From: Simkaniaceae bacterium
GTDB lineage: Bacteria > Chlamydiota > Chlamydiia > Chlamydiales > Simkaniaceae
DNA: 64,000 nt
Assembly (NCBI GenBank): GCA_050248615.1
Contig: JBFWSA010000004.1
Span: 1 to 64,000 of the forward strand
Direction: 5' to 3'
Below, piece after piece: positions 1 to 64,000 of the stretch. The position numbers and the translations under genes were made by a program. Numbering within the stretch: the stretch's first letter is position 1; each line of letters opens with the position of its first letter. The notes below the pieces were generated by a model. The model saw only the letters and a list, made by a program, of their open reading frames with translations. It was not told the DNA's origin and made no database searches.

Positions 1-1246
1 AGGGCAAGGGCAACAACAGCAACAAAATCCTGCATCGCCTGTGCCCCCACCCCAACAAAGGCAAGCCCCTTCTGGACAACCCCCACCTACGGGCGCCCCC
101 TTTTATGAAGGGTTAGCAGCGGAACAACCCGAAAAACAACCCACTCCCCCTTCCGAGCAGCAAGATTACACAACAACAGAAAGTCAACCCACGCAACAAG
201 TAGAGACCTCCCCCGAAAGTCAACAAGGAGACGAGCAGCCTCCTTCAAAGAAAGAACAACCTTCCGACACCTCACTCCTTGCATCCCAACCCAAACTCAG
301 TGAACTGCGCGTCAAAAAGAAAACCAAAAAAACAAAACCTGCTCCCGAAGAAAAAATAGTTTCTTCCCCTGCTAAAAAAGATGAGGTAACTCCCCTCAAA
401 AAGGGTGAAGAAGGAGTTCTTCAAGAAGGACCCGTAGAAAAGACGGGACAAAGTCCTTTAACTGGTCCACAAAAGGGAGAAGAGAGTGATCAAACGGGAA
501 TGGAAATTTCCGACTCAGGAGTCCCCAGTGGGGCAACTTTTGAGATGGGGCAAGAAGCTCCTCTGATCGAAGGGACTCCCCTAAAAGGAGCTTCCAGAGA
601 AGAAGGACCTTTTCGCAAAATGTCTCCTGACGAAGTGCGCAGAGAGCGGATGCAAACAGCTAAAGCAAAAGCAGAAGGTCAAGCTGCTATTGAAGGGGTT
701 CCCGTTTCAGGGGCTGAAGAAAGTGAGGGCATGGGGAAAAAAGGAGAGAAGAAAGAGGACGAGGGGAATTTCCTTGAAGCCAGCGAACTCACCGCGAGTA
801 TCACCCTTCCCCTTTCTGAAATGCCCCTTAGTCCCATCACCCCTTCCGAAACCACTCCTACCTATACAAGGCTCACTCCCGAAGTATTTGAACTATTCGA
901 ACGCATGGGAGGAGTAATGATCATCCAGCAAAGTACCGGGGTCACAACCACAACGATGACCCTCAATATGCCCGACTCTATCTTCAATGGGGCAGAGATC
1001 ATTCTCAATAGATACAGCACAGCCCCGAATGCTTTTAACATTCAACTGGTAGGAAGCCCAGAAGCTGTCAAAGTCTTTCAGCAAAATATCACACAATTGG
1101 AGCAAGCTTTTAAGCAAGCCAATTACGATTTCGAAGCGAATATCTTAAATCCCATTCTCACCTCCAGCAGAAAATCCCCGCATCAAATTAAGCGAAAAGG
1201 TGCCGCAGGCGATAAAGAGGGTGGAGGAGGCAAGAAGCAACAATAA
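1..1246 (+). CDS. T3SS CdsP/CT671-like (SctP/FliK-type ruler) protein, 5' end outside the window
   Basis: Frame is open from base 2, so the GTG at 41 is not the true start. Long P/Q/E/K-rich disordered region, then a ~100-aa C-terminal domain (FNGAEI...TAPNAFNIQLVG). Lies upstream of sctQ-pkn5-sctC, the position of CT671/cdsP in Chlamydia. Confidence 0.65.
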   Translation, partial: GQGQQQQQNPASPVPPPQQRQAPSGQPPPTGAPFYEGLAAEQPEKQPTPPSEQQDYTTTESQPTQQVETSPESQQGDEQPPSKKEQPSDTSLLASQPKLSELRVKKKTKKTKPAPEEKIVSSPAKKDEVTPLKKGEEGVLQEGPVEKTGQSPLTGPQKGEESDQTGMEISDSGVPSGATFEMGQEAPLIEGTPLKGASREEGPFRKMSPDEVRRERMQTAKAKAEGQAAIEGVPVSGAEESEGMGKKGEKKEDEGNFLEASELTASITLPLSEMPLSPITPSETTPTYTRLTPEVFELFERMGGVMIIQQSTGVTTTTMTLNMPDSIFNGAEIILNRYSTAPNAFNIQLVGSPEAVKVFQQNITQLEQAFKQANYDFEANILNPILTSSRKSPHQIKRKGAAGDKEGGGGKKQQ

Positions 1247-1339
1247 ACATCTACAACTATCTATAGTCTTGCAATCAAAATCTTAAATCCTTATGTTTGT
1301 TGCTGTGGGCAAGCGTATCCCAAATGATAAGGAACAAAC

Positions 1340-2008
1340 ATGGTGCTGGAAACCTCTCCAACAGTTAAAGAATCCCCTAGAAATGAGTCCCCTAAAGAGG
1401 AAATTAAAGAACCCAAACACTCTTTTCGAGAGGTGATGGCTACCAGACAAGTGCCCCATTTTCCCAATCGCCACACCAATATCTTTGATATCGCTGCAAA
1501 GGGTAATAAAAAAAACAAACCCCAAGAGCAGAGAAAAAATCTCGATCCCACTTGTCCAGGGCAGGTTCAGGAAAAACACACGCCCCATGAAGCGCAAACA
1601 GAGCTCCTCTCTCCTCTATCTGAAGTGAAGGGACTCTCTCTTGAAATGCGTGCCCTGCTCGATAAGATGGCAGACTATGTCCAATTAGAAAGTCATAATG
1701 GTGTTTCAACCACAACTGTTTCTGTAGAGATGAAGGAAGGCCTTTCTTGCTTTAATGGCTCAGAAATCCGGATCGAACACTATGACACAGCCCCCCATGC
1801 TTTCAACATCCAATTGACCGGTAATACGGAAGCTGTTGAGATCTTTGCACAGCATTTAGCCTCTTTGCAAGTCGCCCTGCAGCAAAGGCTTGAACACTTT
1901 CATATTCAACTCCTTCCTCCGATTTTAAGCGAAAAAATGCAACCCTTTGAGTCTTATAAAAAAGAACGTAAAAAACACATGCACACAGAAAAACCACAAA
2001 AGCGGTGA
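1340..2008 (+). CDS. Second, shorter CdsP/CT671-like paralog
   Basis: C-terminal domain aligns by eye with the previous ORF (GVSTTTV...FNGSEI...YDTAPHAFNIQLTG...LPPIL vs GVTTTTM...FNGAEI...YSTAPNAFNIQLVG...LNPIL). AAGGA RBS before the ATG. Confidence 0.65.
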   Translation: MVLETSPTVKESPRNESPKEEIKEPKHSFREVMATRQVPHFPNRHTNIFDIAAKGNKKNKPQEQRKNLDPTCPGQVQEKHTPHEAQTELLSPLSEVKGLSLEMRALLDKMADYVQLESHNGVSTTTVSVEMKEGLSCFNGSEIRIEHYDTAPHAFNIQLTGNTEAVEIFAQHLASLQVALQQRLEHFHIQLLPPILSEKMQPFESYKKERKKHMHTEKPQKR

Positions 2009-2066
2009 GTTTTTCCTTCCTAATTTGAGAGAAATGACATATCTTGTGGGTTAAGAATAAATAGAA

Positions 2067-3230
2067 TTGTATCGTATGAATACCCCTTCAGGAAGTTGGA
2101 TTAAACACATTGAATCTCTGATTGTTCAGTCTCAAGACGTCCCCATGTGGGGATCCGTTCCCTCTTTCCCCTGGAAAGCTTTCACCAAAGAGCTGGGAGT
2201 AGCGCTCGGTGGAAAAAAAATCAAGATCTCTCCCGGAAGTTGTGAATGGAAAAAAGGGAGCACCATCCTTTCGGGACTGGGAAGAAGCCCCTTGCAGTTG
2301 GCGGTCGAATTTTCCCCTCTAAAAGGGAGTTTTTCCGTTGTTTTTCCCTCAGAAGACTTTTCAAAGCTCTCTTCGTGGGTCATTCATCCGGAAGCAAAAA
2401 ATGAAGGCTTTTCTGATCCCTATCTTCAAAAGGGATTTTTTCGTTACCTTTGTTTAGAGGCCCTCACAACGCTCACGCGGATGCAAGTTTATCGGGGGCT
2501 CACGCCAAAACTGATTGAGATGCCTCTTGCTAAAGAAGATGCTTACTGCATCGATATTGCGATTGAACACGGAGAGGAAACGATTTGGGGACGGATCATT
2601 TGCCCCTCCCTTTTTCAAGAAAGCTTTAAAACCCATTTCATGCAAGACTGGAACTTTTCTCTTCCCTCCCATCTCTATCCAGAGATCTTTTTAGACCTCA
2701 GCTTATCTGTGGGAGAAACAAAACTTTCCCAAAAGTCTTGGTTGAATATAGGTGAGGGAGACTTCCTCCTTTTGGATTTCTGCTCTTATTACCCTAACTT
2801 GAAGAAAGGGACCTTCCAACTGGAATTTAATCATATCCCCCTCTTCCAGGTAAAACCTAAAGAAGAAAGTATTAAAATACTCGATTATGCACACTACTTT
2901 GAGGAAAATAAAATGAGCGACGAAAATTTTGAGGAACCCTTTAGCGAGGTAGGAGAAGAGACCTCCATGGAATCTGTCTCCCTAGAAGAACCCCCTCAAG
3001 AACAGATGCTTTCCCCTAAAAAAGTCCCCATCTCTCTCACTGTTGAAGTGGCAAAAATGCGTATCAATTTAGATACTCTTCTCAAGCTAAAACCTGGAAA
3101 CATTTTAGAACTTGGCGTTCAGCCAGAAAAAGGGGTCAATCTTGTTGCCAACGGAAAGTGTGTGGGTAAGGGTGAACTCGTTCAAGTGGGAGATGTGATC
3201 GGCGTTAAAATCACAAAGCTTGGCTCATAA
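2067..3230 (+). CDS. sctQ: T3SS sorting-platform/C-ring protein SctQ (CdsQ)
   Basis: C-terminal SpoA/FliN domain (VPISLTVEV...LKPGNILEL...GKGELVQVGDVIGVKI) and locus context. Start may be the ATG at 2076. Confidence 0.9.
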   Translation: MYRMNTPSGSWIKHIESLIVQSQDVPMWGSVPSFPWKAFTKELGVALGGKKIKISPGSCEWKKGSTILSGLGRSPLQLAVEFSPLKGSFSVVFPSEDFSKLSSWVIHPEAKNEGFSDPYLQKGFFRYLCLEALTTLTRMQVYRGLTPKLIEMPLAKEDAYCIDIAIEHGEETIWGRIICPSLFQESFKTHFMQDWNFSLPSHLYPEIFLDLSLSVGETKLSQKSWLNIGEGDFLLLDFCSYYPNLKKGTFQLEFNHIPLFQVKPKEESIKILDYAHYFEENKMSDENFEEPFSEVGEETSMESVSLEEPPQEQMLSPKKVPISLTVEVAKMRINLDTLLKLKPGNILELGVQPEKGVNLVANGKCVGKGELVQVGDVIGVKITKLGS

Positions 3231-3245
3231 ATCGGTGGTCGTTAG

Positions 3246-4865
3246 GTGGTGACTAAGCAAGAGTTTCATAAACAATCAACTCTTCCGAACCTAACAGCAG
3301 GGCAAGGGGCTCTTCTTGGAGAGATGCCGAAAAAAATTGGCCCTTATAAAATCGAAACCCAGCTCAGCAAGGGGGGAATGAGTTTTCTCTATCTCGGCCT
3401 TCATCCTCAAAATAATACCCCCGTTGCCATCAAAGTTCTCTCTCCTCGCTATATGACCCATCCCGAGATGGTTTCTCAATTCCTTAAAGAGGCCGAAATT
3501 ATCGCTCTAACGGATCATCCCAATATCATCAAACTTTATGGACAAGGGGAATGGGAAAACGGCCTTTATATCGCTATGGAATTTATTCAAGGCATTTCCT
3601 TGAAACAATTCATCATGCAACAAAACCTTTCAATTCGTAGCAGTCTGGAGATCATCCTTCAAGTTTCCTATGCTTTGCTTCACCTCCATACTCATGGAGT
3701 GATCCACCGTGACTTAAAACCCGAAAATATTTTAATCACAGAACAGGGGGGAGTGAAAGTAATCGACTTCGGGATCGCCCAGATCAGCCAGGAAGGAAAT
3801 CACCCGTTCACCTTTAAGCAAGGGCAATTTTTAGGAACTCCTAGCTACATGAGCCCCCAGCAGAAAAAAGATCCACTCCGCGTGACGTTTGCAACCGATA
3901 TTTACTCTTTAGGGGTTGTCGCCTTCGAGCTCTTAGTGGGAAAGTTGAGTTTTGGAAATATCCAACTCTCTCTTCTCCCTAAAGAGCTGCAAAAAATTGT
4001 GAAAAAAATGTTAGAGCCCAGCTTAGAAGACCGTTACCAAGACGTTGTTGACCTCATCACGGATATTACGCATTACTTAAGATCTGAAAGCTTCAATAAA
4101 AAACCAGGGTCCGCAAAAGAAGTCAAAGAGGTATGGGAACACTTAGAAGAAAGCCACCGAGAGCTCCTCCTTGAAACCCTTCCAAAATGGAGCGCTTTTG
4201 ATATTGGAATGGCTAAACCCGATCGAGATACTGACCTCGGCTCATACTATAATTTTATGCGCTTTGCCGATCAGTCTTACTTAATTGTCCTGGCAGAGTA
4301 TATGCAATCCAGTTTGCAAGGCCTCTCCTACTCGGGAGTGCTTAAAGGAATGGTCCAAACCTTAACCCGGGAATATCTCACGAATGAAACCCTTTCTTTT
4401 CAGCCCATCGCCTTCATCACAGCGCTCAATGAAATGCTCTCCTCTCCTAAAAAGAAAAACCATTTTCTTTTTCAACTCCTTTATCTCACCCCTCTAGATA
4501 ACCAATTTTCCTTCATCTCTTGTGGATGTGGCTCTTTAATGCATCTGGGGGTCGGAACAAAAGCGCCCCGTTTTCTTGCAAACCAAAACCCCCCATTGGG
4601 AGAAAATCCTCATCATGGCTTCTATGAGACAACGGAAAATTGGAAAGAAGGAGATCTATTGATTGCCCACTCTTTTGATAGTGAATTCTCCAATGAAAAG
4701 CATGGGACTGAATTTGAAGAAGCATTAAAATCTATTGTGGGACAACACCTGCAGCTCTCGGCACAATCTCAGGCAGAAGCAATTTTAAACAAAATCGCTC
4801 AAACCTTTCCCACGCTCGTTGACTCCTCCCCCAAAACGCTTCTTTCCATTCAACGCATTGTATAA
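3246..4865 (+). CDS. pkn5: Ser/Thr protein kinase Pkn5 with degenerate C-terminal SpoIIE/PP2C-like domain
   Basis: Hanks motifs VAIK, HRDLKPEN, DFG, GTPSYMSP. Sits between sctQ and sctC as chlamydial pkn5 does. Confidence 0.85.
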   Translation: MVTKQEFHKQSTLPNLTAGQGALLGEMPKKIGPYKIETQLSKGGMSFLYLGLHPQNNTPVAIKVLSPRYMTHPEMVSQFLKEAEIIALTDHPNIIKLYGQGEWENGLYIAMEFIQGISLKQFIMQQNLSIRSSLEIILQVSYALLHLHTHGVIHRDLKPENILITEQGGVKVIDFGIAQISQEGNHPFTFKQGQFLGTPSYMSPQQKKDPLRVTFATDIYSLGVVAFELLVGKLSFGNIQLSLLPKELQKIVKKMLEPSLEDRYQDVVDLITDITHYLRSESFNKKPGSAKEVKEVWEHLEESHRELLLETLPKWSAFDIGMAKPDRDTDLGSYYNFMRFADQSYLIVLAEYMQSSLQGLSYSGVLKGMVQTLTREYLTNETLSFQPIAFITALNEMLSSPKKKNHFLFQLLYLTPLDNQFSFISCGCGSLMHLGVGTKAPRFLANQNPPLGENPHHGFYETTENWKEGDLLIAHSFDSEFSNEKHGTEFEEALKSIVGQHLQLSAQSQAEAILNKIAQTFPTLVDSSPKTLLSIQRIV

Positions 4866-4868
4866 ATA

Positions 4869-6002
4869 ATGAATAGATGTTTGTTTTTAATCCTTTTTCT
4901 TTCAGTTTCCTGTTTTGGCGAAGGTTTGGAAGAATTTAACTCTTTTCAAAGGCAACTCTCAAAGGAATATGTAACACAGAAAATCCGCCATTTTCTTCAG
5001 GGTTCGAAAGAAATTGAAAACTACTTTGAAATTGAAGAACACGCCCTCATCCTCTTTGCTTCTCCAGAAGATAAAAAGAAAGGAAATGCTGAGTACCAAC
5101 TCTTCTTTGGTGAGGCTCCTTTTTTTGAGCAAAAAAAATCCCTTAAGACGCTATCGCATGCTAAGATTGCTATCGATCCGGGCCACTTTGGGGGGAAATT
5201 TGCCCCCTTAGAAGAGCGGTATGTCGAAATGGAACATAATGGACACCTCCTCCGTTTCGATGAAGGAACCCTCTCTTTTCTCACTGCCCTTCACCTCAAA
5301 GCGCTTCTAGAAGGAGAAGGGGCCTCTGTGTTTTTATCCCGAAAAGGGATCGGTGAGGGGGCCTTCCCCGAAGACTTTTTCGATTGGCTGAAAAAACATC
5401 CCGAACTCTGGGAAAAAGGGGTCCCTCTCTCTACGATTTTTCTCCGCCATTATAACCGCCTAGATCTTAGAGAAAGAGCAAGAATCATTAATCTGTATCA
5501 ACCGGATTTAACCATCCTTATCCATTACAATGCGATCGATTCTGAATTACCCCATTCGAACCAGACCAAGCCTACGTTGCAAAACTTTAATCTCGTCTTT
5601 ATTCCTGGTAGCTTTTCCCAAGGTGAGCTTGCTTCTCCAGAAGACCGGTACCATTTTCTTAGACTCATCTGCACCCAAGATCTAGAACACTCTTTCACTC
5701 TTGCTAAAACCCTTGTGAAATCGTTCACAACTTATCTAAATGTTTCCCCACTCAAACCCCATCCCTATCCTGAATATGGGAGCCCCCTCTCTTTAGCAGA
5801 GGGAGTGTTTTCCCGGAATCTCTGCTTGACCAGACTCATCAAAGGCCCTCTCTGCTATGGAGAAACACTCATTCAAAACAACCTTCAAGAAGCGTTAGCT
5901 CTCAGTGGACAAGAAACCACAGTTCAGGGAATTCCCTGCCCCCAGAGAGTCGTGGAAGTATCCCAAGCTTACTTTGAAGCGATTTGCTCATTTTTCAAAT
6001 GA
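4869..6002 (+). CDS. N-acetylmuramoyl-L-alanine amidase (Amidase_3 family), exported
   Basis: Signal peptide; IAIDPGH, DE, ERARIIN...PDLTILIHYNA and late GE motifs match the zinc ligands and catalytic Glu of Amidase_3. Confidence 0.8.
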   Translation: MNRCLFLILFLSVSCFGEGLEEFNSFQRQLSKEYVTQKIRHFLQGSKEIENYFEIEEHALILFASPEDKKKGNAEYQLFFGEAPFFEQKKSLKTLSHAKIAIDPGHFGGKFAPLEERYVEMEHNGHLLRFDEGTLSFLTALHLKALLEGEGASVFLSRKGIGEGAFPEDFFDWLKKHPELWEKGVPLSTIFLRHYNRLDLRERARIINLYQPDLTILIHYNAIDSELPHSNQTKPTLQNFNLVFIPGSFSQGELASPEDRYHFLRLICTQDLEHSFTLAKTLVKSFTTYLNVSPLKPHPYPEYGSPLSLAEGVFSRNLCLTRLIKGPLCYGETLIQNNLQEALALSGQETTVQGIPCPQRVVEVSQAYFEAICSFFK

Positions 6003-6006
6003 TCTA

Positions 6007-6885
6007 CTAAATATCGTAAAAATCTTTCGCATTTTGGTAGAAAAGTTTCCGTTGGACTTTAAGGTCGTAGACACTCAGCGCTTCTTTCATCGACTCCATG
6101 AGCTGATTATAGGTTAGAAAGAGGGTGTCTGGAGGAACATTGCTTCCAAAAAAACACCGATCCTCTCCAAATATCTCTACTCCCGCGCGTAGAAACCGGG
6201 AGATATTTTCTTGATCTAGCGTTTTAAAAATAAGACCGATTCCACTCAGTTTTAAATGAGTATTAGGATAGCTAGATAGGAGAGACATCTCCTCCTTCCA
6301 CTTACTAAATCCCCCATCGGAAAGGTCCTCAGGCCATCCCAGATGATCTAACACAAAAAGAATATCATCATGCTCTTTTACAACTTTTGCAATCTGGGAA
6401 AGTTGATGTCCAAAAAAACATAGATCAAACGTTAAGTTTTGCTTGGCTAAAGCAGCAAACCCTCGATGCCAATGAGGATCGGAGGGAAGATCTGAGTCAA
6501 AAAGAACCTGTCGAATCCCCCGAACATTGGGGAACTGACAGTGGTCTTTAATCACATTTTCAATATCAGGATCTCTTAAATCTGCAAAGGGAACAATCGC
6601 ATGAGGAAATCCATGACTATCTGCAATTTTCTGTAACCACTTTGTTTCCTGAAGAGCTTGTTTCACCAATCCATTCGCTTCTAAATGGACACATTTAGTG
6701 ACATGATGGGGTTTGATAAGGGCTTGATAATCATCAATCAGAAAATTTTTCCGAATTTTTTCAAGACTCCCCAGCTGTTTTTTAAACGCGTGCTCCTTTT
6801 GCATTAGCCAGGGATAATCTCCATGAGATAAATCCCATAAATGCATATGCGCATCGATTATTTCTTCACTATACAATTTTATCAT
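6007..6885 (-). CDS. Amidohydrolase_2 family protein (lactonase-like)
   Basis: IIDAHMHLW, VRGIRQ, VLDHLGWP, LKLSG and FFGSNVP motifs. Confidence 0.85.
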   Translation of the reverse strand: MIKLYSEEIIDAHMHLWDLSHGDYPWLMQKEHAFKKQLGSLEKIRKNFLIDDYQALIKPHHVTKCVHLEANGLVKQALQETKWLQKIADSHGFPHAIVPFADLRDPDIENVIKDHCQFPNVRGIRQVLFDSDLPSDPHWHRGFAALAKQNLTFDLCFFGHQLSQIAKVVKEHDDILFVLDHLGWPEDLSDGGFSKWKEEMSLLSSYPNTHLKLSGIGLIFKTLDQENISRFLRAGVEIFGEDRCFFGSNVPPDTLFLTYNQLMESMKEALSVYDLKVQRKLFYQNAKDFYDI

Positions 6886-7055
6886 TCTTTTCTCCGACCG
6901 ATTTCCCTATCATAAAAATCACAATACTGATTTAATGGACTATTAACACACACGTGCTTTTTTGGATGGGTGAAATCCTTTGCATCACAAAAAACTCTAT
7001 AAAAAATTGATGCAGAGTAATTCCCATCTTTGATATGAAATAAGATTTTTCAATA

Positions 7056-10000
7056 ATGATAAAATACGTGATGAATAGAAAGCCCTCTCTCCTCCTGTTC
7101 ACTCTCTTGCACTTATGTGTTTCCACCATTTCATCTCCTGTTTTTGCCGACACCCCTAATCAAAAAATCAAATGGGCAGAAAAAACCCAACCTGAACCCC
7201 CCATCATTCCTCCAGACACCTCTCCCGGTTATACGATCAACTTCGATAATGTGTCGATCATCGAATACATCAAGTTTATCAGCAAAATCAGCGGAATGAA
7301 TTTTATCTATGACGAGACAGATCTTACTTTTAACGTGACTATTGTTTCTGAAGAACCGACAAAACTTGTCAATGTGATGTCAGCACTGATCCAAGTCTTG
7401 AGAATCAATGGCTTTGATTTGATTGAACAAGGGAACAACTTAGTCATCAGTAAAACAGGTGCGATCAAGCAACTTGCCACTGTTGTCTCTCAAGAAGCTC
7501 CCATCGAGGGAAGTGTGATTCCCCCTATTATGACCCGCGTATTTAAAGTAAAAAATGCCAACCCGATGATTTTGGCTGGGCTCGTCCGCCCTTTACTTTC
7601 AGATAATGCGGTTGTAGAGGTTTCTGAAGAAACGCGCCACCTCATCATCACAGATATCACGCAAAACATCGAACAGATCCAGCGCCTATTCTTAAGCCTA
7701 GATATCCCGATCCCTTCACTCGAAATTGACGCCTATCGCGTCCTCAATAATTCTCCAGACACTCTTGTCTCCTTAGTCACTCAAATTCTCACGCCCATTT
7801 CTGAAGGGAACCCTCTGATTTTTGTAGCACAAGACTCCACTAACTCGATTTTTATTGTTTCCACACCCTTCCTCACTGAAAAAGCTATTGAAATTCTTAG
7901 AGATCTCGATACCCCCCCGTCTCTAACGCAGCGTTTCAGCGGACCCATTACAGGGAAAAATGTTCTCATCTATCACATCATGAATAAGCCTGCCGATATT
8001 CTTCAAAGTGCAATTAAGCAAATCGAAAGCAACCTAGCCCAAATGGGCCCCGCATCTGCAGATATCACGCAAACACTGAACACCATGAAATTCATCCGCG
8101 AGAGCCATTCCCTCCTGTTCACAGGAACAGAACAATCCCTCGCTGAAGTGCGCTCCATTTTAGAAGATCTCGATACCCCTTACACTCAGCAAGAACTCGA
8201 ATACGTCCGGGGTGAATACTACTTCTATAAGATCCAGTATGGAGATGAAACGCAAATTGCCCGAGCACTCGAAAAATTCTTGGAAAACTTAAAAAAGTCT
8301 CCTTACATGAATAAAGATTTAATCGATACGATTGAATCGATGAAATGGATCAAGGAAAATGACTCCTTACTGTTTACGGGAGATCAAAAATCTTTAGACC
8401 AGATCAAAAAACTCCTCCCCTCTCTTGACGTTCCCCCAAATGTTGGTAAAAAAGCTTCTAAAATCCCTCTCAGCAGTGATTTTTACTCTTATTCTCCTAG
8501 CAATTTGACACCTCAAGAACTTCTCAAACAGGTACAGGATTACTACAAAAGCTTGAAGGAATCGGATTTATCCGACGCAGCCTTTATGCATGCCCTCGCT
8601 TCAGCTAAAATTGTTCCCTCTTCAAATGCGGTTGTTTTCACCGGCGATCCAGCCTCTCTTGCCCATATCCAAGAGCTCGTGATATCCATGGATAAACCTT
8701 CAGGCATTGTAGAGCAAGAGATGCATGTCTATGTTTATAAAATCCAGTATGTCGATCCCGAATACGTTGAAAGCTCCCTACAAAAGCTCGGGAAATCGGT
8801 TCCTTCTACTGACCCTCTAGCTCAAACGATCGACAATATGAAATACATCCCCGAATCCAATACACTCGTCTTTAGAGGACCTCCTTCTGCGATCAATCAC
8901 ATCAAACTCATTCTTCCCACGCTGGACAATGCCGAAACAGCTAAAGTAGAACAGGAACATAAACCTACATACCTTGTTTACTCCCTCCAAAATGCCCCCG
9001 GAAACGAAGTATTAAAAGAGCTAGAACAGACAGCCAAAACAATCAAACCGAATACAGCAGCAAACAAAGCTCTGATTGAGTCGATTAAAAATGTCAAGTG
9101 GATTGAGTCTACAAACTCCTTGATCCTTACAGGAACTCCCCCAGTGATTCAACACTTGGAACAGATTATCGCCAAGTTTGATATTCCCCGCCCAGAACAA
9201 CAAAAATCCTCCTCATTCTATGTTTACAAACCCCAAGGGATTAGTGCCAAAGAGTTCTTAAAGCGCGTGAATACTGCTGCGAAAGAAATGGAAACTGCTG
9301 GACTTGCTGACAATGCTCTGATCAAAACCATGGAATCGGGAACTCTTGTTTCGAATAATACCGCAGTCATGTTCACTGGAACCCCTGATGGGATCGAAAA
9401 ACTTAAAGCTGTCCTCCAAACCTTTGATACATACAAAGAAGAGCAACCCAAAACAAGTCAATTCTATATCTATAAACCTAGTTCCATATCCGCTGAACAA
9501 CTGCAAAAAGACTTTATAGCTGCTGCCAAACAAATGGAAAAATCGGGACTTCAAGATCCTGAGCTGATCGATGCTATGGAATCTGCAAAGGCAGAAAAAG
9601 GGCGGGTCTTATTTACAGGAACACCGGATGCCATTGATAAAATCAAAGTGATGGCTCGGATCTATGATACAGAAGAAGGTGTAGAAAAAAATTCTGAATA
9701 TTATATTTTTAGACCCGTCAATCAATCCCCTCAATCGGTTGTTGAACAGGCTCAGCACACTGCAGCTGAAATGAAAGACTCAGGTTATGCAGATCCCAAT
9801 GTCATGAAAGCCCTCCAGTCCGCTTCCATTGTCTCCAAAGGGACGGGTGTTCTTTTTACTGGAACTCCCAGTGCAATTGCGCAAATTAAAACCATTGCTC
9901 CGACGTTTGATTCAGAATCTGCCCCCGCGGTCTCTCAGTTTTTTGTTTATCAGCCTCAACACATCTCTGCTGATGCCCTTAGAGAACATGCCCGCAAAGT

Positions 10001-11894
10001 GGCAATTGACATGGAAACGAGTAATTTTGCCAATCAAGCTGTCATTCAAACCTTAAAAACAACGCGTCTGGTTTCGAATGGAAAAGCCGTTCTTTTTACA
10101 GGAACTCCTCAATCCCTTTTAGAAGTGAAAAACCTTCTTCCTACTCTAGATTTTGCAGAAGGCCCCGTAGATGTCGGTCAAACCACGTTTGTTGTTTATA
10201 AAATCCAACATGTTTCTGGTCCTGTCTTAATGGGTTTTCTCCGCAATATGGCAAACGACTTCCGTAGCGCCAACTCTAAGCAAGAGGACCTGATCACAAC
10301 CCTCAATAACATGCGGTATGTCAAAGACACAAATTCCCTGATCTTTACGGGAACTCCAGATGCTGTTCAACAAGCCATTGCTTTAGCAAAACAATTTGAT
10401 ATTCCAGAATTGGGACAAGAAACCCCCGCCCGCGCTCCTTCCGACTTCCTCATCTATAAACCTAAGTATGTCCCTGGAGAAGAACTCATTAAAATCTTGC
10501 ACGATTTTCAACTCAACCTCATCAATTCAGGTGTCAGTAACCAAGGTCTTTTTGATACCATCAACAACTTGAAGTGGATGGAACGGACCTCTTCCATCTT
10601 AGTTTCAGGAGATGAGGATGATATCCAAAAAACGTTAAAGCTTTTAGAACGTTTTGATGTCCCTGGACCCGGAATCCCCCAAGGAGAATCGGGCATTGAA
10701 ACCGTCTCCGACATGAGCTTCTTGATCTATAAATTGCAATACCACTCTGGAGGCGAAATCCAGACAGCTATTAAACAGATCGGCGATGATTTGGAAAAAG
10801 CTAAAAGTGCAGGCAATGAGGACCTCGTTCAAGCGATCAAAACACTCCAATGGATCGACATCACGAACTCCTTGATCGCCACCGGAAAAGCTGACGCTCT
10901 TGGGAAACTCAAAGAGCTCATTAAAAGCATTGACATCCCTTTAAAACAGGTCTTTGTTGAAGTCCTCGTACTAGAAACAAGTATTGGAAATCAGCTCTCT
11001 TTCGGATTACGTTGGGGCTCTCAAGGAGTCTACCGCAATAAGTTCTCCTATGGAACCTATATGTCCCAACCCAATAGCCAACAAAATCCTGATCCCTTGG
11101 GAGGCGTCTTTACATCTAATCTTTCGCAAGTGACAGCAACGAATACCCCTACCGGCCAATTTATTCCCATCTCTGATGGGATGGATTTAGGAATCATTGG
11201 AGATATTATCCTCCATAAAGGGCAAACCTATCTAGCTTTGGGTTCTCTAGTAGATGCCGTCCGTGCAGATGGAGATAGTACCGTCGTGATGAACCAAAAA
11301 ATCATCACTCAAGACAACAAAATGTCCACCTTTTTTACAGGGCAAAATATCCCCTATACGGGCTCTGTCGTGACTAATACGGGTCAAAACACAACAGTCC
11401 AAAATTCCAACCTTGAGTACCGAGATGTGGGTGTTAGCTTAAGCATTACCCCTACAGTCGGAAACAATGACATCATTACTCTTGCCATCGAAGAAGATAT
11501 TTCGGAACAGGTCCAAACAGAACAAGGAAGTGATACAAATACAGGGCAGGTTTTTGGAATTACTACCTCAAAAACCACCACGAAAACGGTGGTCAGTGTT
11601 CCTGATAAAAGCTTCCTTGCGCTCAGTGGATCGATCCAAGATACCACCACCCATACCCGTACGAGCGTTCCTTGCCTCGGAGGGCTCCCCCTCATTGGAG
11701 CTGCCTTCAGCCAAAACGACTCAAACTATTCCACATCTAATATCATCATCTTCATTCGTCCGCAGATCATCAAGTCGTTTGATACCTACGCAGAAATCAC
11801 GGAGAGACAAGAAGACATCTTCCGCTCTCAATCCAATGCAGAAGACTTCGATGCAGGGCTAGAACTCGTAAAAACCCCAGACGATTCCTACTAG
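7056..11894 (+). CDS. sctC: T3SS outer-membrane secretin SctC (CdsC), greatly elongated
   Basis: Signal peptide; N0 domain (YTINFDNVSIIEYIKFISKISGMNF); C-terminal secretin domain (KQVFVEVLVLE...YRDVGVSLSITP...VPCLGGLPLIGAAF...IFIRPQII); 12 internal repeats; T3SS context. Confidence 0.9.
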   Translation: MIKYVMNRKPSLLLFTLLHLCVSTISSPVFADTPNQKIKWAEKTQPEPPIIPPDTSPGYTINFDNVSIIEYIKFISKISGMNFIYDETDLTFNVTIVSEEPTKLVNVMSALIQVLRINGFDLIEQGNNLVISKTGAIKQLATVVSQEAPIEGSVIPPIMTRVFKVKNANPMILAGLVRPLLSDNAVVEVSEETRHLIITDITQNIEQIQRLFLSLDIPIPSLEIDAYRVLNNSPDTLVSLVTQILTPISEGNPLIFVAQDSTNSIFIVSTPFLTEKAIEILRDLDTPPSLTQRFSGPITGKNVLIYHIMNKPADILQSAIKQIESNLAQMGPASADITQTLNTMKFIRESHSLLFTGTEQSLAEVRSILEDLDTPYTQQELEYVRGEYYFYKIQYGDETQIARALEKFLENLKKSPYMNKDLIDTIESMKWIKENDSLLFTGDQKSLDQIKKLLPSLDVPPNVGKKASKIPLSSDFYSYSPSNLTPQELLKQVQDYYKSLKESDLSDAAFMHALASAKIVPSSNAVVFTGDPASLAHIQELVISMDKPSGIVEQEMHVYVYKIQYVDPEYVESSLQKLGKSVPSTDPLAQTIDNMKYIPESNTLVFRGPPSAINHIKLILPTLDNAETAKVEQEHKPTYLVYSLQNAPGNEVLKELEQTAKTIKPNTAANKALIESIKNVKWIESTNSLILTGTPPVIQHLEQIIAKFDIPRPEQQKSSSFYVYKPQGISAKEFLKRVNTAAKEMETAGLADNALIKTMESGTLVSNNTAVMFTGTPDGIEKLKAVLQTFDTYKEEQPKTSQFYIYKPSSISAEQLQKDFIAAAKQMEKSGLQDPELIDAMESAKAEKGRVLFTGTPDAIDKIKVMARIYDTEEGVEKNSEYYIFRPVNQSPQSVVEQAQHTAAEMKDSGYADPNVMKALQSASIVSKGTGVLFTGTPSAIAQIKTIAPTFDSESAPAVSQFFVYQPQHISADALREHARKVAIDMETSNFANQAVIQTLKTTRLVSNGKAVLFTGTPQSLLEVKNLLPTLDFAEGPVDVGQTTFVVYKIQHVSGPVLMGFLRNMANDFRSANSKQEDLITTLNNMRYVKDTNSLIFTGTPDAVQQAIALAKQFDIPELGQETPARAPSDFLIYKPKYVPGEELIKILHDFQLNLINSGVSNQGLFDTINNLKWMERTSSILVSGDEDDIQKTLKLLERFDVPGPGIPQGESGIETVSDMSFLIYKLQYHSGGEIQTAIKQIGDDLEKAKSAGNEDLVQAIKTLQWIDITNSLIATGKADALGKLKELIKSIDIPLKQVFVEVLVLETSIGNQLSFGLRWGSQGVYRNKFSYGTYMSQPNSQQNPDPLGGVFTSNLSQVTATNTPTGQFIPISDGMDLGIIGDIILHKGQTYLALGSLVDAVRADGDSTVVMNQKIITQDNKMSTFFTGQNIPYTGSVVTNTGQNTTVQNSNLEYRDVGVSLSITPTVGNNDIITLAIEEDISEQVQTEQGSDTNTGQVFGITTSKTTTKTVVSVPDKSFLALSGSIQDTTTHTRTSVPCLGGLPLIGAAFSQNDSNYSTSNIIIFIRPQIIKSFDTYAEITERQEDIFRSQSNAEDFDAGLELVKTPDDSY

Positions 11895-11945
11895 ACTTCT
11901 GACCTTTTTCATGGTAGAATCCCTTCCTCAATTCACGAGGAATAC

Positions 11946-12896
11946 ATGAGAGCGAAACTGCTAGTTTCTTTACTTTTTTTACTCGCTCTTGCTGGCTGTT
12001 ATAAAGTACCAGACAAAATCGAGCCACAGGTCAATTATTCTGTCCAAGACCGTTACTTAAAGAGCCTCCCTGCTGCTTTCCCCCCTCTTTCTGAGGAGGA
12101 GAAACGGGAAGAGTGGGGAAAGGAATATTTAATCGCACAAAAATTCTCACGCGAGCTCGACCTTTACCGTGCCATTACAACTTTTAAGCGTGCAGAATTT
12201 CTCCTCCCCCCAGGATATCCTCAGCGCTTAGAAGAGATTCAATATCAGATCATTCTCAGTTACTACTTAGGAAAGCGCTACGATGATGTAATTCAAACTT
12301 TTGATCACTCCGTTCTCTATAACGCCAACGCTTCCTTCTCTGCTTACTGTGACCTTCTAGTCATTATGTACGATAGCTATTCGGAAACAGGGCAACAAGA
12401 TAAGGCCCTCTATGTTTTTCGGATCATCCAGCACCATTACCCGGATATAGCCAAAAAGCTGGAGCTTTCAACAGCTTTCTTAGAGGGCGATCTCAATAAG
12501 CTACGTGAAGAGGAACGGATAGAACCTCCCAAACCCTTTCTCACCCATTTTTTAGAGACCTACGACGCAAAAAAAAAATCTGTGAGTAAAGCCCAATGGG
12601 CCAATGCCCTCCTTCCGGGAGCAGGTTATCTCTATGTCGGGCAAAGACAAGCTGCCCTTACCTCTTTCCTTCTCAATACGCTCTTTATTTATGCTGCAGT
12701 CCAATTCTACTCCCATGGATATATCGCTGCAGGCATTATCACAACGAGTTTCGAGATGGGGTGGTATTTTGGAGGGATCTATGGAGCGGGAGAAGCCGCA
12801 AAATACTATAATGAATGGCTCTATGAAAAGCAGGCCTATCCGGTGTTAAACCGTCAAAAGCTTTTCCCTGTTCTTATGCTAAAATATGGATTCTGA
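11946..12896 (+). CDS. TPR-like lipoprotein with C-terminal membrane segment
   Basis: Lipobox LAGC; helical TPR-like blocks (YRAITTFKRA, YYLGKRY); LLPGAGYLYVG motif. Translationally coupled (TGATG) to the YidD-like gene. Confidence 0.6.
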   Translation: MRAKLLVSLLFLLALAGCYKVPDKIEPQVNYSVQDRYLKSLPAAFPPLSEEEKREEWGKEYLIAQKFSRELDLYRAITTFKRAEFLLPPGYPQRLEEIQYQIILSYYLGKRYDDVIQTFDHSVLYNANASFSAYCDLLVIMYDSYSETGQQDKALYVFRIIQHHYPDIAKKLELSTAFLEGDLNKLREEERIEPPKPFLTHFLETYDAKKKSVSKAQWANALLPGAGYLYVGQRQAALTSFLLNTLFIYAAVQFYSHGYIAAGIITTSFEMGWYFGGIYGAGEAAKYYNEWLYEKQAYPVLNRQKLFPVLMLKYGF

Positions 12897-13489
12897 TGAT
12901 AAGGTTAATACTTTTTCTGAAAAATAAGATCCTATTTGACTATGTCGGCTTAGCAACAAATTTTTTGTCTTCACTCGCGTCTTGCCGCAGGGCAATGGTC
13001 GCTCGCTCCAGACACAAAAATTTGTGCTGCCTTCTTGTCAAGTTCATGATTTTATTTTCCAGAACTGGTATAGCCACTCTTTTCCTTTTATTATCTGCCA
13101 CACTTTTTGCGGAAATCGGTTATGTAGAGCCCTGGGGCAAAGATACGGAAATCGTCTCACGCCATTCCCTAGAGCCTTTTCCCGAGCTTAAAAAACCGGG
13201 ACTCCTTTCACGGATGGCTTTCCAGGCCATTCTCTTTCGCCAAAAAGTTCTCTCTCCAGCAGATGGGCCCCGCAGTCATTTCCGTCCTTCCAGCTCTCAG
13301 TATATGTTCCAAGCCATTCGCGAGAATGGATTCCTCAAAGGATACATTATGGGGTGTGACCGTTTGATGCGCGAGAATAAAGAAGAGTGGGTTTACAAAT
13401 CGACAACCTATCTCAATAAAACTTATAAGTGGGATCCCACTTCTTCTCCTGCAAAGAGAAGATCTTCTTCTAAGAAGGCGGGGGGATAG
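12896..13489 (+). CDS. YidD/hemolytic-domain family protein carrying an in-frame palindromic insertion
   Basis: QKVLSP..GPRSHFRPSSSQY..QAI..NGFLKG...CDRLMR matches the YidD pattern. The N-terminus is split by a 162-bp element. Confidence 0.7.
   Translation: MIRLILFLKNKILFDYVGLATNFLSSLASCRRAMVARSRHKNLCCLLVKFMILFSRTGIATLFLLLSATLFAEIGYVEPWGKDTEIVSRHSLEPFPELKKPGLLSRMAFQAILFRQKVLSPADGPRSHFRPSSSQYMFQAIRENGFLKGYIMGCDRLMRENKEEWVYKSTTYLNKTYKWDPTSSPAKRRSSSKKAGG
12908..13072. mobile_element. Palindromic element, family E (RPE/MITE-like), in frame within a CDS
   Basis: Ends ATACTTTTTCTGAAAAATAAGATC / GATTTTATTTTCCAGAACTGGTAT are imperfect inverted repeats; inner arms AGCAACAAATTTTTTGTCT / AGACACAAAAATTTGTGCT; central hairpin TTGCC-GCAG-GGCAA. 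Confidence 0.8.
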
Positions 13490-14817
13490 GCACTCTCTTT
13501 CTTCTCTAGGCGCTGCTTTTTCCCTTTTAAATAAAAGACCAAAGGAACCCCTGTAAATTTATAGGTCTCCCGGAATTGATTCACGAGATACTTTTTATAG
13601 GATTCCTCCATGAAATCAGGATTGTTCACAAAAAAAACAAAGCGGGGGGGCTTTTGATCGACTTGTGCCATATAGTAGACCCGGAGCCTTTTCCCTCTGA
13701 GCATAGGAGGATGGACTTTTTGCATCGCTTTTTCGATAAACTTATTGAGCTGCCCCGTTGTAATGCGTTTGTGAAGTTCCCGATAAATTTCTTGAATAGA
13801 GGAAAAGATATCGGCAAGCTTACGCCCTGTTTGAGCCGAGCCAAAGAGTGTTGGGCAATAACTCAGAAAAGAGGCTTCTAACTCTAAGCTTTTTTTGCAA
13901 TGCTCCATACGAAACCCTTTCACTAAGTCCCACTTATTGCAAAAAATCAAACACCCCTTCCCTTGCGTTTCTATCATGCGGGCGATCCGCTTCTCTTGGG
14001 TTGTCATCCCCTCTTGAGAATCGATCATTAAGAGACAAACATCGGCACGCTCAATCGCACGCTCTGTTCGAATGGCTGCAAACTTATCGACCACTTCATG
14101 CTCAGATTTTTTCCGACGGATTCCTGCTGTGTCTATGAAGGTATACATCTCCCCATCAAATTCCACAGTAACGTCAATTGCATCGCGCGTTGTCCCTGCA
14201 ATGGGGCTGACTACACACCGTTCTTCATTCAAAAGGGTATTGATCAATGTCGATTTTCCCACATTGGGACGTCCGATAATGGCAACCTTGATTCCCTGGA
14301 AAGTCTCCCCTTCTTCTTTTTCCGGACAGGGGGTTAAAGCAAGCTCTAAAAGTTCTGCTACATTATGCCCATGCGTTGCAGAAATAGGAATCACTGCCTC
14401 AATCCCTAAAGTATAAAAAGGAGCGGTATAGCCCTCTTCATGAGCATTATCGACTTTGTTGACAGCTAAAACCAAGGGTTTTCCACTCTTCAAAAGAAGG
14501 TGCGCTACATTTTCATCAAGGGTTGTCAGCCCCACCCGTCCATCCACTACCATGATCAAGCTATCGGCTTCTTCAACCGCAATTTCCGCCTGACATCTCA
14601 CTTCCTCTGCAAAGGGGATCTCATGGGTCTCATCGATTCCCCCGGTATCAATGATTTCAAAGGAGCGTCCAAAGGCCTCCGCCTCCCCATAGAGTCGGTC
14701 ACGTGTTACCCCTTCCATCTCATCGACAATGGCAACACGCTTCTTAATAATCCGATTAAATAGAGCCGACTTCCCCACGTTGGGGCGTCCAATGATAGCA
14801 ATTTTTGTCTTCTTCAT
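13423..14817 (-). CDS. der: Ribosome biogenesis GTPase Der (EngA)
   Basis: Two tandem GTPase domains (GRPNVGKS, DTGG/DTAG, NKVD/NKWD) plus a KH-like C-terminus. Confidence 0.97.
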   Translation of the reverse strand: MKKTKIAIIGRPNVGKSALFNRIIKKRVAIVDEMEGVTRDRLYGEAEAFGRSFEIIDTGGIDETHEIPFAEEVRCQAEIAVEEADSLIMVVDGRVGLTTLDENVAHLLLKSGKPLVLAVNKVDNAHEEGYTAPFYTLGIEAVIPISATHGHNVAELLELALTPCPEKEEGETFQGIKVAIIGRPNVGKSTLINTLLNEERCVVSPIAGTTRDAIDVTVEFDGEMYTFIDTAGIRRKKSEHEVVDKFAAIRTERAIERADVCLLMIDSQEGMTTQEKRIARMIETQGKGCLIFCNKWDLVKGFRMEHCKKSLELEASFLSYCPTLFGSAQTGRKLADIFSSIQEIYRELHKRITTGQLNKFIEKAMQKVHPPMLRGKRLRVYYMAQVDQKPPRFVFFVNNPDFMEESYKKYLVNQFRETYKFTGVPLVFYLKGKKQRLEKKESAYPPAFLEEDLLFAGEEVGSHL

Positions 14818-14866
14818 GAATAAAACAGATTTTTTCAGAAGGTAATCATAGCAGAAAGAGAAATAT

Positions 14867-14885
14867 TACCCAAACAACTTCAAAA
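14867..14885. repeat. Family B repeat half-site (TACYCAAACAACTTCAAAA)
   Basis: Near-identical to the copies at 24590, 31809, 39699 and 42069. Confidence 0.65.
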
Positions 14886-14912
14886 ATGATTTTTTCAATC
14901 TAATTTTTGAAA

Positions 14913-16103
14913 TCATTTCGGCATCACCCATTTTTCTATGGGTGTTTTTAAAAATTGTTCAATAGGGATTCCCTCTTTTCCTATCAAGAGGTGCTTTTGT
15001 GGATGAAAAGCTTTATGAAAAACCTCCATTCCAGAAAGATAATTTTTCTTATTGGCACTTTTTACTTCAATCGCAGTAATAAAATCTCCTTTACGTAAAA
15101 CAAAATCGACTTCATGCTGTCCTTCCCTCCAATAATAAAGTTCAATCTGTGTTCCCTTGATCGCATTTAAAAGGTGAGCTCCTATGCTCGACTCGACTAA
15201 ACGTCCCCAAAAAGCTCTATCTTCTTGAGCTTCTTGAAAAGATTTCCCACAAAGGGCACTTATGAGAGCGGTATTATAAACCTGAAGCTTGGGACTTGAT
15301 CCTTTTACCCTTACTTTTTGTAAGGAAAATTTTTGAATCCCCGCTACAAACCCAACCCCAGATAATAGGTCTAAATAGTGAGCCAGTGTGGTGGTATTGC
15401 CACTATCTTGAAGTTGGCCAAGCATTTTTTGATAGGAAAGGATTTGACCGGAGTAACAACAGGTTAATTGAAAAAGACGTCTCAGTATTGCAGGTTTATT
15501 CACTTGAGTCATTAGAAGAATATCTCTCGAAATCGTGGTCTCTATCAGAGAATCATTAATATAATTGATCCATCTGGTTTGATCAGATTTATCTGCAAGT
15601 GGCGCTGCCCCTGGATAACCTCCAAAATAGATATATTGATCTAAATCCCACTCAAAGGCTTGTTCCATCTCCTCTAAACTCCAATGAGGAATAGGAATGA
15701 TCTCAAAACGTCCCGCCACGCTCTCTGAAAGCCCTTTTTGCATCAGCCAAGGAGAGGAGCCAAGTAAAATCACTTTTAAGGGAATACTATTACGGGTATC
15801 CTCATCCCAGAGTTTTTTGATGAGCTCAGACCAGTGTTTAATTTTTTGTACTTCATCGATAATAAGAAGCCCCCCTTTACTTCTAGCGATTTCCCACTGG
15901 CTCTCAATCCAACTTAAGCTTTGCAATGTTGCAATATCGGCTGAAACAAAATGGGCAGGAATGCCTAATGCTTCTTCTACTTGGCGTACAAGCGTTGTTT
16001 TTCCTACTTGGCGAGAGCCCAGCAAGACTTGAATAAACCGACGAGGTTCTTTTAACCTATTTAGTATTAGCTGAAATAAGGGTCTTTTATATGCTTTGCT
16101 CAT
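14913..16103 (-). CDS. AAA+ ATPase, AAA_14/DUF4143 family
   Basis: GSRQVGKTT, IIDEVQ, LLGSS, ESVAGR, GGYP; C-terminal YYWR...EVDFV...AIEVKS nuclease-like motif. Confidence 0.9.
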   Translation of the reverse strand: MSKAYKRPLFQLILNRLKEPRRFIQVLLGSRQVGKTTLVRQVEEALGIPAHFVSADIATLQSLSWIESQWEIARSKGGLLIIDEVQKIKHWSELIKKLWDEDTRNSIPLKVILLGSSPWLMQKGLSESVAGRFEIIPIPHWSLEEMEQAFEWDLDQYIYFGGYPGAAPLADKSDQTRWINYINDSLIETTISRDILLMTQVNKPAILRRLFQLTCCYSGQILSYQKMLGQLQDSGNTTTLAHYLDLLSGVGFVAGIQKFSLQKVRVKGSSPKLQVYNTALISALCGKSFQEAQEDRAFWGRLVESSIGAHLLNAIKGTQIELYYWREGQHEVDFVLRKGDFITAIEVKSANKKNYLSGMEVFHKAFHPQKHLLIGKEGIPIEQFLKTPIEKWVMPK

Positions 16104-16106
16104 TCT

Positions 16107-16140
16107 ATTGAGTAATTTTACTCAATACATTGAGTAAAAT
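16107..16140. promoter_or_regulatory. Overlapping inverted repeats (three TTGAGTAA boxes) directly upstream of the AAA ATPase; putative operator
   Basis: ATTGAGTAATTTTACTCAAT-AC-ATTGAGTAAAAT; 16115-16140 is a perfect 12-bp inverted repeat with a 2-nt spacer. Starts 3 nt upstream of the ATG. Confidence 0.5.
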
Positions 16141-16167
16141 CAACTTTTATTTGCAACCAACTGATAA

Positions 16168-19100
16168 TTAATCTTTAAAGTCGTTGTTCAGTTGTTGAAG
16201 GAGGGCTATGAGGTCCTCACGATCTAAATTTTTAATTTGATCTTGATCATCGTAACCGATGATGCTTTCGAGAAGCCCTACTTTCTTTTCAATGAGCTCA
16301 TGAATATGTCCTTCAACCGTTCCTCTAGTGACCATTTTAAAGACTTGTACACCTCGGTTTTGTCCAATGCGATGGACACGATCGGTCGCTTGGTTTTCCT
16401 TAGCGGGATTCCACCAGCGATCGTAATGAATGACAACAGAGGCTGCTGTGAGATCGACTCCTGTCCCAGCCGCCTTGAGAGAGGCCACAAAGACTTCACA
16501 CTCGGGATCATCGCGGAAGGTTTGGAGTTGCTCTTTTCGATCTTGAGTGGATCCTCGAATCGTCGCATACTTTATCCCTTCCTCTTTGAGATAGTTTTCA
16601 ATGAGGGTCATCATATCGAGATACTGGGAGAAAACAACCAGTTTCTGTCCACTATCTCGCGTTTCATTTAAGAGCTCTACAAAGAGATCCCACTTCCCAC
16701 TTTGATGATTTTTGTAGTTTTTTAGGTCTTTGGTGATCAAACACGGGTGATTGCAAATCTGCTTGAGGGTATTAAGAAGGGCAAAGACATGAAGATAAGG
16801 GAGTTCTTTACCCGGCTTTTCTATCTCTTTCATGAGAGCATCTCGCGACTTAAGAAAAGCGTCGCGATAGAGTTTCTGTTGTTCTTCAGATAGATAGCAG
16901 TAAGCAATCTCTTCGATCTTTTCGGGAAGGTCATCTAAGACCTCACTTTTCTTGCGTCGCATGAGGAAGGGTTGGATGAGACGCGAAAGTAGCATCTTTT
17001 TATCGGGATCCCCCATCTTTTCAATCGGATTAACAAAGAGTTCGCGGTATTGGGCTTGAGAAGGGAGATATCCGGGTAACACCACATCGAAAAGGGCCTT
17101 TAGCTCTAACAAGCGGTTTTCAATTGGCGTCCCGGTCAATCCAATTTTGGTACGTGCTTTCAGTAACGTCAGAGAGTGATGGGTTTGCGATTGCATATTT
17201 TTTGCAATCTGAATTTCATCTAAGATCGCTACTTCAAAGGTAATCTTAGAAAGAGCCTCTTTCTCACTTCTCAGCGTTCCATAGGAAGTGAGGAGCACAT
17301 CTGCACTGCTATTAAAGGCTTTTAAGGTGCGTTGTGTCCCATAAAATACCACCACCCGAAACTCGGGTAAAAATTTCTTAAGCAGCTCTTCCCAGTGGTA
17401 AATCACAGATGTAGGACAGACAACAAAGTAGCGCATTTTTTTCCCTTTATTCGCATTTCTTACCCCTGCTAAAAGAGCCATCGCTTGGTGCGTTTTCCCT
17501 AGTCCCATATCATCGCAAAGAAGCCCCGAAAGACCATAAGAATAGAGAAACCACAGCCATTTTACTCCGATTTCTTGATAAGGACGGAGGGTACTTTTGA
17601 GTCCCTCTAAATGTAAAACATCCTCTGACTCGAAGGCATCGAGTTCTTTTAAAAGGGAGCGTGTTTGCTTGGCTTCCTTCGATTGCCCCTTGGGTTCTTC
17701 CACATTTTCGAAGGTACGCAAGCGAATCCACTCTAATGTTGAAAAAGTAAGTTTTTGTTCTTCAGAGGTGAGCGTTTCCCGAAGCCAGTTGAAGCGGGGA
17801 TCTTTGAAAAAGAGAAGTCCCGCTTCGGTAATGGCATAAGAACGATGCTCGTCTAAGCTCTTCTTAATCGTCGCTAAGCTTTCTTCTCCAAATTCACTGA
17901 CATAAGCCAGATCGACTTCCCACTGCTTCCCTTCCGTTTTTCGAATAGACCGGATTTTCAAATTGAGGTTATGAGGACGCTTTAAGCGACGATCGATTTT
18001 AATGATAAAGGATTTTAATTTAATGAGTTCAACGTTAATAAAAACCGGCTCAGCACTCGCATCAATGGTGGTTTTCTTTCGATATTTCTCGGGGAGGCGC
18101 CCTTTAAGAGGAATCTCTGCAAAGCCCTCTCCAGGAACATAGGTGAAATTCCCCAAAAAATGGATCTTTTTCCCTTGATATTCCCGCCGATAGAAATATT
18201 CAGGTTCAACGACAATTTTTTTCTCTAAATCCATTGAGATATTGAGCCCCGCTTTTTCTAAAGGGCAAACCGGACTGAAAAACCCTTTAATGTGCTCGAG
18301 CTCTTCACGATTTTCATGGATGAAGAGAGGAATTTCTTTGATAGGAATACGCAGATCTGATGTGATTTTTCCCATCCCCCTAGCCCGTTGCTTTTTATAA
18401 AAGCCTTTTCCCTTCATGTAAAGCCAATCCCCAAAGTCGATGATTTCATCCATTCCTTCGAATACTTGCGCTTCACTTTCAAAGGTAAGTGTTTTTAGAT
18501 CGAACACATAAGAAAGGTGAAATTCCACATTCGAGAGATGAATTTGAAATCCTTCATGCTCATTTAGCCATTGGCGATGCTCTCGAATAAAATCTCCCAT
18601 TCTATCAGGAGGAATCACCGTTTCCACCCCTTCAAAACGGAGATCTTTTAAAGGATAAAACCCTCGACTTTCAATATACACCCAAGGTTTTAAAAACGCT
18701 GCATGTTGGGTTTGAAGATCCCCTTTTTGGAAGGCAAAACAAGAGATATGGAGTTGGTGTTTTTCATCAAACGTCAGGGAATAGGCAGGTTGGATGGTTT
18801 CTCGAGAAAGAGAAGCTCCTTCTAAATACCTTTGAACGATACGGTAGTTTTGACTTAAAAACTCTCCAATCTGTTTTTCTGGAATCACTTTTTTTCTTAA
18901 AAGGGGATTGGTCTGTGCTGGGAAAAACCCGGCATCCGGATAAAACTCCCAAGCTCCCACTTTAACAGCTTTAACCCCCTTTTTTTCCTTCACAGGCTCG
19001 GAAGAAATACGCATCTCTTTGGCATGGGGATCATAATGCATTTTCTGAATCATCACGTCCCGAAACTCATGGACTTCTAAAGGAGAATTCACCTTTTTTA

Positions 19101-19851
19101 AGGAGGGAATCAGTTCTTCCCAATTGACTTCAGCAATATAGAACTGACATTCAAAGTCTTTAAAACTTAATAAGACCTTTTTAGGAAGAGCCTGTTCAGT
19201 AACGCTAAAATCGATAGAATACTTTTCATCAAATTCCTGAACCAACATCATCCATTTGGCAAAATCTGACCAAAATGAGAGTTCATACTGCAAGGCTTGG
19301 CTCGGAGTCCCTCTTTTCCAAAGGGCCAATTCTTCAGCAGAAAGGTTGGAAAATTTTAACGAAGTTTCCTCGGTTTCAACAGCACGGTGAAAGACCATTT
19401 CATCGAGAAATTTTTCCCCTTTTGGGGTTTTCACTTTTAAAGAGAACACAGTCTCCCCACCCGATGCGGTACAGATATACTCCTTCTCACCCTTTTTCTC
19501 TAGAATTGCCGGATTACCGCCATGCCTCTTAAAACCCATTAAGCAAAGTTCGTTCCAAAAGGAGCTGCGAAAACGGACATGCAAAGGATCGTCGTTAGAG
19601 ATTTTAATGAAAGCTGCTGCTAAATGGGGACACGACTGGCTCTTCTCGGCTTCATCGCAAGTGCAAAAACCATCCTTCACCTCTCCCTCATCTCCCACTT
19701 GAAGAAAGGGCCAAAAGGTTTCACTTAATTTCGAATCAAAAACTTCAACTTGATAGGTTCCCTCTGAAAACACGATGCTCTTCACATCCCCCGACTGGAT
19801 CAACTGCTTTCCTTCGGATAGATGGTGAGCATTAAAGGGAGCGTGTGTCAC
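16168..19851 (-). CDS. SWIM zinc finger + SNF2-family helicase
   Basis: N-terminal CTC...CPHLAA SWIM; LRPYQ, DDMGLGKT, DEIQ, TGTPIEN, WWNPA..NQATDRVHRIGQ. Confidence 0.93.
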   Translation of the reverse strand: MTHAPFNAHHLSEGKQLIQSGDVKSIVFSEGTYQVEVFDSKLSETFWPFLQVGDEGEVKDGFCTCDEAEKSQSCPHLAAAFIKISNDDPLHVRFRSSFWNELCLMGFKRHGGNPAILEKKGEKEYICTASGGETVFSLKVKTPKGEKFLDEMVFHRAVETEETSLKFSNLSAEELALWKRGTPSQALQYELSFWSDFAKWMMLVQEFDEKYSIDFSVTEQALPKKVLLSFKDFECQFYIAEVNWEELIPSLKKVNSPLEVHEFRDVMIQKMHYDPHAKEMRISSEPVKEKKGVKAVKVGAWEFYPDAGFFPAQTNPLLRKKVIPEKQIGEFLSQNYRIVQRYLEGASLSRETIQPAYSLTFDEKHQLHISCFAFQKGDLQTQHAAFLKPWVYIESRGFYPLKDLRFEGVETVIPPDRMGDFIREHRQWLNEHEGFQIHLSNVEFHLSYVFDLKTLTFESEAQVFEGMDEIIDFGDWLYMKGKGFYKKQRARGMGKITSDLRIPIKEIPLFIHENREELEHIKGFFSPVCPLEKAGLNISMDLEKKIVVEPEYFYRREYQGKKIHFLGNFTYVPGEGFAEIPLKGRLPEKYRKKTTIDASAEPVFINVELIKLKSFIIKIDRRLKRPHNLNLKIRSIRKTEGKQWEVDLAYVSEFGEESLATIKKSLDEHRSYAITEAGLLFFKDPRFNWLRETLTSEEQKLTFSTLEWIRLRTFENVEEPKGQSKEAKQTRSLLKELDAFESEDVLHLEGLKSTLRPYQEIGVKWLWFLYSYGLSGLLCDDMGLGKTHQAMALLAGVRNANKGKKMRYFVVCPTSVIYHWEELLKKFLPEFRVVVFYGTQRTLKAFNSSADVLLTSYGTLRSEKEALSKITFEVAILDEIQIAKNMQSQTHHSLTLLKARTKIGLTGTPIENRLLELKALFDVVLPGYLPSQAQYRELFVNPIEKMGDPDKKMLLSRLIQPFLMRRKKSEVLDDLPEKIEEIAYCYLSEEQQKLYRDAFLKSRDALMKEIEKPGKELPYLHVFALLNTLKQICNHPCLITKDLKNYKNHQSGKWDLFVELLNETRDSGQKLVVFSQYLDMMTLIENYLKEEGIKYATIRGSTQDRKEQLQTFRDDPECEVFVASLKAAGTGVDLTAASVVIHYDRWWNPAKENQATDRVHRIGQNRGVQVFKMVTRGTVEGHIHELIEKKVGLLESIIGYDDQDQIKNLDREDLIALLQQLNNDFKD

Positions 19852-20966
19852 AGAGATCTTAAAACCTCTTCAGGAGGGTGATAGGGATAACCTAAATCAT
19901 GCGCCACATGATGATTCGTCACTTTGCCATGGCATACATTTAAGCCAGGAAGGAAAAAAGGATCCTGCAATAAAGCTTCTTGATATCCCTTTTCAGCTAG
20001 TTTTATTGCAAAGGGAAGGACACTATTGGCCAAAGCAAATGTCGCCGTGCGCGCGCAGGCTCCGGGCATATTCGCTACGCAATAATGGACAATCCCCTCT
20101 TTAACATAGATAGGATCTGAATGGGTTGTAGGATGAGAGGTTTCACAACACCCCCCTTGGTCAATGGCAACATCAACGATCACAGCCCCTGGCTTCATTT
20201 TTTTCAGCATCTCTTTTGTCACCAGCTTGGGTGTCACTTTTCCTGGAATGAGAACGGCTCCCACAACAAGATCGGCATGGGAAACTTCCTCTTCAATCGT
20301 CACAGGAGTTGAATACAGGGTGTTCAGCCTCCCTTCAAACAGATCGTCGAGTTCTCGGAGTCTTTGAAGATTGCTATCTAAAATAGTAACATCAGCTCCT
20401 AACCCCACGGCCATTTTTGCCGCTTGGGTTCCGACAATCCCCCCACCAATAATCACGACATCCCCTGGTGTTACACCTGGAACGCCCCCTAACAGAACCC
20501 CTCTCCCCCCACTCGCCATATGGAGTGCATTCGCTCCTGCATGGATCGCAATCCTCCCTGCAACTTCGCTCATAGGCATTAAAAGAGGCAAGCGACCCTT
20601 ATGATCGACAACCGTTTCAAAAGCAATCCCCACCACCTTTTGTTTTAATAAAGCTGCCGTTTGCATGGGATCAGGGGCTAAGTGAAGATAGCAGAAAAGG
20701 ATTTGGTTTTCTTTCAAAAGGGGATATTCTTCAGACTGAGGCTCCTTCACCTTAATGATCATGTCTGATTCATAAACCGCCTTAGCCTGGGGAACAATGG
20801 TCGCCCCAGCTCCCTGATAATCCTCATCAAAAAGTCCAATTTTTTCACCCGCACCTTTCTGGAGAAAGACTTCATGCCCCAGTTTTACCAGTGCCTGCAC
20901 CATTGCCGGTGTTGCACCCACCCGATATTCGTGATTCTTTACTTCTTTAGGAATACCTATTTTCAT
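19848..20966 (-). CDS. ald: Alanine dehydrogenase
   Basis: [50 protein letters not shown]. Confidence 0.97.
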   Translation of the reverse strand: MKIGIPKEVKNHEYRVGATPAMVQALVKLGHEVFLQKGAGEKIGLFDEDYQGAGATIVPQAKAVYESDMIIKVKEPQSEEYPLLKENQILFCYLHLAPDPMQTAALLKQKVVGIAFETVVDHKGRLPLLMPMSEVAGRIAIHAGANALHMASGGRGVLLGGVPGVTPGDVVIIGGGIVGTQAAKMAVGLGADVTILDSNLQRLRELDDLFEGRLNTLYSTPVTIEEEVSHADLVVGAVLIPGKVTPKLVTKEMLKKMKPGAVIVDVAIDQGGCCETSHPTTHSDPIYVKEGIVHYCVANMPGACARTATFALANSVLPFAIKLAEKGYQEALLQDPFFLPGLNVCHGKVTNHHVAHDLGYPYHPPEEVLRSL

Positions 20967-21721
20967 ATCTCTATCTTCCCATCAAAAACATGACGTACTT
21001 TTCCAATCATATGAATTTCTTTTAATATTTCATCTGCCATTAATAAATCAAATTGAAGCCTCTCCCCTGATTGGAACTTCACGTCTAAAGGTCCTTTAAG
21101 GCCAAAGTGGCGGATAGCAGAAAAGCAAACAGCCGTTGCACCCGTGCCACAAGATAGCGTCTCAGCTTCAACTCCACGCTCAAAAGTCCGCATGGAAAGC
21201 AAGCCATCGCCTTCAAGCTTAGCATAATTGATATTTACACCTGTATCAGAAAAACGCTTCTTAGCCTCTCTATCAAAAATCGTGAGATCTTCTACAAAAA
21301 GAACCAGATGGGGGACACCCACCTGAACAAGAAACACATCCTTTGCTTTCTTCTCGATTTCTGGAATCCCCATCCCTACACGAACCCCTTCAGGACTCCA
21401 TAGGCAAGAATACGTTTTTTTAAGGGTTTCTATCTCTATAGGATTTTTCTTGATCCCTGATCTATGGAGAAAATCGACAAGACACCTGAGTCCATTGCCA
21501 CACATCTCAGCCTCTTGTCCATTCGGATTGAAAATACGCATCAAAAAATCTGCGGAAGTGGAGGGCTGCACTAAGATAAGCCCATCTGCTCCGATTCCAT
21601 ATTGACGATGGCACAGCTTCGGAATGTCAACAGCATGAAGGGGAAATGTTCCTTTTTGGTCATCAACCAAAATAAAGTCATTTCCCGTCCCTTCATATTT
21701 CGAAAATGTGAAAAACATCAA
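20963..21721 (-). CDS. dapF: Diaminopimelate epimerase
   Basis: [29 protein letters not shown]. Confidence 0.95.
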
Positions 21722-22344
21722 TCAAAACCAAGCTCTTGAAATGAGGAAACCACCCCATCCAACAGCCCGAAATCCTTGGCTTCATCCACGCTCATCCATG
21801 TGTCCCGATCGATCGTTTTTTCAATCAGAGCGCGCTCCTTTCCTGTAGCTTTTGCATAGAGCTCAATGAGTGCGTTACGCGTTTTGATGATTTCTTTTGC
21901 CTGAATTTCTAAATCGGTTGCTTGACCCTGAATCACTCCATGGATAAGGGGTTGGTGCATCATGATCCGCGCGTTTGGCGTTGCAAAGCGCTTTTTTGGC
22001 GCTGCAGCTAAGCTGAGAACCGATCCCATCGAAGCGGCAAGTCCTGTCACTAGGGTTGTCACAGGAGAGGAAATCATGTGAATTTGATCCCAAATCGCGA
22101 AACCTGAATCTACAGATCCCCCTGGAGAGTTAATCACAAATAATATGGGTTTTCCCGGATCTGTGTACTCTAGGTACCACAACTTGCGGATGGCATCTTT
22201 TGCTGTTTCATCCGTGACAGGAGAGGAAAAAAAGATGCGGCGTTTTTTTAGGAGAAGCTCTTCGACTTTGGCGTCAAAAGGCTTGTTTTTTCCTGCTTTT
22301 TCTTCATCCTCATCTAAACGGATAGGTTCCATTTTCGTTGTCAC
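21718..22344 (-). CDS. clpP: ATP-dependent Clp protease proteolytic subunit (chlamydial ClpP1 type)
   Basis: INSPGG, GLAASMG, IMMHQP; glyA-clpP-dapF gene order. Confidence 0.95.
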
Positions 22345-22367
22345 AGTTCATTCTCCTTGCGGTTGGT

Positions 22368-23873
22368 TTAAGGCATTAAAGCGGGAGCGTGATCGAGATC
22401 CAACAGCTCCGGATAGAGGGTAAAATGGGAAAGAATCGTTTGCACTTCTCCTTTTACCTTCTCCAAAATATTTGCATCGATATCGACTTTTGCTCGGCTC
22501 AGCTCTCCTGTGCGTTCCACAGTCTTTGCTTTCGTTGCTTTTAACAGATCTACCATTAAATCAGCAATCTGTCGCATCTCTCCTTCTTTGAGACCACGAG
22601 AAGTAAGGGCAGGAGTTCCAATGCGTACCCCAGAAGTATACCATGCTCCATTCACATCATTAGGGATCGTGTTACGATTCACAGTCATGAAGGCTTCTCT
22701 AAGGGCAATCTCTGCTTGACGTCCTGTCAAGCTAAAGCTAGACATCACATCGAGTACCACCAAGTGATTGTCTGTTCCTCCGGTAAAGAGTTTCACCCCT
22801 TTGGATAGCAACCGCTCAGCAAGGGCCTTTGCATTGAGAATGATCTGCTTGGCATAGGTGGTAAATGCGGGCGTGTTCGCTTCTCGAAAAGCTACAGCTT
22901 TTGCAGCCATTACATGCGGCAAGGGACCCCCTAAAACTAACGGACACCCCTTATCAATGACTTCTTTAAACTCATCTGTACATAAAATCAGTCCTCCCCG
23001 AGGACCTCTCAGGGTTTTGTGGGTGGTAGAAGTCACGATATGAGCATAAGGAATGGGATTATATTCTCCTGTGAGCGCTTTCCCTGCAACAAGTCCCGAA
23101 AAATGGGCCATATCCACTAAAAGGACGGCGCCAACGCTATCCGCAATCTCCCGCATTTTAGCAAAATTCACTAGGCGAGGATAGGCAGAATACCCCCCAA
23201 CCAAAATGGTGGGCTTTTCCTGTTTGACTTGGCGCTGCATCACTTGATAGTCGATCAATTCTGTCTTGGGGTCTACTCCATAAGAGACCGCTTGCATCAT
23301 TTTTGCAGAAACATTGTGACGATAGCCATGGGTTAAGTGCCCCCCCGCATCGAGAGCGAGCCCCATCATCTTTTGCTTGAGCATGAGCTGGCGAATTTTT
23401 TCATATTCCTCACGAGAAAGTTCGTCAATGCTTTTACGCCCAAGGGCTTCTACTTCTTTGTTTTGAATCCTTTGGACAAGAATCGACCAAAAAGCGACTA
23501 AATTTGCATCTGCTCCCGAATGAGGCTGAACATAGGCATGATCACAGTTAAAAAGTTTTTTCACTTCTTTCACGGCTAGGTCTTCGATAGTATCGACATT
23601 CTCACACCCTGCATAAAAGCGATGAAACGGATACCCTTCACTATATTTATCGGTCAATAGATTCCCCATCGCCAATTGGGTAGCAAAAGAGCAATAATTC
23701 TCTGAAGCAATCAACTTGAGAAACCGGCGCTGATCTTTTAGCTCTTTCACAATCGCCTGAACAATTTCAGGATTCTTTTGATTGAGATGATCGAGAGCTG
23801 CAAGATAAGCTATTGCTGCAGAATCCCTCTCTTCAGGGGAGCGTTTTTCCATATAGTGATTCAAATATGACAT
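22368..23873 (-). CDS. glyA: Serine hydroxymethyltransferase
   Basis: LIASEN, GGHLTHG, DMAHFSGLVA, TTHKTLRGPRGG. Start moved to the ATG at 23873, which has an AAGGAG RBS. Confidence 0.96.
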   Translation of the reverse strand: MSYLNHYMEKRSPEERDSAAIAYLAALDHLNQKNPEIVQAIVKELKDQRRFLKLIASENYCSFATQLAMGNLLTDKYSEGYPFHRFYAGCENVDTIEDLAVKEVKKLFNCDHAYVQPHSGADANLVAFWSILVQRIQNKEVEALGRKSIDELSREEYEKIRQLMLKQKMMGLALDAGGHLTHGYRHNVSAKMMQAVSYGVDPKTELIDYQVMQRQVKQEKPTILVGGYSAYPRLVNFAKMREIADSVGAVLLVDMAHFSGLVAGKALTGEYNPIPYAHIVTSTTHKTLRGPRGGLILCTDEFKEVIDKGCPLVLGGPLPHVMAAKAVAFREANTPAFTTYAKQIILNAKALAERLLSKGVKLFTGGTDNHLVVLDVMSSFSLTGRQAEIALREAFMTVNRNTIPNDVNGAWYTSGVRIGTPALTSRGLKEGEMRQIADLMVDLLKATKAKTVERTGELSRAKVDIDANILEKVKGEVQTILSHFTLYPELLDLDHAPALMP

Positions 23874-23935
23874 ACCCAATATCTCCTTAAACTTTTTGAG
23901 TATGACATATCTAGGGCTATCTCGCCAACGAGATT

Positions 23936-24115
23936 TTAACATAACGCGAATTGCGGATTAGATCTCTATGGAAACGTTCAAATTTTTGAGGAAATTTTTA
24001 GAAAAACCTGCGAAGGAGATAGCCAAAGTGCTAGCTTCAAGCAGTTTTTCTTACAAAGATTCCAAAAAGATGGGTGTTTCTATAGAGATCTAATCCACAA
24101 TTCGCGTTAACATAA
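23936..24115. mobile_element. Palindromic element, family C (TAAC...GTTA ends): 162 bp between 9-bp direct repeats
   Basis: CGCGAATTGCGGATTAGATCTCTATGGAAAC ... GTTTCTATAGAGATCTAATCCACAATTCGCG (23945-24106), flanked on both sides by TTAACATAA. Confidence 0.85.
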
Positions 24116-24128
24116 ACTTATTAACTCA

Positions 24129-24195
24129 TATGAACCTATCCAGAGTCATGACGTCCTCGCAAAGCGAGGAGCTTGATACGATTATAGGCTCTGGA
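24129..24195. mobile_element. Truncated family A element
   Basis: TATGAACCTATCCAGAG ... CTCTGGA with an inner hairpin TCCTCGC-AAA-GCGAGGA. The right end runs straight into the IS30 remnant. Confidence 0.6.
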
Positions 24196-24563
24196 GAAAG
24201 TAAAGGATGCACTAGTTAAAAAACTGGAGCCCGTCCAAGACTTTATCTTAATGGTAACAGCTGATAACGGAAAAGAGTTTGCATGTCATCAGGAAGCAAA
24301 ACGTTGCCTTGAAACAAGTTTTTATTTTGCTAAACCTTATCATTCTTGAGAAAGGGGGTTTAATGAACATACGAATGGGTTGGTGCGTCAGTATCTTCCT
24401 AAAAAAACAAAGTTTTAATGATGTAACAGACGAAGACATAGAGAAAATTGAGTTTTTGCTTAACAATGGACCCTGGAAAGTGCTAAACTTTTGGACACTA
24501 TTAGAGGTTTTTAACGAGTTCAGTAAAAAGAACGTTATTGTCGCACTTCAGAATTGAATTGGC
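24194..24563 (+). pseudogene. IS30-family transposase 3' remnant with right end
   Basis: Reads ...VTADNGKEF...FYFAKPYHS*ERG.NEHTNGLVRQYLPK, then after a frameshift ...LNNGPWKVLNF...VALQN*. Contains a stop and a frameshift; ends GTCGCACTTCAGAATTGAATTGGC, resembling IS30-type inverted-repeat ends. Confidence 0.88.
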
Positions 24564-24589
24564 GGGTGCTTTGGCACAGCCGAAAATCC

Positions 24590-24614
24590 AACTTTTGAAG
24601 TTGTTTTGAGTATA
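24590..24614. repeat. Family B repeat half-site
   Basis: AACTTTTGAAGTTGTTTTGAGTATA, reverse complement of the 42069 copy apart from one extra T. Confidence 0.7.
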
Positions 24615-24739
24615 AAACAGCAATAGTTAGACTTATGAAACAAGATAAGAATAGTCATAACTTCTGCTCTGCTAAATCTTGGTCGAGATTTTTAAATTAT
24701 TTTGAAAGAAAAATAAATTTCTTATTTAAAAATGATCGG

Positions 24740-26110
24740 ATGAATATACCACGCTTATTCAGTATTATTGGAATCAGCTTGGGATGCATTGTCATGGGAC
24801 TCGTGTTCACCATGATAAATGCTACTATTCCCACAATTCAAAAATCACTGAATGTTCCTCTTCATCAGATGCAATGGATGATGCTCTCCTTTGGGATTGT
24901 GAATTGTGCTCTTCTCGTTACGAGTGGTCGTCTCGCAGATATTTACGGAAGAAGGAAAATCTTTTTAATTGGCCTTTGTGTCTCTGGAATAGGAATGAGC
25001 ATTGGAGGAATGAGCCAAGGAGGATTAGGGCTAATTTGCAGCATGATTTTAGCAGGGATAGGAAATGCAATTCTTCTTCCTGTCTCACAGGCCATGATTG
25101 TTTCAGAATTTCCAAAATTTAATAAGAGCCGCGCTATTGGTGTTTGGACTCTTGTGACTTCTTGTTCCATGGCATCAGGTCCTCTACTTGCGGGGGCCCT
25201 GTCTCAAACATTTGGGTGGCGCTGGGTGTTTTGGTCAACAATTCCTCTTTTCATTCTGAGCCTTATTTTTATTTTTCTTTACACACAGGAAACAAGAAAT
25301 TCAGTAGACCCTCCGCATCTCGACATTCAAGGAATAATTCTCATTGGGGTTTGTCTTTCTTCTTTTACCTTTTTGGCTACAGAATATAGTCGTTTGCCTC
25401 TCGTTACTAATGCTATTCTTCTTCTAATTTCCCTTCTAACATTTTCGGCTCTCTGGAAAAACAGTCACACGTTTTCGTCTCCCATTCTCCTTCTTGAGTT
25501 TATCAAAAACAAACAGTTTATTTACGCTTCCGTTGCTAGTTGCTGCTTGTGCTTTTGCATCTGGTCTACTTTTTTTCTTCTTCCACTCTACCTCGAAAAT
25601 ATCCGCCTTTTGAACTCTTTTCTAGCAGGATTTCTAATGCTTGGAATGACTACTCCTGTGATTATTCTCTCCCCCATCATTGGGAAAGTGTATCGACCTC
25701 ATTACGCTTGGAGATTTATCTTTTTTGGATTTCTGTTTTTGATTTTCTCTTCTATCACCCAAGCTTTTTTTGGAGCCTTCACCTCTTTATCGTTTATTCT
25801 GGTGTCAACCCTTCTACTTGGAATCGGGAATGCACTCATTACGGGGCCTGCAATCACCACAGCAATTTCTGTAGTTCCAACTTACAAAGCAGGGATTGCC
25901 TCCGGAACATTTATCACTTTTCAAGAAATTGGAGGAACACTAGGACTGGCTTTCATCGTTACTATAGTCCGCTTAAGTCCAAATCTCGCAGTAGGAATTC
26001 AAAAAGGAGTCTATTGCCTCCTTTTAATTAATATCCTTGGAGCCTTTTGTGGACTTCTTATGTTAACTATCAAAACAGATCATCTTGATGTCGACATTAT
26101 TAAGTCTTAG
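24740..26110 (+). CDS. MFS transporter (DHA2/EmrB-like)
   Basis: GRLADIYGRRK motif A, GPLLAG, WRWVF, many TM segments. Start placed at ATG 24740 rather than 24635. Confidence 0.88.
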   Translation: MNIPRLFSIIGISLGCIVMGLVFTMINATIPTIQKSLNVPLHQMQWMMLSFGIVNCALLVTSGRLADIYGRRKIFLIGLCVSGIGMSIGGMSQGGLGLICSMILAGIGNAILLPVSQAMIVSEFPKFNKSRAIGVWTLVTSCSMASGPLLAGALSQTFGWRWVFWSTIPLFILSLIFIFLYTQETRNSVDPPHLDIQGIILIGVCLSSFTFLATEYSRLPLVTNAILLLISLLTFSALWKNSHTFSSPILLLEFIKNKQFIYASVASCCLCFCIWSTFFLLPLYLENIRLLNSFLAGFLMLGMTTPVIILSPIIGKVYRPHYAWRFIFFGFLFLIFSSITQAFFGAFTSLSFILVSTLLLGIGNALITGPAITTAISVVPTYKAGIASGTFITFQEIGGTLGLAFIVTIVRLSPNLAVGIQKGVYCLLLINILGAFCGLLMLTIKTDHLDVDIIKS

Positions 26111-26144
26111 ATTTAGAAGAAACAACGATGAGGAAAAACAGATC

Positions 26145-26314
26145 TATGAACCTATCCGCAAAGTCAAATACGCTTTCTTTTTGTTCTTTTTTGACTTTTT
26201 TGATGTTCTTTTTTCGCCCTTGTCTCCTGGACAATATGCTCAAATAAAAACATCAAAAATTGTCTAAAAAATTTCCAAAAATTAAACTTATTCTACTTTG
26301 CGGATAGGTTCATA
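26145..26314. mobile_element. Palindromic element, family A, full length
   Basis: Perfect 20-bp inverted ends TATGAACCTATCCGCAAAGT / ACTTTGCGGATAGGTTCATA; core CCTTGTCTCCTGGACAAT; T-rich left arm, A-rich right arm. Confidence 0.88.
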
Positions 26315-26397
26315 TGAAAAAAGATTTTTTCAACAAAGTCGAGTTTTGATTGAAGTTTTTGTGTAAAAAAATATCTTTAATTCGGGACAGGTTCATA
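26315..26397. mobile_element. Partial family A element (right end only)
   Basis: CTTTAATTCGGGACAGGTTCATA is the reverse complement of a sequence nearly matching the left end of the 39786 copy (TGAACCTATCTCGAATTAAAG). Confidence 0.6.
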
Positions 26398-26498
26398 ACT
26401 CAAGTTGCTATCTAGAGTTACTGCTAATTTGGCAAATAAAAAGACCTTCTTGGAGTTTTTATTCCAAAATAGGATTGAGAATAGGTAGCAACCTAGGT
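26396..26498. mobile_element. Degenerate family C-like palindromic element
   Basis: TAACTCAAGTTGCTATCTA ... TAGGTAGCAACCTAGGT imperfect inverted ends. Confidence 0.5.
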
Positions 26499-26595
26499 GT
26501 TCATAATAGGTCGAAATCTCAGAAGAATTTTAACTTGAGGAATTAGAGAGAAACCATTAATCTGTTAGTTGATAAAGAACCAATGAGAGATCTAA

Positions 26596-27363
26596 ATGCA
26601 CGAAGGACTAAAACTTCTACTTGACATTCAAGAACTTGATATAAAAATGATTAGGCTCATGCGTGTGAAGAAACAGCGCCAAAGTGAGCTCAAACAGATC
26701 GAATCCCTGCGAGTAGAATTGCGTGAGCAACTCTCTCTTAAGGAAGAAGAAATTAAAGACCTTGATAAACAAATCACCTCTTTAGAAGCAAAGCTCCAAG
26801 GGCTTACCGAAAAATATAAGAAACTCGAATCGCAGCAAAGCAGTGTCAAAAAAGTGGAGGAGTTTAACGCTCTGACCCAAGAAATGACAACAGTTGAGAG
26901 AGAAAAAGCGGCCCTTGAATCACAAACCTCTAACATTCTAGATAAAAAGAATGCAGAAGAGGAAATTCTCGAGAAAATCAAAGAGAGCCTCTCTTCTTCA
27001 GAAACCAATAGCTTAGAACTTGAAAAAGAGATCTTATCGAGTATCAACAAAATCAATGATGAAGGACAGCAGCTTAAAAATGAGAGAGATGCTCTCATCC
27101 GTGAAGCCGATCCTACCATCTTAAAAGTTTATGAAAGACTCCTTCGCAATAAAAAAGACCGCGTGATCGTTCCTATCGAAAACCGGACGTGTAGCGGATG
27201 CCATATCGCACTCACTCTCCAACATGAAAACTTAGTTCGAAAAGGGGAAGCTGTGACTTTTTGTGAACACTGCTCCCGCATCCATTTCTGGCAAGAAAGC
27301 GAAGCTGTTGAAGGAACTACTGTTGCGACAAGACGTCGTCGTCGTCGCACCGTGAAAACATGA
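26596..27363 (+). CDS. CT398/CdsZ-like coiled-coil protein with C4 zinc ribbon
   Basis: Long coiled coil, CSGC...CEHCSRI, Arg-rich tail; directly upstream of rnpB. Confidence 0.88.
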   Translation: MHEGLKLLLDIQELDIKMIRLMRVKKQRQSELKQIESLRVELREQLSLKEEEIKDLDKQITSLEAKLQGLTEKYKKLESQQSSVKKVEEFNALTQEMTTVEREKAALESQTSNILDKKNAEEEILEKIKESLSSSETNSLELEKEILSSINKINDEGQQLKNERDALIREADPTILKVYERLLRNKKDRVIVPIENRTCSGCHIALTLQHENLVRKGEAVTFCEHCSRIHFWQESEAVEGTTVATRRRRRRTVKT

Positions 27364-27369
27364 TCTTCT

Positions 27370-27733
27370 TTGGAAAAAGATGCAATCGCTGCTGCATAAA
27401 ACTCTGTTTTTGCAGGAGAGGAAAGTCTGGACTTCAGAGAAAAAGGTGCCAGCGAAATGCTGGGGGCCGTAAGGCTACGGAAAGTGTAACAGAAAATAGA
27501 CCGCTAACGAGTCATCGTTAGACAGGATGAAAAAGCTGAGCTAGTGGCTTAGCCCCACATGCAGAAATGCTAGGGAGATACAAACCCCACCTGAAGCAAG
27601 AAAAAAAGCTCGAACTGTTTTTCGCAAGGGAGCTTTTTCAAGGTCGCTTGAGAGTTTTAGCAATAAAACTCCTAGATGAATGATTGCAGCCTGCAAGATG
27701 CAGGTGACAGAATCCGGCTTACTCTTTTTCCGA
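27370..27733 (+). ncRNA. rnpB: RNase P RNA (bacterial type A)
   Basis: GAGGAAAGTCTGGAC, GGAAAGTGTAACAGAAA, AGATGAATGATTG and ACAGAATCCGGCTTA conserved blocks; GGAAAAAGA / TCTTTTTCC P1 pairing. Confidence 0.95.
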
Positions 27734-28660
27734 GATTTTTTGAGCGTCAGTGTGAATCACATTGACGCTTTTTTTTGCACGCGGATGCGCTTTTAAATAG
27801 ACCTCATGCTTCAGTTTTGTAGAGACACGCGTGTAAATCGTCGTGGTCGAAAGAGAACTATGCCCCAGTAAAACCTGAATCGTTTTTAGATCCATCCCTT
27901 TTTCTAACCAATGGGTCGCAATGGTGTGACGGATCGTATGAGGGGTAATCCGTGCTGCCATCCCACTTTTTTGCAAATATCTTTTAAAAAGGCGGTCTAT
28001 CGAACGTGTGGAGAGGCGACTCCCCCACTTATTAAGAAAGATGGCATCTGGATCTTTTTGCCTATAAGGTTTCCCCTCTTCATGCCGCTGGGGATGTTTA
28101 AGATAGTCTTGAATCCATTTTGCACTATTCTTCGTGATCGGAACAATACGCTCTTTCTTCCCTTTTCCTCGAACCCGAAAGCTACGAGATGGAAAATCAA
28201 AATCTTTGCGGTTTAGCCCTGCAAGCTCACTAATACGCAACCCTGAGCTATAAAAAAGCTCTAAAATACACCGATCTCGAAAACCCAGGAGCTCTTCGGT
28301 GTTGGGTTGGTTGAAAAGGGTTTCCACCTCGCTATAAGATAGTGCTTTGGGAAGCAATTTATCTAACTTGGGGGTGTTAATTTCGCTAGCAGGATTTTCA
28401 GAAATCTTTTTTTCCTTCATGAGGAATTTAAAAAGGGAGCGCAGCGCTGCTAAATGGCGGAGCATCGTCCTTTTAGAAACCCCGCGCATCTTTAGATGAG
28501 CCAGGTAATTGCGGATAAGACGCTTGTCTACAGGAGTTTCTTGAGAAAAGTGAAGAAAAGCCTTTAAATCGAGGTGATAATTGCGTAGAGTATGGGGAGA
28601 AGCTCTGCGAACGACTTCTAAATGGTGCAAGAATTGGTCGATATGGTTTTTTAGTTGCAT
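27719..28660 (-). CDS. xerC: Tyrosine recombinase XerC
   Basis: SPHTLRNY, GLRISEL, GKGKKER, PHTIRH, LLGH...TTIYT. Start placed at ATG 28660. XerC vs XerD assignment is by context. Confidence 0.82.
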   Translation of the reverse strand: MQLKNHIDQFLHHLEVVRRASPHTLRNYHLDLKAFLHFSQETPVDKRLIRNYLAHLKMRGVSKRTMLRHLAALRSLFKFLMKEKKISENPASEINTPKLDKLLPKALSYSEVETLFNQPNTEELLGFRDRCILELFYSSGLRISELAGLNRKDFDFPSRSFRVRGKGKKERIVPITKNSAKWIQDYLKHPQRHEEGKPYRQKDPDAIFLNKWGSRLSTRSIDRLFKRYLQKSGMAARITPHTIRHTIATHWLEKGMDLKTIQVLLGHSSLSTTTIYTRVSTKLKHEVYLKAHPRAKKSVNVIHTDAQKISEKE

Positions 28661-28721
28661 TGTTCTTGTTTTGCAAGCTCCCGATATGTTATGATCATCC
28701 AAAAAATTTAGATTTTACGCC

Positions 28722-30314
28722 ATGATTGTTCTTGATAAGATCTCAAAAAAAATTGGAACGCGGGTTTTATTTGATGATGTCTGCGCCGCTTTTAATCCCG
28801 GAAACCGCTATGGACTCACCGGTCCTAATGGAGCCGGGAAATCGACCCTTTTGAAAATCATGATGGGTGTTGAAGATGCGACTTCAGGAAGCATTACTTT
28901 GCCCAAAAAGGTCGGTTTTTTAAGGCAAAATATTGAAGAATTCAAAGATAACCGCGTCATCGATGCTGTCATCATTGGAAATGCACGCCTTTGGAAAGCT
29001 TTGGTGGAGCGGGACATGCTCTACGAGAAAGAGATGACCGATGCAGTGGGGATGCGCCTTGGAGAAATTGAAGAGGTGATTGCAGAAGAAGATGGCTATA
29101 GCGCCGAATCCGATGCAGAAATGCTCCTTTCTGGAATGGGAATTGATGTAGAATTTCATGAGAAACTCATGCACGAGCTTCCCACGGACCTCCAATTCCG
29201 AGTTCTTCTATGCCAAGCCCTCTTTGGAGACCCTGAAGCCCTCCTTCTAGACGAGCCGACAAACCACCTAGACTTAGAATCGATTGGATGGCTAGAAAAT
29301 TTCTTACACAACTACACGGGAACGCTGATTGTCGTGAGCCATGACCGCCATTTCCTTAACGCGGTCACCACCCATATTGCCGATATCGACTATGACACCA
29401 TTATCACTTATCCTGGAAACTATGACGACATGCTTGTAGCGAAAACCTCCGTTCGAGAGCGTGCTGAACAAGAGGCTAAATCGAAAGAGAAGAAAATCTC
29501 TCAACTAAAAGAGTTCGTGGCCCGTTTTGGTGCGGGAACCCGCGCTTCTCAAGTGCAGTCACGCATCCGCGAAATCAATCGCTTGCAACCCCAAGACCTC
29601 AAAAAATCCAACATCCAACGCCCCTATATCCGTTTCACTCCTCCTGAAAAAATCTCTGGGAAAATCTCCCTTAAAGTGGAAGGGATTTGTAAATCTTTTG
29701 ATACACTTTCTGTCATTAAGAATTTTAGCATTGAAATCCACCGTGGAGACAAAGTAGCTGTCATTGGTAACAATGGAGTGGGGAAAACCACCCTTCTCCG
29801 GATGCTTGCGGGAGTCCTTCAGCCTGATAAAGGAACCGTGGAGCGGGGACACCAAGTCGAGTTGGGTTACTTTCCACAAAACCATCAAGACTTCATTGAC
29901 AAATCAGAAAAAATCCAAGCTTTTGAATGGCTCAAGCGATACAAAGCCAAAGCCTATGACCAAGAAATCCGTGGTGTCATGGGACGGATGTTATTTTCTG
30001 GTGACGATGCTTTTAAAGAAATCTCCAAACTCTCGGGTGGAGAAACAGCCCGTCTCATTTTTGCTGCTCTCCTTTTGAATCCTTATAATACCCTGATCTT
30101 TGATGAACCCAATAACCACCTCGATCTCGAATCTGTTTCTGCCCTTGCATGGGGACTCGAAGAATTTAAAGGGACAGTTGTTATTGCCTCTCATGACCGA
30201 GGCTTAATCAACGAATTTGCAACAAAAATCATCGCTATCGAAAAAGATGGGATCCATGTTTTTGATGGCAAGTTAGACGAGTACCTCGCAACTAAGAGGG
30301 TGTCTTCGAATTAA
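28722..30314 (+). CDS. ABC-F family ATPase
   Basis: Two NBDs (GPNGAGKST, LLLDEPTNHLD; GNNGVGKTT, LSGGE, DEPNNHLD) and no TM segments. Confidence 0.93.
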   Translation: MIVLDKISKKIGTRVLFDDVCAAFNPGNRYGLTGPNGAGKSTLLKIMMGVEDATSGSITLPKKVGFLRQNIEEFKDNRVIDAVIIGNARLWKALVERDMLYEKEMTDAVGMRLGEIEEVIAEEDGYSAESDAEMLLSGMGIDVEFHEKLMHELPTDLQFRVLLCQALFGDPEALLLDEPTNHLDLESIGWLENFLHNYTGTLIVVSHDRHFLNAVTTHIADIDYDTIITYPGNYDDMLVAKTSVRERAEQEAKSKEKKISQLKEFVARFGAGTRASQVQSRIREINRLQPQDLKKSNIQRPYIRFTPPEKISGKISLKVEGICKSFDTLSVIKNFSIEIHRGDKVAVIGNNGVGKTTLLRMLAGVLQPDKGTVERGHQVELGYFPQNHQDFIDKSEKIQAFEWLKRYKAKAYDQEIRGVMGRMLFSGDDAFKEISKLSGGETARLIFAALLLNPYNTLIFDEPNNHLDLESVSALAWGLEEFKGTVVIASHDRGLINEFATKIIAIEKDGIHVFDGKLDEYLATKRVSSN

Positions 30315-30323
30315 AATTTCTTT
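30295..30323. repeat. Family D half-site overlapping the ABC-F stop codon
   Basis: AGAGGGTGTCTTCGAATTAAAATTTCTTT matches the ends of the 42046-42240 element. Confidence 0.7.
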
Positions 30324-30331
30324 CACTCCCT

Positions 30332-31021
30332 TTGCGTCGAAAGCATAAACTGGCAGGAGATCACTTACGCCTTCTCTTTGATCAAGGGATCATCGATGAA
30401 ACCTACCGCCAAATGGAGTCTTACTTAGAGCTCCCTCCCCTCTCTCCTTCTTCAGAAGCAATGGCCGATCGCTTTCACCTTCATATGGAAGCTGCCGCCG
30501 TTTCGATTAAAGAACACAACCTCTTAGTGAAACGTTTAGATCACCTCTCTCAGGTGCCCTATGGTTCTATTGGAGTTTATTTAGAGAATCTCCGTTCCGC
30601 ATATAATGTGGGCAACATTTTGCGCACGGTGGAAGCCTTTCGTTTAGGCCCTGTCTACTTCTCCCCAAATACCCCTTTTGTCGATCATCCTAAGGTGATC
30701 AAAACGGCGATGGGAGTCGCCTCCCATGTACCCTGCGAAAGAAAAGAGCTTGGTACCCTTCCCCATCCACGGATTGCCCTCGAAACGGTCGAAAATGCCC
30801 CTTCTCTTTTTGCCTTTGATTTCCCGAAAAGCTTTACGCTCCTGATCGGAAATGAAGAATATGGTCTTTCCCAGAAAGCCCTTGAGGAAGCGGATCACGT
30901 GTTACAAATCCCTCTTCTTGGATCCAAAAACTCCCTCAATGTGGCCTCAGCTTTTGCTATTGTTGCCGCTCAACTCTGCAACAGTTTGAGAATCGCTGCG
31001 GGAGAGAAGTGCTCATCATAA
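30332..31021 (+). CDS. TrmH/SpoU family RNA methyltransferase
   Basis: LENLRSAYNVGNILRT, GNEEYGL, IPLLGSKNSLNVA. TTG start uncertain. Confidence 0.88.
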   Translation: MRRKHKLAGDHLRLLFDQGIIDETYRQMESYLELPPLSPSSEAMADRFHLHMEAAAVSIKEHNLLVKRLDHLSQVPYGSIGVYLENLRSAYNVGNILRTVEAFRLGPVYFSPNTPFVDHPKVIKTAMGVASHVPCERKELGTLPHPRIALETVENAPSLFAFDFPKSFTLLIGNEEYGLSQKALEEADHVLQIPLLGSKNSLNVASAFAIVAAQLCNSLRIAAGEKCSS

Positions 31022-31743
31022 ATTTCCTGGAAGAGCTTTAAATACTGGCTATCTAAGCGATAAAAAGCTTTTTCACCCGGATCTAGGTAATTGATAGCCC
31101 AAGGAGGATCAAACATATACTCATAGTAGAACCCGAAATCTCCTAAAAGGACATCCCAAACTTCAAAACGGTCCTCACAGTTTTGTAAAATGGTTGCCAG
31201 TATTTGGTTGAAAAAAGGGTCTACCGATTCTTCGCAGAAGCTCTTGATCTTCTCCATACACTCTTCTTCCATAAAATCGATGTGGAAGTTAAATTTTTTG
31301 ACCGACAATTCTCCACTTTTGTAGGCATCCCACAAGATATTCTCTTTAATCTCTGTTGTCAAAATCATATCTTGGAGTTCACCCAGTTTAGCAACATCTC
31401 CTTTGTATCCACTTGCATCGAAACACCCTGCATGAAGAAGGGGAAAAGCACGAAGAATAATATCGGGATGATCTAAATAGGGTTGCGCTGTTTTTAGTGC
31501 TTCTTTAAATAGTAGTGTCTCATCAATATTAGGATAGCGATTCGCTAAAATCGTCGCTTCCTGAATATAGTCAGTCGTAACAGTTAAAAGCTTCTTCAAA
31601 CCTTTTTGCAAGTGTTCAAGAGCGGAAGGATTTTTCACCATTTCTTTTACAAGGGCAGGATCGACTTGCACCTCTGATGCCTCAGCACCTGTTAAAAAAA
31701 GGGCGGATACAATCCATGCTAAATAAGGAATCCATTTTTTCAT
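30970..31743 (-). CDS. Hypothetical exported protein
   Basis: 257-aa ORF with GGAG RBS and signal peptide (MKKWIPYLAWIVSALFLTGAEA). Confidence 0.65.
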   Translation of the reverse strand: MKKWIPYLAWIVSALFLTGAEASEVQVDPALVKEMVKNPSALEHLQKGLKKLLTVTTDYIQEATILANRYPNIDETLLFKEALKTAQPYLDHPDIILRAFPLLHAGCFDASGYKGDVAKLGELQDMILTTEIKENILWDAYKSGELSVKKFNFHIDFMEEECMEKIKSFCEESVDPFFNQILATILQNCEDRFEVWDVLLGDFGFYYEYMFDPPWAINYLDPGEKAFYRLDSQYLKLFQEIYDEHFSPAAILKLLQS

Positions 31744-31808
31744 CTAACATCTCCCAAAAAATAAATGAGCTGCCATCGTAAATGACTTAAGCTATTTATG
31801 ACAAATCC

Positions 31809-31829
31809 TTTTGAAGTTGTTTGAGTATA
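31809..31829. repeat. Family B repeat half-site
   Basis: TTTTGAAGTTGTTTGAGTATA, exact reverse complement of 42069-42089. Confidence 0.75.
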
Positions 31830-31886
31830 CACTTGCAAAAGAATATCCCAATACATATGCTTGAAGTTGGATAGTGAGGATTAATT

Positions 31887-32318
31887 ATGGAAAGAAAGGA
31901 AAAACAAAAGATCTACAGTACCTTTAAACAAGACTTAGAACAGTTCGCCACAAACGTACAAGAGCTCATCCACGATGCGGAGCTTTCGACAAAACGTGAG
32001 TTTCTCCAAAAAATCGCTGATGATGTCAACCGCCTCTATGAAAGTTCAATCCAAGTTCAAAAAGCTCAGGATGAAGACGCGGAAGAAATCGGTGCGATCG
32101 TACAAAATATCTTTGTCCAGCCACTCGCTGTCAAAGCTCATGGACACATCTCGATCAAAAAAGCTGTTGAAACATTTGAGCCCGAGAAAGAGGGTGAAAC
32201 AGATCTCTCGTATATCATGCGAGAATATGTCACCCATCCTGAGTCAACAAAGAGTTTTGTTCGAGAGCTTGAGCTTCTGTCAGAAGAGTTTGATACGATT
32301 TTGCGTCAAATCGCCTAG
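31887..32318 (+). CDS. Hypothetical helical protein
   Basis: 143-aa ORF with GAGGA RBS; no family recognised. Confidence 0.6.
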   Translation: MERKEKQKIYSTFKQDLEQFATNVQELIHDAELSTKREFLQKIADDVNRLYESSIQVQKAQDEDAEEIGAIVQNIFVQPLAVKAHGHISIKKAVETFEPEKEGETDLSYIMREYVTHPESTKSFVRELELLSEEFDTILRQIA

Positions 32319-32345
32319 ATAGTGTCGTCATGAGTTGCTCATCTC

Positions 32346-33578
32346 CTAAGAAGACCGCGCTAAGGCTAACTCAAAGATTCCCGCTTTTTTGCAAAATTGC
32401 TTAAATTTTTTCCAGTTTTTATAGAGATCCCCCTCTTTTGTAAGCGTCTTCTCCAATGCTATGAGTAACCGAAGCGCCTTTTCTCTATTTTCTTCTTTTT
32501 CATCAAATACAGCGATCTTCATGAGAGAGGCAAGTTTATAAAGTGTTTTCCTATCCTCTCCTAAAGCATTTAATTCCCAAAGCGATTTATAGAATAACCC
32601 CTTCTCTCGACACAAGCCTTTAAACCACTCCCAATTTTTATAAATATCACTCTCTTGACTCAATTCCATTTCTGCAGCTGCTATTTCTATACACCCTTGG
32701 AGCTTTCTCTCTTTGCTCGCATAATTTACCATCCCATTCCAATAGATAAGATTCGAAAGACTCTCTCTATCTTCTTCAGAAATAGGATGGGGCCATTTTG
32801 AGGGGGGAGGGGGAAGGGGACTCAACCAATTGACCTCATTATAGAAACGACTGGTATGTCTAATATGCCCAAAAACTTCTGCAGTGACTAAATAAAGTTT
32901 TTTGGGATAGGTAAGGAGGTATGAATTGTAAGCCTCTGGAACACCGATCTCACGAAGAACTCGACCTGTACGCTTATAGACATTCCTTTCTTGCATTTCA
33001 ACTTGATAAATGAATTGTTCTTGCGTATAACCCATCCAAGGAAGCGCTCTATAAAACCCATCAATCGAAGCGTTCCCGAGTTCAAAGGTGAGAGAACCCA
33101 TTTGAAAATAAATATGATCTTTTTCTTCATGCCTTTGAAAGGATCTCACCGAAATACGAACCGTCTTCCCTCTTGAATCCCATGATGCATTGTAAGTGTG
33201 AGCTTCAACCTCAATATGATGCTTGGTCAGTTCCGACACATAGATAATCTCTTCTTCCCCAGTTTCTACTGTCTCCATAGCTGCAGTATGAATCGGCAGC
33301 TTAGCCAAATCACTCTTTCGCACATAGGTCCAGAAAAGTCCATAAATAGGTACCACCTCTCTGGGAACCAATAGCTTAACATGCATTTGACCCACTTTTT
33401 CAAAAGCCCTTATAGGAACATCAGGAGCTTTTTCACAGAGGGTTATTATTGCATTTTCCAGCACCTCTGGATAGGAAGAAAAGCATCTTTGGGCAAGCTC
33501 TCTCCCTTGCTCTCCAGAACTCGTCAGCGATGGACCGACCCTCATTTCATAAATCCTTTTGGCAAAGTATTTTAACAA
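32346..33578 (-). CDS. Hypothetical protein
   Basis: 410-aa ORF, start uncertain; internal repeat DIYKNWEWFKGLC / DLYKNWKKFKQFC. Confidence 0.6.
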   Translation of the reverse strand: MLKYFAKRIYEMRVGPSLTSSGEQGRELAQRCFSSYPEVLENAIITLCEKAPDVPIRAFEKVGQMHVKLLVPREVVPIYGLFWTYVRKSDLAKLPIHTAAMETVETGEEEIIYVSELTKHHIEVEAHTYNASWDSRGKTVRISVRSFQRHEEKDHIYFQMGSLTFELGNASIDGFYRALPWMGYTQEQFIYQVEMQERNVYKRTGRVLREIGVPEAYNSYLLTYPKKLYLVTAEVFGHIRHTSRFYNEVNWLSPLPPPPSKWPHPISEEDRESLSNLIYWNGMVNYASKERKLQGCIEIAAAEMELSQESDIYKNWEWFKGLCREKGLFYKSLWELNALGEDRKTLYKLASLMKIAVFDEKEENREKALRLLIALEKTLTKEGDLYKNWKKFKQFCKKAGIFELALARSS

Positions 33579-33615
33579 TGAGAATAAATAAAACGCAATC
33601 TCTAGAAATATAGAG

Positions 33616-33781
33616 ATGAACCTATCCCATTAATCCATTCATGGGGATTTTTGAGATTTTTCTTGAAGATTTTTTTCATTCATTTTGAGGCCTTGTCTCT
33701 TGGACAATGTCCTCAAAATGAATGAAAAAATCGGCAAAAAAGGCAAAAAATACCGGAAATGGATTAATGGGATAGGTTCAT
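33616..33781. mobile_element. Palindromic element, family A, full length
   Basis: 24-bp perfect inverted ends ATGAACCTATCCCATTAATCCATT / AATGGATTAATGGGATAGGTTCAT; core TTTTGAGGCCTTGTCTCTTGGACAATGTCCTCAAAA. Confidence 0.9.
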
Positions 33782-33890
33782 TACTCATAAATATTTGTAT
33801 TTAAAAATGTTAAAAACAGTAAAAAATTAAAACACTTATATTCAAAAACTTACAAAACAAAAAAAATATTAATTAAAAAAATAAATTTTA

Positions 33891-33899
33891 TGTTATAAT
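33891..33899 (+). promoter_or_regulatory. Extended -10 promoter (TGnTATAAT) in a very AT-rich tract
   Basis: TGTTATAAT followed by an AGGAGG RBS and the ATG at 33932. Confidence 0.55.
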
Positions 33900-33931
33900 T
33901 AATAATATCTTAAAAAAAGGAGGGTTAAAAA

Positions 33932-34456
33932 ATGACTACATCAACTATTTCATATAGAGGCGGTTTCGAGCCTCAAATTTCTTATAATGACAATAGCCCA
34001 ACAGGGATCCATCAAGACCAAACGCTATCGGTTACTCCACAGACCGTTTGGAGATCTATGCTATCTGGAACCATGGATTATGCAAGGAGTTTTTTCTCAC
34101 GTTCGACACCTCAAGAAAATGCCCACATGCCTAACAGTGTTCAGGCTGATCAATTTCTTGGAGATGCAGAGAATTTACATAATGGAAAACTAGAACAACA
34201 AGAAAACTCTAACAGGTATTGGAAATCTGAAATTTCTGATGACGAAAGTGATAGTGATGACGTAAAGCCAAGAAGAACAGTTCAGGTTGTTTATGACTCC
34301 GAAGAAGAACTTCCTTTCTTTCCAGGCGCTATGACACTCACTCGCATTGGATCAGCAGGTCTTCCGATGCGCGATCCTAATGATTATGAGCTTTATCTAC
34401 GTGATAGCCAAGTCGAATACATAGAACTAGAAGATAAAGGCTATTATTCGAACTAA
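33932..34456 (+). CDS. Hypothetical acidic low-complexity protein (candidate T3SS effector)
   Basis: Strong RBS, Ser/Thr-rich N-terminus (MTTSTIS), acidic SDDESDSDD patch. Confidence 0.6.
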   Translation: MTTSTISYRGGFEPQISYNDNSPTGIHQDQTLSVTPQTVWRSMLSGTMDYARSFFSRSTPQENAHMPNSVQADQFLGDAENLHNGKLEQQENSNRYWKSEISDDESDSDDVKPRRTVQVVYDSEEELPFFPGAMTLTRIGSAGLPMRDPNDYELYLRDSQVEYIELEDKGYYSN

Positions 34457-34463
34457 GTTTATA

Positions 34464-34543
34464 TAACGCCAGTTCCATGAACCTATCCCATCAAATGGAT
34501 TATCGGGATAGGTTCATATAAGGACTCTAGACAACTGGCGTTA
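34464..34543. mobile_element. Short family C element (TAACGCCAGTT...AACTGGCGTTA) containing a nested short family A element (34477-34517)
   Basis: Outer 11-bp perfect inverted repeat; inner ATGAACCTATCCC-ATCAAATGGATTATC-GGGATAGGTTCAT. Confidence 0.75.
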
Positions 34544-34557
34544 AATAGAAATGGTAT

Positions 34558-34587
34558 AAAGCTCAGTAGATTTCTACTGAGCTTTTT
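34558..34587. terminator. Rho-independent terminator, probably bidirectional
   Basis: AAAGCTCAGTAGA-TT-TCTACTGAGCTTTTT between convergent genes. Confidence 0.8.
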
Positions 34588-34605
34588 GTATTAAACCCTG
34601 GAGAG

Positions 34606-35511
34606 TTACTTAGGAAAGGGAAAACGCTTAAAGTCATCCGCTACGTCTACATTGGGAAAAACCGCCCGTGCCTCTTCTAAGAAGGAACCAAGATCCCGGT
34701 AACGGGCAGAAAAATGAGTGAGGATGAGTTTTTCAGCCCCTGCTTCTTTGGCAATTTCTGCGGCTTGCTTGGCTGTCATATGATCATGAGCAATCGCTAA
34801 GTCACGGTGTTCTTCTAAGTAAGTGCTCTCGCAAAGGAAAAGTTTAGCCCCTTTTGCGAGATTGATGGCATTTTGACAAGCCTTGGTATCAATCACAACA
34901 GCGACAACATCCCCTGTGCGGATATAACTCACTTCTTCTAGTTTTATCTTTTTCCCCTCGACCACGATTTCACCTTTATCCTCCAGCTCTTTGACGAGCA
35001 TCCCTTTGATCCCTGCTACAGAGAGCTTCTCTTTATGGAATTTAACCGTATCTGCTTCTTGGATGCGCCAACCAAGATTATCGACACCATGGTCGAGAAA
35101 TTGTGCCTCAATGGTAAAGTTTCCATCTTCATGGACAACACCGGGTTTGGAAACAGGATGTTCAATGACTTGAATATGATCGTGATAAATGGTTCCGTAA
35201 CGCAAACGATCGAAATAGACCTTTCCACTCGCCGGATAGTAACAATGGACGGGGTGTGTCACTTTATCTAAATTCAGCCGCATAAGCATCGAACCTAGCC
35301 CTAGGCAATGGTCTCCATGAAAATGGCTCACAAAAATACGGGTCACACAAGGAGGAGAAACATCTGCAAAAATGAACTGTCTTTGGGTCCCCTCTCCGGG
35401 ATCAAAAAGAAAGCCCTCTTGATTCCAACGCAAAAGATAGGCGCCATGGTTGCGTAACCGGGTGGGTTGCTGAGAAGAACATCCTAAAATAATCAAATCG
35501 CGTACACTCAT
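34606..35511 (-). CDS. rnz: Ribonuclease Z
   Basis: [38 protein letters not shown]. Confidence 0.95.
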
Positions 35512-35520
35512 GAGCTTATC

Positions 35521-36654
35521 CTATATGTTCCCCTTACTGAAGAGAGGGATGCGCCCTAAGATAGCTCCTGTGATAGCACCTGAAATGTGTGCGGTATTGG
35601 CAATATTCATCGGAAAATTGGCAACTTCAAAACGCATGAGGATAAAGGAGACAACCTGCAGAGCGAGCATTCCAAAAATAAAAATCGCTAAAAAGATCAG
35701 CGTCGCTCTTTGCAAAGGGTATCCTTCCCAGGGGGCCCGTTTTTGTCTCACCCAGATAAAGCCAGCAAGGCCACAGATCACTCCCGAATAACCGATAAAG
35801 AGAGGGCCGCTCATCAGGTACTGAAAGGTATTGGAGAGAATGCCAATAATCAGGGTAATAGAAAGGTACTGCCATTTTTTTATGCGCTCTTCTATCTGTC
35901 TTCCCAGCATCCATAACCAAAGCATATTGAACAAAATATGAAGAAATCCTCCATGCAAGAGGCAAGGGGTAAAGAGACGCCAGATTTGCCCTTCACGGAG
36001 TTTTACAAACAGCGGTGCATCGAGATCCTGTTTCGTTGCAGGATAATCAAGCAGGACCCCATACAGCCCCATCCAAACAGGGAGACTATCGATTTTTGCA
36101 TAAGCCGCTTGGGCTTCAGCAGGAAGTTTATCCAGCTCTTCAGGTGTTTCCATCGGATAACTGGCAAAAAAATCGACGAGAAGAGCAAAGGTACTGGGAG
36201 CGTCATAAGAAAGATCGATAAAGAGGGGGGTGAGATTAAAAAAGCGTGCTCCCGATTTGTTTTTTGCAAGCTCTGCCATTTGGTATCCATTCCAAATAAA
36301 AAGAAGGGCACAAACGAATACAATGAAACGGGTTAATGGCATCCGAGGACGTCTTACACGCTGCGCCTTAATCGCATGGATCAAGGCTTGTTGACGCTCT
36401 GCCTGACTGGCAGCAACCCCTTCTGTATCGATGGGGTGGGGTTTGCTTTCAAACCGGAGGTCTTCCGCATTTTTCCTGAATTCTTCCAGCCAATGGGTAG
36501 CTTTATCAATTTCATCTTCATGCATGACCCAAAACTGAAAGGTATTTTTCTCTGTAGTGACTGGCTCATAACTACACTCAATTCCCTCTGCTTCGAGAAA
36601 GGAATAAAACTTGTAAGCCTCTTTTTCTCCCTGAATCGTTCCAATTAAACGCAT
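35521..36654 (-). CDS. Rhomboid family intramembrane serine protease (GlpG-like)
   Basis: WRLFTP.LLH...HILFN, GYSG, ANTAHISG. Confidence 0.9.
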   Translation of the reverse strand: MRLIGTIQGEKEAYKFYSFLEAEGIECSYEPVTTEKNTFQFWVMHEDEIDKATHWLEEFRKNAEDLRFESKPHPIDTEGVAASQAERQQALIHAIKAQRVRRPRMPLTRFIVFVCALLFIWNGYQMAELAKNKSGARFFNLTPLFIDLSYDAPSTFALLVDFFASYPMETPEELDKLPAEAQAAYAKIDSLPVWMGLYGVLLDYPATKQDLDAPLFVKLREGQIWRLFTPCLLHGGFLHILFNMLWLWMLGRQIEERIKKWQYLSITLIIGILSNTFQYLMSGPLFIGYSGVICGLAGFIWVRQKRAPWEGYPLQRATLIFLAIFIFGMLALQVVSFILMRFEVANFPMNIANTAHISGAITGAILGRIPLFSKGNI

Positions 36655-37133
36655 GACTTGATTTTCTCAATGAGATTCGTGGTTGAAAGACCCGGCACTA
36701 ACTTCACGATGTGAATTTTTCCCCCATAGCTCTTCACCACTTCAGCTTCTATGCAATCTTCCCCATATTCAGAGCCATTGACATGGACATCTGGTCTCAC
36801 TTTTTTTAAAAATTCTCTGGGATCTGTCTCATCAAAATAGGTCACGAAATCGACAAATTCGAGAGCAGCAGCCATTTGCAAGCGGTGCTCTAATGTCACA
36901 AGAGGGCGTTTGGGGCTTTTATACCTTTTTATAGAGTCATCGGTATTCAGCGCTAAAATCAAACAGTCTGCTTGCTCCGACGCCTCATGAATCATGTGCA
37001 GATGACCTGCATGCATTAAATCAAAAGAACCATTAAGCGTGGCTACCGTTTTCCCTTCTTGACGCAGCTTTTTTACTTTCTGTTCCAAGTCTTCTGGAAG
37101 AATAAGTTTTGCTTCTTTCCAAGGAGCTTTCAT
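36645..37133 (-). CDS. Nucleotidyltransferase, RfaE2/HldE domain II-like
   Basis: TLNGSFDLMHAGH, LNTDDSIKRYK..KRP, PGLSTT. Confidence 0.82.
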   Translation of the reverse strand: MKAPWKEAKLILPEDLEQKVKKLRQEGKTVATLNGSFDLMHAGHLHMIHEASEQADCLILALNTDDSIKRYKSPKRPLVTLEHRLQMAAALEFVDFVTYFDETDPREFLKKVRPDVHVNGSEYGEDCIEAEVVKSYGGKIHIVKLVPGLSTTNLIEKIKSCV

Positions 37134-39619
37134 CGCTTTTTCCTCGGGAACGCTACCTTGAATACATCGTCATAGGTATTCACAAAATGGACCTCGATCC
37201 CTTTCTTTAAATAGGCGGGGAGTTCATCATAATCCCGCTTATTGTCTTTAGGAAAAATAAGTGTCTTTAATTTGGATCGTTTAGCTGCAATGAGTTTTTC
37301 TTTTAGTCCCCCAATGGGTAGGACCTTACCAGTCAGCGTGAGCTCTCCTGTCATCCCTAAATCTTTCGCAACGGGAGTCTTCATTAAAAGGGATAATAGC
37401 GCTGTCGTCATGGTCACCCCAGCTGAGGGGCCATCTTTAGGAGTGGCTCCTTCGGGAATATGTACATGGACCTCTTTTTCCTGAAAAAACTTCAGTCTGG
37501 GAGCATACCGCTTCACCTCACTACTGACATAACTCCAAGCAATCTGAGCCGACTCTTTCATCACATCACCCGCTTGCCCCGTGAGCTTCATCTGGGTTTT
37601 GTCTGCAGGCGTTTCAATCGCTTCCACATAGAGCGTTGCCCCTCCCATGGCCGTCCAAGCAAGGCCTGTACACACACCAATAGGAGTTTTGTCATAGTAA
37701 CGATCTGTGGTAAAGATGGGTTTGCCTAAATACTTTTCAAGGGTGCTTTCAGAAATAGTGACCGATTTTTTCTTCCGGTTGCCCGCTCTCACAATTTCCA
37801 CAGCAACTTTTCGCATGATCTTTTTGATATTATTTTCTAAACCACGCACCCCAGCTTCACGTGCATATCCTTCAATAATCCCTTGAATCGCCCCCGTTGT
37901 AAACTTGACTTGGTTTGCTTTGAGTCCCGAGTTTTTGCGATTACGAGGAATCAGGTATTTCTTTGCGATTTGAAGTTTTTCCTCTTTGATGTATCCCGAA
38001 AGTCTTAAAATATCCATCCGATCTTTTAGAGGCCCCGGGATGGTATCTAAAACGTTTGCAGTGACAATAAAGAGTGTGTTGGAAAGATCGCAGCGTACAT
38101 CAAGATAATGGTCGAGGAAATCTTTATTCTGCTCAGGATCAAGTACTTCTAAAAGAGCAGATGCGGGGTCCCCTTGATAGCTCATCCCCATTTTATCCAC
38201 TTCATCTAACATGATGACAGGGTTCATGGTTTGCGTTGTTTTGAGCGCTTGAATCATTTTTCCCGGCATGGCTCCAACATAGGTGCGGCGATGCCCTTTA
38301 ATTTCGGCTTCATCCCGCATTCCTCCAACAGAAAAACGGAAGAATTCACGATTTAAAGCGCGGGCAATGCTCTTACCAATACTGGTTTTCCCCACCCCTG
38401 GAGGCCCTACAAAACAAATAATGCTCCCTTTGACTCCCCCTGTGAGTTTTCCCACACCGATAAATTCCAAAATGCGCTCTTTGATGTCCTTTAATCCATA
38501 GTGATCTTCCTCAAGGACCTTATCGGCATGCTTTAAGTCATGATTCTCTTTGCTAAAAACGCCCCAAGGGACAATCGTGAGCCAATCTAAATAATTACGC
38601 GAGACCGAATACTCTGCTGACTGGACTTCCAAAACGCTGAGTTTGTCAATCTCATCATCAATCACTTTTTGAGCTTCTTCAGGGACTTTTTTATCTTTGA
38701 GCCTCTCCTGAAACTTCTCAATATCACATGTTTTATCGTCTTTTTCGAGGCCCAGCTCTTTCTTGATGGTTTTAAGTTGCTCTCGAAGAAAAAATTCCCG
38801 CTGCGTTTTAGAGATGGTCGCTTCAATCTTCTGATTGATGCTACTTTGCAGTTTAGAGAGGTCGAGCTCTTTCTTCAAAAGAACTAAAGTTTTATCGATA
38901 CGGGCTTGGACATCAAATGTCCCCAAAATATCTTGCAACTCTTCCCGCCCAGCTGTTGTAAGAGCAACGGCAAAGTCGGCAAGCTTGCCTGGCTCTGTAA
39001 AATCAGAGTGGCCTAGAAAAATCTGCAACTCTTCCTTAAAGAGAGGATTGAGTTTGAGGAGTTCTTTGATGGTCGTGATAATGCTGATCGAGTAGGCTTT
39101 GATAATTTTAGACTGTTGTTGGGTGACCCGATCATCATGATAGGTGATCTTGGCTCTCATATATTTAGACTTTAAGATCGGCTTCTCAATTTTGATCCGC
39201 TTCTCCATATTCAGAACCACTTGAGCTCCCCCCTGTTCCAGAGGGACAATTCTCAAAATATTGGCCATCACTCCCACATCGCAAAGCCCTTCGAACTGCA
39301 AATCATAGATGTTCGCATCTTCTTGTTTGGTCAAGAACAGAGCCAACATTTTATGTTGAGATTTGGCCACAATCTTCAGAACTTCATAATAGGGCCCCGG
39401 TTCAATAACAAGGGGAGCTGCCATCCCTGGGAAAAAGGGACGCCGCGTAAGGGGAAGAATAAAAAGTTCCTCAGGGAGTTTCTCTTCCACAGGAGCCTTC
39501 TTATTACTACCAATCAACTTCTCTAAATCGCTATCGAGAAGCGCATCGGACAAATCAAAATTTTCCTCAGGAAGATCCTCATCCTCAGGCATGTTATCAT
39601 CATCGGGTGAATCGACCAA
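37130..39619 (-). CDS. lon: Lon protease
   Basis: GPPGVGKTS, HRRTYVGAMPG, PKDGPSAG, IGGLKEK. Start placed at TTG 39619 behind a GAAGGGG RBS. Confidence 0.96.
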   Translation of the reverse strand: MVDSPDDDNMPEDEDLPEENFDLSDALLDSDLEKLIGSNKKAPVEEKLPEELFILPLTRRPFFPGMAAPLVIEPGPYYEVLKIVAKSQHKMLALFLTKQEDANIYDLQFEGLCDVGVMANILRIVPLEQGGAQVVLNMEKRIKIEKPILKSKYMRAKITYHDDRVTQQQSKIIKAYSISIITTIKELLKLNPLFKEELQIFLGHSDFTEPGKLADFAVALTTAGREELQDILGTFDVQARIDKTLVLLKKELDLSKLQSSINQKIEATISKTQREFFLREQLKTIKKELGLEKDDKTCDIEKFQERLKDKKVPEEAQKVIDDEIDKLSVLEVQSAEYSVSRNYLDWLTIVPWGVFSKENHDLKHADKVLEEDHYGLKDIKERILEFIGVGKLTGGVKGSIICFVGPPGVGKTSIGKSIARALNREFFRFSVGGMRDEAEIKGHRRTYVGAMPGKMIQALKTTQTMNPVIMLDEVDKMGMSYQGDPASALLEVLDPEQNKDFLDHYLDVRCDLSNTLFIVTANVLDTIPGPLKDRMDILRLSGYIKEEKLQIAKKYLIPRNRKNSGLKANQVKFTTGAIQGIIEGYAREAGVRGLENNIKKIMRKVAVEIVRAGNRKKKSVTISESTLEKYLGKPIFTTDRYYDKTPIGVCTGLAWTAMGGATLYVEAIETPADKTQMKLTGQAGDVMKESAQIAWSYVSSEVKRYAPRLKFFQEKEVHVHIPEGATPKDGPSAGVTMTTALLSLLMKTPVAKDLGMTGELTLTGKVLPIGGLKEKLIAAKRSKLKTLIFPKDNKRDYDELPAYLKKGIEVHFVNTYDDVFKVAFPRKKR

Positions 39620-39654
39620 CGATATAACCCCTTCATTTAAAATTATTCCAAGGT

Positions 39655-39683
39655 AGTGTAGCACTCGCGGTTTAATTACGCAA
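39655..39683 (-). promoter_or_regulatory. lon sigma66/70 promoter overlapped by a degenerate CIRCE
   Basis: Minus strand reads TTGCGT-17 nt-TACACT and includes the CIRCE right arm GAGTGCTA (TTGCG-N15-TGCTA). Confidence 0.55.
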
Positions 39684-39698
39684 TTGCCACTTACACTC

Positions 39699-39717
39699 AT
39701 ACTCAAACAGCTTCAAA
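39699..39717. repeat. Family B repeat half-site
   Basis: ATACTCAAACAGCTTCAAA. Confidence 0.65.
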
Positions 39718-39785
39718 CGGTATTTAAGTCTACCTTTCCTATATGACGTAGGACATATAAATACAACTCCGATATAATATTCCGG

Positions 39786-39951
39786 TGAACCTATCTCGAA
39801 TTAAAGAGTTTCTTTGATTTCTTGGATTTTTGAGTAGATGTCCTTTCTCTATTTTGAGGACATTGTCCAAGAGACAAGGCCTCAAAATAGAGAAAGGATA
39901 GGTATCGAAAAGACTGAAATAAAAAAAGGCTACTCATTCGAAATAGGTTCA
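39786..39951. mobile_element. Palindromic element, family A, full length, opposite orientation to the 33616 copy
   Basis: TGAACCTATCTCGAAT / ATTCGAAATAGGTTCA ends; 36-bp core TTTTGAGGACATTGTCCAAGAGACAAGGCCTCAAAA is the exact reverse complement of the 33616 core. Confidence 0.9.
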
Positions 39952-39952
39952 T

Positions 39953-40477
39953 ATGGTTAAAAAATTTCTGATTATAGATACAAGTGGAAGGGATAGTTTT
40001 GTCGCTCTCCATCATCCCTCAGGAACATTGGATAGCGAAATCCTTCCTCCCCTGAAGCAATCCCAAAGGCTCCTCCCCGCTACGCAAAAACTCCTGCAAC
40101 ATGAAGAGATTGACTTTATTGCAATTGGAATAGGACCGGGATCCTTCACAGGGACACGCGTGGGAGTAATGACAGCAAAAACCCTAAGTTTTGCAAGAAA
40201 AATCCCCCTCCTTCCTTTTTGCAGCTTACTGTGTCATATCCCCGAAAGAGAGGGCCCTTTTACAATCATGACCGATGCGAAATCCCAGGGGGTTTATACC
40301 CTTAAGGGAACTAAAACCCGCAATGCTCTTTTTTTCGAAGAACCCTTCCTCCAAAAGAAAGATCTTGAAGAGCCTCTCCCCCCCCTGAATCTTCCCTTTC
40401 TGGCCTCCTATCTTCTTAAACAAGAGAAACTTTTTAGCCATGATGAAATTCAAGTCTCTTACTTAAGATCTCCTTAA
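39953..40477 (+). CDS. tsaB: tRNA threonylcarbamoyladenosine biosynthesis protein TsaB
   Basis: LIIDTS, IAIGIGPGSFTGTRVG; lon-tsaB-rpsU-dnaJ context. Confidence 0.9.
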   Translation: MVKKFLIIDTSGRDSFVALHHPSGTLDSEILPPLKQSQRLLPATQKLLQHEEIDFIAIGIGPGSFTGTRVGVMTAKTLSFARKIPLLPFCSLLCHIPEREGPFTIMTDAKSQGVYTLKGTKTRNALFFEEPFLQKKDLEEPLPPLNLPFLASYLLKQEKLFSHDEIQVSYLRSP

Positions 40478-40615
40478 CCCACTCAAAATCAATTTATTGA
40501 AATTTTTTGAATTTTTCATAATCAACCAAATGATTGAATAATAAGAGGTGTGTGAGATAGAATAGATGGAATGAACAAAACTTTGAATTCAACCCGCGTA
40601 GGAAGTGATTAATTT

Positions 40616-40801
40616 ATGCCGAACGTGAAGGTTCGCACTGGTGAGCCCATCGACAAAGCTCTTCGAGCTTTAAAGAAAAAACTCGATAAAGAAGGGATCA
40701 TGAAAGCCGCAAAAGCGCACCGCTTCTATGATAAACCTTCAGTCAAGAAACGTGCCAAGTCTAAGGCAGCTCTAAAGTACAAAGTTAAGAAAGGTCGTTA
40801 G
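40616..40801 (+). CDS. rpsU: 30S ribosomal protein S21
   Basis: [17 protein letters not shown]...[10 protein letters not shown]. Confidence 0.95.
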
Positions 40802-40833
40802 CACTTGAAAAATTCAAGTGCTAACTGTATAAT
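40798..40833 (+). promoter_or_regulatory. CIRCE (HrcA operator, 40798-40824) overlapping the dnaJ promoter
   Basis: TTAGCACTT-N9-AAGTGCTAA vs consensus TTAGCACTC-N9-GAGTGCTAA; -35 TTGAAA (40805-40810), 17 nt, -10 TATAAT (40828-40833). Confidence 0.85.
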
Positions 40834-40860
40834 TCGGATCGAAAGATCAAGATGTAGGTT

Positions 40861-42009
40861 ATGACCGATTATTACCAAGTATTAGGCATCCCTCGTGAGG
40901 CCACTCAGGATGAAATTAAGAAGGCTTACCGTAAACTAGCCCTTAAGTATCATCCCGATAAAAACCCTGATGACTCACAAGCTGAAGCCAAATTCAAAGA
41001 CGTTTCGGAAGCTTATGAAGTCTTAAGTGACGAGAAGAAACGGCAAATGTATGACCAGTATGGTTCCGATGCCCTCAGGGGTGCCGGAATGGGTGCAGGT
41101 GCTGGCGCTGGTTTCTCCTCTATGGAAGAGGCCCTGCGCACATTCATGGGTGCATTTGGCGGCGCTCCGGGTGGAGATACGATTTTCGATTCTTTTTTTG
41201 GTCAAGACTTTGGCGGAGGCCCTCAATACTCCCGACAAGGGGTTAGCAAAAAAGCGCAAATTTCCATTAGCTTTGAAGAAGCTGCTAATGGGGTTGAAAA
41301 AGAGATCGCTATTACCACTTACGCAGAATGTACAAAGTGTAAAGGGAATGGAGCGCGCTCCCCCCAAGATATCAAAAACTGCAATACGTGCCACGGAAGT
41401 GGCCACCTCCATCAAACACGTGGTTTTTTTAGTATGTCTAGTACATGCCCCCATTGCCACGGTTCGGGAAAAGTCATTGCGGTCCCTTGCACCGAATGCC
41501 ATGGTGTAGGAAAAGTGAAGAAAAAACAACGTGTTAAGGTCCCCATTCCTGCGGGAATTGATGATGGGATGCGTCTAAAAATGGCAGGCTACGGAGATGC
41601 GGGTGAAGCAGGAGGCCCTCCTGGAGATCTTTATGTTTATATCCGTGTCAAACCCCATGACATTTTTACCCGCGAAGGGGATGATCTCATCTTATCCCTC
41701 CCTGTGAGCTTAACAGAAGCAGCTCTTGGCTGCAAAAAAGACCTTCCTAGACTGCAATCCAAAAAACCTGTCCGTCTAACCATTCCAGAAGGGACTCAAA
41801 CCGGAAAAGTTCTCCGCATTAAAGGAGAAGGACTCAAAAACGTTCATGGCCATGGGAAAGGGGATCTCCTTATCAATATCCAAGTTGAAACCCCAGTTAA
41901 CCTTTCACAAAAACAAAAAGCCTTATTAGAAGAGTTTCAAGAAAGCGAAACCGCTCAAAACTCCCCTCAACGCAAGTCCTTTTTGGATAAACTGAAGGTT
42001 TTTTTTTAG
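40861..42009 (+). CDS. dnaJ: Chaperone DnaJ
   Basis: J domain with HPD, G/F region, four CxxCxGxG repeats. Confidence 0.97.
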
Positions 42010-42045
42010 TCAGCCTGCGTAGATTGATCTCTAACAGAAAAGTTA

Positions 42046-42240
42046 AGAGATTGTCTTCGAATTAAAATTATACTCAAACAACTTCAAAAGTTGGTTGGGT
42101 ATATTTATCTTTTTGCCTTTTTTGATTAATTACGCAGCTCGATCTTGACAACTTTATTCAAGTTGTCGACGATCTCCGCAACCTAATTTCTCTAAAAAAG
42201 TCATAAAACTTAAAGAAATTTTAATTCGGAGACAACCTCT
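42046..42240. mobile_element. Palindromic element, family D, with a nested mini family B element (42069-42103)
   Basis: AGAGATTGTCTTCGAATTAAAATT / AATTTTAATTCGGAGACAACCTCT ends; central hairpin GACAACTT-TATTC-AAGTTGTC; insert TA-TACTCAAACAACTTCAAAAGTTGGTTGGGTA-TA. Confidence 0.85.
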
Positions 42241-42922
42241 ACAGCTTGATTTCATACTCTTTTAAAAGGGTCAGAAGGGTATCAAATTCATGAATGTTAT
42301 AGTCGTAATAGATCGTCTGTATATCAAGCGCCCGTGCAGCCTGTAAGTTTTCTTCTTTGTCATCAATAAACAAAATTTCTTCCGGTTTCAAATCGATTTC
42401 CTTCAGCAATATATGATAGATTGCAAGGTCAGGTTTAGCTACTTTTACCTCCCAAGAAAGAATGAGGGGATCGAAAGGATCGAGACGATGGCTCTTTTGA
42501 TAGACTTCAGAAAGAGAAGCCACTTGATTGGAAAGAAGACCCACCGTGTACCCCTGGGCTTTTAAGGTATCAATGAGGGTAAAAAGCTCTTCATTAAATT
42601 CAATTTGTTCCAGATGAAATGTTTGCCATCTCTCCACCCAATTCTCAGGATAGGAAACATTGAGATTAGCGGCAAATGTTTGCCAATATTTCTCTTCCTC
42701 ACATCCACCCGCTACTAAAGATTCTTGAAAATCTTTTTTGATCTCTCTGAGTACTTCTTCCCCGGAACTTCCGAAAGTATCACAGATGAATTTTAGAGAA
42801 GGACTCTTCCCACTTTTAAAACGCATCAAAACATTTCCATAATCGAAAATAAGGGCTTTGATCTCTCCTTGCATCTGAAAAAAGGGAAATAAAGCTAAAA
42901 AAAGTCCAAGCAGTTTTTTCAT
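42239..42922 (-). CDS. HAD-family hydrolase with N-terminal signal-peptide-like segment
   Basis: IFDYGNVL, LLSN, KPD..IY, FIDD..ENL. Confidence 0.85.
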   Translation of the reverse strand: MKKLLGLFLALFPFFQMQGEIKALIFDYGNVLMRFKSGKSPSLKFICDTFGSSGEEVLREIKKDFQESLVAGGCEEEKYWQTFAANLNVSYPENWVERWQTFHLEQIEFNEELFTLIDTLKAQGYTVGLLSNQVASLSEVYQKSHRLDPFDPLILSWEVKVAKPDLAIYHILLKEIDLKPEEILFIDDKEENLQAARALDIQTIYYDYNIHEFDTLLTLLKEYEIKL

Positions 42923-43020
42923 CGATAAATTTCCTAATAAAACCTTCGGATTTTATCAGGAGGGCTTTCAAAAATCAAGCCTATAGTCAGTTTGAAAAAT
43001 GGAGTGCAAACCATCACAAC

Positions 43021-43051
43021 AAAAAGGCCGTAATGCGTTCACACTACGGCC
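43021..43051 (-). terminator. Probable Rho-independent terminator
   Basis: GGCCGTA...TACGGCC stem followed by a T run on the minus strand. Confidence 0.5.
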
Positions 43052-43183
43052 GGGGACCAGACTTTTCAGTCTGGAAAAAGAAGGGGGAAGTCTATTTGCG
43101 AATGGCAAGTGTTACACTTTTCCTTCACTTACCTATTCGTTTATCATGTCCCTATCTTTTTGTCTATTATATTTTTTTTCGGT

Positions 43184-43345
43184 ATGCTAGAATTTTTCGC
43201 TTTTTTTTATGAACATCCAGGAAAAGGTCTCCTTTTTTTCTTGATTTCACGGTTTAGGAACCACTCTGGAATATAAGATAAAATGGTGAAAGATCTTTCA
43301 ACAAATTTTGAAGTTATCACTTTTGATAATAGCGGGTGCAAAGGA
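43184..43345 (+). pseudogene. N-terminal remnant of an alpha/beta hydrolase
   Basis: Reads ...FYEHPGKGLLFFLISRFRNHSGI*DKMVKDLSTNFEVITFDNSGC, matching the YE..G.G.P..LI.G......W......LS..F.VI.FD.RG.G pattern, with an in-frame TAA at 43274. Confidence 0.6.
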
Positions 43346-43389
43346 TATCATCGCATGGGACAACAGAAAGAGCCGCCTAAATCACAGCT

Positions 43390-44712
43390 TTAGCTATAAC
43401 TATACGATACCATTGCAGTATCGAGGGGCATTCCGCAAATAAAGCTTTCCCCCACCTTTAACATTCTTACCTGATCCTGTAACCCCAATCTTTCTGCCTC
43501 TTCCATAAATAACTGAATCGGCTCTTCTATTTTCTCTTTTCCCGTACGATAAGCGCCCCAATGAATCGGGACGATTTCTTTTGCACCCAATGCTTGAAAG
43601 ACTAAAAGGGCTTCTTTATGATCAATATGAACATTCGGTTCTCCTTCAGGAGCAATGGGAAGAAAAGCGACATCGATTGTGCCAAATTGCGCTTTGATTT
43701 GCTCAAAAAGTGGATGGGGAATCCCTTCTTGATCCACCATCTCTACTCCTAGAGCTGTATCTCCTGCAAAATAGAGGATTTTATCCCCTACCTCAATCAC
43801 AAACCCACACCATAACATCTTGTTGGCATCGAAAAGGCCTAACTGAGATCCATGTTGAGCAGGAACTGCTGTAATTTTGATCTCTTGTCCCTCTTTATAA
43901 ACAAGGGTCGATTGCCACCACGCATTTTCATGAATGCGTTGAAAACCCATTCCCTCAAGCCAGGCTTGGGTTCTAGCTCCAGAAAAAACTTCGGGCTGAA
44001 AACGGGCAAAATAATCGAGTTGATTGGCATGGTCTCCGTGATTATGAGAACATAAAATCAAGTCGATAAAGGGGAGTTCCTCTCGACTGACTGCGGGAAG
44101 AATGTGACGCATAAAACAGGGAAATACGAATCCAAAAGAAGGATCCGTTAAAATATTTACCCCTCCCACCTGAATCAAAAGGGTGGCATGACCGATCCAA
44201 GTAATGAAAGGATCTGTCCCTAAATAGCGAGGGATGATTTCGGGGTAGACTGTGAATGCCTCTTCTAAATCTTCTAACTGGGTTACAGCATCTCGAGCTC
44301 CCACAAAGAGGAGGCGTTGCGTTTCCCAAAATTGCCAAAAGAGATCTTCTCCTGGATAATTACGGTACCGCCCCCCTTCAATAACAGGAGTGATTTGCCC
44401 AGGAAAATCTTGGATACCTTGATGGACACAAAGAAGCTCAGCAGGCCCTAAGGCTTCGATCCCATAAAACCAAGATCTCTGGTTACGCCTAGCAATAGCC
44501 CCTATTTTTTCTAGAAGGATCTGATCTTCTTCATCCTCCAAGAGGGTGATGAGACGCTCTTTAAGAGAGGCTTCATGAGCACTTGAGAAAAAAGCGCGTA
44601 TATACTGCTCCCAAGACTTTAAATATGAAGCAGTAGCCATCTCCTCGTCTTCGATCACAAGATCCCAAGGAGACTCGCAAGATCCAATTGCTAATTCGAT
44701 TTCGTATGACAT
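43390..44712 (-). CDS. MBL-fold metallo-hydrolase (NAPE-PLD/RomA-like) with long N-terminal extension
   Basis: TWIGHAT, ILTDP, SHNHGDH, PAQH, YFAGDT, PIHWG. Confidence 0.85.
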   Translation of the reverse strand: MSYEIELAIGSCESPWDLVIEDEEMATASYLKSWEQYIRAFFSSAHEASLKERLITLLEDEEDQILLEKIGAIARRNQRSWFYGIEALGPAELLCVHQGIQDFPGQITPVIEGGRYRNYPGEDLFWQFWETQRLLFVGARDAVTQLEDLEEAFTVYPEIIPRYLGTDPFITWIGHATLLIQVGGVNILTDPSFGFVFPCFMRHILPAVSREELPFIDLILCSHNHGDHANQLDYFARFQPEVFSGARTQAWLEGMGFQRIHENAWWQSTLVYKEGQEIKITAVPAQHGSQLGLFDANKMLWCGFVIEVGDKILYFAGDTALGVEMVDQEGIPHPLFEQIKAQFGTIDVAFLPIAPEGEPNVHIDHKEALLVFQALGAKEIVPIHWGAYRTGKEKIEEPIQLFMEEAERLGLQDQVRMLKVGESFICGMPLDTAMVSYSYS

Positions 44713-44736
44713 GGCGTCATATTATAAAGGATCCTC

Positions 44737-45696
44737 TTAATTCTTTAAACGTCTAAGAAAAGAGAGAGCATTCTCATGAGCGATTTTTTGAATTTGTTCA
44801 GGGGTAAAAGAGGACGAGAGGAGCTCCAAAAAAGCGGGATAGCACGAAGAATTTTCATAATTTTTTTGAAAAAAGGGTTTGAGATGATCGATTTCGGGAA
44901 GGGGAATCCCTCCAAAAAAATCGGCACCTAAGCAGAGTGCCTCTTCCCCCCCTAAAGAGAGGCCGTGTTGAAAATGACGCACAAAATCCTCAGGTTTGTC
45001 TCCAATAAACGCTCGGATAAAATTGATTCCTACCACCCCTCCAAGAGCAAAAATTTCTTTTGCAATAGCATCGGGAAGATTCCGACGATGGTCAAGGATT
45101 AAGCGAAAGTTTGAATGGCTAGCCATAGGCAAAAGATCTAGCCCTTTTTTATGAATGTAATTGAGAATATCATGCGCTAAGGCGGCCGAAGTATGGCTAA
45201 GATCAATGGCAATTTTCTTCCCACTCAAATAGTCAAGGAAATGCTCTCCATCCCGTTTTAATCCTGCATGGGAGTTATTCCCTCCCCCAAAGCGATTTTC
45301 TTCATTCCATGTCAAACTTACATAGAGCCAATCCTGAGCATCTAAACGTGCAAATCCAACATCTAACGACTCTTTTTCTTCAACAAGCGCTGAGGCATTT
45401 TCAACAGCTAATACAAAATGGGTAATCTTTTTTGTGGGATCAAAGGCAGAAAAAGGGGCACACGAAGTTCCATATTTTTTTAACATTTCCTGATAACAAG
45501 AGAGTTGTTTTTCTCCTTCCTGAGTAGATCCCGGATGGGTTTCAGTAAAAACAGCAAGTGTTTGGAGGATGACCCCTCCCTCTCGTAACTGAGGGAGAGA
45601 GCAATTCGAAAGGGGGTTTAGGGGGTCATTGCGTGTACGATCATGAGCCAAATACGAAAGCAAGTCACAATGAAAATCTACTATTTGATAACTCAA
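44737..45696 (-). CDS. Membrane dipeptidase (peptidase M19) family
   Basis: DFHCD, AVEN, LTWN..NRFGGG, IDLSH, ASHSN, GADF. Confidence 0.88.
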   Translation of the reverse strand: MSYQIVDFHCDLLSYLAHDRTRNDPLNPLSNCSLPQLREGGVILQTLAVFTETHPGSTQEGEKQLSCYQEMLKKYGTSCAPFSAFDPTKKITHFVLAVENASALVEEKESLDVGFARLDAQDWLYVSLTWNEENRFGGGNNSHAGLKRDGEHFLDYLSGKKIAIDLSHTSAALAHDILNYIHKKGLDLLPMASHSNFRLILDHRRNLPDAIAKEIFALGGVVGINFIRAFIGDKPEDFVRHFQHGLSLGGEEALCLGADFFGGIPLPEIDHLKPFFQKNYENSSCYPAFLELLSSSFTPEQIQKIAHENALSFLRRLKN

Positions 45697-45737
45697 ATGA
45701 TTACCTACATCCCAGTTGCTCCAATGTACTCCCTAAT

Positions 45738-46760
45738 TTAAAAATCGATACGTCCTCTTATCGTTAAGCCTTGTAAAATAAGATCCCCTCCATGATCAGG
45801 CTCCATAAGGTTCTTGATCACTTCATTATGCAGAATCCAAACTTGATGCTCCCATCCTGCTTGCAATAAAAAATGCAAGCGGTCTTGATCAACCCAAGTC
45901 TCCCAGCGAAGCCCAGCTTGAATAGCAATAACGGGTTCTAAAGTATGAGGTTTTGCCCCTGTATTAAATGTCGTATTTGAGAGGCCGCCTTGAGATTGTC
46001 TCTCTTTACGATCGACATCAAATTGTCCCCATAATGTAGCCAGGGCTAAGTCTCCATAAAAACTGATGTTTTTAGTAAACTGCCACGATGTGTCTAACCC
46101 TGCCCGTAATCCAACACCCCAAAAATCTTGCTTGAGATCGAGGCGGTTTTGAAAATTATTTACATCTGTAAGGGTTGCTTTGTAGTCTTGATAAATCCAG
46201 GCAGCTTCAAAACCCACATGAACACGCAGTTTTAAGTACTGGCTTAAATAGCTATTACGTGCCATTTCAAGGGTGAGATCGTTATAAGAAATATCCCATC
46301 TAGCTTTTGCATCGATTAAAGCAATGACACTCCCGTTAACAACCCAGTAGGGAAGAAGAGTTGTTGTCCCTGGATTTTTTGAAACGGAATCTTCCGCATG
46401 ACTATCAATCCATGTATATTGGGCAAAAATATCCCAGTCATCATGAGGAAGATTAAATCCTAAACCAATTTTAAAACCAGGATCCCAACTCCAATCAGGC
46501 TCATACACTGATCCCTTAGAAGGATTAATTGCATTTCCCCCAGATACGGCATAGAACATCCCATCTTGACGCACTGTCCAATAGATAAAATCCGCAGTAA
46601 AAAAAGGATTCCAACTTTTTTGGACTCTTGGACCTGCTCCAGGTGTGATTTTAATAGCACAATCATCAGAATAATACAAAATTGGCTGCTCTTTCTGATT
46701 TTGTCCATATGCAAAACCCATTATAGATAATAAAAAATAAACAATCCATCTTCCATTCAT
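45738..46760 (-). CDS. Outer-membrane beta-barrel, Lpg1974/MOMP-like family
   Basis: Signal peptide; ADFIYW, WDPGFKIGLG, FWGVGLRAG, GDLILQGLT; terminal Phe. Confidence 0.82.
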   Translation of the reverse strand: MNGRWIVYFLLSIMGFAYGQNQKEQPILYYSDDCAIKITPGAGPRVQKSWNPFFTADFIYWTVRQDGMFYAVSGGNAINPSKGSVYEPDWSWDPGFKIGLGFNLPHDDWDIFAQYTWIDSHAEDSVSKNPGTTTLLPYWVVNGSVIALIDAKARWDISYNDLTLEMARNSYLSQYLKLRVHVGFEAAWIYQDYKATLTDVNNFQNRLDLKQDFWGVGLRAGLDTSWQFTKNISFYGDLALATLWGQFDVDRKERQSQGGLSNTTFNTGAKPHTLEPVIAIQAGLRWETWVDQDRLHFLLQAGWEHQVWILHNEVIKNLMEPDHGGDLILQGLTIRGRIDF

Positions 46761-46768
46761 GGTTATTC

Positions 46769-46782
46769 CTTGTTTGAGTATA
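46769..46782. repeat. Short family B half-site
   Basis: CTTGTTTGAGTATA immediately upstream of the porin RBS. Confidence 0.45.
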
Positions 46783-46876
46783 AGGTTTCACTCTATACAA
46801 AAATTGAATTTGCTAAAAGGATCATTTGTATGACTCAATATTGCAATCCTCAATCCTTAAGGGTTTTCAACAATTT

Positions 46877-47371
46877 TTATTTCCACTGTTCACGCATCAC
46901 TTCTATTAAGCGTCCCTGAATGCGCTCAATAATTTCCGTTGTTGAGATCCCCTTGGTATAAGGTACCGTTTTAAATTTTCCCATCTTATTGGGTACACTA
47001 TATTGTTCATCGATACGATCTTCTTTATAGTCGTCTCCATGAAGGACTAAGTCTATATTGTACTTTTTCATCCATTCTTCTGTAATTCCAATAGGAGCAT
47101 TCACAATCACTTCATCCACATACCGACAGGCTTCAATGATTGTTTTGCGCTCTTCAAGAGAAAGAATGGGTCTACGCTTGTATTCTGTGACCGCTTCATC
47201 TCCATGAATGCCAACAATCAGATAATCCCCATAAGTTCTCGCTTGTTTGAAAAATGCCACATGCCCTGCATGAAATAGATCTCCCACCACATCGACATAA
47301 ACCCGAACGGGCTTTTTTTCAGCTGCTTGAAGGGTAAAGGATAAAAGAAGAAGTAGAATGAGTTTGTTCAT
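46877..47371 (-). CDS. Cytidylyltransferase (choline/ethanolamine/glycerol-phosphate type) with signal peptide
   Basis: RVYVDVVGDLFHAGH, YKRRPI, CRYVDEV, HGDD, PYTKGISTT. Start at ATG 47371 with GAGG RBS. Confidence 0.82.
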   Translation of the reverse strand: MNKLILLLLLSFTLQAAEKKPVRVYVDVVGDLFHAGHVAFFKQARTYGDYLIVGIHGDEAVTEYKRRPILSLEERKTIIEACRYVDEVIVNAPIGITEEWMKKYNIDLVLHGDDYKEDRIDEQYSVPNKMGKFKTVPYTKGISTTEIIERIQGRLIEVMREQWK

Positions 47372-47378
47372 AATAACC

Positions 47379-48230
47379 TCATAGTTCATGTAATGGAGAG
47401 GTATGCAGAAGGATCCGGCTCGCTTGCTGCAATTTTATCCCCTTTTGTTTAAAAGCACTTTCAAGAGCCCACAAATACCCCCCCGATAGCGATTGTGAGC
47501 CTAGCTCAACATCACGGGTGCTAACCCAGACCACCAACTCAAACTCTTGAAGCGTTTCTGATAATTTCGTAAGCCACAAATCTGGGGGAATTTTCTCCGA
47601 AGTTTGAGGGAGTGTTTGAAGCGCTTCTAAAGCTATTTGCTTAACCTCTTCTTTTTCTACCGTTCTTTCCACAGAAAAAGGAATACGCATCCGAAAAAGA
47701 GGGTTTCTTTCTTGAGTCCAATGAATAACCCTTTTTGAAACAATTTCTGTATTGGGGATGAGAATCTTGCGATTGTCAGGGGTACGAATAACAGTACTCC
47801 GCACATTAATTTCTGAAACAATCCCTAAATCCCCAGATTCCAACTGAATCCGATCATGGATACGAATTTTTTTCTCCAGAAGGACAATGATCCCTGCAAC
47901 AAAGTTGTTAAAAATGGATTGGAGCCCAAAGCCAATCCCAACGCTGAGAGCCCCGATCACAACAGCCACACCCGTTAAATCTATCCCAATTGTCGTTAGA
48001 GCAATATAGATCCCGATGAGCAAAATACTATAATAGGAAAGGCGCCCGATGCCATAAAGAGTCGCACTATTTACATGCTCTTTTAAAGCGGTCATGCGCA
48101 TTACAAAACCCCTCACCCCTTTTGCGAGTGCAAAAGAAAGGATCACGATAAACAAGCAGGTGAGAAGGTTCACCGCCGAAACGGGGGTTTCATGAATTGT
48201 AAAAAGTGTTTGATCCCAAAAGTCATCCAT
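47379..48230 (-). CDS. mscS: Small-conductance mechanosensitive channel family protein
   Basis: GALSVGIGFGLQ..FNNFVAGIIVL, G.V.EI..RST.IRT.DN..ILIPN. Confidence 0.88.
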   Translation of the reverse strand: MDDFWDQTLFTIHETPVSAVNLLTCLFIVILSFALAKGVRGFVMRMTALKEHVNSATLYGIGRLSYYSILLIGIYIALTTIGIDLTGVAVVIGALSVGIGFGLQSIFNNFVAGIIVLLEKKIRIHDRIQLESGDLGIVSEINVRSTVIRTPDNRKILIPNTEIVSKRVIHWTQERNPLFRMRIPFSVERTVEKEEVKQIALEALQTLPQTSEKIPPDLWLTKLSETLQEFELVVWVSTRDVELGSQSLSGGYLWALESAFKQKGIKLQQASRILLHTSPLHEL

Positions 48231-48247
48231 GACTCAACTTCCCAGTA

Positions 48248-48265
48248 GAAATAGGTTCATATGGT
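48248..48265. repeat. Family A half-site
   Basis: GAAATAGGTTCATATGGT, identical over 18 nt to 39940-39957. Confidence 0.55.
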
Positions 48266-48321
48266 AAAGAATGTTGATTTTGAATTTTTTTTTCACTATT
48301 AAAAAAACAAAAGGTGAAAAA

Positions 48322-49035
48322 ATGGCAACTCCTAATAATCACAAGAAAAGCAATTGCGAAGTCTGCGGCCAAGAATTTTGCTATACTAAGCTGTTCCCCG
48401 TTAGGCTGATTCAAAATTCTATCATCGAATCTGCCTTACAAAAACACCCCCATATTAACCGCAATGGTTTTGTGTGTTACCCCGACTTAAGAGAACTCCG
48501 CACGCATTATGTGGAAAAATTGCTTTTGCAAGATAAAGGGGCTCTTTCTAGCTTGGATAAAGAGGTGCTTGAAAGCATGCAATCTCAAGAGGTCTTATCG
48601 GAAAACGTCAACAAAAAGTTCGATCGTGACCTCACCTTTGGAGAGAAATTAGCTGATAAAGTGGCACAATTTGGAGGTAGTTGGAAATTTATTACCTCTT
48701 TTCTTGCCATTTTGATTCTGTGGATGATCTTCAATTCTTTCATACTTTACAATAGAGTCTTCGATCCTTATCCCTATATTCTTCTGAACCTGGTCTTGTC
48801 TTGTTTAGCTGCTATTCAAGCCCCTATCATTTTGATGAGCCAAAACCGCCAGGCTGAAAAAGATCATTTGCGGGCGAATGAAGATTATTGCACCAATTTA
48901 AAAGCTGAGCTTGAAATTCAGCAACTCCACTCTAAGCTCGACTTATTTATGAAACGGCAGTGGGAAACATTGATCGAGCTCCAAAAAATGCAACTCGAAC
49001 TGACCGAAGATCTTCTCCATAAAAAAAAGAAGTAA
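48322..49035 (+). CDS. DUF1003 membrane protein
   Basis: TFGEKLADKVAQFGGSW, FDPYPYILLNL.LS..AAIQAPIILMSQNRQ. Start at ATG 48322. Confidence 0.9.
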   Translation: MATPNNHKKSNCEVCGQEFCYTKLFPVRLIQNSIIESALQKHPHINRNGFVCYPDLRELRTHYVEKLLLQDKGALSSLDKEVLESMQSQEVLSENVNKKFDRDLTFGEKLADKVAQFGGSWKFITSFLAILILWMIFNSFILYNRVFDPYPYILLNLVLSCLAAIQAPIILMSQNRQAEKDHLRANEDYCTNLKAELEIQQLHSKLDLFMKRQWETLIELQKMQLELTEDLLHKKKK

Positions 49036-49072
49036 GAACCTATCCCAGTAAATGGATGAGTGGGATAGGTTC
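49036..49072. repeat. Short family A element filling the gap between convergent genes; likely terminator
   Basis: GAACCTATCCCA-GTAAATGGATGAG-TGGGATAGGTTC; begins at the base after one stop codon and ends 2 nt before the other. Confidence 0.8.
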
Positions 49073-49074
49073 AA

Positions 49075-50577
49075 CTACTTTTCTTTTCGCAGTAATGTAA
49101 AAATAGAAAAAATACTCAAGACTGCAACGAAAACTGAGAGCCACATCCCCCCTTGGAATCCAAAAATGAAGGCTTTTTTAAAGGCCTCTATCACTTTATC
49201 ATGCATCTCTGCACTTTGATGACTCAAATAAGCTATTAACTGCTCATAAGAGGACATCAGGGAACGAATTTTCTGTTGCATGAGGGGAGAGAGTTGAATC
49301 CCCTCTTTTTGTAATTCTATGGAAATCTTACCCTTCTCCATGACCCGTAAAACCGTTCCTACAAGAGCTAAACCCAAACTTCCCCCCACCTCCTGGATTG
49401 TCGTTAATGCCCCTGAAGCCACTCCGGTATAGTTGCGGGGAATAGAAGAAATTCCCAGGGATGTCGAAGGGCCAAATACCGCTCCCGCTCCTACACCAAA
49501 AAAGACCAGCGCAGTCACCATCAGTCCCATGAGAGGCTCTACATTTAAAAAGGCCATGAGAAGCGTCCCGATCATAGCGAGAAAAAGGCCATTTAAAAGA
49601 AGGTATTTTTTCGGGATTTTATCCCCTAAAGGTCCTGCATAATGGGACGCAAGTGCAAAAGGGAGGGAAATAGCTAGCATCAACATCCCCGACTCAAAGG
49701 GAGTGCGACTGAGAATATTTTGAAGGTAGAGAGGGATCAAAAAAAAGATCCCCCAGAAAAGGAAAACAACTGAAAAATTTCCAATTGCGGCTGCAAAAAA
49801 CTTCCTTTGTTTAAAAAACTCAAAGCGCATGAGGGGAGAAGGAACCCGGTGCTCCACAAAATAAAAAAGAGCTAAAAAAAGTGCAGCCAATCCAAACAAA
49901 CTCAATATAATAGGACTATCCCATCCCCACTCTGGCCCTTGAATGACCCCCATAATTAAGGCTCCTAAGCCTACAACTAAAAGGAAGAGTCCTGGAACAT
50001 CAATCTTTGCACTTTGTTCAGTATTCTTTGACTCCTTAACGGTCAATCGAACCAAAATGCCACCGATCACAAGAAAAGGAATATTAAAATAAAAGATCCA
50101 ATGCCAGGACGAAATCGCAATGATGATCCCTCCAAAAACAGGCCCCATGGCAAGACCTAGTCCCACTAAGGTCGTCCAAATCCCCAAAGCCTTTCCATGT
50201 TTTTCTTCGGGAAACACATGCGTAATTAACGATTGAGAGGTCGTGATGACCATGGCATTCGAAAGACCTTGAAAAGAGCGAAATCCAATGAGCCATGCAG
50301 CACGAGGGGAGAGGGCTGCACCTAACGAACTGAAAGCACAAATGAGTAGCCCCAACATAAAAAGACGCCTGCGCCCATACGCATCGGCAAGACGCCCCAT
50401 CGTAACCATGGTCACAGACATGACCAACCCAAAGGCATTAACAATCCACTGGAGTTCGGCAAGAGATGCCCCTAAATCTCTTTGAATACGAGGTAAAGCG
50501 TTATTTACAATGGCCCAATCCATTGCAACAACAAAAATCCCCAAACAAATCCCTAAGCTAGGCCAAAATGTCTTCAT
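49075..50577 (-). CDS. MFS transporter (DHA2/EmrB-QacA-like)
   Basis: D.AIVN.ALP.I, GRLADAYGRRR, GPVFGG, W.WIFYFNIP. Confidence 0.92.
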   Translation of the reverse strand: MKTFWPSLGICLGIFVVAMDWAIVNNALPRIQRDLGASLAELQWIVNAFGLVMSVTMVTMGRLADAYGRRRLFMLGLLICAFSSLGAALSPRAAWLIGFRSFQGLSNAMVITTSQSLITHVFPEEKHGKALGIWTTLVGLGLAMGPVFGGIIIAISSWHWIFYFNIPFLVIGGILVRLTVKESKNTEQSAKIDVPGLFLLVVGLGALIMGVIQGPEWGWDSPIILSLFGLAALFLALFYFVEHRVPSPLMRFEFFKQRKFFAAAIGNFSVVFLFWGIFFLIPLYLQNILSRTPFESGMLMLAISLPFALASHYAGPLGDKIPKKYLLLNGLFLAMIGTLLMAFLNVEPLMGLMVTALVFFGVGAGAVFGPSTSLGISSIPRNYTGVASGALTTIQEVGGSLGLALVGTVLRVMEKGKISIELQKEGIQLSPLMQQKIRSLMSSYEQLIAYLSHQSAEMHDKVIEAFKKAFIFGFQGGMWLSVFVAVLSIFSIFTLLRKEK

Positions 50578-50615
50578 CCTTCACTATTTATCGGATAGTC
50601 AGTATCCTTTTCAAC

Positions 50616-51125
50616 ATGAAAAAAATCGTCATCATTGGAACTTGTGGAAGTGGGAAAACAACCCTCGGAAGACAACTAGGTAAACGTTTAAACATCCCTG
50701 TAACCGATCTAGATGATCTGTACTGGTTGCCCCATTGGAAGTTTCGTCCAGAGGAAGAATGCTCGGACCTCATCGAAAAGACAGTCGCCCAAGAAGAGTG
50801 GATCGTCTGCGGAAATCAATCAAAGTATCGCGCACTGATCTGGCCCAAGGCTGACACGATTATCTGGCTCGACTTTCCGCTCCATATCCTCTTTTGGCGC
50901 CTCTTATCAAGAGGCATTAGGCAAATGATTTCTGGGGAAATGATCTGCAACGGAAACCAACAAACCCTCTATCGTCTCCTCTGGATCTTGCACTGGCTCT
51001 TTAGACGTTACTGGCGTAATAAGAAGCGCTATGGAACCCTCTCCCAAACAACCCCTCATGTCCACTGGATCCATTTAACAAATGGCAGTGCCATTCAATC
51101 TTTTATTAAATCTCTTAACTCTTAA
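50616..51125 (+). CDS. P-loop NTPase, adenylate-kinase-like (FlaR/topology-modulation type)
   Basis: IVIIGTCGSGKTT, DLDDLYW.P.W, ADTIIWLD. Start at ATG 50616. Confidence 0.8.
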   Translation: MKKIVIIGTCGSGKTTLGRQLGKRLNIPVTDLDDLYWLPHWKFRPEEECSDLIEKTVAQEEWIVCGNQSKYRALIWPKADTIIWLDFPLHILFWRLLSRGIRQMISGEMICNGNQQTLYRLLWILHWLFRRYWRNKKRYGTLSQTTPHVHWIHLTNGSAIQSFIKSLNS

Positions 51126-52011
51126 ATAGGGGGCCTGTTAAGACAAAAATATCGTCTCTACTACCTTCTGAGAAGTTTTCTCGGGTAGGATAGGGGGCTT
51201 GGTGTTTCAGCTCAACCTGTTTGAACTGTCTTGCTAAGTATTTTTTTGCTTGAGTTTGAACTTGAGTAATGGCCTCTTTTGTTTGGCGTTCTTCACTGCC
51301 ATCTGTAATAGCACTCATTGGTAATGAAAAATCCCCATTTTCAACATCAACACGGATCTCTTCATCATGCGCATAACCGCTGATTCCCCAAGTTTCTGTA
51401 ATGAGTGTTGCATCATTTTCTGGCTTTAATAACTCTTTTAAATTAGCCCAACGAGGGACGCTTATAGACTTGAAGGTGGAATAATCCACAACAACAGTAT
51501 TGAATAGCCTCTGTATTTTCTGAATCGCTGGATCGTTAAAAAAATGCATCTGCAGATGAATACGATTCTCCCGAACTTCTGGTTCACCATCGGTATTTCC
51601 TGAAACCCAAAGCCACCCCTTTTCCTGAGGAACAGATTGCTCTTTTCCTCTTCCGATAATAAGACCTATTTTCTTTCCAGAGTGACTGGCTTTAATGAGG
51701 GCCTCTATTCCCAGTTGATTCATTCTACCTATCTCTTCTTGTGTCCGTGGTAAAGGGAGATCTGGCTTTTGGGGAACTTTTTGAACGGCACAATAAAAAT
51801 GATACGCTCCCCCTAATCCAAAAAGAAGTAGAGAACGCTTCCAATTGATCCATTTCACAGAAATAGCAAAGAGGACGATACCAGAAACTCTTTTCGCTAA
51901 TCCCATCCAAGAATCTTCGTTAACAACCCCAGCTTGGGGATCATGGGGAGCCCAAATATGGTCCCAGTGCACAAAAATTTGTATAGCATGCATCAACTCT
52001 GAAATTTGCAC
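51115..52011 (-). CDS. Hypothetical membrane-anchored protein
   Basis: 298-aa ORF, GGTGGAG RBS before the GTG, two short hydrophobic segments. Confidence 0.55.
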   Translation of the reverse strand: MQISELMHAIQIFVHWDHIWAPHDPQAGVVNEDSWMGLAKRVSGIVLFAISVKWINWKRSLLLFGLGGAYHFYCAVQKVPQKPDLPLPRTQEEIGRMNQLGIEALIKASHSGKKIGLIIGRGKEQSVPQEKGWLWVSGNTDGEPEVRENRIHLQMHFFNDPAIQKIQRLFNTVVVDYSTFKSISVPRWANLKELLKPENDATLITETWGISGYAHDEEIRVDVENGDFSLPMSAITDGSEERQTKEAITQVQTQAKKYLARQFKQVELKHQAPYPTRENFSEGSRDDIFVLTGPLFKS

Positions 52012-52106
52012 AAACTCTCCACCTTTTTTGAAATTTCAGAAAGAGTATAATCTCATTTTAAATAAGAATCAACGTTTTACAAGTAGCTGATTTTTAACCT
52101 TTTAAA

Positions 52107-52883
52107 TCAAACACAATCGAGACGTTTCTTCAGACGGCGGATCGCATCCCAAGTACAAATAAGGATAAATCCCCAGAGGGCAAAAAAGGACCCCCAAAAA
52201 GGTAAATATCCTGTTTGTCCAAGGACCGCTGCTCGCATCCCTTCCATCACATATAGCATGGGATTGATCAAAGTCACCACACCAATGATGTGGTTCATCT
52301 GATAGGCAGCTGCCCAGGAATAGGTATAACCACCAAACATCCACATGGGAGCAATATAGCGAAGCCATAAGCTATTTAGACTGGTGATATCTTTTAAAAT
52401 ACCTGTCAGCCAGAGAGCAAAAAAACCAAAAAAGAGGTTACTTGTGATGAACATGATGATCAGACGAAAGTAAGAAACATCTGCTAAATGCAGCCCCTTA
52501 AAGACCAAAATTTTTCCCGCTGGGAATAACAAGATCGAAAGAAGAGTAGAAGTCAGTGCCCAAGAAACTCCGATATAGCAAAAAACCCATTCGGTTCGAA
52601 TCGGCATCACCATCGTATGACTAATCGTTTTATCACCTTGGAGATCGGCCATGAGAACGCCCACCTTACCCACAATTTCTACAAAACCAAAACTTGCAAT
52701 GGCTCCTACAACAAAAAAAGCCGCATACCCTGCGTGAGCCCCTTCAAGTTGCATGAAATACCCAAAGACAATCACATTGGTAAAAAAGAGGCAGAGGGTA
52801 TCAAAGAATTTTGTACCAAACTCGCGTCTAAAAGCGAGGAGATCGCGCCTTAGCAACTGATAAAATACATACCAACTACTCAT
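52107..52883 (-). CDS. ABC-2 type permease
   Basis: About six TM segments, NPMLYVMEGMRA; coupled to the upstream ATPase. Confidence 0.85.
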   Translation of the reverse strand: MSSWYVFYQLLRRDLLAFRREFGTKFFDTLCLFFTNVIVFGYFMQLEGAHAGYAAFFVVGAIASFGFVEIVGKVGVLMADLQGDKTISHTMVMPIRTEWVFCYIGVSWALTSTLLSILLFPAGKILVFKGLHLADVSYFRLIIMFITSNLFFGFFALWLTGILKDITSLNSLWLRYIAPMWMFGGYTYSWAAAYQMNHIIGVVTLINPMLYVMEGMRAAVLGQTGYLPFWGSFFALWGFILICTWDAIRRLKKRLDCV

Positions 52884-53658
52884 TATTTGTACCTGAGTTA
52901 AATATTTCTGCATCCGGATCGTCTACAAACTTTAAAAATACCTCTTCTAAGTTGTTCTTCTGATGCTGATTTTTCAGATTCTTGGGAGTATCCACAGTAC
53001 GAATCGTCCCTCCATGAATGAGACAAATCCGATCTGAAAGATACTCGGCTTCATCGAGATAATGGGTTGTCAAAATCACGGTAATATTTTGTGATCGTAG
53101 CTCCCCAATAACCTCCCAGAGTTCACGACGAATATGGGAGTCGAGTCCAACTGTAGGTTCATCTAAGATCACCAGCTTAGGCTGATGCATCAGGGAACGT
53201 GCAATTAAAAATCGTTGTTTATACCCTCCAGAAACTTGATCAATATAGGCATTGACGTACTCTCCAAGCTTAAATTGATCCACAAGTTTATTGCGACGGG
53301 TAAGGGCATCCCCTTTACTCAGCCCATAGCAGCGCCCAGAAAAGACCAAGTTTTCCCCTAACGAGAGTTGCTTTTCGATATTGGCATGTTGGGGACAAAA
53401 TCCCACAACAGAACGATAAGCCAGAAGGTTTTTATAAATCGATTCCCGATTCCACAGAACATCGCCTGCTGTGGGGGGGTGAAGGGTTGCAATAATGGAA
53501 ACTAGGGTGGTTTTCCCTGCACCATTGACACCTAAGAGCCCTAAAACCTCTCCTTGATAAAGATCGAGGGAGACTCCTTTCAAGGCTTCTTTGACAAGAC
53601 GCCTTTTATCATAATAGGCCTTCGAGACCTTTTTGATTTGTAAAAATAATTCAGCCAT
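52876..53658 (-). CDS. ABC transporter ATP-binding protein
   Basis: GVNGAGKTT, VSGG, ILDEPTVGLD, LTTHYLDEA. Confidence 0.92.
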   Translation of the reverse strand: MAELFLQIKKVSKAYYDKRRLVKEALKGVSLDLYQGEVLGLLGVNGAGKTTLVSIIATLHPPTAGDVLWNRESIYKNLLAYRSVVGFCPQHANIEKQLSLGENLVFSGRCYGLSKGDALTRRNKLVDQFKLGEYVNAYIDQVSGGYKQRFLIARSLMHQPKLVILDEPTVGLDSHIRRELWEVIGELRSQNITVILTTHYLDEAEYLSDRICLIHGGTIRTVDTPKNLKNQHQKNNLEEVFLKFVDDPDAEIFNSGTNNE

Positions 53659-53695
53659 ATGTCCGGAAAATTTGATAGGGCATCAATTCTATCAA

Positions 53696-54253
53696 TTAGC
53701 TGATCAAAATGTCAAATCCTTTGAGTAAAGAAAGGGCTTCGGGGAGGGAAAATTTTGCTTTTGCAATCTTATTGGTTTGGGGATCTATCTCATAATTCTG
53801 TGCATTCCGAAAGTCTGCTCTTATCAATTGACAATTGTGAAAAAGGGTCTCTTCAAACATGCACCCACTAAAATTCCCCTCAGTCAGATCAGTTTCTTTA
53901 AAATCGCAATCATTGAATTGACTTTCTGAAAAATCGACTTTTTTCATCTTCAAATCAGAGAAATTACAACTTTTTAATACACAGTGTTTGGCTTGAATCG
54001 AAAAAAAGCGCTTTTCGCAAAGATAAAATTTTGCCCCCACAATCTTACAGGCTTCAAAGGTCGTTTCCTGAAAGCGACACCCTTCCGTATTGACCAAACT
54101 CAGATTGCAGCGGATAAAGGTGCAAAATACAAACTGGGCGTTGCAAAATGAACTCTCCATAAAAAGGCAATCTTTGAAAGTACAACTAGAAAAATGGTGC
54201 CCTGCAAAGGACACCTTTGTGTAATCCATTCCTTCAAAAACTTGATCTTCCAT
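53696..54253 (-). CDS. Pentapeptide repeat protein
   Basis: Regular five-residue periodicity (CTFKDCLF, CNLSL, CNFSD, ADFRNA). Confidence 0.9.
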   Translation of the reverse strand: MEDQVFEGMDYTKVSFAGHHFSSCTFKDCLFMESSFCNAQFVFCTFIRCNLSLVNTEGCRFQETTFEACKIVGAKFYLCEKRFFSIQAKHCVLKSCNFSDLKMKKVDFSESQFNDCDFKETDLTEGNFSGCMFEETLFHNCQLIRADFRNAQNYEIDPQTNKIAKAKFSLPEALSLLKGFDILIS

Positions 54254-54318
54254 GAAAGAAAGGATAAAGAGAATGAGACCCCATTGTCAAATGGGAAAAA
54301 TAAGGAGCACTCGGGGGT

Positions 54319-55035
54319 TTAATAGATTATCTGGCCAGGTGTTGAGGATCTCACAATGAAATCATTCACTTTTCCTGCAGCATGATCTGCATACCCTTCA
54401 ATAAACTGGTGTCCTCCTTTTGGACTGCTAATCTCCCAAGGGGTACCATTTCCCTCATGCCATGCAAGTGTTCCTAAAAGCTGTACGGAGTCATCTTTAT
54501 TTCTATAATTCTCGACTCGCCTAGCATAAGCTTTCTCTACCGTTGTGACTCCACCATAAGTATAAACTTCGAGATCTCTTTCATAAGGTTTAATCTTACG
54601 TTTTTCCATCAGGTTTTCTAGTGCTAGTGCGACTACTTTTGCTCTATGACTATGTGCTACAATACAAAGCCTTCCTCTTGTAAGATACTCCTCAATGGAA
54701 CCCGCTAATGCTTCTACCACAACAGGCTTGGGAACTCTATCATGACGATGGAGTGCGTAAACGTTGTTCCAAAATAAACCAATTGCTGGACAGGTTTTGC
54801 TTCGTAATTCTTCAACATTTGCCGCTACATTATCTTCCTTATTTAGGATACCCCCAACAAATAAAACATTCCATTTCAGCTCAGGCTCCTGGGATGACTC
54901 TTGCACCTGACCGTAGTCAGGATTATACGCTTCCATTTCAGATGGATCTGGACCGTTATACGGGGGTAAATCTGCGCTATGACTAGTATGGATCCCGAGC
55001 CGGTTTCCAATTGAATGAAAAAATGCTGCTGTCAT
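54319..55035 (-). CDS. Alpha/beta-hydrolase-like hypothetical protein (candidate effector)
   Basis: LFVGGI, IVAHSHR, EVYTYGG, NYRN.DD.V, GHQF after a disordered N-terminus. Confidence 0.6.
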   Translation of the reverse strand: MTAAFFHSIGNRLGIHTSHSADLPPYNGPDPSEMEAYNPDYGQVQESSQEPELKWNVLFVGGILNKEDNVAANVEELRSKTCPAIGLFWNNVYALHRHDRVPKPVVVEALAGSIEEYLTRGRLCIVAHSHRAKVVALALENLMEKRKIKPYERDLEVYTYGGVTTVEKAYARRVENYRNKDDSVQLLGTLAWHEGNGTPWEISSPKGGHQFIEGYADHAAGKVNDFIVRSSTPGQIIY

Positions 55036-55150
55036 TTGATAACCCTTCCTTTTTTAAACAATTATTATATCAAATAATTTATTTTATTTTAATAAATAAA
55101 CAACAATCACAAAAATCAACAAACACTTGATAATAAGCTAGACAAGAAAA

Positions 55151-55960
55151 TTATTTTCTATATATAGGTAGGATTCCCGAACGATAACTAGCATCTGCGA
55201 TTACTAATACCCTATTTTGAAATGGGTTATACCAACAAGCTGCCTGTACGTGATAGGGGCCTAATGGAACTTTTTCTTTACAGTAGACAGGATGATCGAC
55301 AGGAAATTCACTCCCACCTTTAAGGTTTCTAAGCACAAGAATCGTAATGCCTTCGAGTAAGGTAGGGCAATCATGCTTACAACCCACAGTCTGTGAATAA
55401 CGAGTCAAAAACTCTGGGATATTTGAGGGACTTTTATGCAAACTTTCTGGAATCAATTCCCTAGGTGTCATTACCCAATAAGACGATCCCCTATCGCGCC
55501 AAACTCTCTCTCTTGCAATCTCAGTTACCATAAGAGATCTCGGAGTTCCCTTTAGAGGAAACTCTAAGAGTTTCTCAAGCAAATCGAGGGTATAGGAAGA
55601 TTCAGCAACCGTTTGAGGGATAAGGATGAATAGTCGAGAAAAAACACAACCATTGATTTTAGGATCTACTTGTACAGCACACTCTCTATCTATCATTCTC
55701 CACATTTTCTTTGAAAACAGGGGTTCGTCCCCAATCTCTCCATAATGCCTTTCCCAGACGGCTTTTCCATACGAGTTTTGTACTGCTATTTCAAAACTCT
55801 TATGCTCTCCCAAGCATTTCCATTCCCAGCAAACACACCTTAAAACTCGTAAATGATAAGGAGGAATGAGTCTAAAAATGTTGAATACCATTTCCGGAGG
55901 CAACCTAGAGATTTTTACAGTATCACAAACATTAGAAGCTTGAGGAGAAAGAGGCATCAT
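55151..55960 (-). CDS. F-box protein (eukaryote-like, candidate effector)
   Basis: LPPEMVFNIFRLI....L..LRCVCWEWK F-box consensus. Confidence 0.8.
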   Translation of the reverse strand: MMPLSPQASNVCDTVKISRLPPEMVFNIFRLIPPYHLRVLRCVCWEWKCLGEHKSFEIAVQNSYGKAVWERHYGEIGDEPLFSKKMWRMIDRECAVQVDPKINGCVFSRLFILIPQTVAESSYTLDLLEKLLEFPLKGTPRSLMVTEIARERVWRDRGSSYWVMTPRELIPESLHKSPSNIPEFLTRYSQTVGCKHDCPTLLEGITILVLRNLKGGSEFPVDHPVYCKEKVPLGPYHVQAACWYNPFQNRVLVIADASYRSGILPIYRK

Positions 55961-55983
55961 AAAAATTCCACATTACTCAATCA

Positions 55984-56682
55984 TTAATAAGTGAATTGAA
56001 TCCCTGAAATCCGCTCGAGTTCTTCGAGAGAAAATTGATAATCTTTAAGCTCTCCTTTTACAGGACCATTGGGAATGACATAGACCCACGTTTTAAGGAC
56101 GTTTTTGATTACCTTGAAAAAGTGAGTGGGAACTGCAACATCGTTTTTCCCAATCACTTGATACGTCACATAACGCTTCCCATCTTTCCCCTTTTGAGGA
56201 ATAAATAAGGGTCCAGAAATCACTTCCAAGGGACCTTCTTCATCTACAAGCATCCTGACATACCGCTCTAGCTGTACCCACATCCCCCGATTGCATTGGG
56301 GATGTTGAGGGACTATATTCGAAAGATAAAACGTTTCTTTTAAAGCCTCATCTGAAAAACGGACATCGGCAGCTGGGACGACATGTCCCCGATCAAATCC
56401 TGACTTTGCATAATCTTCGAGTGTACTCCGATGAGAAGCATAGAGGTGGGGGTCTTCGCAAAAATCCATCCTTTTTCTATCTGCAACTTTGGCTAGGCTC
56501 TCTTTACTGATCTGTTCATGTGTCCAAAAAGGGATTTTTCCCCGAGAGTCGTAGGCAAGAGTATATCCTTGCCTTTCTAATATTGGAAAGGCACTGGGAT
56601 GGTGTTTTTTTTCCATCATCTGATAGGAAAAGACAGAAGCCGCTCCTACAACGACCCCAATGAAAAAGCCCAACTTTCGCAT
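55984..56682 (-). CDS. DNA/RNA non-specific endonuclease (NucA/EndoG family)
   Basis: SGFDRGH, TFYLSNIVPQ...NRG.W..LE, VPTHFFK. Confidence 0.93.
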   Translation of the reverse strand: MRKLGFFIGVVVGAASVFSYQMMEKKHHPSAFPILERQGYTLAYDSRGKIPFWTHEQISKESLAKVADRKRMDFCEDPHLYASHRSTLEDYAKSGFDRGHVVPAADVRFSDEALKETFYLSNIVPQHPQCNRGMWVQLERYVRMLVDEEGPLEVISGPLFIPQKGKDGKRYVTYQVIGKNDVAVPTHFFKVIKNVLKTWVYVIPNGPVKGELKDYQFSLEELERISGIQFTY

Positions 56683-56759
56683 GGCAACATTTTTAACAGA
56701 AAAAAAATAAAATGTATGTAAACTATTTTCTGTTTCAAAACCATCAAGGAGGAATCACC

Positions 56760-57140
56760 ATGACACAAACAAAACTTGCTAAAGGAATCTCCATGTCTTG
56801 CGTTACCGTTTCTAGCTTAGAAGAGACAAAACGCTTATTCTCTGACCTTCTGGGATTAGAAGTGAAAGAGTACGATAAGCGTTATCATTGGATGGAGCTT
56901 GAAGGAGATGAAGGAGGACGTGTAGGCTTTGGTGAGCCCATGGGAGAAGGAATGAAAGCAGGAACAAACGCTATCGTTTCCATCAGTGTAGACAATATTG
57001 AGGAAGTAAAGGCATTCCTCGAGTCTCACGACGTCCAATTTTTAGGGGATATTGTGGAAGTACCAGGCGAAGTAAAACTTGCCCTTTTTACAGATAAAGA
57101 CGGGAATCAGTACTTTCTCGCGCAGAAATTAACGTCCTGA
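56760..57140 (+). CDS. VOC/glyoxalase family protein
   Basis: V.V.SLE....F..LLGL; F.DKDGN. Start at ATG 56760 with AGGAGG RBS. Confidence 0.85.
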   Translation: MTQTKLAKGISMSCVTVSSLEETKRLFSDLLGLEVKEYDKRYHWMELEGDEGGRVGFGEPMGEGMKAGTNAIVSISVDNIEEVKAFLESHDVQFLGDIVEVPGEVKLALFTDKDGNQYFLAQKLTS

Positions 57141-57153
57141 TACTATTCAGAAC

Positions 57154-57729
57154 ATGAAGAAAATTTTTAAACGCGGTCTGATCGCCATAGCTCCTCTAGC
57201 CATTTCGATAGGAATTATCTATTGGCTCTTTACCTTTTTAGAGGAGCTTGTGGGAACTCCTATGAAAAACCTGATCGGACCCAAGTATTATTATCCCGGA
57301 ATGGGAATTTTGGCAGCAGCCATCCTCCTTTTCTTAGTCGGTGCTGTTCTCAACACATGGATCATTTCCAAAATCACCCACTTCTTTGAACGCATTCTGA
57401 AAAGAATCCCTCTCTTTAATTCTCTCTACAAAATGCTAAAAAACGTCACCCGATTTTTTCAAAGCGCGCCGGGAGGTGAGAAAAACCAGGTGGTTGAAGT
57501 AACAGTCGGAGGGATGCAGCTTGTAGGATTCATTACGCGAGAAAATTTTTCAGAGTTCCCTGCAATGGAACGCGATCGCATTGCCGTCTATCTTCCCATG
57601 AGTTATCAAATTGGAGGGTATACGGTCATCCTCCCGAAAGAAAAAGTCAAACCCATCAACCTCTCGATTGAAGAAGCTCTCCAATACAGCTTAATTGCCT
57701 GGGCTCATAAACCCCCAGAAGATCCATGA
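57154..57729 (+). CDS. DUF502 membrane protein
   Basis: F..GL....PL, RIPL..S.Y, VGFIT, AVYLPMSYQIGGY. Confidence 0.85.
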   Translation: MKKIFKRGLIAIAPLAISIGIIYWLFTFLEELVGTPMKNLIGPKYYYPGMGILAAAILLFLVGAVLNTWIISKITHFFERILKRIPLFNSLYKMLKNVTRFFQSAPGGEKNQVVEVTVGGMQLVGFITRENFSEFPAMERDRIAVYLPMSYQIGGYTVILPKEKVKPINLSIEEALQYSLIAWAHKPPEDP

Positions 57730-59366
57730 AAACTCTTTTACTCTTCCTTATTTTCTTCTTTTCAGCCCATGCAGATCTCCCTATTTCGACGTATCCCACA
57801 CACTCTGCTTGGGAACGGATCGGCGTTAAAGACCATATCGGAATTGATGTCCCTCTCCTCTGCATTCATAGTAGCCATAGCTCGGGAAATGGAGAATTTC
57901 TCGATTTAATCCCTTTGATTAACTGGCTAGCGAATAATGGAATGGACATTTTGCAGCTCCTTCCCCTCAATGATACAGGGGATATCGCAAGTCCCTACAG
58001 CCCCCTTTCATTCAATGCCCTCCATCCCATCTACATCAGCTTAGAGTCTCTCCCCTTCTTGACTCATGCAAAAGATCTTAAAAACGATCTAAAGAATTTA
58101 AAAGCTTACAACCAAACCCATCGGGTTGAATACACCACAGTTCTGCAAAAGAAACGAGAGTGGTTAAAAAAATATGTGAAAGCCTTTTCAGAAAAACTGC
58201 AAAATCGCCCTTTCTACAAAGCATTTCTTACCAAAACAACACCCTGGCTCGATAGCTACGCCCTCTATAAAGTCCTTAGAGATCACTATGGGACTCATTG
58301 GGAAACGTGGCCCGAAGAGCTTCAGACTCCGACTCATCCCGAAGTCGACAACCTCAAAAAACAATACCAGCAAGAGATGCTCTTCTACAAAATCGTCCAA
58401 TCTCTTTGCTTTGAGCAAATGGAATACGTTCATCATTATGCGAATCAAAAAGGGGTTTTTCTTTTAGGCGATATGACCTTTCTTATCGATCATAACAGTT
58501 TTGAAACCTGGCGCCATCCCGATGCCTTCAAGCTCAACTTCAGTACAGGCACCCCTCCTGACATTTTCCAACCCCAAGGACAATACTGGGGACTCCCTCC
58601 TTACAATTGGGAGGCTATTGAATCGACACATCTCCATTTAATCACCGATCGGGTTCAAACCTTTAGCTGGATTTATGACCTCTACCGCCTCGATTTTTGT
58701 AAAGGGTACTTCTATCAATATGAAATTCCTCGAGGCTCCTCACCTAAAGAGGGGAAGTTCGTCCCCGAAACTCTCGAGCAAGCTGTAAAAAATGGAAAAG
58801 AAGTGCTCACAGAAATGGCCCATACTTCAAATGCCCTCCCCGTTGCAGAAGACCTTGGCATGGCAATAGCAACCCAAAATGTCCTTCTACAATTTGGCAT
58901 TCCGGGTTGGCAAATCTTTGTCTACACCAATAGTAAAAACGCGATTGCAGATCAAATCCTGCCAGGAGAAAATGCCCCTGTCCTGAGCATCTCTCAAATT
59001 TCTAATCATGACAATCCCCCCTTGCGCCTCTGGTGGAAAGAGAATCCCGATCGCGCCAAAGTGATTGCAGCAAAAGAGGGATGGACCTATTCCCCAGAGC
59101 TCAGTTTAAAGCAGCAGCAGCAGCTCCTTTGGCAAGATCTCCATTCTGCAAGCCTCTTTCACATTGAGCTGCTTCATGATGTCTTACCCCCCCATCTGAC
59201 TAAATCGATTGAAGAGCAGCGGATTAACTATCCCGGCACTATTTCTGATAGCAATTGGACCTATCGCTATAAGCTCTCGGTTGAAGAGATTCTGCATAAT
59301 CCCGAAACCTCCCAAATGATCCGCGCCCTTTTATCCCCCATACCCCCACTCGGAAAGGCCTCTTAG
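57726..59366 (+). CDS. malQ: 4-alpha-glucanotransferase (GH77) with signal peptide
   Basis: QLLPLNDTG..SPYS, GTPPD.F...GQYWG.P.YNW, YRLD, AEDLG, NHD, RINYPG...NW.YR. Confidence 0.88.
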   Translation: MKTLLLFLIFFFSAHADLPISTYPTHSAWERIGVKDHIGIDVPLLCIHSSHSSGNGEFLDLIPLINWLANNGMDILQLLPLNDTGDIASPYSPLSFNALHPIYISLESLPFLTHAKDLKNDLKNLKAYNQTHRVEYTTVLQKKREWLKKYVKAFSEKLQNRPFYKAFLTKTTPWLDSYALYKVLRDHYGTHWETWPEELQTPTHPEVDNLKKQYQQEMLFYKIVQSLCFEQMEYVHHYANQKGVFLLGDMTFLIDHNSFETWRHPDAFKLNFSTGTPPDIFQPQGQYWGLPPYNWEAIESTHLHLITDRVQTFSWIYDLYRLDFCKGYFYQYEIPRGSSPKEGKFVPETLEQAVKNGKEVLTEMAHTSNALPVAEDLGMAIATQNVLLQFGIPGWQIFVYTNSKNAIADQILPGENAPVLSISQISNHDNPPLRLWWKENPDRAKVIAAKEGWTYSPELSLKQQQQLLWQDLHSASLFHIELLHDVLPPHLTKSIEEQRINYPGTISDSNWTYRYKLSVEEILHNPETSQMIRALLSPIPPLGKAS

Positions 59367-59368
59367 GA

Positions 59369-59893
59369 TCAGGAAAGAAAGGTTTTTACCATTTTCACTC
59401 TACTCTCTAAGCTCCCCGTCACTTCCAAGACTTCGATCGAGTCTAGTATCCCCAGAGAGTCGTAGAATAGGAGCTCTTGAAGCTTTTCATCGACAAGCAT
59501 TCTAAGCTTCAAATCCTCAGAGAAGGGAACCGGAATCCGATCCCGATGCTCGATAGGAACAAAAATGATTAGATCTAATCGCTTAATCCCACCTTTCACT
59601 CTCGGGATCCAGTTTTCAAGATCTACCTCTCCACTAGCTAGCATATAAGCTAAGCAGTCAAAAGGACACCGATCAAAGAGTGTATTTTTCTGACTCTCTT
59701 GAATGGCTACAATGGATCTCTCAAGTTGCGCTTCATAATCTTCGAGTATAGGAGGATCCGAAAACTCATATCCTTCTTCCTCAAGAAGAAAATAGGGTTC
59801 ATCAACAGATAAATAATGGGGAACGTACTCTAATAAAGATTCAATAAGAGTGGATTTCCCCGAAAAATGGGTTCCTGAAACGGCAATACGCAT
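59369..59893 (-). CDS. P-loop NTPase (AAA_28-like)
   Basis: MRIAVSGTHFSGKSTL, LFDRCPFD. Confidence 0.8.
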   Translation of the reverse strand: MRIAVSGTHFSGKSTLIESLLEYVPHYLSVDEPYFLLEEEGYEFSDPPILEDYEAQLERSIVAIQESQKNTLFDRCPFDCLAYMLASGEVDLENWIPRVKGGIKRLDLIIFVPIEHRDRIPVPFSEDLKLRMLVDEKLQELLFYDSLGILDSIEVLEVTGSLESRVKMVKTFLS

Positions 59894-59910
59894 AGATTAT
59901 TTTTTAAAAT

Positions 59911-60273
59911 TTAGATCCAATCAGGATCGCTGACTGTTTCCTTTGATGTCACATTCCCAGTGTTGATCACATTTTTAGGTTCAAAAAGGAGGATATGGGC
60001 CTCCTCTTTAGCATAAGGTAAATGCTCCATTCCCTTCGGAACAATGAAAAATTCCCCTGGATGGATCACAACTTCCCTATCCGGCATTTTGATGGTGAGT
60101 TGTCCTTTGATCACAAGAAAAAATTCCTCTTCCTCTTCATGTGAATGCCAAACAAACTCTCCTTTGGCTTTAAAAATTTTGACATGCGATTCATTCACTT
60201 GCCCTAAGATTTTAGGGGTCCAGTACACATCCACTAGTCGAAATTTTTCTTCAATATTAACCTTATCCTGCAT
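59911..60273 (-). CDS. Cupin domain protein
   Basis: GEFVWHSH..EEE.F.V..G.L, VPKGMEH.P. Confidence 0.9.
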   Translation of the reverse strand: MQDKVNIEEKFRLVDVYWTPKILGQVNESHVKIFKAKGEFVWHSHEEEEEFFLVIKGQLTIKMPDREVVIHPGEFFIVPKGMEHLPYAKEEAHILLFEPKNVINTGNVTSKETVSDPDWI

Positions 60274-60280
60274 GAGATCC

Positions 60281-61042
60281 TTAGGTAACCGCTTTTCTAA
60301 ATACGCCGGTAGCCCAATACATCGTCAAAACAGCAAAAGGAATCAAAATCAAGAATGCATAGACAATGCTAACCGCACCAAAATCTCCGACAGCTAGCGC
60401 ACGTGAGGCGTTTACGACATAAAAGACAGGATTGAAATGGGCAATCGTTTTGAGCCAGAGGGGAGCTAAAGACATGGGAAGAAGCGTTCCCGAAAGAAGG
60501 AGGATCGGAAGATTAATTCCATGTACAATCGGGGCATAACGATCTTCACTTTTCATGATCACTCCAATGGCATTACCAAAAGATGAAGTAATGAGCGTTA
60601 AAAGAGCTAAAAGAATAAATAGCACTCCCAGCCCCAAAATATTTGCGCGGAAACCAAACGGAAGGGCAATTAACACAAAAAGGAGCGATTGAAAAAGAGC
60701 TGAGCAGGTATCAAAAAAGACATGCCCTGAAAGAATCGCAAACCGACTAGAAGGGGTGACTCGTAAACGTTCAATGACCCCTGCGCGTAATTCATCAATA
60801 ATCCCAAAACCGGTAAAAAGTCCTGTAGAAAAGGCAATAATGGGGAGCATCCCAGGAACAAAAAGGGTTAAAATATGATCTGTCTCTAAACTCCCTCTGG
60901 ATACAAGGGTTCCGAGTAAGGGGGTGAAAAGGGCTAAATAAATCAGGGGTGTCCCTACACCCATGAATAAAAAGACAGGATTACGTAAACACGCTTGAAT
61001 GCACCGAAATGTTAATAATCCTACTTCTCTTAAGACCTTCAT
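60281..61042 (-). CDS. ABC-2 permease (DrrB-like)
   Basis: G..ERL.VTP.SR, LLSG...P....P.W, NPVFY.V.A.R. Confidence 0.9.
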   Translation of the reverse strand: MKVLREVGLLTFRCIQACLRNPVFLFMGVGTPLIYLALFTPLLGTLVSRGSLETDHILTLFVPGMLPIIAFSTGLFTGFGIIDELRAGVIERLRVTPSSRFAILSGHVFFDTCSALFQSLLFVLIALPFGFRANILGLGVLFILLALLTLITSSFGNAIGVIMKSEDRYAPIVHGINLPILLLSGTLLPMSLAPLWLKTIAHFNPVFYVVNASRALAVGDFGAVSIVYAFLILIPFAVLTMYWATGVFRKAVT

Positions 61043-62010
61043 ACCCTATCCTCATCACGTAGTAATCGTCCAGTTTGCTTCAAAAAGACATCATTTAAGC
61101 TAGGAACAGCAAGTTGTATGGTTTCCAATTGGATCTTTGCCTGGTCTAAGAGGCGGAGAATATGAGGAAGAGCCGACTCCCCTTTATCGACATACAAACG
61201 TAGTTCTTGTTCACTAGGGGTTATTTCTCGAACGATGGCTGTTTCCACTTCTAAAAGGGCAATAACCTGAGAGTGCATCTCTTTACGCACCCCTATTGTC
61301 ACAATATCCCCCGAAATTTCTTTTTTCAGCATCGCAGGGGTCCCCTTAGCAACAATTTTTCCATAATCCATAATCGCCAATCGATCAGAAAGAGCGTCAA
61401 CTTCATCGAGATAGTGAGAGGTTAAAAAGATAGTGATTCCTTCTGATTTCAGCTGGAAAATTTTTGTCCATAAATTCGCTCGGTTTTGAGGATCAAGCCC
61501 ATTCGTGGGCTCATCAAGGAAAAGAATGTGAGGCTGATGCATCATCCCCAAAGCAATATCTAAGCGCCTTTGCTGTCCCCCAGAATACGTCGCGACTAAG
61601 CGATGAATACACTCTCCCAAGTCAAACGTTTCAACAAGCTTTTCTCCTTGCTTCTTGGCATCCAGCTTAGACATTCCATAAAGACGTCCTTGAAGGATGA
61701 GGTTTTCCCAACCTGTCGCGCTGCGATCAGCCCCCCCTTTCTGACTCACATACCCAATCCGTTCCCGTACCTTTTGAGGATCTTTCTTTACCGGAATACC
61801 TGCAACCCAAGCTTCCCCTTTGTCAAAAGGGAGTAATGTTGTTAAAATCCGAAGCGTTGTTGTCTTGCCCGCTCCATTAGGACCTAAAAAACCAAAAATT
61901 TCCCCCCGCTTAACTTCGAGATCCACCCCCCGAAGGGCTTCCACAGGCCTCTTATTGGTCTGAAAAGTCTTCCAAACATCTGATAAAACAACGACTAGAT
62001 CTGTATCCAT
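61039..62010 (-). CDS. ABC ATP-binding protein (DrrA-like)
   Basis: GPNGAGKTT, YSGGQ, FLDEPT.GLDP, PSL.DVFL..TG. Confidence 0.92.
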   Translation of the reverse strand: MDTDLVVVLSDVWKTFQTNKRPVEALRGVDLEVKRGEIFGFLGPNGAGKTTTLRILTTLLPFDKGEAWVAGIPVKKDPQKVRERIGYVSQKGGADRSATGWENLILQGRLYGMSKLDAKKQGEKLVETFDLGECIHRLVATYSGGQQRRLDIALGMMHQPHILFLDEPTNGLDPQNRANLWTKIFQLKSEGITIFLTSHYLDEVDALSDRLAIMDYGKIVAKGTPAMLKKEISGDIVTIGVRKEMHSQVIALLEVETAIVREITPSEQELRLYVDKGESALPHILRLLDQAKIQLETIQLAVPSLNDVFLKQTGRLLRDEDRV

Positions 62011-62073
62011 AGAAAATGAGTATAATCTTCGATTAATTAATTCACAATCCTTGCATCATTATTGCATAAGGTT

Positions 62074-62100
62074 TATACTCAAACAAACTTGTTTGAGTAT
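62074..62100. repeat. Mini family B palindrome
   Basis: ATACTCAAACAA-AC-TTGTTTGAGTAT, a perfect 12-bp inverted repeat whose last two bases begin an in-frame ATG. Confidence 0.75.
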
Positions 62101-62821
62101 GTCACTAATGGCTATTAAAAGATTATTCATTACGATCATAGGGAAGATTCCCTTCAAAAAAATTGCTTTTCAATTAGCCATACTTGCCGCTATTTTCATT
62201 CCCCTTTCTGCCTATCTTGCTTACAAGAATTCTAGCTTTATTCTCGCTAGGATGATCTCCCATACAACACAAACCCCTGTTACCATTCATGCCATTGATT
62301 TCCACCAGAATTCTTTTGTTATTCAAAATCTTACGGTTGGGAACCCCCAAAAAGCTTACATTCCTACGGCCTTTAGAGCGGAACAGGTTAAAGTAGATGC
62401 CCCCTATATAGAATTCTTAAAAAAATCCATCACCATCGATCAAATCGAAATGAACAACATCTATATCAATATAGAGTTCTTTACCGAGGACAAAATAGAA
62501 GGGAATTGGCAAGAAATCCTTGAAAATATGGAAGCTGAGTATCACCCCTCCTCTGTCACTAAACGGGGAACACATATCAAAAAGCTGATTTTAAATAATA
62601 TTCAAGTGAACCTCATTCTATCCGATGGCAAAATTCATAGACTGTCACCGATTGAACATCTTGAGTTCGATGATGTGACTTCAGAACAAGGGCTTCCTAC
62701 CAAAGAAATTTCAGAAATTATTGCCCGAAAAATGGTCTATACGATTTTGAAAGAGGATGGACTTAATTTAATCATTAAAATCCCCCTCAAAGTCATCAAA
62801 ACAATTTTACCTTTTTTATAA
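62099..62821 (+). CDS. AsmA-like protein
   Basis: N-terminal TM anchor, then a beta-rich pattern (IQNLTVGNP, ITIDQIEM, NWQ.I). Start at 62099 or 62108. Confidence 0.55.
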   Translation: MSLMAIKRLFITIIGKIPFKKIAFQLAILAAIFIPLSAYLAYKNSSFILARMISHTTQTPVTIHAIDFHQNSFVIQNLTVGNPQKAYIPTAFRAEQVKVDAPYIEFLKKSITIDQIEMNNIYINIEFFTEDKIEGNWQEILENMEAEYHPSSVTKRGTHIKKLILNNIQVNLILSDGKIHRLSPIEHLEFDDVTSEQGLPTKEISEIIARKMVYTILKEDGLNLIIKIPLKVIKTILPFL

Positions 62822-63958
62822 CGCCAAATTTTCTAAAGCCTCTTGATCGAAAGTTGTTAAAAACCTTTCCAATAGTAAAACCATATTTTCAAAATCACTG
62901 CGGTCCAGAATGCCATAATGAGAATGGACATAGCGTGTGGGAATGCCGAGATTTATCACATAAGTCCCACATCCTGAGCCTTGCAAGCGACAACCATCTT
63001 GGCCATAATTAATCAGCTCCGCCTCATACTGAAAAGGAATCTCATAGGTATGAGCCAATTCTGTAAAATATTCCACTAAACCATTCGTTGGTAACATACT
63101 ATTATCATAAACAAAGATAGTAGGCCCCCTTGACAAGGAAGGATAATGTGAAAGATAGTTAGGAAAGTGTAGAGGGAAATCTTTTGCAATTCCTACTTCA
63201 AGATTGACAACAACATCAGGCTGAGTACTTGCAAAAACGGCTTGAGCCCCTTTCATAACAAATTCCTCTTGAACCGTTGCAGCAACCATTACTTCGCAGG
63301 ATAAATCTACATCTTTGAGCTTTTGTAAAGTCGTGATGATAGCAGCAAGGGCAATCCGATCATCAAAGGCTTTTGCACAGTAGCGATTTGTCCCATTTAA
63401 TACTTGAAAATCCACATCAGGGGTAATAGATAACCCGGGTCGAATCCCTAGATCTTCAGCTTCTTGTTTTGAACTGACACCAATATCTAAAAACATCCTT
63501 TTTTGTGAAACTTCTGGAATTTTTGGATAACCAATTGTGATATGAGAAGACTCAATTCCAGTAATCCCTGTGACCAACCCTTTAGGTGTCGAAATCACCC
63601 ATTTCTGCCCCACAATCACAGGATCAATCCACCAACCAATACTATCAAAGTAAATAAACCCTTCTTCAGAAATTTCCCTAACGATAAAAGCCACCTCATC
63701 CATATGTGCCATCAGGAGAACACGCGGTTTCCCCGTCCCTGTCTCCCGAAACCCTATAAGATTCCCCATCTTATCCACTTTTAAACCCACCAAAAGGTCT
63801 GATAACTGTTCCTTCATAATATTCCGAACAGGGCCTTCAAAACCAGATCCCCCGTGAGCATTCGTTAACATACGGATGAGCTCAAGAGTTGGATCATTCT
63901 CATGAGCAAAAACAACAGTTGATAGTACAAATAAATGTAGTAAGAGCTTTTTAAACAT
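62816..63958 (-). CDS. M42 family metallopeptidase with signal peptide
   Basis: G.SGFE, AHMDE, KAFDDR, TVQEE, IPTRYVHS. Confidence 0.9.
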   Translation of the reverse strand: MFKKLLLHLFVLSTVVFAHENDPTLELIRMLTNAHGGSGFEGPVRNIMKEQLSDLLVGLKVDKMGNLIGFRETGTGKPRVLLMAHMDEVAFIVREISEEGFIYFDSIGWWIDPVIVGQKWVISTPKGLVTGITGIESSHITIGYPKIPEVSQKRMFLDIGVSSKQEAEDLGIRPGLSITPDVDFQVLNGTNRYCAKAFDDRIALAAIITTLQKLKDVDLSCEVMVAATVQEEFVMKGAQAVFASTQPDVVVNLEVGIAKDFPLHFPNYLSHYPSLSRGPTIFVYDNSMLPTNGLVEYFTELAHTYEIPFQYEAELINYGQDGCRLQGSGCGTYVINLGIPTRYVHSHYGILDRSDFENMVLLLERFLTTFDQEALENLAL

Positions 63959-64000
63959 TTTGCCTCCCTATTACCTCGGTGTGCTACTTATAGCTAAATA

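Follow-up and report, generated by a model that had tools for sequence, protein, structure and literature searches.

Palindromic repeats placed in frame within proteins were described as Rickettsia palindromic elements (RPE) by Ogata et al. (2000, 2002), hairpin-forming repeats treated in the accessible text of PMC10969869, PMC2229807 and PMC3733652. N-terminal RPE-1 fusions are reported there as expressed (PMC3733652), and the RPE target duplication is listed as unknown in the accessible part of PMC2229807. The same part describes RUP of Streptococcus pneumoniae, a MITE with IS630-Spn1 ends that is thought to be moved in trans, targets TA and is closed by stops in every one of its six frames. 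For the YPAL/RU-2 fusion YPO1552 of Yersinia, the available text of Delihas 2007 (PMC2759123) presents a repeat that lies within a predicted signal peptide and supplies residues 1–30. In-frame palindromes, a repeat in a predicted signal peptide and IS630-moved MITEs are thus already known.

The chlamydial element described here has in common with RPE the dispersed hairpins of about 150 bp and a peptide that recurs in frame in unrelated conserved proteins, and differs in its chlamydial hosts and in a candidate parent transposase of identical ends. Unlike with RPE, only two of the 211 repeat loci of its genome are coding, and the copy under study is read in the opposite, hydrophobic frame. Both RUP and the present family, F10, are MITEs with terminal repeats matching an IS630-family element, whereas F10 has T-N-A flanks and one open frame. 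In contrast to YPO1552, the repeat interrupts an existing leader; new here are a natural empty allele, a candidate parent whose target is unusual, and five in-frame insertions that arose independently at a single leader. The RPE1 and RPE3 models did not match the element, and TIGR01045 and TIGR03775 gave no match in five genomes, in a search in which no positive control matched; the element frames tested had no NCBIfam or Pfam match, and Rfam covariance models gave no match to the element at E up to 1. The chlamydial element thus works like RPE but belongs to a separate family.

The element and the YidD-like gene

The window, that is, the whole stretch of 64,000 nucleotides that was analysed, is from contig C4 of genome G000 (2.04 Mb, 69 contigs, GC 42.9%, 96% complete). 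The features of the locus are as follows.

11946–12896 (+): upstream gene, 316 aa, no family match; N-terminus lipoprotein-like by eye
12896–13489 (+): YidD-like gene, long form of 197 aa with predicted signal peptide (open reading frame calls, domain matches)
12896–12907 (+): first four codons of the native gene, start included (MIRL), with coupling to the upstream stop; the same in the empty allele P0035
12906–12908 (+): TAA triplet on the left flank, either a target duplication or TA followed by the first base of the element (copy comparison)
12909–13070: 162-bp palindromic MITE of family F10, one of six frames open and that frame used by the gene (fold, copies, ends)
12909–12927 (+): left terminal inverted repeat, 19 bp, matching IS630-type transposon ends, with two private changes near the tip
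12935–13053: nested-hairpin core, conserved, common to elements of other chlamydial families with other ends
13046–13048 (+): in-frame ATG provided by the element within the 3' arm of its hairpin, where the 147-aa form would start (copies; P0034)
13052–13070 (−): right terminal inverted repeat with private changes (copy comparison)
13071–13073 (+): right flank triplet TAG; Leu-Ala of the empty allele at this place fits a T-A-G target
13073–13111 (+): hydrophobic region and cleavage region of the predicted signal peptide, both intact (ATLFLLLSATLFA); the cut is predicted to follow Ala72 (hydropathy, −1/−3 pattern across orthologues)
13214–13372 (+): YidD-like domain of the mature protein (PF01809, TIGR00278), residues 107–159 (profile matches)

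The reading frame 12896–13489 stays open through the palindrome, and the stretch 12896–13120 (225 nt) folds at −65.6 kcal/mol (z −5.93), none of 200 shuffles being as good. The YidD-like gene starts within the TGA stop of its upstream neighbour (TGATG). Three other full-length copies were found in G000 (contigs C19, C5 and C8; 85–89% identical by BLASTN), together with an internally deleted relative (C10) and another whose ends differ (C21). The preliminary description of this DNA had reported a palindrome without stop in the frame of the gene, ATA codons at 12908 and 13070, 162 bp apart, and an ATG coupled to the upstream stop, and had expected relatives of the 162-bp sequence elsewhere in the genome; each of these points was confirmed. 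The internally deleted copy (C10:51398–51519) provides the last codons and the stop of its own upstream gene.

Elements of family F10 have TAC...GTA ends, a length of 160–162 bp and paired arms. Several traits of a MITE were seen: they are short, have terminal inverted repeats, lack a transposase, are dispersed on five other contigs and have an empty allele. In the 162-bp subfamily one of six frames is open, alike in the C4 copy and in the non-coding C19 copy, and the in-frame ATG at 13046 is likewise a family feature that the C19 copy has as well. The C4 copy has 9 private changes in 162 positions, the most of any copy, several of them in the arms. Those in the terminal repeats have probably fixed it in place, and the weaker hairpin base that results from the arm changes fits age as well as selection.

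From the upstream stop to the mature start there are 53 nt in the orthologue of the same-genus genome G001 and 218 nt in the window, a difference of 165. A natural empty allele, P0035 (142 aa), begins MIRLATLFLLLSATLFA; it is exactly 55 residues shorter than the long form and differs in one other residue. The net insertion is 165 bp, or 55 codons. The ATA-to-ATA boundary of 54 codons proposed earlier is ruled out by P0035, and the excised form had been given as MIRLIATLF, whereas the real empty allele begins MIRLATLF. The precise gap expected in orthologues does exist, the insert being absent from G001 and P0035, though it spans 55 residues rather than 54. As a protein sequence, P0035 may stem from a never-inserted or from a precisely excised allele.

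The 90% protein cluster comprises four members: two alleles of 197 aa, P0035, and the 147-aa NCBI gene call P0034, which begins at the internal ATG. Allele P0024 shows three residue differences, all within the insert (p 0.02), and the three listed strain changes outside the insert are all synonymous. Filled junctions were found in three DNA runs, each from another study, and four of the 24 listed runs, one of them an RNA run represented by contigs, contained no element-skipping form. Contigs of runs X8 and X11 span both junctions, and those of X7 span the left one; these X8 and X11 contigs, with the 197-aa alleles from other sources, rule out an assembly artefact. Within the element, contigs mixed this copy with others, and alleles from that part were left out of the comparison.

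The YidD-like domain exceeds the cut-offs of both PF01809 and TIGR00278. Canonical yidD sits elsewhere in G000 (C11:1862), and a far better-scoring copy is present in all five genomes checked. The gene of the window shares the domain match with YidD and, on its scores, appears to be a second, weaker paralogue with a predicted signal peptide rather than yidD itself; no literature on such a paralogue was found, most subscription papers and all supplements lying outside the search. A hydrophobic leader is present in 161 of the 166 orthologues read. Position −1 is Ala in 21 of the 26 orthologues with a cleavage motif, but −3 is Leu in 23 of them. The long form has a second hydrophobic stretch (residues 43–53), which could alter its targeting. 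In the mature part, one of 35 conserved columns is off consensus, equal to the median of the orthologues.

The 3' end of the YidD-like gene overlaps that of a convergent der/engA-type GTPase gene by 67 bp (13423–13489). The gene run ending in the YidD-like gene is headed by a GspD-type secretin (window 7056–11894), which at 1612 aa is much longer than the 600-position model.

Repeats of the genome, the core and its peptide

A hairpin scan of G000 yielded 154 long palindromes in 16 clusters plus singletons, and the flanking repeats differ by family (TA, two-base, CTAG, 6–7 bp, about 8–10 bp). With the repeat library 332 loci were found, 211 of them of at least 100 bp. Open frames made up only 38 of 810 element frames; 52 open frames span a repeat, three of them with a coding signal. 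Two of these cases are real, the window copy and C11:8230–8393. The latter is a TA-type element of 160 + 2 bp; it adds 54 residues to a protein that has a predicted signal peptide, some 11 codons ahead of the stop and at a place where two homologues end. A third candidate, C49:5211, has no upstream Met and an own Met behind it. In-frame copies within genes thus make up 2 of 211 repeat loci in G000, far from the RPE rate; that coding insertion is common in G000 is ruled out.

At least 13 palindromic families of 157–171 bp with differing ends and flanking repeats, some nested in others, were seen in G000, suggesting several parent IS families that converge on one size. Further repeat loci of the window are 23942–24109, 26145–26314, 33616–33781 and 42046–42240.

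The core of the element (12935–13053) was matched in 7 of 60 relatives and, in a wider genome search, in at least 80 loci, whose hosts are mostly labelled chlamydial, with some Verrucomicrobia. Its layout may resemble that of ERIC and RPE-3. Three kinds of ends cap the same core; locus L081:1430–1600 carries it with the third end type (GGG...CCC) and TTA on both sides.

In these loci, 18 of 90 hairpins are spanned by a long open reading frame. One host, TruA, can be aligned with E. coli TruA to either side of a gap of 68 residues; UbiE, MenD and an RlmI-type methylase each match their own model in two stretches around the insert, and in TyrRS, SufC, an aldo-keto reductase and others the peptide follows codons 1–4. 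A peptide profile built from nine inserts was applied to 7999 candidates, and the profile search places the peptide in 310 predicted proteins, 120 of them listed individually; some may be spurious. Among the 127 proteins read from two pooled searches, the peptide is internal in 56, within 20 residues of the start in 30 and near the end in 8, the remaining 33 being short open reading frames. Two copies of the repeat peptide occur in P0036, P0038, P0041 and P0045.

The RPE-like in-frame process that had been suggested for a chlamydial lineage is upheld by the core across chlamydial genomes, by the peptide in these predicted proteins and by the clean TruA, UbiE and MenD insertions. The internal insertions also rule out, at family level, the idea of signal peptides as the sole safe harbour: in-frame insertion does not depend on a signal peptide, and cleavage is not needed for survival, because relatives insert in frame in many cytoplasmic proteins. 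In these proteins the repeat is read in its reverse, hydrophilic frame (hydropathy −0.8 to −1.4 in eight of nine), whereas the window copy has stops in all reverse frames and uses the forward, hydrophobic frame (hydropathy +0.7, three Cys). The forward-frame peptide was found in only five proteins among 23 candidates, one of them the gene of the window. The literature search found nothing on such elements in chlamydiae, most subscription papers and all supplements being outside it; the REP tables of PMC3733652 might list chlamydial repeats.

Terminal ends, candidate parent and target site

A search of metagenome contigs with the terminal repeat yielded at least 123 stretches, and 77 loci were read for paired ends. 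Most pairs lie 76–174 bp apart with varied interiors, and four are 1088–1139 bp apart. The latter are long elements of 1.09–1.14 kb with identical 19-bp ends (L151, L152, L165 and L205). In both long elements scanned, HTH_33 and DDE_3 lie in two frames joined at an A-run. L151 and L205 are 80–86% identical to the second frame of L165; the transposase of L152 is distant from the other three despite the same ends. Plasmid relatives of these elements are annotated as IS630. Judged by ends and domains, the long elements are a candidate autonomous parent of IS630 type. With the queries used, no matching transposase was found in G000 (69 contigs, 96% complete) or G031. Of an IS5/ISL2-type parent (PF13359), considered as a rival, only a weak remnant is present in G000. 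Locus L141 (G000 C56:6213–8540) is a two-frame transposase remnant with a weak DDE_Tnp_4 match that adjoins a repeat.

The general rule of the IS630 family is a TA target duplication. Flank triplets were equal in 23 of 34 end pairs, the left side being fixed by the search pattern, and the middle flank base covaries (p 7e-4; 27 hand-tallied rows with TTA or TAA on both sides). Core-selected copies with F10-type ends have equal T-N-A triplets in 13 of 17 and TA..TA in 0 of 17, which rules out a plain TA duplication for these ends; for the sister end type TA..TA was found in 34 of 48 core-selected copies. In this tally trimming is off in a few rows and six rows are classed as 'other'. The four long elements show T-N-A flanks instead of TA, the two triplets being equal in L165 only. 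For the window copy (TAA left, TAG right), 165 bp would result from a 3-bp duplication that later changed at one position, and also from a 1-bp duplication if the ends extend by one more base; the latter is favoured because the empty allele has Leu-Ala. The literature search found no fitting paper on IS630 with a 3-bp duplication, and the short flank motifs from loose ends led to one diverged, uninformative site only.

The leader in other chlamydiae and the probable fate of the insertion

A YidD-like orthologue is present in 207 of 260 genomes of the order. The 166 orthologous loci read (58 further matches were not included) keep the upstream neighbour in 152 cases, the distance between its stop and the conserved PW having a median of 64 nt, and 101 of 139 starts overlap the upstream stop. 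At least 160 nt separate stop and PW in twelve loci. Ten of these fold strongly (z −3.3 to −15.8); the long leaders of G006 and G087 showed no fold and were left uncounted. Five of the ten junction palindromes, counted for this gene in the 152 loci, keep the frame and are open when read from a start that lies at the upstream stop or close to it: G000 (f1), G033 (f10), G220 (f34), G231 (f8) and G123 (f25). They represent four element kinds, with mutual sequence likeness only between G033 and G220. Three of the four other leader palindromes are dispersed in their own genomes (61, 85 and 13 matches). The fourth, of G123 (L294:570–745), is near-perfect, 160 bp long and has no second copy in its two-contig genome. 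The palindrome of G231 (L281; L416–L421) belongs to a family whose members are 165 bp long (168 bp net), have GAG...CTC ends and are flanked by 3-bp TWA. In G220, 2 of 27 hairpins are spanned by a long open reading frame, of which the one in the leader alone looks coding. The leader is short in relatives of G220 and G231 from the same genus. All five in-frame cases keep the conserved columns (1–3 departures in 35, median 1).

The other five junction palindromes precede an own start. G254 has in addition an out-of-frame ATG at the upstream stop, and in G031 the other members of the genus have the coupled start. The probability of at least five in-frame cases in ten is 1e-4 at a chance of 1/18, 0.015 at 1/6 and 0.21 at 1/3, so that the excess is not significant if phase alone matters.

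Two loci were noted outside this gene: L134:1436–1600 (−), of the same end type, lies in frame within a predicted signal peptide and its tail gives a new hydrophobic stretch, and L048:391–552 is a possible in-frame insertion in the leader of an NfeD-type protein.

Our preferred reading, to which we give a probability of roughly two in three, is that an IS630-ended MITE was inserted in frame after codon 4 and persists as a read-through leader insert removed with the signal peptide. The insertion with its net length and frame, the empty allele, the match of the ends to transposon ends and the recurrence at this leader are established; movement in trans, use of the first ATG, export and cleavage are inferred. 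An IS630-type transposase would have moved the 162-bp MITE in trans, and its landing added 55 codons before an intact predicted hydrophobic and cleavage region. Since the start overlaps the upstream stop, the leader has no intergenic space; ribosomes coupled to that stop would read through the MITE, and signal peptidase would cut off a 72-residue leader from an exported, unchanged mature protein. The MITE most likely persists because of this read-through and removal. It would be a tolerated passenger whose length plus duplication is a multiple of three and whose single open frame happened to match, and the hydrophobic frame suits a disposable leader better than a folded domain. Protein starts are permissive in general, so cleavage would be a helper and not a requirement.

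It is also possible, if unlikely, that after the same insertion translation restarts at the ATG at 13046, giving a 22-residue leader (MILFSRTGIATLF...) and the same mature protein, with the upstream open frame incidental. This ATG is in frame, has an Arg before the hydrophobic core and was chosen in the NCBI call P0034; G033, G220 and G123, like G000, have an ATG, GTG or TTG 18–28 codons before PW, from which a leader of normal form would be restored; the five remaining junction palindromes precede own starts; and the open frame is a family property found in the non-coding C19 copy too. The only in-frame starts (ATG, GTG or TTG) of G231, however, are 77 and 60 codons before PW, and the lack of a start near the hydrophobic core favours read-through from the coupled ATG. 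Restart would moreover lose the coupling to the upstream stop and does not predict the excess of in-frame cases, and the ATG at 13046 falls in the 3' arm of a hairpin of −55 kcal/mol, where its mean unpaired value is 0.30, compared with 0.38 at the first ATG. Its lack of a Shine–Dalgarno (SD)-like word is uninformative, since a crude scan found none for 721 of 1028 long open reading frames either, and the SD and accessibility scans as a whole did not separate the two starts. The comparative evidence leans to the long form.

Recruitment of the hairpin as a regulatory RNA (attenuation, uncoupling or a processing site), with repeated insertion adaptive, would agree with five in-frame events in five families, with the filled junctions in runs of three studies and with the MITE effects on mRNA described in the accessible text of PMC2229807. 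We regard it as improbable: the element kinds are four and unrelated, shared sequence being confined to G033 and G220, an empty allele exists within the species, the C4 copy is the most changed of its family, and 10 palindromes at 152 junctions do not exceed the expectation from repeat density (211 loci in 2.04 Mb). That the insertion largely silenced the gene, which is now decaying, is more doubtful still; a strong hairpin does begin 13 nt after the start codon, but the mature part keeps 34 of 35 conserved columns while the element has gathered 9 private changes, the listed strain changes are synonymous and the orthologue is retained in most genomes of the order.

Beyond this locus, we tentatively consider, at rather low confidence for the whole, a modular protein-coding palindrome in environmental chlamydiae, with an end-swapping core, frame-tuned lengths and coupled signal peptides as landing sites. 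The core would ride on TA-type, IS630-type T-N-A and GGG-type ends of different transposases, element and duplication together being tuned to a multiple of three. Its peptide of 54–55 residues would occur in hundreds of proteins, in the hydrophilic frame when cytoplasmic and in the hydrophobic frame in a cleavable leader, and coupled signal peptides would repeatedly excise the passenger at the protein level. If true, this would provide the first testable transposase for an RPE-like element.

For annotation the locus is a trap: gene callers report one allele as a protein of 197 aa or of 147 aa, and the peptide, which now occurs in hundreds of chlamydial-type predicted proteins, is marked by no Pfam or NCBIfam model. 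Ever since RPE were described it has been asked how protein-coding palindromes move and what makes genes tolerate them; the locus provides both a filled and an empty allele within a single species, together with a candidate transposase whose ends are identical and five independent natural experiments at the same leader.
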